This document shows positions 1 to 33,248 of a DNA stretch of 33,248 nt, one piece after another. Position numbers and translations under genes: made by a program. The notes beneath the pieces were generated by a model. It was not told the DNA's origin. It worked only from the letters and a program-made list of their open reading frames with translations, and searched no databases. Location: contig JAOUGY010000003.1 of the NCBI GenBank assembly GCA_029865445.1, positions 1 to 33,248 on the forward strand, in the 5' to 3' direction. This DNA is from Acidimicrobiia bacterium (lineage in GTDB: Bacteria; Actinomycetota; Acidimicrobiia; Spongiisociales; ZC4RG35). The stretch's first letter is position 1. The number at the start of each line of letters is the position of its first letter.

Positions 1-1074
1 AAGGTGCTTCCACATCGGGCAGACCTGCCCTGGACTGCCCACGTTCGCGAGGTGCTGACAGGCGGGAAAGAGCTTCTCGGTCTGGCCGACGACGGTTGGT
101 TCTCGGTGGTGATGTCGACCCGACAACCCGCTGCCGGCGAGAACGTCGCCCACCTGGTTTCGCTGGAGGGCTGGCACGACATCCTGCCCAAGGGGAACGC
201 GCAGAACGCCAGCAGCAGGTCGATCGAGGCGAATCGGACGTACCGGATGATCTCGCTCGCCAGTTGGACGTTCACGTCCCTGGCCAACAGGGGCTCGTTC
301 GGTGAGCTGATGACTGCGATCGTCGACAAGCACAACGACGAGGACGGTGTCGACGACCCTCAGCGGGCACTGCTCAAGTCTGATCGTGAAATCGACACAT
401 CGACCGATGCCGGCGTAGCGTTCGACGACGCCGTACAGCACGGCTTCGTACCGCTCCGTTACGACATGCGCCACGGAGAGCAGAGCGTGGCGTGGTACCG
501 AGGTCCGCTCACGCCGGAGCCGGTGCCCAGAACAGTGGATCGGGCGCCGCTCCCGACCGCCGAGGCCGGGCTGATCTACCACGAGAACATGGCGATGTTC
601 GACACGTCCTATGCAGTTGCATGGCAGCTCGGACGGTTGCTCGCACTGTCGGACCCCGAGTTCTCCAACGCGCTGATGGAGTGGCGTCAGACCGGTCAAC
701 GCCGCGTCGACCGGATCCTCGCGCAGGAGGAAGCCATCGAACGCCACGCCGAGATCCAGACCTTCAAGCGTGCCGGAGAACTGGCGGCGAAGGTCACGGA
801 GTGGGTCCAGGAAGCCGACCGGCGGGATGCCTGGGCGGGGATCGAAGTGGCCGAGGGGGATGAGGCTGCAGCCGTGCTCGAGGAACGACGCCGATCCCTC
901 ATGGATGAGCTGAGGGCGTTCGTGTTGGAAAGTTGGGACCCGAACAGCCTGGCCACGGCCATCGGCACGTACGCCTCGGACGTGGTGCTCCGCGATCTCA
1001 CCGACCCAACCGATGGGGCGTTGGTCGCGGCGCCGGATCCAAAGCGACTACTCGGTGGTGAGGCGAATGTCTGA
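1..1074 (+). CDS. Uncharacterised protein, 5'-truncated by the window edge (first visible gene of the coupled operon)
   Basis: The frame is open from base 1 to TGA 1072-1074 and has GC-rich third positions. Conserved-looking blocks include AHLVSLEG, ISLASWTF, AWYRGPL and FDTSYAVAWQLGRLLALSD. The stop overlaps the next ATG (ATGTCTGA). Confidence 0.85.
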   Translation, partial: KVLPHRADLPWTAHVREVLTGGKELLGLADDGWFSVVMSTRQPAAGENVAHLVSLEGWHDILPKGNAQNASSRSIEANRTYRMISLASWTFTSLANRGSFGELMTAIVDKHNDEDGVDDPQRALLKSDREIDTSTDAGVAFDDAVQHGFVPLRYDMRHGEQSVAWYRGPLTPEPVPRTVDRAPLPTAEAGLIYHENMAMFDTSYAVAWQLGRLLALSDPEFSNALMEWRQTGQRRVDRILAQEEAIERHAEIQTFKRAGELAAKVTEWVQEADRRDAWAGIEVAEGDEAAAVLEERRRSLMDELRAFVLESWDPNSLATAIGTYASDVVLRDLTDPTDGALVAAPDPKRLLGGEANV

Positions 1075-1849
1075 CCTGACCCCGCTCGAACAGGCAGAAC
1101 AGGTTGGCGAAACGCTTGGTCTCACGGAACTCGCCGACGGTGCGGTTCCTCCCGCCGTCGAGAACTGGCTCGCCCGGTTGTCGCTTCTCTACGGGGTTCC
1201 GTTCGAGCATCTGGTGCCCGACGCCACGATGCTTCCGATCGAGTCGATCCGGTTCTTCTACATCGACGCAAATTGGATCGAGGCGATGGTCGACGGGGCG
1301 TTCAGCGTCGGCGTCCACTCCCAGCGAGATGTGCGATTCCACCGACTGCTCCGGCCGGCGGTCCGTCGAGCGACCCAGGTCGCAGCCGGCAAGCTCCGCC
1401 GAGACCTGCGGGGTGAAGCAACCACTCCGGAAGCGGCCGCCACCGACGTCCGGGTGCGAGGAGGTTTCCTGATGCGGTCGGAGATCGTCGCAGGATGGCC
1501 CGGTCTCGAAGTGGCGGGCTATGCGTCGTCCGACTCGTCCGGCACTCCGATCGAGATCCTTCGCCTCGATCGACTCGCCCCGGATCTCCTGTTGTGTATC
1601 TTCGCCGAGGTCCCGGTTCTCGTGGTCATCAACGAGCCGCCCGAAGGGCTGCACTTCGGGACGGGTGGAGTGTCCGTGGCCCCGGAGATGCGCCAGCCGG
1701 GTGGTCGAATCAACCTCTCCAGGTTGGCAAGGGCCATCGCAGGCGCCGACAACAGACAGCAATTGAGTGGGGCGGGCGAGCTTGCCGAAGAGATCGTGAA
1801 CTCGCCCTTGGCCCAGCATTTCGGACCGCCGCCGGGAGGTCAGAATTGA
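1067..1849 (+). CDS. Uncharacterised protein (260 aa)
   Basis: ATG at 1067 overlaps the upstream stop by 8 nt. Motif-like blocks are LLYGVPFEHLVPD, LPIESIRFFYIDANWIEAMVDGAFSVG, GFLMRSEIVAGWPGL and INEPPEGLHFG. No signal peptide. Confidence 0.85.
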   Translation: MSDLTPLEQAEQVGETLGLTELADGAVPPAVENWLARLSLLYGVPFEHLVPDATMLPIESIRFFYIDANWIEAMVDGAFSVGVHSQRDVRFHRLLRPAVRRATQVAAGKLRRDLRGEATTPEAAATDVRVRGGFLMRSEIVAGWPGLEVAGYASSDSSGTPIEILRLDRLAPDLLLCIFAEVPVLVVINEPPEGLHFGTGGVSVAPEMRQPGGRINLSRLARAIAGADNRQQLSGAGELAEEIVNSPLAQHFGPPPGGQN

Positions 1850-4800
1850 CTGCTCCCGCCAGTGTTCCGCTTCTCGTTCCGGTGAATGTCGAAGCGCTCG
1901 TCGTCAACGCCAACGACCGCCGAGCGACGAAATGGTCGGTATCGGCCCGTACCTACGCCGGCAAGGCGGAGCTGCTGCCGATCGAACCCCCGCCCTTCGC
2001 CACCGGCAACGACCGGCCCCGCGAAGGCGTCACTCTCCATTGGTTGGTGCCCGATGGGCTGACGGTGGGCCGATGGCACGACGTCGCCAACGGGACCGAA
2101 TTGAGGTATCCGTTCGTGCCCGACCGCTGGCTGGTGGTCCGCACGTGTGACGTGGACCACAGCCTGTTCACGAAGTCGTGGCTCGTGGAAAGCAATCATC
2201 TCGGGACCGACGGCACCAATCCGGTCCCCGGCGAGGAGAGCGACCGTCTCGGACGCGCCGTCGTACCGAACACGCTCTCCGAGGAGTCTGAACGAACCGT
2301 CGGAGTGACCGCCGCCGGGCCGGTGATCGACGGGCGGATGCCGGATCACGATCCGAGTTACGCCGCCGTGGCGGCCAAGGTCGACAACGTGTTGTCCTTC
2401 CACGACGACCTCTCAGATCTGACCGTCGCAGAGCCGGTCGTTCTGTCGTACGTCGTCGTCGGCTGGTACGACGACCCGTCGTCCGGCGACCCCATGGTCG
2501 ATCGGACCCGTCTGGGACGCGACCTCGCAGCGCTTGCCGACGGCCGGCTGAGTCTCGACGACTGGCGGACTGTCATGCGGGCCTTGGCCTGGTCGGTGGG
2601 CGACGACAACGACCTCCGCCAAGCGCAGCTCGACGCAACCGACGATCCGAGAGAGGCGCCCACCATCGTCCCGGATCACACGATCTGCCATGGGGCTGTT
2701 CACGGTGTGCGGTGGCTCGGAACCGACGGTCCGGCTCAACGGTTCACCGATGGGTCCGATAGCGCATTCGCAAAGATGGCGATCGCCAGCCGTGCCGGCG
2801 TGCCGCAACCGCCGGGCGGATCGGGCGGGCAATGGACACGCGGATTCGAGGACATCGACGACCCAGTGGACTTGGGAGAGTCGTCCGCACTTCGTCGACC
2901 CGGGGCGGCGAGTGGCCATCGCCGGCTGTTCCCGCACGTTGCCGTCGGCACCAGTGCGTCGGAGGCGACGGCGGCGCTGTTCGAGTTCCTCCTCGGCAAA
3001 GAGGAAGGCAGCAGTTCGCCGAGCGACCTCGCCACGCTGTTCCTGGCCCTCGAACACGACATGCTCGACGCCTATGAGCGACCGGGCGGGACCGCAGCGA
3101 TCACGCGCCGGCTCCACCAACAGAGCTTCGTGCCGTCTCCAGGCGGCACCAGATGGGATGTGCGCCTCCGCAGGGTCGCCGGTGACCCCGACGGTGCGGC
3201 GCCAGACGGCCGCGACCTGGTCCGGCAGTTGAGCGCTCTCGACGACCCGGTCGACGTCGAGACTCCGCTTCGCGCTCTCGACGACGCCCAACGCGGTCTG
3301 GAGGTCGCCGAGCAAGAGCTGGCGGCGAGCCGGCGTGAGCTCTACTCGGTCTGGTGGAAACACACACGGAGCGGGTCGACAGCCGCTACTCAGACCGACG
3401 CAGTGCAGGACACAACAACCAAGGCTGCAGCGGTCCGCACCAGGGAAGGCGAGCGTGACGTCGCACGGGTCGCGCTCGAGACGACCCTCGCATCCCAGGC
3501 AGTCAAGGATGCGCTGGCGCAGGTGCTCGCTGGTCAAGACGGTTCGGCAGACACCGAGCTCGAACTCGTCGAGGTGGCGGCGGCGAGGTACTTCGCCCCC
3601 GCCGACCCGGTGGTGGTGATATCCGGCGGACGGGCCTCGTCGAAACACGGAGGAGACGGCCGCTTCAGCGAAGACGGCACGCTGCTCGTCCGGTTCGGTC
3701 GGGGCCGGGTCGGAGCACGCGGGCAGACGCTCAGGTACGGGCGCCCCGGCTTGGCGATCGAACCCGATGACATCATCGATTGGCTGGTCCCGTGGCTGCA
3801 GACAGTGGACCGTGCTCCGGCTGCGGTGGGTGACCTGGTCGCCGAATCGCTGTTGCTCGACCCGTACCGGGCCGCCGACGTCTTCGCGCTGTCGGGTTCC
3901 GAACTCGGGGTCGAAGGTCCCGAGTACGACTTCGAAGACGACCTGGCGGACCTGTGGGACGGTCCCGATGAGGAGCGGTACTCGGTCGCCGCAGTGACGA
4001 GAGCCGCAGGCTTCGCCGGCGTGCGGCCGTCCCCGGTGGCCTTCGAGGCCTGGTCTCAGCCGTGGCGTCCGATTCACCTCGCCTGGCGCACGACCTGGTA
4101 TCCGTCGTCAACGGTCGAGTCGGGATCGTTCGCGGATTGGTCGTTCGATGGCGACGAGTACGACTGGATTGGCCTCAGCGAATTCGACCACTCGAATTCG
4201 GTGACACTTCAGGGCCGCTGCATGCTCGCCAACTCGGCGACGGTCGGTCTCGGATCGTCACTCGACGCCATCTACGAACGTGCGGAGAGCGCACCGGCCG
4301 ATCCGCAACAGAAAGACGCTGATCGCATCAAACGTCAGGAAGATCTGGCGGCGTTGAAGGCGAAACTCGACCGGGTGCGGCGCCGGCTCGGCTCGGCCGA
4401 TCTCATGACCCAGGCATTGTCGGGCTTCCACGCTCAGCTCGTCCAGCGCGATCCAGACCAGTTCATCGAACCCGACCCTCCCCTCGAAGACAGTGCAGAC
4501 CGCAATCTCCTTGGTGACGCCGATCGGGCAGCTCCGCGTCCCTATGGCTCGACCGCCGACACGTTGTTCTTCCCGGTGCGCGCTGGACACGCCCGGGTGC
4601 GGCGCCTGTGGCTCGTCGACGGCTTCGGTCAGGTGTTTGATCTCATCCACGAGCAAGGACTCAACGAAGCCTCCTACGCGCCGCTCCGGGGCAAGGGCCT
4701 CGTCACTGCCGGGCTGAGCCAGCGTTCGGACACCCAGATGCTTCAGTTCCCGCCGCGGCTCGTGCAACCGAGCCGCCTCGAGTTCCGGTTCGGCGACGCC

Positions 4801-5820
4801 GAGCCGGTGGCCGGATGGTTGCTTCCCAACCACTTCGACGGCTCGTTGATGGTGTACGACGGCTCCGGCGCCTCGCTCGGCGCACTGCTTCTGTGGCGGT
4901 CGTCCGGAACCCGTCAGGTCCGGTGGGAACAGGCACCGGGAGGAGCAGGGGGTGTGACCGGAACCGACGTCATCGGCAACCAACGGCTGAAAGCCGTGGT
5001 GAAGGCTCTCGAGGCGATGAACTTTGAGGGCTTCACCGGGTTCATCCAGGCGGTCGATCGGACGCTGTGGACGACCGATCCCGCCGGACGAAGGGGCGAC
5101 AGCACCACCGTCCTCGTAGGTCGCCCGATCGCTGTCGTGGGAGCCCACTTGGCAGTGGAGCTCGACGGTCCCACATTGCTCGATCAAACGTGGGACAAGA
5201 TCGGTGCCCCCGCGTCCGGTCGACAGGGCGATGTGCCCGGCTTGGAGGCAGCGGTGCGGCTCGGTCTTCCGGACGCCCGAGAAGACGGGACGCTCGGCTA
5301 CTTCCTCACCGGCGACGACCGGTTCCACAGCGTGCTCTCGAAGGTCGACACGGCGTCGACCGCCATCGTCGAGTCCGACCGGGAGTTTTGGCCGAGGGCG
5401 CCGATTCGCGTCTCCGGTGTGGCTGATCCGGCGCCTAAAGACATCACCTTGCTGGTCGATCCGCGGGGAACGATCACGGCGTCGACGGGACTCCAGCCCG
5501 CCAAGACGCTCCAGTTGCCGCGATCGTTCGTCGACGGCCCGCTGGCGAAGCTCGATGCCTCGTTCCGTGTGGGGCCGCTGTTGTCCGGTCGCTCGGTGCG
5601 GATGCCGCTGCCCGCCGACATCGCCGGCGGCTGGTCCTGGCTGGAGAAATCGGCCGTCACCATCACCAACAACCAGCTGACCGAGACGTGGAGCGCTCCA
5701 GCCGAAATCGAAGCGGCAGCCCTTTCAGCTCATCTCAACGCTCCACCGACGCGACTCCGGGAAGGGTGGCTTCGTCTCAGTCAGGTCGTCGATCGCCCCC
5801 AGGAAGGACCAACACCATGA
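1846..5820 (+). CDS. Large uncharacterised protein (~1324 aa) with internal coiled-coil segments
   Basis: TTG start at 1846 overlaps the upstream TGA (TTGA) and follows SD GGGAGGT at 1834-1840, so the ORF-track start at 1495 is unlikely. Blocks include GVTLHWLVPDGLTVG, PFVPDRWLVVR, YFAPADPVVVISG, WSQPWRPIHLAW, LWLVDGFGQ, FPPRLVQPSRL and LLVDPRG. Helical heptad segments are LRALDDAQRGLEVAEQELAASRRELY and RQEDLAALKAKLDRVRRRL. Confidence 0.88.
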   Translation: MTAPASVPLLVPVNVEALVVNANDRRATKWSVSARTYAGKAELLPIEPPPFATGNDRPREGVTLHWLVPDGLTVGRWHDVANGTELRYPFVPDRWLVVRTCDVDHSLFTKSWLVESNHLGTDGTNPVPGEESDRLGRAVVPNTLSEESERTVGVTAAGPVIDGRMPDHDPSYAAVAAKVDNVLSFHDDLSDLTVAEPVVLSYVVVGWYDDPSSGDPMVDRTRLGRDLAALADGRLSLDDWRTVMRALAWSVGDDNDLRQAQLDATDDPREAPTIVPDHTICHGAVHGVRWLGTDGPAQRFTDGSDSAFAKMAIASRAGVPQPPGGSGGQWTRGFEDIDDPVDLGESSALRRPGAASGHRRLFPHVAVGTSASEATAALFEFLLGKEEGSSSPSDLATLFLALEHDMLDAYERPGGTAAITRRLHQQSFVPSPGGTRWDVRLRRVAGDPDGAAPDGRDLVRQLSALDDPVDVETPLRALDDAQRGLEVAEQELAASRRELYSVWWKHTRSGSTAATQTDAVQDTTTKAAAVRTREGERDVARVALETTLASQAVKDALAQVLAGQDGSADTELELVEVAAARYFAPADPVVVISGGRASSKHGGDGRFSEDGTLLVRFGRGRVGARGQTLRYGRPGLAIEPDDIIDWLVPWLQTVDRAPAAVGDLVAESLLLDPYRAADVFALSGSELGVEGPEYDFEDDLADLWDGPDEERYSVAAVTRAAGFAGVRPSPVAFEAWSQPWRPIHLAWRTTWYPSSTVESGSFADWSFDGDEYDWIGLSEFDHSNSVTLQGRCMLANSATVGLGSSLDAIYERAESAPADPQQKDADRIKRQEDLAALKAKLDRVRRRLGSADLMTQALSGFHAQLVQRDPDQFIEPDPPLEDSADRNLLGDADRAAPRPYGSTADTLFFPVRAGHARVRRLWLVDGFGQVFDLIHEQGLNEASYAPLRGKGLVTAGLSQRSDTQMLQFPPRLVQPSRLEFRFGDAEPVAGWLLPNHFDGSLMVYDGSGASLGALLLWRSSGTRQVRWEQAPGGAGGVTGTDVIGNQRLKAVVKALEAMNFEGFTGFIQAVDRTLWTTDPAGRRGDSTTVLVGRPIAVVGAHLAVELDGPTLLDQTWDKIGAPASGRQGDVPGLEAAVRLGLPDAREDGTLGYFLTGDDRFHSVLSKVDTASTAIVESDREFWPRAPIRVSGVADPAPKDITLLVDPRGTITASTGLQPAKTLQLPRSFVDGPLAKLDASFRVGPLLSGRSVRMPLPADIAGGWSWLEKSAVTITNNQLTETWSAPAEIEAAALSAHLNAPPTRLREGWLRLSQVVDRPQEGPTP

Positions 5821-7268
5821 ACTACTCGATTCAACCGCCCGATGACGTGATCGAGGCGAGTTTCAGCACCGAACCCGATGACGTGAGTGTGGCATCGATC
5901 CGGATCGAGGCGTCCAAGGGATCCGAGACGATCGACGATCTGACCAGGATCGAGTTCCGGTTACCTCTGTCGCTGACGACCAACGCCGGGAGTGTGACGC
6001 CGCAGGCCCAGAGGTTCGCCGATTGGGAGATGAACGTCGCGACGGACGCCGACGGGTGGGTGTTCGTGGCGAAACCGCGGCGGTCTCCCCAGGGTGAGTC
6101 CTGGGTGTTCTTCCTCCGTGATGTGGAGGTTTCGACTGGGGCGGGTTCGACGCACGTGAAGGTCACTGAAGTCCGCGGTGGCACCGCAGGAAGGCCGGTG
6201 GAGCTCCCGATCCGGAAGGTCGATCCGACGCTGCGGATCGACTACTTCTACGTCACGGCAGATCCCGCCAGTGTGAGCGACGATCTGGCCGTCCCGTCTG
6301 TTGCGGACGCGAGGATCACGTCCGGGCAAAGTGCGTTTCTGACCTGGGCCACCACGGCGGCGACGTCTGTGTCGCTTCACGGGCCGGCCATCGCCGGGAT
6401 GCCCGCCACTGGTGGTCTCCTGCCCGCTGGGAGCGACGACGCCACGATCAAGGTCAATCCGACAACAACCAGCACCTACACCCTCGTCGCTTCGAACGCG
6501 TCCGCCCACGCCGTTGCGCAGGTCACCATCACCGTCACCGGTGGTGGCCCGATCGAAGCCACCTCGGTGGCGGTGTCCACGAACGACAACGGCAGAGACT
6601 CGATCAAGATCACAACGGACGCCGATGAGGCGCTCGTCCGCTTGAAACGACCAGCTGTCTCGAGGCCAAACGGCGTGTATCCGTTCATCGTGCTCGAAAC
6701 CGAGACCACGCTGTTCAAGCCCGTGGTGATCGATGTACGACAACGCACGCCGCCGCCCCGGCAGGGTCAAGCTCCGGAAGAGGCGAACAACGTCCTATTC
6801 ATCTCATACTCCCGCCAGGTGAATCCGTATGCCGGTGCGTGGCTCGACGCCAACTACGACTGGCAGAAACCATCTGACGCCGCCGTCAAACGCGATGTTC
6901 AGGAACTGGATGGGACGCTCGAGGCATTGATGCAGATGACACCGGTCGCGTTCAAGTGGAAGGACGGGGCCACGGGTGAAGTGCGCCAATTCGGATTCGT
7001 CGCACAGGAGGTCGAGGGCGTGCTGCCAGAGCTCGTCGGACGCATGCCTACATCGGACGGATCCGAGGGCCATAGATCCATGGCCTACTCGCCGATCGAT
7101 GCAGTGACCGTTGGCGCTATTCAGGAGCTCAAGCGGGCGACGGATCAGCGTCTGGCCCAAATCGAGGCCACGATCGAAGTGCTATCTCGCGCCGTTTCCG
7201 ATCTGGCCGATCGACTCCCGCGAGGCTCCTCAGATCGACCGTTGGACACCGGAGCCGGGTCCCCATGA
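5817..7268 (+). CDS. Tail-fibre-like protein with Ig-like region and C-terminal intramolecular chaperone autoprocessing domain (Peptidase_S74)
   Basis: ATGA overlap at 5817-5820, with an upstream AGGAAGGA SD. The C-terminus PSDAAVKRDV...LMQMTPVAFKWK...FGFVAQEVEGVLPELV...MAYSPIDAVTVGAIQELK plus a coiled coil matches the S74 pattern (SDxxxK, GFIAQEV, AIQEL). The middle region (LTWATTAATSV...TTTSTYTLVASN...QVTITV) is Ig/PKD-like. Confidence 0.85.
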   Translation: MNYSIQPPDDVIEASFSTEPDDVSVASIRIEASKGSETIDDLTRIEFRLPLSLTTNAGSVTPQAQRFADWEMNVATDADGWVFVAKPRRSPQGESWVFFLRDVEVSTGAGSTHVKVTEVRGGTAGRPVELPIRKVDPTLRIDYFYVTADPASVSDDLAVPSVADARITSGQSAFLTWATTAATSVSLHGPAIAGMPATGGLLPAGSDDATIKVNPTTTSTYTLVASNASAHAVAQVTITVTGGGPIEATSVAVSTNDNGRDSIKITTDADEALVRLKRPAVSRPNGVYPFIVLETETTLFKPVVIDVRQRTPPPRQGQAPEEANNVLFISYSRQVNPYAGAWLDANYDWQKPSDAAVKRDVQELDGTLEALMQMTPVAFKWKDGATGEVRQFGFVAQEVEGVLPELVGRMPTSDGSEGHRSMAYSPIDAVTVGAIQELKRATDQRLAQIEATIEVLSRAVSDLADRLPRGSSDRPLDTGAGSP

Positions 7269-9514
7269 CCACCCGCGAGCGCTCCGCCTGGACAGTTGAT
7301 CGGGTGGCCGGAATGGCGTGGATGGGGGCGCCGTCGCTTGCTCTCGACAGTCGGCGCCTCCCGCAGGCCGCAGCATGGCGTCAGACAACCGGCAACGGGA
7401 TCGGGACGCTCTCGCTCGCGAGGTTCGACGGATTGAGGTGGATGGTCGACGAAGTCGTCGACGCGTTTGGGGCGCACGCGTCGTTCGTCATCGATGGTGA
7501 AGGCCGGCCCGCCGTGGTGTACGTGGACCTCGACCAATCGTCGGTGATGCTTGCTCACGCAGCGGAACCTGGGGGCGAATGGGCTATCGAGACCGTCGCA
7601 GAAGGTGTGCATGGACTCCTTGCTGGGGGACCATCGCTCGCACACGACGGTGACGGTCGGCCACAGGTCGCCTACGCCACCGACGGGGGTGTGATGATCG
7701 CGGCCCGCACCGTGGCGGGTGTGTGGGAGACCGATCCGGTGGTTGAAGTCATAGAACCCGCCAACGACGTGGCGCTGGCAATCGACGGGAGTGGCGTGCG
7801 TCACGTCCTCCAGCGCACGATCTTCTCGAATGCGTTGATCCTGCACTCCGACCAGGGAGGGTCCTGGAGCGCGAGCGCGGTCCCGTGGGGCGACGACCCG
7901 GACGCTGGGTTCCTGGGTGACCGACCATGCCTCGCCGTGGATCCTGACGGCCGTCCGCACGTGGCGTATTGGACGCGGGTCGGCGTGTGCCACGCCACCG
8001 CCGACGACGATGGTGAATGGCAGATCACGGTCGCCATCCCTGGCGAAGCCGCCGGTCCCAATCCGGCCATCTCGGTCGACTCCCACGGACACCCCGTGAT
8101 CGCCTGCGTGAACCCGGCCGGTGGCAACATCGAGCTGGCCCGGCTGAGCGCCAACGGGTGGCGCTCCGAGACGATCGCCGCCGGGTCGAAGTTCCACGAC
8201 ACCGCCGGGTGGGTCTCCATGGTCGTCGACGACTTCGGCGTGCTCCACCTTGCGGTTTCACACGACGAGTCGGGCGAGTTGATGTGGATTCGGTCCAACC
8301 GCGGCCCTATCACCAAGCCGCTGCGCCTGACGGCGTTCCGAGACATGCCTCTCACAGGACACAGCATCGCCGAGGGAGCGAGCGACCCGGATGGCGATGA
8401 CCTCGCCGTCTCTACTCGACCGGTGAGGAAGCCATCGCACGGCAAGGTGACGATCCGATCGGGCGGTGGCTTCACCTACACGCCGCACCGAGGCTATCTC
8501 GGGCATGATGAGTTCCGGTACGAGGTGACGGACCACACCGGCCTGAACGCCATAGGTGGTGTCGAGATCGAGGTGGTCGTACCGGTTCTGATCAGAGTCG
8601 CTCAGCGGCCGCTCGCCGACAAGCGGCGTGGCAGCACGATTCGCCTGTCCCTGAGGAAGGGTCCGCTCCACGGCATCAAGGCGACCCTGCAGCGGAAGCG
8701 ACGTGGAAGGTGGCACGACATCCGAAGCGGACCGGCGGGTCAACTGGCAAAACTCCTCGCACCCATCGGCGACGAGTGGACTCAGGGGCCGTTCCGCGTC
8801 GAACTGCGACCTCCCGGCGACGGGGAAGTGCTGTGCCTGAGCGAGGAGTTCAGCTTGCCACCGAAGCGCGGCGTCGAACTCGTGGTGTCCGGCGACTTGA
8901 CCGGCCTCCCGACGCTCAAGCGTCCACCCGAACCTACCCCGGAGCCGCAGCCGCAGCCAACACCGGTGCCCGTCTTCGACCCTGCGGCCGGGTTGTGGGG
9001 TACGTGGCCTTCGAAGCGGAACAAGCCGCCGCTGGCTCGGGGATCGCAGGGTGATGCCGTTCGATATCTGCAGGGTGTGCTGTTGCACAGAACCAAGGGC
9101 AAGGTCACGGTAGATGGGATCTATGGCGTGGACACGTCGCGTCGAGTCCGCGAGCTGCAGCGCCGTGAACAGATCCGGGTTGACGGTGAGATCGGTGAAG
9201 AGACGTGGCCCGTGATCGACAGGCTTGCACGAAAGGATCCGGTGCCGGTGTTCGACCCCGTGGCAGGGTTGTGGGGTACGTGGCCTTCGAAGCGGAACAA
9301 GCCGCCGCTGGCTCGGGGATCGCAGGGTGATGCCGTTCGATATCTGCAGGGTGTGTTGCTGCACAGAACCAAGGGCAACATCACCGTGGATGGGGTCTAC
9401 GGCGTGAACACGGCGAATCGAGTCCGCGAGCTGCAGCGTCAGGAAAAGATCCGGGTCGACGGCGAGGTTGGGAAAGGGACGTGGCCCGTGATCGACAGGC
9501 TCGCCACTCGGTGA
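7265..9514 (+). CDS. Multidomain protein: ~7-blade beta-propeller + cadherin/Ig-like (Big_9-type) domain + Pro-rich linker + two tandem peptidoglycan-binding (PG_binding_1-like) domains
   Basis: ATGA overlap at 7265-7268. Seven 'SL(A)xDxxGxP(H)VAY'-like repeats are followed by DPDGDDL...PSHGKVTI...FTYTPHRGYLGHDEFRYEVTD and PEPTPEPQPQPTP. Two copies of LARGSQGDAVRYLQ...VDGxYGxxT...VRELQR...VDGExGxxTW close the protein. Confidence 0.85.
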   Translation: MTTRERSAWTVDRVAGMAWMGAPSLALDSRRLPQAAAWRQTTGNGIGTLSLARFDGLRWMVDEVVDAFGAHASFVIDGEGRPAVVYVDLDQSSVMLAHAAEPGGEWAIETVAEGVHGLLAGGPSLAHDGDGRPQVAYATDGGVMIAARTVAGVWETDPVVEVIEPANDVALAIDGSGVRHVLQRTIFSNALILHSDQGGSWSASAVPWGDDPDAGFLGDRPCLAVDPDGRPHVAYWTRVGVCHATADDDGEWQITVAIPGEAAGPNPAISVDSHGHPVIACVNPAGGNIELARLSANGWRSETIAAGSKFHDTAGWVSMVVDDFGVLHLAVSHDESGELMWIRSNRGPITKPLRLTAFRDMPLTGHSIAEGASDPDGDDLAVSTRPVRKPSHGKVTIRSGGGFTYTPHRGYLGHDEFRYEVTDHTGLNAIGGVEIEVVVPVLIRVAQRPLADKRRGSTIRLSLRKGPLHGIKATLQRKRRGRWHDIRSGPAGQLAKLLAPIGDEWTQGPFRVELRPPGDGEVLCLSEEFSLPPKRGVELVVSGDLTGLPTLKRPPEPTPEPQPQPTPVPVFDPAAGLWGTWPSKRNKPPLARGSQGDAVRYLQGVLLHRTKGKVTVDGIYGVDTSRRVRELQRREQIRVDGEIGEETWPVIDRLARKDPVPVFDPVAGLWGTWPSKRNKPPLARGSQGDAVRYLQGVLLHRTKGNITVDGVYGVNTANRVRELQRQEKIRVDGEVGKGTWPVIDRLATR
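8963..9505 (+). repeat. Intragenic tandem duplication, 276-bp period (2 copies, 92 aa), encoding the PG-binding domains
   Basis: Copies start at 8963 and 9239. The stretch 8990-9079 is identical to 9266-9355 (90 nt). Confidence 0.93.
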
Positions 9515-9610
9515 CATCGTCGCAGGCGCCATGGTCCCGTTGGAGGCGCTGAGCCGAGCACGAGATGTAGGGCCGGGGGCCGGTCCACCCGCCGACTTGC
9601 ACCGGCCGAT

Positions 9611-10651
9611 TCAACGGCTCACGGCATCGGCGGCCGACGTGATCGTCTTCGTGACCAAGCGCTCGGTGAAGCCCGCGGCGACGGCGATGCCGAGCATCGC
9701 GTTCGGTGCCACCTTGATTGCATCGGCGAGCACGGACTGCAGCATCACGATCGCCACGACGGCCCCGGTCGCTCCGACAAATGGCCGCATTCCCATCAGC
9801 GTGTAGGTGACCTGTATGTCGGGGATGGTCAGCTTCTCCTCCCGATCCGACAGTCGGGTTGCGGAACTGAGGTACGCACCGAGCGCGCCCAGACCCATCA
9901 CCATCAGCAGACTCTGCCAATCCAGGAGCGGCGAGTCGGCAGGGGCGAGAGCGGCCGGGACCCACTTGGACGCCACACCCGCGGCCAGGGAGGCAAGGAC
10001 GACGGCCAGGGACACCGAGGTGATGATCACCGCCCGCCGCAGGATCCTGTACTTGTGATACATGTTGTCGGTGTGGACGTCGACCATGGCCTTTGCTCTG
10101 ATGAGTCGCGTCTTGAGGTCCTCGATCTGATCTGCAGACACCTGCCCATCGGCGTCGCCGAGCGTCGCCGAGCTGGCTTCGATGCTCGACACCGCTTCGT
10201 TCTCCGCTCCACCATTCGGCGGATCGGCCGACTCGGTGGGGAGACTGAGCTCTATCGTCTGGGTCACGTTCGGGGCGGCAGACCGGCCCATGGCGGCGTC
10301 GGGGAGGAGCGCCACCACTGACGCATGGCGCCATCCGCTCAGCTTCTCATCGGCCTCTCCGCGGATCACGTGGGCTTCGGCCGTGAGCTCAGGCCAAGTG
10401 AACGAACGAATCATCTCCCGCTCAGCCGACTTCAGGGCTGTCCATGAGATCTGCAGCTGAAAGTCGGCACGGGCTCTCGAGGCGCTCTCGACCCTGGACT
10501 CGACCGAATCGAGGTGGTCGCTTCCTCCCGCATGTCGTCGACGTTCGAGTTCTCTCAGGGTCGCGTCGAGCGCCGCGTCGAATCGCTGGACTTCCTCCAC
10601 CGTGACACCGGCAAAGAGCCGACGAAGCAAACGGGGTCGCGCGGCATCCAT
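9611..10651 (-). CDS. Uncharacterised membrane protein (soluble helical N-terminus, ~4 C-terminal TM helices)
   Basis: 346-aa ORF with a GGAGAG SD. Hydrophobic segments are AVIITSVSLAVVLASLAAGV, LLMVMGLGALGAYLSS, RPFVGATGAVVAIVML and MLGIAVAAGFTERLV. Confidence 0.8.
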   Translation of the reverse strand: MDAARPRLLRRLFAGVTVEEVQRFDAALDATLRELERRRHAGGSDHLDSVESRVESASRARADFQLQISWTALKSAEREMIRSFTWPELTAEAHVIRGEADEKLSGWRHASVVALLPDAAMGRSAAPNVTQTIELSLPTESADPPNGGAENEAVSSIEASSATLGDADGQVSADQIEDLKTRLIRAKAMVDVHTDNMYHKYRILRRAVIITSVSLAVVLASLAAGVASKWVPAALAPADSPLLDWQSLLMVMGLGALGAYLSSATRLSDREEKLTIPDIQVTYTLMGMRPFVGATGAVVAIVMLQSVLADAIKVAPNAMLGIAVAAGFTERLVTKTITSAADAVSR

Positions 10652-10799
10652 GATCTCTCCAGCATGGGCGGACAGCAGCCAGGGGGCGGCAGCTGATCCT
10701 AGCCTACAAGGTCAGACGGTGACGTCCCGACACGCGGCGGATGGCGAGCATCCGCCAAGGTCGTATGGGACGGGCGACGAGTGCACACCTCCCCGAGAA

Positions 10800-12974
10800 C
10801 TACCGGAACGTGGTTCCATTCTCGGCGGCAGCGACCAGGATGGCGGCGGGTTCGAACCGTGATCCGTGTCTGGCGGCGAGACCTTGCAGGCGATCGACGA
10901 TGGCGGGTGCACCGACCTCGTCGACATACCAGAACGGTCCGCCGCGGAACGGGGGGAAGCCCAGCCCCATCACGGCACCGATGTCGCCGTCCCTCGCCGA
11001 TCGGAGGATTCCCTCCTGGAGGCAGAGCGCAGCCTCGTTGACCATCATCATGGTCACCCGTTCCTGGATCTCCTGTATCGGCACTTCCCGACGCGGTCCC
11101 AGACCGAGCTCGGCGTAGATGCTCTCGTCTGCGTTCCCTCGTTTGCCCTTCTCGTCGTAGAGGTAGAAGCCCTTGCGGTTCTTCCGTCCCTTGCGATCCT
11201 TGGTGCCCGAAAGGACCTCCGGGCCGGCCATCCGGTCCCCGAACGCATCCACCATGATCTTGGTGACCTTCTGACCCACATCGAGTCCAACCTCATCGGC
11301 CAGGAGCAACGGCCCCACCGGGAACCCCCACTTCACGAGCGCCTTGTCGATCGCTTCGATCGCGGCACCCTCCTCGAGGAGGCGAAGAGCCTCGTTCGAG
11401 TAGGGGGCGATGATCCTCGACGTGTAGAAACCGGGACCGTCGTTGACAACGATCACCGTCTTCCCCTGCCGCCGACCGAAGGCGACGGCGGTCGCGGTGG
11501 CGGTGTCCGAGGTGGACTTCGTCACGATCACCTCGAGCAGTGGCATCTTCTCGACTGGGGAGAAGTAGTGCATCCCGAGGACGTTCTCCGGACGCGATGA
11601 CGCTTCGGCGATCTGGGTGATGGGGATCGTCGACGTGTTGGACGCGAACACCGCGTGTTCACCGATGATGCCTTCGACCTCGGTCAGGATCGACCGTTTG
11701 AGATCGAGGTCTTCGAATACGGCTTCGATGACGAGGTCGGTGTCGGCGAATCCGCGCCAGTCGGTGTCCCCCGTCACCGCGAGCATTGCCTTCTCGGCAT
11801 CGAAGTCCCGCAGCCGGCGGCGCTTCACCTGCTCGTCGAGGACCTTCCGTACATACCGCAGCGCCCGCTCAACCCCGGGTGCGTCGACCTCTTTGACGCG
11901 CACGGTGGCGCCGGCGTTGAGCGTCGAGACCGCAGCGATCCCGCCACCCATCAACCCGCCCCCGAGCACCGCTACCTTGTCGACGGTACTGGGTTCGACG
12001 TCGAGGTCGGACGCGCCGCTGTCCTTGGCGAGCTCTCGGGTGCCAAAGAAGATCGAACGCAGGGCGAGCGACTCCGAGGACGTGACGAGTTCGCCGAAGA
12101 ACCGGGCTTCCGCCCTGTATCCGGCGTCGACGCCGTCCTGGACTCCGAGCCTGACCGCCTCGAGGGCCCGTTCCTGGGCGGGGTAGTTGCCGTGGGTTTC
12201 AGCGAGCAGCTTCTGCCTCGCTTGTTTGAACAGAACGCTCTGACCCACCGGATTGGTCTCGAGCGCCAGGCGCTGGAGACGATCTCCGCTGAGGTTGGAG
12301 AGGAACGCCGACACGCCGCGCTTGGTCGGGACGGCAGCGGTGCGGGCGGAGGCCGCCAAGCGGGTTGCCACCTCCAGCAGGTATCTGGCGGGGGCGATGT
12401 CGTCGACGAGTCCCAACTTGCGGGCTTTCGCCGGACGCACGTTCTTCCCCGTGAGGATGATGTCCAGCGCCTCGGCCACTCCGATGAGGCGCGGCAGACG
12501 AACGCACCCACCGCCGGCCGGGATCACACCCAGTTTCACTTCGGGCTGGCCCAGCACCGTGGATGGATCGTCGTCCACGACCCGATGAGAGCAGGCCAGC
12601 GCCAACTCCAACCCGCCCCCTAGGGCGGCTCCGCGGATTGCAGCCACCACCGGCTTGTGTCGGGTCGTGTGGAGCTGCTCCAGTCGGGCAAAGAGGGCAT
12701 GTCCGGCCTGTATCGCTGCCGTGGCCTCCTCGGGGTCGGTGAGCTCGGCGAACCACTTGACGTCCGCCCCGACCAGGAAGTCCTTCTTGGCCGAGGTCAG
12801 CACCACGCCGATGATGGCGTCGTCGGTTTCCAGACGGTCGAGGACCCGCTCGAAGTCGGTCATCAACGGCGGTCCCAGGGTGTTCATTTCCTGGTCGGCC
12901 CGGTCCATCGTGACCACGGCGATGCCGTCTTCGACATTGATCGAGAAGTGTTCGAGTTCGGTTGCTGTGGTCAT
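10800..12974 (-). CDS. fadJ: Fatty acid oxidation complex alpha subunit (enoyl-CoA hydratase / 3-hydroxyacyl-CoA dehydrogenase), FadJ-type
   Basis: Crotonase domain (GAALGGGLELALAC, LGQPEVKLGVIPAGGG), Rossmann GGGLMGGGIA, IEAVFEDL, FASNTSTIPI, GMHYFSPVEKMPLLEVI and GLGFPPFRGGP. It lies directly downstream of the thiolase. Confidence 0.92.
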   Translation of the reverse strand: MTTATELEHFSINVEDGIAVVTMDRADQEMNTLGPPLMTDFERVLDRLETDDAIIGVVLTSAKKDFLVGADVKWFAELTDPEEATAAIQAGHALFARLEQLHTTRHKPVVAAIRGAALGGGLELALACSHRVVDDDPSTVLGQPEVKLGVIPAGGGCVRLPRLIGVAEALDIILTGKNVRPAKARKLGLVDDIAPARYLLEVATRLAASARTAAVPTKRGVSAFLSNLSGDRLQRLALETNPVGQSVLFKQARQKLLAETHGNYPAQERALEAVRLGVQDGVDAGYRAEARFFGELVTSSESLALRSIFFGTRELAKDSGASDLDVEPSTVDKVAVLGGGLMGGGIAAVSTLNAGATVRVKEVDAPGVERALRYVRKVLDEQVKRRRLRDFDAEKAMLAVTGDTDWRGFADTDLVIEAVFEDLDLKRSILTEVEGIIGEHAVFASNTSTIPITQIAEASSRPENVLGMHYFSPVEKMPLLEVIVTKSTSDTATATAVAFGRRQGKTVIVVNDGPGFYTSRIIAPYSNEALRLLEEGAAIEAIDKALVKWGFPVGPLLLADEVGLDVGQKVTKIMVDAFGDRMAGPEVLSGTKDRKGRKNRKGFYLYDEKGKRGNADESIYAELGLGPRREVPIQEIQERVTMMMVNEAALCLQEGILRSARDGDIGAVMGLGFPPFRGGPFWYVDEVGAPAIVDRLQGLAARHGSRFEPAAILVAAAENGTTFR

Positions 12975-12975
12975 G

Positions 12976-14265
12976 TCAACGCTCCAGGATCACGGTTGCG
13001 CCGAGTCCGCCCGCAGCGCATTGGGTCACGAGTGCAGTGCCGGAGTCCCGTCTCGCCAGCTCGTTGGCCATGGTGAGAATCTGGCGGGCTCCGGTGGCCC
13101 CGAAAGGATGTCCGAGACTGATCGAGCCTCCGTACAGGTTGAGTTTCTCGTCTGGGATCTCCCCGATGGCACGGTCTCGACCCAGGTGGTCCCGGGCGAA
13201 CTCGGTGGACGCGAACGCCTTTTTGACCGACAGCACCTGGGCGGCGAATGCCTCGTGGACGTCGATCACGTCGATGTCGTCGAGGGTGAGGCCGGCTCGG
13301 TCGAGCGCCGTCGGCGTTGCGACGGCGGGTCCGATGAGCAGCTGCCAGTTGGGGTCCACCGCCGCGAACGCCCACGAACGGAGGAAGGCCCTCGGCACCA
13401 GCCCGAGCCGGTTGGCGGTTTGCTCGCTCATGAGCAGGAGCGCGGAGGCGCCGTCCGTCAACGGCGACGCGTTTCCTGCCGTGACGGTTCCATGCCGTTT
13501 GTCGAACACGGGTTTGAGCGACGCCAGTTTGTCGAGGGTGGTGTCGGCTCGGGGGATGGTGTCGCGTTCGACGGTCGACAGATAGCCAGGCGGGACGGCC
13601 AGGGTCATCACCTCGTTGTCGTAGATGCCTTTCTCCCAGGCTTCGACGGCCTTCTGATGTGAAGCGAGGGCATACTCGTCTTGAGCGTCCCGACCGATGT
13701 CCCAGAGCCGGGCCATCTTCTCGGCGCCGTCACCCATCGTCTCGCCTGTTGAACGGTCTGCGACGGCCGGAGGTTGGGGTGCCAGGTCACGGGGGCGCAG
13801 CTCGGCAAGGGCCTTGAGCCGGGTGCCGAGGTCACGGGCCGCCTGTGCCGACTGCATCACTTCTACGAACTCGTCGGTGAACAAGACGGGTGGTTTCGAA
13901 AGCGAGTCGGCGCCTCCCGTGATCACGACGTCTGCCTCGCCCATCATGATGGCCTTTGCGCCGTCGACGAACGTCTGGCTCGATGTGGCGCACGCTCTCG
14001 TCAACGAGTACGCATCGACCGTGTCCGGGAGGCTGGTCGACAAGACGATCTCACGGGCGATGTTGGGCGAAGCGACGTCCTGGACGACCGACCCGTAGAT
14101 CACCCGGTCCACGAGCGCGGGGTCGATACCGCTGCGCTGGATCAGCTCGCTGACCACGGCCTGAGCCAGCTGGAGAGTGTCGGCGTCCTTGAGGGCCGTG
14201 CCGGACTTGGCGAACGGCGTCCTCAGTCCGTCGACGATCGCAACCCTGTGTTGGTCGGCTGCCAT
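12976..14265 (-). CDS. fadI: 3-ketoacyl-CoA thiolase, FadI-type (beta subunit)
   Basis: Start reassigned to ATG 14265 (MAADQHRVAIVDGLRTPFAK), which follows SD GGAGGAGG. Catalytic motifs are TRACATS, HEAFAAQ, GGSISLGHPFGATGAR and CAAGGLG. Confidence 0.9.
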   Translation of the reverse strand: MAADQHRVAIVDGLRTPFAKSGTALKDADTLQLAQAVVSELIQRSGIDPALVDRVIYGSVVQDVASPNIAREIVLSTSLPDTVDAYSLTRACATSSQTFVDGAKAIMMGEADVVITGGADSLSKPPVLFTDEFVEVMQSAQAARDLGTRLKALAELRPRDLAPQPPAVADRSTGETMGDGAEKMARLWDIGRDAQDEYALASHQKAVEAWEKGIYDNEVMTLAVPPGYLSTVERDTIPRADTTLDKLASLKPVFDKRHGTVTAGNASPLTDGASALLLMSEQTANRLGLVPRAFLRSWAFAAVDPNWQLLIGPAVATPTALDRAGLTLDDIDVIDVHEAFAAQVLSVKKAFASTEFARDHLGRDRAIGEIPDEKLNLYGGSISLGHPFGATGARQILTMANELARRDSGTALVTQCAAGGLGATVILER

Positions 14266-14280
14266 GGTGCCTCCTCCGCT

Positions 14281-14298
14281 TTTGAATTGATGCTCAAA
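14281..14298. promoter_or_regulatory. Possible operator upstream of fadI (TTTGA-N8-TCAAA)
   Basis: AT-rich inverted repeat TTTGA attgatgc TCAAA in a GC-rich background, 16 bp upstream of the fadI start. Confidence 0.35.
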
Positions 14299-14381
14299 TT
14301 GTGGCACATCTGAGACAGGAATCATCCGGAAGCCTCCACGGGGCACCTGGGCGCCGATTCCGTTCACCGATTGCCCGGTGA

Positions 14382-15362
14382 CTACTCGGCCGGGATGTCC
14401 CACTCGGCGGCGATGATCGGCCACACCACCGCAGCCAGGCGGATCGCTCCATCCGTCGTCAGGTGGACACCGTCGTTGAGGCGCATGTCCACGAGGTCAC
14501 CGTCGGCGTTGGGGAGGTACTCCGAGTACCCACCGTCGGGCCCGGTGAACACCGACCAGCTCTCCACGAAGTGCACTCCATCGTGGGCGGCCGCCTCCGA
14601 TTCGTAGATTTCGTTGAGCGTCTCGACTCGAGGCCGGAAGGTGTCGGAGCTGACGATCGGCATTCCCATCCAGTAGACGTCCCGGCCGTCATCCACCAAC
14701 TCGCCCATCAACGCCCCCACTCGCGCCCGATATTCGGTGAGCCACTCGTCCGTGCCGAAGGGAACCCAGGTTCCATCGACCCTGATGTCTTGGGCGTCGT
14801 TTCCTCCGAAGAAGAGCACCATCACTTCCGGGTCCTGCTCGGCGCGCACGGTGCGAAGGCGGGCCGGCCAATCAACAAAGTCGTTTCGCGTGATTCCCGA
14901 CTCGAACTCGTATTGGACCTCGGCGATCACCAGTCCGGTCGCCTCCGCTCGCCTCTCCAGCATCGGCCCGAACTGACCGACCATCGAATCGCCACCGATG
15001 TACATGCGCAAGGGCTCGGAAGCCGTGATCGTCCGCGCCTCGGCCACGGTGGTGGTGGTCACCGCCACCGTGGGGGACGTCGTGGGCGTCGTGGACGGCG
15101 GAGTCTCCTCATCGGTTCGACCCAGGGCCGCATCGATTACGTTGCGGGGCGCATCGATCTGGACGAAGTCGGTGACGGCTGCGATGGGCGTCATGAGCGC
15201 CACCCCCACGGTTCTCTGCCAACCGGCCTCCTGGCGCTCGGCAGTGGCAAGGATGTCCGAAGCATTCAAGAGCAGCCCGAGGCCGAGCGCGATGGTCACG
15301 ATGAGGATGGCGTGTCCTGCAGCCATTCGGCCCTGGTTCGATCGTTGGTGGTTGCTCGACAT
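14382..15362 (-). CDS. Membrane-anchored SGNH/GDSL hydrolase-fold protein (DUF459-like; PatB/AlgJ-like O-acetyltransferase partner)
   Basis: N-terminal TM helix, Thr/Pro-rich linker, and SGNH blocks GDSM, GGNDAQ and DGVH. It starts 3 bp after the MBOAT stop. Confidence 0.82.
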   Translation of the reverse strand: MSSNHQRSNQGRMAAGHAILIVTIALGLGLLLNASDILATAERQEAGWQRTVGVALMTPIAAVTDFVQIDAPRNVIDAALGRTDEETPPSTTPTTSPTVAVTTTTVAEARTITASEPLRMYIGGDSMVGQFGPMLERRAEATGLVIAEVQYEFESGITRNDFVDWPARLRTVRAEQDPEVMVLFFGGNDAQDIRVDGTWVPFGTDEWLTEYRARVGALMGELVDDGRDVYWMGMPIVSSDTFRPRVETLNEIYESEAAAHDGVHFVESWSVFTGPDGGYSEYLPNADGDLVDMRLNDGVHLTTDGAIRLAAVVWPIIAAEWDIPAE

Positions 15363-15365
15363 GGC

Positions 15366-16772
15366 TCAGAATTGGAAGTAGATGAACGGTGCGACGCCTT
15401 CGGGGCCGAGTCCGTCGACAAGCAACAGGACCGCCCCAAGGGCGGCCGCCATCGCCACCGGTCGGAGACGGCCGAATTGATGGCGGGCGCGGAGACGGAG
15501 GTGGCGCGGTACGTAGTGCACTGCGATACCGCCCGCCACCAGGAGCAGCACCGTGGGGGTCACGGCCGGCGCCGGACCGAAATGGACGAGGCGGGACAAC
15601 ATCGTCCCGGCCAAGGCGAACGACTCCGCCCGGAAGAACACCCACCCGAGACACACCAGGTGGAACGTGAGGACGCGCCTGGCGAACACGGTCGCCGGGG
15701 TCTGTGGTCTCGGTTCAGCCCGTTCGCCCATCCACCGTTCCACGGCGAGTCCGCCTCCGTGGAGCAGTCCCCAAACCACGAACGTCCAGGCGGCGCCGTG
15801 CCACAACCCGCCGAGGACCATGGTCAGCAGCAGGTTCCGGTACGTCTCGGCGCGGGTGCCGCGGCTGCCGCCGAGTGGGATGTACAGGTAGTCCCGGAGC
15901 CAGCGAGACAGCGTCATGTGCCAGCGTCGCCAAAAGTCCTGGAGCGACACGGCCCGGTAGGGATGTTCGAAGTTCTGAGGGAAACGGAAACCCATCAGGA
16001 GAGCGACCCCGATGGCGATGTCGGTGTAGCCCGAGAAGTCGGCATAGATCTGCACCGCATATCCGTAGATCGCAAACAGGACCTCGAGCGCCGAATACGC
16101 CCCCGGGTTGGCGAACACGCCATCGACGATGGCCGCGGCGAGAGTGTTGGCGACCACGACCTTCTTGAAGAGCCCTCCCGCAATGAGTCCGAAGGCCTCG
16201 ACCGCCTCCACGTTCCTCGGGTCCTTTCTCTCCTTCAGTTGGGGCAGGAACTCTGAACTCCTCACGATCGGACCGGCGACGAGTTGAGGGAAGAACGCGA
16301 GGAACACGGCGAAATCGAGGGGAGCGGTAGGACGTGCGGAACCGCGGTAGACGTCGATGACGTACGACAGCGCCTGGAAGGTGAAGAACGAGATGCCGAC
16401 CGGCAGCGTGATCCTCAGCAGCGGTAGTGGCAGGTCGATCCCAAGCCGTCCGGCGAGGTTCACGGCGGAGCTGACGAAGAAGCCGTAGTACTTGAACCAC
16501 CCGAGAGCCGCCAGGTTGCCGGCCACCGCCATCTTCACCAGTCGCTTGCGCGCATTCGGATCCGGGGCCCGGTCGATGACCGTGGCCATCGCCTGGTTGA
16601 AGACCGTGGAGGCGATGATGAGACCCAGGAACCGCCAATCCCAAGCCCCGTAGAACAGGTAGCTGGCGGCGAGCATGAAGACCTTCCACGCTCCACGGTG
16701 GGGCAGGAGGAGCCAGTTGGCTGTCAGGACCACCAGGAAGAAGATGGCGAATTCGACGGTCGGGAACAGCAT
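15366..16772 (-). CDS. MBOAT family O-acyltransferase (AlgI/PatA type)
   Basis: MLFPTVEF start, LPVGISFFTFQALSYVIDVYR, FFPQLVAGPIVR, YADFSGYTDIAIG, FWRRWHMTLSRWLRDYLYIPLGG, GLWHGA (catalytic His) and a PFIYFQF C-terminus. Confidence 0.93.
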   Translation of the reverse strand: MLFPTVEFAIFFLVVLTANWLLLPHRGAWKVFMLAASYLFYGAWDWRFLGLIIASTVFNQAMATVIDRAPDPNARKRLVKMAVAGNLAALGWFKYYGFFVSSAVNLAGRLGIDLPLPLLRITLPVGISFFTFQALSYVIDVYRGSARPTAPLDFAVFLAFFPQLVAGPIVRSSEFLPQLKERKDPRNVEAVEAFGLIAGGLFKKVVVANTLAAAIVDGVFANPGAYSALEVLFAIYGYAVQIYADFSGYTDIAIGVALLMGFRFPQNFEHPYRAVSLQDFWRRWHMTLSRWLRDYLYIPLGGSRGTRAETYRNLLLTMVLGGLWHGAAWTFVVWGLLHGGGLAVERWMGERAEPRPQTPATVFARRVLTFHLVCLGWVFFRAESFALAGTMLSRLVHFGPAPAVTPTVLLLVAGGIAVHYVPRHLRLRARHQFGRLRPVAMAAALGAVLLLVDGLGPEGVAPFIYFQF

Positions 16773-16882
16773 GGCGTTCCGGTGGAGCGTACAGCCTCAT
16801 CCGTCGAATCCTCTGTAGCCCTACATGTCGGCCCAGTCCGGTTGATTCGACTACGTTTGGCGCCGACCAAGGAACCCCATTC

Positions 16883-18574
16883 ATGGATCTCGACGACTGG
16901 CTGGCAGAAGCCGAATCCGTTCGCTCCGCCTCCGAGCACGGCTCGGTGTTGGCGGACGCGCCGCCCGAAGAGATGGAGCGGCGTCCTCGCTACCGGGTGA
17001 CCCGGCGAGGGAAGGTCGTCTTCACCGCCCTACCCGTTCTCGTGGTCGGCTCGATCCTCATGGCCTCCGGCGGTGACGAGCCGTTCACGGTGGTGGGACT
17101 CGACGATGGCTCGCTGCTCGGAGCGGAGGGGGTCGGGACGCTGGCACTCGAGGTGAACTTCGAGGATGCTCCACGGACGGGGTCGGTCAAGGCCAGTCTC
17201 GACGGCGAGGATCTGGAGATCGCCATCCCCGAAGGGGCGACGAGAGCGACAATCACGCCCGGCCCCATGGCCGACGGCGAACACGAGTTGATCGTGACGC
17301 TCGACCAACCCTTCCCGCGCGGCTCGGCCAGCGTCAGCCGGTCGTTCACCGTCGATTCCGTTCCGCCGACGCTCACGATCGCCGAGCCCACGGACGCGGT
17401 TCCGGTCTCCCAACCCGTGAAGGTGGTGGTAGAGGTCGACGATCCGGAGGCCACCGTTTCGGTGGGAGGGACGGCCGTGACCACGCAGGCAGGTGTTGCC
17501 GAACTCGACTTCGAACGTCCCCCTCGGGCACCCATCGAAGTCAAACTCACTGACGCAGCGGGCAATGTCGCCACCGTTCCGGTTCGGATACCGGTGGCGC
17601 TCCCGGGAGAACCCGGGCAGGCTCCCGTGCGGGGAGTGCACGCCAGTGGCTGGACGTGGGCCACCCCGGAGCTGAGGGATCCGATCCTGCAGATGATCGA
17701 GGAGGGCAGGATCAACACGGTCCAACTCGATCTCAAGGACGAGGGCGGCGATATCTGGTACGACACGTCCGTTCAACTCGCTCACGACATCGGCGCGGTC
17801 ACCGAGTTGTGGGACCTCCAGCAGGTGGTCGAGGACCTCCACGCGCTCGACGTCCGCGTCATCGGTCGGATCGTGAACTTCCGAGATCCCCGACTCGCGA
17901 CCTGGGCGGTGCAGCAGAACAAGATGGACATGATCGTCCAGACCCCGGATGGTGCGGCCTACGGCAAGTACGGAGGCTTCGCCAATCCGTACAACCAGGA
18001 CGTGTGGGAGTACAACATCGCGCTCGCCGAAGAGGCGGCCGCCCTGGGCGTCGATGACATCATGTATGACTACGTGCGCCGGCCCGATGACTACCTGGAG
18101 AACATGCTGTTTCCCGGTCAGGATCGCCCGCCGGAAGAAGCGATCGTCGAGTTCCTGGAGCAGTCACGGACCCGGATCAGGGCGGAGGGCGCTCGTCTGG
18201 GCGCCGCGGTGTTCGGGATCGCCGCCACCCGGCCCGACGAGGTGGCCCAGGACATCCCTGAGATGTCGAGGAACGTCGACTACATCGCCCCCATGGTGTA
18301 TCCGTCCCACTGGGGCCCCGGGGAGTACGGGGTAGCGAACCCGAACGCTCAGCCGTACGACATCGTGTATCGCTCGATGGTGGATTTCGGAGCACAGGTG
18401 CAGGGCACCGGCGCCGGCCTCATGGTGTGGGTGCAGGACTTCTCGCTCGGTGTGGATTACGGACCGGCGGAGGTTCGCGCCCAGATCGATGCCGCCGAGG
18501 ACGCCGGTGTGGACAGCTGGTTGCTGTGGGACGCCGCCGCCACCTACACGGCGGCCGCCCTAGACCCACGCTGA
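16883..18574 (+). CDS. Membrane-anchored putative glycoside hydrolase (DUF4015-like TIM barrel) with N-terminal Ig-like domains
   Basis: One TM helix (VVFTALPVLVVGSILMAS), then an Ig-like region (DGEHELIVT...FTVDSVPPTLTI), then INTVQLDLKDEGG, GRIVNFRD, IMYDYVRRP, YIAPMVYPSHW and WVQDFS...AQIDAA...WLLWDA. Confidence 0.85.
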   Translation: MDLDDWLAEAESVRSASEHGSVLADAPPEEMERRPRYRVTRRGKVVFTALPVLVVGSILMASGGDEPFTVVGLDDGSLLGAEGVGTLALEVNFEDAPRTGSVKASLDGEDLEIAIPEGATRATITPGPMADGEHELIVTLDQPFPRGSASVSRSFTVDSVPPTLTIAEPTDAVPVSQPVKVVVEVDDPEATVSVGGTAVTTQAGVAELDFERPPRAPIEVKLTDAAGNVATVPVRIPVALPGEPGQAPVRGVHASGWTWATPELRDPILQMIEEGRINTVQLDLKDEGGDIWYDTSVQLAHDIGAVTELWDLQQVVEDLHALDVRVIGRIVNFRDPRLATWAVQQNKMDMIVQTPDGAAYGKYGGFANPYNQDVWEYNIALAEEAAALGVDDIMYDYVRRPDDYLENMLFPGQDRPPEEAIVEFLEQSRTRIRAEGARLGAAVFGIAATRPDEVAQDIPEMSRNVDYIAPMVYPSHWGPGEYGVANPNAQPYDIVYRSMVDFGAQVQGTGAGLMVWVQDFSLGVDYGPAEVRAQIDAAEDAGVDSWLLWDAAATYTAAALDPR

Positions 18575-18575
18575 G

Positions 18576-18860
18576 CCCAGTCCCCAGTCCCCAGTCGCCA
18601 GTCCCCCAAAGCCAGGAGGCGAGGAGGCGAGGCGGGGAGACTCGGGTCCCAGTACCGAGTACCCGGTGGCCCTCACGACAGTACCCGGTACTCAGTACCG
18701 CCCCGGGCGGAACCCGGGCCCCCGAGTCTCCCCCTCCCGGCTGCGCCGGCTCTCCCCCCGCTGGGGGGAAACCGAACCCGTGAACCGGGAAGGCGACGGA
18801 AGGGAGAAAGCGCATCGCGCATCGCGCATGGCGCACGGCGCCCCGGGCGGAGCCCGGGGC
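18576..18860. repeat. Mosaic intergenic repeat element: heptamer tandem arrays, inverted repeats and REP-like hairpins
   Basis: CCCAGTC x4 at 18576-18603. A 13-bp IR GGGGAGACTCGGG (18634-18646) / CCCGAGTCTCCCC (18721-18733) encloses CCCAGTA-like heptamers. Twin hairpins lie at 18737-18749 and 18753-18769, GCGCATC x4 at 18810-18837, and GCCCCGGGCGGA(A/G)CCCGGG at 18700 and 18840. Confidence 0.8.
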
Positions 18861-18933
18861 TGGGGGCTAGTCCCTACGGACCTATCCGCGACGGTCCTCT
18901 GGATTGGAACCGGGTATTGCCGAACTGAAAGAC

Positions 18934-20709
18934 ATGGGTTTCGCTCTGACCGGTACGACGAAGGGTCTGTGGGAGACGACGCGCGCTCGATACGTGAGGC
19001 CCGCAGCGCGGATCATCCCGCCCGCCCTCATGTACATCGCCGTCGCCGCATGGCTCGCCGGGGCTGACTTGCGGACGGCAGGGGCCGTCGCCTTGGCTGG
19101 CATCATCTCGCGGACACCGGTGATCATGAAGACGCTCCGCACCGGCTCTCCCGATCTCGTCGGTGGCTGGTTGCTCGCCCTCACTGGGGTGTTGGCGGTC
19201 CTTGCATTCGATCCGGAAACCACAGAACTGGCCGCGGTCGCCGCCGTCGGCCTGCTTGCCCTCACCGGTGTGATCGCCCGGCGTATGTGGATGTCGGTGG
19301 TGGCGGTGAGCACCGTTGTGGTCGAATCGCTGGCCTGGCTGGCGCACGGAGCGAATCGCGACGACGTCTGGGTCCTCATCACCGTCGTCGCTGCTTCGGG
19401 CGGTGTTGCCTGGCTGGCGCGCAGCTATCGCTCCCTGGCGGCAGGGTCCGAGGAAGTCGTTCGCGTACTGTCCGACGAGCGGGCCTCCCTGATTCGGCTG
19501 TACGAGGTCGCCACCTCGATCGGGGCGTCCTCCTCCCGGTCCGAGGCGCTCCCCGACCTGCTGGACACGATCGCCCACGCCGTCGGCGTAAGAATCTGTG
19601 CGATCGCCCTCACCAACGAAACCAGAACGACCCTCACCCTCGCCGGACCCGTGTGGATAAACGGTGCCCACATTCCCGTCGAAGACGAGCTGTCGGTGCG
19701 GGTCCCGGCGGGCGGGTTCGGCTCATCGGCTCTTCGGTCGCTGCGCGCCATTCGCTTCGAACGATCCACGGCCGGTGACCTCGGTCCACTGCTGGCGGAC
19801 CTGGGACTCGAGTCGGGCTTCGTTGCCGCGTTGAGACTGGAAGGAAGGGAAACGGGGCTCTTGATCGTCGGTGATCCCATCCACGATCGCGAGGAGGCCC
19901 TCGTGGCCGAGCTCACCGCGTTCGCCGGTCCGGCGTCCCTGGTGCTGGCTCAGCTCGAGCGGCATGAGGCGGCGGCACTGCTCACGAGGCGACTCCAAGA
20001 GATCGCCGACATGAAGTCGGACTTCGTGTCGATGGTCTCGCACGAGCTGCGGACCCCGCTGACATCGGTCCTGGGTGCCCTCGACACATTGTCGCGGCCC
20101 GCGTTGACCCCTGACAACCCTGCGGCGGTTGAGCTCTTGTCCGCAGCCAGACGTCAAGCGACGCGGCTGAAGCGTCTCATCGACGACCTGCTCACCGTTT
20201 CCCGGATCGACAAGGGCGTCCTCCGTCCGAACCTCGGCTCCGTCGACCTGGGTCGGGTGGCGTCGGAGGCCTCCCAGATCGTGGGTGAGTCTCGGGTCGC
20301 AGTCTCGGTCCCCGCAGGCCTGCGAGCGGAGGCGGATACCGATTACCTGACCCAGGTTCTCACCAATCTCATCGAGAACGCCATCAAGTACGGCGACGGC
20401 TCCCCGGTCGAGGTCACGGCTTCCGATATCGGTTCTGGTGAGCTGGCCATCACCGTCGTCGACCATGGGCCGGGAATCCCGGCAGAATGCCGAGACGAGG
20501 TGTTCGAACGGTTCGCTCGCCTCGACTCCACGGCTCACGTGGGCGGAACCGGGCTTGGGCTTTCCATCGTGAAGATGCTGGTCGAGGGTATGAACGGTCG
20601 GGTCGGGGTCACCGACACGCCGGGCGGTGGAGCTACGTTCGTGGTGATCCTGGATGCCTCGATGGCTCTCGACAGCACTCTCAAGCCCGCATATGCGGAG
20701 GCGTCGTGA
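18934..20709 (+). CDS. Membrane sensor histidine kinase (TM region + GAF-like + HisKA + HATPase_c), orphan
   Basis: H-box FVSMVSHELRTPLTS, N-box QVLTNLIENAIKYG, G1 DHGPGIP, F-box VFERF and G2 GGTGLGLSIV. The start is uncertain (TTG 18904 or ATG 18934). Confidence 0.9.
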   Translation: MGFALTGTTKGLWETTRARYVRPAARIIPPALMYIAVAAWLAGADLRTAGAVALAGIISRTPVIMKTLRTGSPDLVGGWLLALTGVLAVLAFDPETTELAAVAAVGLLALTGVIARRMWMSVVAVSTVVVESLAWLAHGANRDDVWVLITVVAASGGVAWLARSYRSLAAGSEEVVRVLSDERASLIRLYEVATSIGASSSRSEALPDLLDTIAHAVGVRICAIALTNETRTTLTLAGPVWINGAHIPVEDELSVRVPAGGFGSSALRSLRAIRFERSTAGDLGPLLADLGLESGFVAALRLEGRETGLLIVGDPIHDREEALVAELTAFAGPASLVLAQLERHEAAALLTRRLQEIADMKSDFVSMVSHELRTPLTSVLGALDTLSRPALTPDNPAAVELLSAARRQATRLKRLIDDLLTVSRIDKGVLRPNLGSVDLGRVASEASQIVGESRVAVSVPAGLRAEADTDYLTQVLTNLIENAIKYGDGSPVEVTASDIGSGELAITVVDHGPGIPAECRDEVFERFARLDSTAHVGGTGLGLSIVKMLVEGMNGRVGVTDTPGGGATFVVILDASMALDSTLKPAYAEAS

Positions 20710-20721
20710 TCCGTTGCCAGC

Positions 20722-21699
20722 TCAGAATTGGAGCGCGGCCGAGGCCCAGTGAAATCCGGCTCCGAACGCCGTCAGCACCACGAGGTCCCCGGGAGCGATG
20801 CGGCCTTCTGCCTCCGCCTCCCAGAGGGCTAGTGGGACGGAGGCAGAGCCCGTGTTTCCGTATCGGTCGACGTTGACATAGACGCGCGACTCATCGAGGC
20901 CAAGCCGCGAACCCACGGCGTCGATGATTCGCTTGTTGGCCTGGTGAGGGATCACGAGAGCCACGTCGGTGATGCTCTTGCCAGCTTCCTCGAGGAGGCG
21001 CAGGACAGATGAACTCATTCGGGTCACCGCTTCCCTGAAGACCTCGCGGCCGTTCATCACGAGGCGACGGTGTGCTTCGGTAGCCGCCACGTCGGCGTTG
21101 AAAGGATGCCGCGTGCCGCCTACGGGCAATGTCAGAATCTCGGCCTTCGACCCGTCGGTCCCGGCGACGGCATGGATGACCCGGGCCCGACCGCCGTCGG
21201 GCGCCATGACCACCGCGCCGGCGCCGTCTCCAAACAGCACAGCGGTTTCGCGTTCCTTCCAGGAGACGAGTCGCATGATGAGTTCTACGCCGACGACGAG
21301 GACTCGCTTCGGTTGCAGCAGGATCCTGGCCCTGGCCACGTCGAGAGCCTGGACGAAGCCGGCACATCCGCTGCCTCCCAGGTCGAACGCAGGGATCTCC
21401 CTTGCTCCGAGTCGGTGCTGCAGGAACGAGGCGGTGTCGGGTGTCACGACCTCGGAGGTGTCGGTGGCGAGGATGATCTCGTCGATGTCTGTGGCCTGGA
21501 GGTCGGCGTCCGCTATCGCCCGTCGGGCTGCGTGCTCGGCTAGGTCGAGTGTCGATTGATCTTCGGAGGCGAACCGTCTGGTCTTGATCCCGGTCCGGAC
21601 CGTTATCCACTCGTCTGTCGTATCCACGAGTGATGCCCAGTCGTCATTGGTCATGACGCGATCTGGCACGTATCCCCCGAACCCGACGATCTCTGCCAC
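20722..21699 (-). CDS. fabH: Beta-ketoacyl-ACP synthase III (FabH family)
   Basis: DTTDEWITVRTGIKTRR, catalytic Cys in GSGCAGF, LFGDGAGA, MNGREVF, IPHQANKRII, YGNTGSAS and FGAGFHW. Confidence 0.9.
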   Translation of the reverse strand: MAEIVGFGGYVPDRVMTNDDWASLVDTTDEWITVRTGIKTRRFASEDQSTLDLAEHAARRAIADADLQATDIDEIILATDTSEVVTPDTASFLQHRLGAREIPAFDLGGSGCAGFVQALDVARARILLQPKRVLVVGVELIMRLVSWKERETAVLFGDGAGAVVMAPDGGRARVIHAVAGTDGSKAEILTLPVGGTRHPFNADVAATEAHRRLVMNGREVFREAVTRMSSSVLRLLEEAGKSITDVALVIPHQANKRIIDAVGSRLGLDESRVYVNVDRYGNTGSASVPLALWEAEAEGRIAPGDLVVLTAFGAGFHWASAALQF

Positions 21700-21756
21700 C
21701 TGCTCTCTCCTGGTCGTGGACGGGAGAATAAGACGCCTAGATCGGCCGTGCCGGCG

Positions 21757-22995
<1,239 letters not shown>

Positions 22996-23001
22996 CATCA
23001 C

Positions 23002-23046
23002 ATGATCCCACGCAGCAGACGAACGTTCGAACCGGTTGCCTAGCAT
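23002..23046. promoter_or_regulatory. Back-to-back putative leaderless promoters for ndh (-) and the M20 amidohydrolase (+)
   Basis: On the + strand, TAGCAT (23041-23046) lies 6 nt before ATG 23053. On the - strand, TGG-GATCAT (23010-23002) lies 6 nt before ATG 22995. Neither gene has an SD. Confidence 0.5.
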
Positions 23047-23052
23047 CGAATC

Positions 23053-24216
23053 ATGTCCCTCCTCGAACGAGCCCGAGACGGTCTTCCTGAGATGGTGCGA
23101 ATCCGACGGACGCTCCACGCCACCCCCGAGGTCGGTCTTCACCTGCCCGAGACCCGCCGGGTCGTCACCTCCGAGCTCCAGCGGATGGGCCTCGAACCGC
23201 TTCTTCATACGTCGACCAGTGGAGTGGTGGCCGTCGTCAGAGGCGGTGATGCGGCGCCGCGGCTGCTGCGAGCGGACATGGACGCCCTCCCGATGACGGA
23301 GGAGACAGATCTCGAATTCGCCTCGACGACCGGGAACACGATGCACGCCTGCGGTCACGATTTGCACACGGCGATGCTGCTGGGAGCTGCGCGCCTCCTG
23401 GCGGAGGGCTCGCCGCCCCCGGGACCGGTGATCCTGATGTTCCAACCGGGTGAGGAGGGGGCACACGGCGCCAAGTTCATGTTGGAGGAAGGCCTCTTGA
23501 AGACGCTCGAGGTCGAGCCGGAGAGAGCGTTCGCCATTCACGTGTTCACCTGGCTCCCCACGGGGGTCGTCGGGTGCCGCCCGGGCCCGCTGATGGCCTC
23601 GTCGGACGAGGTGAAGATCCGGGTGGTGGGCAGGGGCGGCCACGCATCGGCGCCTCATCGGGCCGCCGACCCGGTCCCTGTGGCAGCCGAGATCCTCCTT
23701 GCGATCCAGGCAGCGGTGACCCGTCAGATCTCGGTGTTCGAGCCCGCGGTTGTGACATTCGGCCACATCGGAGCAGGCACGGTGCACAACGTGATCCCGG
23801 AATCGGCGTTCTTGCACGGCACCGTGCGGGCCCTCTCCGAACTCACCCGGGCCAAGGCTCACGGGTTGATTCGGCAAGTGGCCGCAGGTGTTGGATCGGC
23901 CCACGGACTCCAGGTCGACACGACCATCGACAAGGGGTACCCGGTGACCGGCAACGACCCCGGCGAGTTCAACCGCCTGATGCGGGTGGGTGGCGCCACC
24001 GGCATCGACGTCGTCGAGATGGATGCGCCGCTGATGGGTTCCGAGGACTGGTCCTATGTCCTGGCCCGGGTACCCGGGACCATGGCCTTCCTTGGGGCGT
24101 GCCCGCCGGAGCTGGACCCGGAGGAGGCCCCGACCAATCACTCGAACCGGGTTCGGTTCGAGGAGGAGGCGATGGCGACCGGTGCCGCTTTGTACGCGGC
24201 GGTGGCCTCGGACTGA
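23053..24216 (+). CDS. M20 family amidohydrolase (M20D, hippurate hydrolase-like)
   Basis: RRTLHATPEVG, LLRADMDALP, MHACGHDLH, FQPGEEG, GRGGHASAPH, MGSEDWS and NHSNR. Confidence 0.93.
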   Translation: MSLLERARDGLPEMVRIRRTLHATPEVGLHLPETRRVVTSELQRMGLEPLLHTSTSGVVAVVRGGDAAPRLLRADMDALPMTEETDLEFASTTGNTMHACGHDLHTAMLLGAARLLAEGSPPPGPVILMFQPGEEGAHGAKFMLEEGLLKTLEVEPERAFAIHVFTWLPTGVVGCRPGPLMASSDEVKIRVVGRGGHASAPHRAADPVPVAAEILLAIQAAVTRQISVFEPAVVTFGHIGAGTVHNVIPESAFLHGTVRALSELTRAKAHGLIRQVAAGVGSAHGLQVDTTIDKGYPVTGNDPGEFNRLMRVGGATGIDVVEMDAPLMGSEDWSYVLARVPGTMAFLGACPPELDPEEAPTNHSNRVRFEEEAMATGAALYAAVASD

Positions 24217-24222
24217 CCGAGG

Positions 24223-25683
24223 TCAGTGTCCAGCCAGCTCTGCCTGGCGACCGGCCAGGAGAGAGCCCATGGCGAACGGATCGTCTTTGAACAAGAGGTC
24301 GATTGCGTCGAAATCGGCGAGGCCCGCCGAGAGTAGCTGTGCGCTCGCATCGTCCGACCCGTCGAACCGGCGCCGCAGGATTGCCCGAATGGTGTTGGAC
24401 GCCGTTTCGTTCCAGTCGCTGCGTGTTTGGGTGAGTGCAGCGAACCGGCGGGCGTCCGCCGGCGTCGGCAGGAGCCTTGCTTTCACCGATGTGGCAGGGT
24501 CGGAGGCCGCCGCCGATCTCACTGCATGCTCGAGCGTGTGCATCGTCGAACCTCCGAGTGTGAATGGAGCGTAAGACGCCGGATGGAGCGGATTACCCAC
24601 GAATAGAGGCTGGCGCCGCCGCGCCGCTCCTGTGGCGTCCATGAGGGCGTCTGCGTGTCCGGCAATCCCATCGACGTACTCGAGGTGGTCGAGCCACGGA
24701 GCCGGGAGTCCGGCCGCTCCGTTGTAGGCCCCGGCGAACGCACCGACCAGCGAGCCCACCGTCGCCGAGGCCCGGCCGCCGTTGATGGCGATGATGGTGG
24801 CCTTCACCATGTCATCGGGGGCGGACGCAAAAGCCCAGACTGCCGCCGGCAGCGCTTCGAGAACAAAATCTCCGGTACCGAGGGCGGCGTAGGCCGCCTG
24901 CAGTGGTTTGCCCACCGTGTCGAGGGCGACGATCAGACGTTCCCGAAGGTTGGATCGGGCCGGAACATGTACGAGTTCCACCGAGGGGTCCTCCAAGCCG
25001 TCGAGCGCCTGGGTGATCACGTCGAGGAGCCTCGACGGGTCGAATTCGCCCGTCGGCAGTCTGCTGAGGTGCGCGACGGTGGCGGCGGTGGCCACCGAGG
25101 CCGCCACGGCCGTCTGATCGGCATGAGTCTGCATGGTTGCGAGGGTGGCCGACAGGCGCAACATATCCATGTCGTCGGGGTGGATCAGACCGACCACGGC
25201 TGCGCGGCTGGCGGCACCACTGCCCGCCGAGTGCTGACCCGAGTGGGTCCAGGGCCGGCCGTTGCGAAGCGCGAGCGTGGCGGCGGTGTTGGCGTCGCCG
25301 GCGCCGCGAGCGATGGGGAGCCACGCCTGGAGCCGCTGGGCGAAGTCCCTCGGGTCGAACTGGCCATTGGTGGCGGCGCAGGCGGCTGTGAGAAGAGCGA
25401 GTTGGGTGTCGGCGCCCACCTGGCCCGCCGGGAGCAACGATGCGGGATGACGTGAGCACAGATACCGATTGACCCGGCCGTGCCGTTCGGCGATGGTGCT
25501 GGGGGTGAGCCCTTCGATCGGTTTGCCGAGTGCATCGCCGATGGCGAGCCCCAGGAGCATTCCGCGGTGGCGGTCGGCCGTGTCGACCTCTCCGTACCCG
25601 TGGTCGAGGTAGTCGCCGAGCGGGCGCGGAAGAAACCCACGTTCGGTCAGGACGCTTCGTTCGTCCCAGGTGAGAATATCCAC
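24223..25683 (-). CDS. ADP-ribosylglycohydrolase (ARH/DraG)-fold protein with degenerate catalytic motifs, fused to a degenerate C-terminal NADAR-like domain
   Basis: RGMLLGLAIGDALG, SAGSGAASR, QTH and GAFAGAYNG...LPAPWL identify the ARH fold. The C-terminal YAPFTLGGSTMHTLEH...TPADARR...RSDWNE...LRRRF...QLLSAG follows the NADAR/YbiA pattern. The probable start is GTG 25683 after GAGG; the ORF track extends to 25857. Confidence 0.8.
   Translation of the reverse strand: MDILTWDERSVLTERGFLPRPLGDYLDHGYGEVDTADRHRGMLLGLAIGDALGKPIEGLTPSTIAERHGRVNRYLCSRHPASLLPAGQVGADTQLALLTAACAATNGQFDPRDFAQRLQAWLPIARGAGDANTAATLALRNGRPWTHSGQHSAGSGAASRAAVVGLIHPDDMDMLRLSATLATMQTHADQTAVAASVATAATVAHLSRLPTGEFDPSRLLDVITQALDGLEDPSVELVHVPARSNLRERLIVALDTVGKPLQAAYAALGTGDFVLEALPAAVWAFASAPDDMVKATIIAINGGRASATVGSLVGAFAGAYNGAAGLPAPWLDHLEYVDGIAGHADALMDATGAARRRQPLFVGNPLHPASYAPFTLGGSTMHTLEHAVRSAAASDPATSVKARLLPTPADARRFAALTQTRSDWNETASNTIRAILRRRFDGSDDASAQLLSAGLADFDAIDLLFKDDPFAMGSLLAGRQAELAGH

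Positions 25684-33248: not shown

Follow-up and report, generated by a model that had tools for sequence, protein, structure and literature searches.

The window analysed here is a stretch of 33,248 nucleotides. Its first 9514 positions are filled by five co-oriented genes (g1 to g5), with stop/start overlaps of 4-8 nt as read from the sequence. The following features were assigned.

1..1074, + strand: g1, the C-terminal 357 codons of a core protein of ~530 aa; the 5' end is cut
Contig C397 (L001:6390-7055), which overlaps window positions 1-147: the missing part of g1, its first 222 codons
1067..1849, + strand: g2, core protein of 260 aa; its ATG lies within ATGTCTGA, overlapping the g1 stop
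1846..5820, + strand: g3, core protein of 1324 aa; TTG start within TTGA
5817..7268, + strand: g4, putative binder protein of 483 aa, a member of the variable family 'D' of the cassette; it overlaps g3 by ATGA
5817..6536, + strand: g4 residues 1-240, a cassette-specific adaptor (~1-140) and an Ig-like module (~148-245)
6873..7037, + strand: g4 Peptidase_S74 intramolecular chaperone domain, residues 353-407 (Pfam E 2e-14)
7265..9514, + strand: g5, accessory protein of 749 aa with six propeller-like repeats, an Ig-like domain and two PG-binding repeats; ATGA overlap with g4
8303..8569, + strand: g5 Big_9/cadherin-like Ig domain, residues 347-435 (Pfam E 5.5e-14)
9029..9214, + strand: g5 first PG_binding_1-type repeat, ~residues 589-650 (NCBIfam SleB-type match at 589-650)
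9323..9484, + strand: g5 second PG_binding_1 repeat, residues 687-740, the best Pfam stretch

Direct reading of the genes and junctions confirmed the layout given in the initial annotation, five co-oriented genes joined by overlaps. The TTG start of g3 is where the conserved N-terminus LLVPxxVxALVV begins. A 19-residue Kyte-Doolittle scan, a crude test, revealed no candidate signal peptide or TM helix in the operon proteins, in line with the earlier observation that the four with visible N-termini lack a Sec signal peptide. That annotation had also named DUF6603 proteins as neighbours of similar genes and expected more genes to the left of the window. We retrieved contig C397, whose last 147 nt are those of window positions 1-147 except for one mismatch, and found a gene for a 2115-aa DUF6603 protein (A; P0006) directly upstream of g1, its stop sharing ATGA with the g1 start. 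Ordinary prophage or eCIS structural genes, named beforehand as the alternative for this region, were not recognised in the operon. A matched Pfam DUF6603 (PF20248) with 429 bits (cut-off 27; E 3e-128) over model positions 1-495 of 502, and is the sole DUF6603 copy in its own genome. As part of the best explanation given below, we tentatively read the five genes at window positions 1-9514, together with the DUF6603 gene of C397, as one six-gene operon.

We confirmed 320 g2 relatives in species-representative genomes and analysed the best 80 loci of these. In these best 80 of 320 loci, which come from at least 10 phyla, the order DUF6603-g1-g2-g3 is colinear on one strand; tblastn found g2 in 80, g3 in 78, g1 in 77 and DUF6603 in 70 of them, with g1 always immediately upstream of g2, and with g3 directly after g2 and conserved along its full length. 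The homologues do form a conserved cluster across phyla, as had been proposed, and the Trp/Pro/Gly motif blocks pointed out in the initial annotation are genuine conserved columns among them. In two exceptional loci (L016 and L086), the ~10 kb of sequence upstream of g2 gave no DUF6603 match, g1 also being missing from L016; L062 has no g3 within 10 kb, and on a Paenibacillus sonchi plasmid no DUF6603 gene is annotated next to a g1-g2 fusion. Neighbouring genes are also naturally fused: g1 with g2 in 34 of 76 loci, and g3 with a g4-type adaptor, in one frame, in two loci (L064 and L082), while g2 forms the C-terminal end of 48 longer proteins. These fusions link the products and go part of the way towards the earlier proposal that they are subunits of one complex. 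Four-base gene overlaps are common in compact operons, and the genes could in principle be unrelated neighbours that form no functional unit, with overlaps ordinary for a GC-rich genome; this is contradicted by the colinear order in 80 loci of many phyla and by the fusions between neighbours, and we find it scarcely credible. What is conserved as a unit is DUF6603-g1-g2-g3 together with a g4-type gene, and g5 is a lineage-specific add-on. We provisionally describe this unit as a widespread, non-phage cassette A-B1-B2-C-D, with A for the DUF6603 protein, B1 for g1, B2 for g2, C for g3 and D for g4.

All cassette A proteins scanned (n = 30) matched DUF6603. Collinearity extends over more than 3000 aa in the giant A proteins (3162-3419 aa) of different phyla, and no toxin domain was recognisable in them in Pfam tables that included four giant A N-termini, which leaves the idea of a polymorphic payload on A unsupported. 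At ~3200 aa these proteins are beta-rich and conserved. The sole hint at an action after binding comes from the N-terminal region of the 2115-aa A protein, where a weak alpha/beta-hydrolase-like motif stays below threshold (E 0.031 and 0.48). A second DUF6603 subfamily occurs in five other genomes of the phylum, with a g1-like neighbour and without g2 or g3. Neither 'DUF6603' nor 'PF20248' is mentioned in any paper of the searchable literature.

No match to g1, g2 or g3 was found in Pfam or NCBIfam, and the initial annotation had likewise been able to name no family for them. PHROGs gave no match to A, g1, g2 or g3. The 280 g2 homologues are all unnamed, and none has a Pfam family; 3613 representative clusters among 1.84 billion matched g2 at E ≤ 1e-3. 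A profile of 34 g1 and g1-g2 sequences found no PDB relative; g3 found none as a single sequence, and its profile gave only three PDB matches at E 0.37-0.6. The AF2 model of g2 (pLDDT 71, pTM 0.51) had no Foldseek match in the PDB at E ≤ 1e-3, and its best VIA score was Z 5.8. For g3, a homologue (L042:6025-9588; 1188 aa, 26% identical) was modelled with pLDDT 87.6 and pTM 0.84; no fold matched it at E ≤ 1e-3 in the PDB or among BFVD viral structures, and VIA detected a generic FN3/Ig-like N-terminal domain only (Z 5.2), the later domains being barely covered. The Foldseek check suggested at the outset thus returned no fold match for the g2 and g3-homologue models. The core proteins resemble nothing characterised, with g2 and a g3 homologue covered by the fold comparison; A and g1 may still have a tail-like fold.

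In 50 of 63 loci, the start of another gene lies no more than 200 nt from the g3 stop, and 43 of these 50 position-5 proteins clustered with g4 in BLASTP through g4 residues 1-240, the only part of g4 common to genes after g3 elsewhere. The closest relative, L011, has only residues 1-231 in common with g4. An iterated HMM identified adaptor ORFs in 53 of the 80 loci, often as 2-4 tandem paralogues. The C-termini of D proteins (n = 51) carried Kelch domains (7), Lactonase-type propellers (5), YNCE-type propellers (4), phage tail Collar domains (4) or S74 domains (2), and genes further downstream (n = 65) carried Collar and S74 domains in five cases each. D proteins were thereby shown to share an N-terminal adaptor and to carry exchangeable C-terminal putative binding modules; the variability that the initial annotation expected of the last genes lies in the C-termini, while the adaptor stays conserved.

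The S74 domain at the end of g4 and the tandem PG-binding domains of g5, both noted earlier, were confirmed as Pfam matches. Peptidase_S74 scored 53.9 bits (cut-off 22), was confirmed on the DNA and is the sole S74 match in its own genome. The g4 segment SDAAVKRDV lines up with SDRRIKKDI in 6f45_A, a tail-fibre chain; from this alignment and the endosialidase literature, the Ser/Lys pair at this spacing in SDAAVK is the putative autoproteolytic catalytic dyad. The self-cleaving tail fibre of the initial annotation holds as far as the S74 domain is concerned, but mature g4, with only ~352 residues, would be a short trimeric tip and not a long fibre.

The term 'propeller' for g5 is based on a sub-threshold BNR_4 match in Pfam and on a D-x-x-G-x-P/H-x-V repeat that occurs six times, at residues 77, 128, 174, 226, 272 and 322. 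In its PG-binding part, two near-identical repeats of ~95 aa are visible in the sequence; PG_binding_1 matched in two stretches with 69.8 bits (cut-off 23; E 2e-19), and the second repeat matched the wall-binding domain of the endolysins 3bkh and 9xps. The g4 adaptor model did not match g5. Homologues of g5 followed the cassette in only two of the 80 loci, L011 (full length) and L014, where the match covers residues 24-545 only, without the PG-binding part. The PG-binding domains are thus limited to this lineage and L011, and 'cell wall' may therefore not hold as the target for the whole family.

We then considered a phage origin. None of 117 pattern matches to g2 in IMG/VR was confirmed, and 50,697 phage genomes gave no g2 match. 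Ten flanking ORFs were scanned: two had no family and eight were non-phage (seven metabolic or signalling, one cytolysin-like); the window's flank is housekeeping. A prophage or phage-borne module was rejected on these two grounds. Phage_sheath_1 had no match in the own genome (89% complete) or among the operon's Pfam matches, a control search giving matches in 3 of 14 genomes; Baseplate_J (gp6/TssF-type wedge) had no match in the same 89% complete genome either, and a contractile injection system or tailocin recognisable by sequence was rejected for want of both families. No tube protein, gp25-like protein or spike/VgrG appeared among the Pfam, NCBIfam and PHROG matches of the six proteins. 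TcA-type and RHS-repeat TcB/TcC-type families were absent from the Pfam tables of the six proteins, 30 A proteins and four giant A N-termini, and a Tc (ABC) toxin complex was rejected because no component has such a family. The earlier statement that no phage or CIS part is recognisable was borne out in the operon, the window, the own genome (sheath and Baseplate_J) and the phage collections.

A very diverged module derived from a phage tail or baseplate, such as a tailocin- or eCIS-like remnant in which g3, g1-g2 and A are unrecognisable baseplate or hub proteins bearing ordinary tail fibres, would account for the succession of large structural genes, fibre genes and alternative fibre cassettes, for the S74 and tail Collar domains typical of phage fibres, and for the weak alignment of the g3-homologue N-terminal domain with many FN3/Ig domains, including a lambda tail-tip chain at Z 4.7. 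We nevertheless regard this origin as distinctly unlikely: it is at odds with the lack of any PHROG or tail-type Pfam/NCBIfam match for A, g1, g2 and g3, with the confident g3-homologue model that no PDB or BFVD structure matched, with the absence of g2 from the phage collections and of sheath and Baseplate_J from the own genome, and with the 80 loci, whose flanks contain no conserved neighbouring genes.

Distribution bears on two further explanations. Of 301 genomes of the phylum, one has g2 and six have DUF6603; the cassette also occurs on large plasmids, and it is present in monoderm and diderm phyla alike. This patchy, cross-phylum and plasmid-borne occurrence, the missing signal peptides (by the crude scan) and the tandem, diversified D paralogues would suit an intracellular conflict or immune complex, with variable D proteins as sensors of invaders and A, B and C as the effector scaffold; Kelch and other propellers also act as intracellular sensors. 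We consider such a complex unlikely, as no NTPase, nuclease or other effector domain was found in any component, and the S74, tail Collar, Ig-like and PG-binding domains are of kinds usually seen in virions or in proteins outside the cytoplasm. The six operon proteins (A and g1-g5) matched no PADLOC-DB family at E ≤ 0.01, which also led us to reject a known anti-phage defence system. Very unlikely, in our estimate, is a surface structure of the producer's own envelope, a giant adhesin-like or bridging assembly anchored by D and g5 to its own wall or to surfaces. The giant, beta-rich A proteins, the Ig-like repeats and PG-binding domains and the housekeeping neighbourhood fit it, but the crude scan showed no signal peptide, TM helix or sorting signal, the envelopes of monoderm and diderm hosts differ greatly, and the cassette is too rare within the phylum for a core envelope function.

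We favour, with a probability of about 45%, the explanation that the cassette encodes a complex of several subunits that is not a phage structure, presents swappable binders and has cell envelopes as its probable target. Because A, B and C have neither a signal peptide nor a TM helix, they would come together as a single large complex in the cytoplasm, and the D adaptor would dock on it, probably on C. In this organism, D would be a trimer, and its S74 chaperone would fold the short tip before releasing it. A propeller and two peptidoglycan-binding domains would be contributed by g5, the lineage-specific protein, and for this reason the assembly would have a cell wall as its site of action once set free by lysis or exported by some route; adhesion, wall attack and payload delivery are candidate actions after binding. 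The envelope-directed part is probable from the two PG_binding_1 domains, the Ig-like domains and the fibre-type modules. As a counterpoint, no lysis, secretion or ATPase gene was found conserved beside the cassette. The initial annotation had proposed a non-phage, non-CIS complex with a swappable fibre aimed at bacterial walls; its non-phage nature and swappable tips are upheld, and its wall aim may apply only to the lineages with PG-binding domains. With core proteins unlike anything characterised and exchangeable phage-fibre-like tips, the cassette may specify a protein machine of a new type that targets cells.

Several known systems invite comparison. The upstream protein matches nearly the entire model of DUF6603, a family of unknown function that is wider than the cassette. 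The operons of Tc toxin complexes encode very large subunits that lack signal peptides and have Ig-like receptor-binding parts, and their distribution is patchy; the cassette is alike by analogy in all these respects, but no sequence or fold similarity was found. Tailocins and eCIS (R/F pyocins, Afp, PVC) are assembled in the cytoplasm without signal peptides and have exchangeable fibre gene sets at the operon end. By analogy, the cassette proteins lack signal peptides and the exchangeable fibre genes lie at the end of the operon, whereas A, g1, g2 and g3 have no PHROG or Pfam tail family and the g3 homologue no fold match. Like endolysins, g5 ends in two cell-wall-binding modules (PG_binding_1), but no catalytic endolysin domain was found in it, and its N-terminus consists of the six-repeat propeller-like region and the Ig-like domain. 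The S74 phage tail fibres and spikes of the endosialidase type differ in that only the last ~130 residues of g4 are common to both, its N-terminal 240 residues being absent from PHROGs, and in that the g4 cassette genes are not located in a phage; within the common part, g4 has the S74 domain, its Ser...Lys motif aligns with that of the tail-fibre tip (PDB 6f45), and 26 PHROG tail-fibre families match its C-terminal end.

The five overlapping + strand genes that the initial annotation had read at 1-9514 were confirmed by reading the sequence. Their contig (G000:C347) is the window in full and belongs to an assembly of 539 contigs (3.98 Mb, about 65% GC).

1..1074, + strand: g1, 5' end cut
1067..1849, + strand: g2, start/stop overlap ATGTCTGA
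1846..5820, + strand: g3, TTG start within TTGA
5817..7268, + strand: g4, ATGA overlap
7265..9514, + strand: g5, ATGA overlap

No terminator-like or promoter-like pattern was found at 9300-10000. Searches of Pfam, NCBIfam, PHROGs and PADLOC gave no family match for g1, g2 or g3. The C-terminal end of g4 is a Peptidase_S74 domain (Pfam; residues 353-407, E 2e-14), and its 'SDAAVK' aligned to 'SDRRIK' of the tail-fibre chain 6f45_A. The g5 protein consists of six D-x-x-G-x-P/H-x-V repeats spaced by about 50 residues, with a sub-threshold BNR_4 match, followed by a Big_9/cadherin-like domain (Pfam) and two nearly identical PG_binding_1 repeats.

Another contig of the assembly, C397, ends in 147 nt that are identical to window 1-147 but for a single base (C at window 127, T at 7035 of L001, the locus on C397), which suggests strain variation at an assembly break. 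Of the 80 other loci, 77 hold contiguous homologues matched by both halves of g1, which supports the join. C397 encodes P0006, a 2115-codon frame whose residues 996-1494 match DUF6603 at full length (E 3e-128) and whose end overlaps the start of g1 as ATGA. The operon therefore comprises at least six genes, and the DUF6603 neighbour that the first reading had proposed lies directly upstream of g1. DUF6603, or PF20248, is named nowhere in the searchable literature; the system could be in print under another name.

We found 280 g2 homologues in many phyla, all unnamed and none with a Pfam family. A profile built from 31 of them matched 3613 representative clusters among 1.84 billion with a cut-off of E<=1e-3, or 3279 with the stricter E<=1e-10. 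In one-genome-per-species contigs, 320 stretches encoded g2 relatives, and the best 80 (L011-L090) were compared by tblastn with the six operon proteins. These loci span Actinomycetota, Acidobacteriota, Bacteroidota, Verrucomicrobiota, Gemmatimonadota, Planctomycetota, Proteobacteria, Cyanobacteria, Chloroflexota, Bacillota and others.

Operon proteins matched by tblastn in the 80 compared loci
g2: 80/80
g3: 78/80
g1: 77/80
DUF6603: 70/80
g4: 6/80
g5: 2/80

In every case the matched cassette genes lay on one strand in colinear order, bearing out the earlier expectation of a conserved gene-order cluster with DUF6603; upstream of the DUF6603 gene, no gene was conserved in the 80 loci. Eight of the ten loci lacking DUF6603 have less than 4 kb of sequence 5' of g2. 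Three loci depart from the common arrangement: L016 has g2-g3 without g1 or DUF6603 despite about 10 kb upstream of g2, L086 has no DUF6603 match in about 8-10 kb upstream, and L062 (Moorena) has no g3 in the 10 kb downstream. Cultured, non-pathogenic carriers include Janthinobacterium, Taibaiella, Marinomonas shanghaiensis, Pseudoalteromonas holothuriae, Paenibacillus kobensis and Streptacidiphilus anmyonensis. The ten matched DNA sequencing runs were sediment and soil metagenomes, and no RNA run was among the matches listed.

The cassette products are linked through natural fusions. A single reading frame joins g1 and g2 in 34 of the 76 loci (of 80) that could be classified, and g2 forms the C-terminal end of 48 longer database proteins. 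Two candidate fusions, P0157 (DUF6603+g1+g2) and P0165 (g2+g3), were rejected, as their Arg/Pro-rich stretches resemble frameshifted translation. On a Paenibacillus sonchi plasmid (NZ_CP068596.1; L106 10633-15604), a 685-aa g1-g2 fusion is followed by a 934-aa protein; no DUF6603 gene is annotated upstream of the fusion, and transposase and helicase genes adjoin. The cassette here may have been reduced or rearranged.

The DUF6603 protein was 1289-1626 aa in all 23 fused g1-g2 loci with a complete gene; where g1 and g2 are separate genes, its gene was mostly giant. Five giant genes fetched in full (L092-L096, genomes G301-G305; Bacteroidota, Acidobacteriota and three proteobacterial classes) encode 3162-3419 aa and share 26-38% identity, collinear over more than 3000 aa. 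The N-terminal 2100 aa or so of four of them (L095 left out) gave no Pfam domain above threshold, the sole match being sub-threshold and at chance level (L093, E 0.045). P0006 has only the C-terminal 1100 aa or so in common with the giants. Its N-terminal region of about 990 aa, which has a sub-threshold alpha/beta-hydrolase elbow, was matched by L011 only. An alignment (A2) comprised P0006 and 29 of 30 complete DUF6603 genes (L031 omitted). A toxin payload on the DUF6603 protein was unsupported, since the four giant N-termini scanned gave no Pfam domain above threshold and the giant proteins are collinear over their whole length across phyla.

Of the 63 loci in which g3 is followed by 1.5 kb of sequence or more, 50 have a + strand gene whose start is no more than 200 nt from the g3 stop. 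Of these genes, 43 cluster with g4, the shared part being g4 residues 1-240. An HMM iterated from these residues matched 83 ORFs in 53 of the 80 loci, a few of them, including those in L079 and L083, through the Ig-like half only. Seven loci (L021, L027, L031, L036, L041, L051 and L090) carry three to four tandem adaptor paralogues, and in L064 and L082 the adaptor domain is in-frame with g3. Behind the common N-terminal adaptor the C-termini differ, as expected for the swappable fibre proposed in the initial annotation.

Domains in position-5 genes (directly after g3) and in genes further downstream
Kelch: position 5, 7/51; further downstream, 2/65
Lactonase-type propeller: position 5, 5/51; further downstream, 2/65
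YNCE-type propeller: position 5, 4/51; further downstream, not listed
Phage tail Collar: position 5, 4/51; further downstream, 5/65
Peptidase_S74: position 5, 2/51; further downstream, 5/65

Even L011, the nearest relative, shares only residues 1-231 with g4. This pattern of a shared N-terminal region and differing C-termini indicated that g4 consists of a fixed adaptor, an Ig-like module and an exchangeable tip; exchangeable binding modules are thus borne on a common adaptor. The adaptor model had no match in g5, and the g5 homologue of L014 has no PG-binding region. Complex prediction of g3 residues 600-1324 with g4 residues 1-250, which scored 0.00 in two runs made without controls, speaks neither for nor against their contact.

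A rival explanation treats these genes as a very diverged tail module. S74 and Collar domains do occur among the binders, and g4 holds the sole S74 domain of its own genome. Phage_sheath_1 and Baseplate_J were not found in that genome (89% complete), none of 117 pattern matches for g2 in IMG/VR was confirmed, and 50,697 phage genomes contained no g2 relative, in agreement with the first reading that no sheath, baseplate or phage origin is recognisable. DUF6603-g1-g2-g3-D, where D is the variable binder with the g4-type adaptor, is one conserved non-phage cassette. The g2 gene also occurs in ten large plasmid records, from Streptomyces, Embleya, Kitasatospora and Paenibacillus, and is called 'hypothetical' in those that annotate it.

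The remaining genes of the window code for beta-oxidation enzymes, an MBOAT, a histidine kinase, NDH-2 and the like. A 1038-aa protein at 29085-32201 (-) with PKD domains, a Thiol_cytolysin match (E 2e-29) and a weak match to SLH may be a cholesterol-dependent-cytolysin-like pore former tethered to the cell wall. A 544-aa ADP-ribosylglycohydrolase-family protein at 24223-25857 (-) carries additional residues at both ends, about 100 at the N-terminus and 150 at the C-terminus. Two long ORFs near the operon, 9611-10651 (-) and 14463-16256 (+), have no Pfam family; the latter, which may be an artefact of GC-rich sequence, overlaps ORFs of the minus strand, among them the MBOAT gene (15366-16772).

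The AF2 model of g2 (pLDDT 71) had no Foldseek PDB match at E<=1e-3 (best wide VIA Z 5.8), an absence that does not prove a new fold. For g3, conservation was assessed on 59 complete genes; alignments A5 and A6 comprised 55 of them (<=1420 aa) and the window's g3. The L042 homologue of g3 (1188 aa, 26% identity to the window's g3) was modelled from a 56-row alignment with pLDDT 87.6 and pTM 0.84. It matched no PDB entry at E<=1e-3, again no proof of a new fold, and nothing in BFVD at that threshold (best E 2e-2, TM 0.07). Wide VIA gave generic FN3/Ig-like matches (best Z 5.2) limited to residues 4-271, so its later domains were barely probed. PDB sequence and profile searches gave no meaningful match for the DUF6603 protein, g3 (best profile E 0.37) or g1-g2; in the ESM Atlas, g3 matched unnamed clusters only and g1 had no usable match.

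A 19-residue hydropathy scan, a crude test, detected nothing that resembles a signal peptide or TM segment in any of the proteins, consistent with the absence of Sec signal peptides noted earlier. The cassette products would form a complex that is assembled in the cytoplasm and displays the binders. Because of the S74, Collar, Ig-like and PG-binding domains, this complex would act on cell envelopes, following lysis or unknown export. Two further rival readings see the proteins as an intracellular sensor-effector complex or as a structure on the producer's surface.

Among 301 genomes of the phylum, DUF6603 occurred in six, and g2 in G000, the window's own genome, alone. The other five (G052, G158, G024, G151 and G006) carry a second DUF6603 subfamily in eight loci (L097-L104), G006 having four copies of its cassette. 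This cassette is colinear, A' (922-1504 aa)-B' (825-1196)-C' (1271-1767)-D'. By hhalign, B' and g1 are related (probability 97.4%, E 1.4e-11), and C' has no detectable relation to g3 (E 0.35). B', C' and D' have no Pfam family, and the adaptor model did not match these loci.

The g2 marker alone stands for thousands of clusters, and the cassette occurs in many phyla, yet its core proteins are all annotated 'hypothetical'. The cassette proteins reach about 3400 aa, and the 1188-aa component has a confident predicted architecture for which no solved or viral counterpart was found. Several cultured carriers make the cassette directly testable. Systems that recognise variable cell surfaces characteristically bear exchangeable fibre or propeller tips on a fixed adaptor; should this apply to the cassette, it would represent a new family of devices for targeting or delivery, potentially of use as a programmable binder platform and with a part in soil and sediment microbial competition. 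We give roughly one chance in three to the reading that DUF6603-g1-g2-g3-D is a previously undescribed class of large machine, extended by the sister cassette of the second DUF6603 subfamily, that has neither ATPase nor sheath, is assembled in the cytoplasm and released, and targets other cells via interchangeable trimeric fibre or propeller tips. Such a class would have an evolutionary origin separate from that of phage tails, contractile injection systems and Tc toxins, with the fibre tips alone borrowed from phages.
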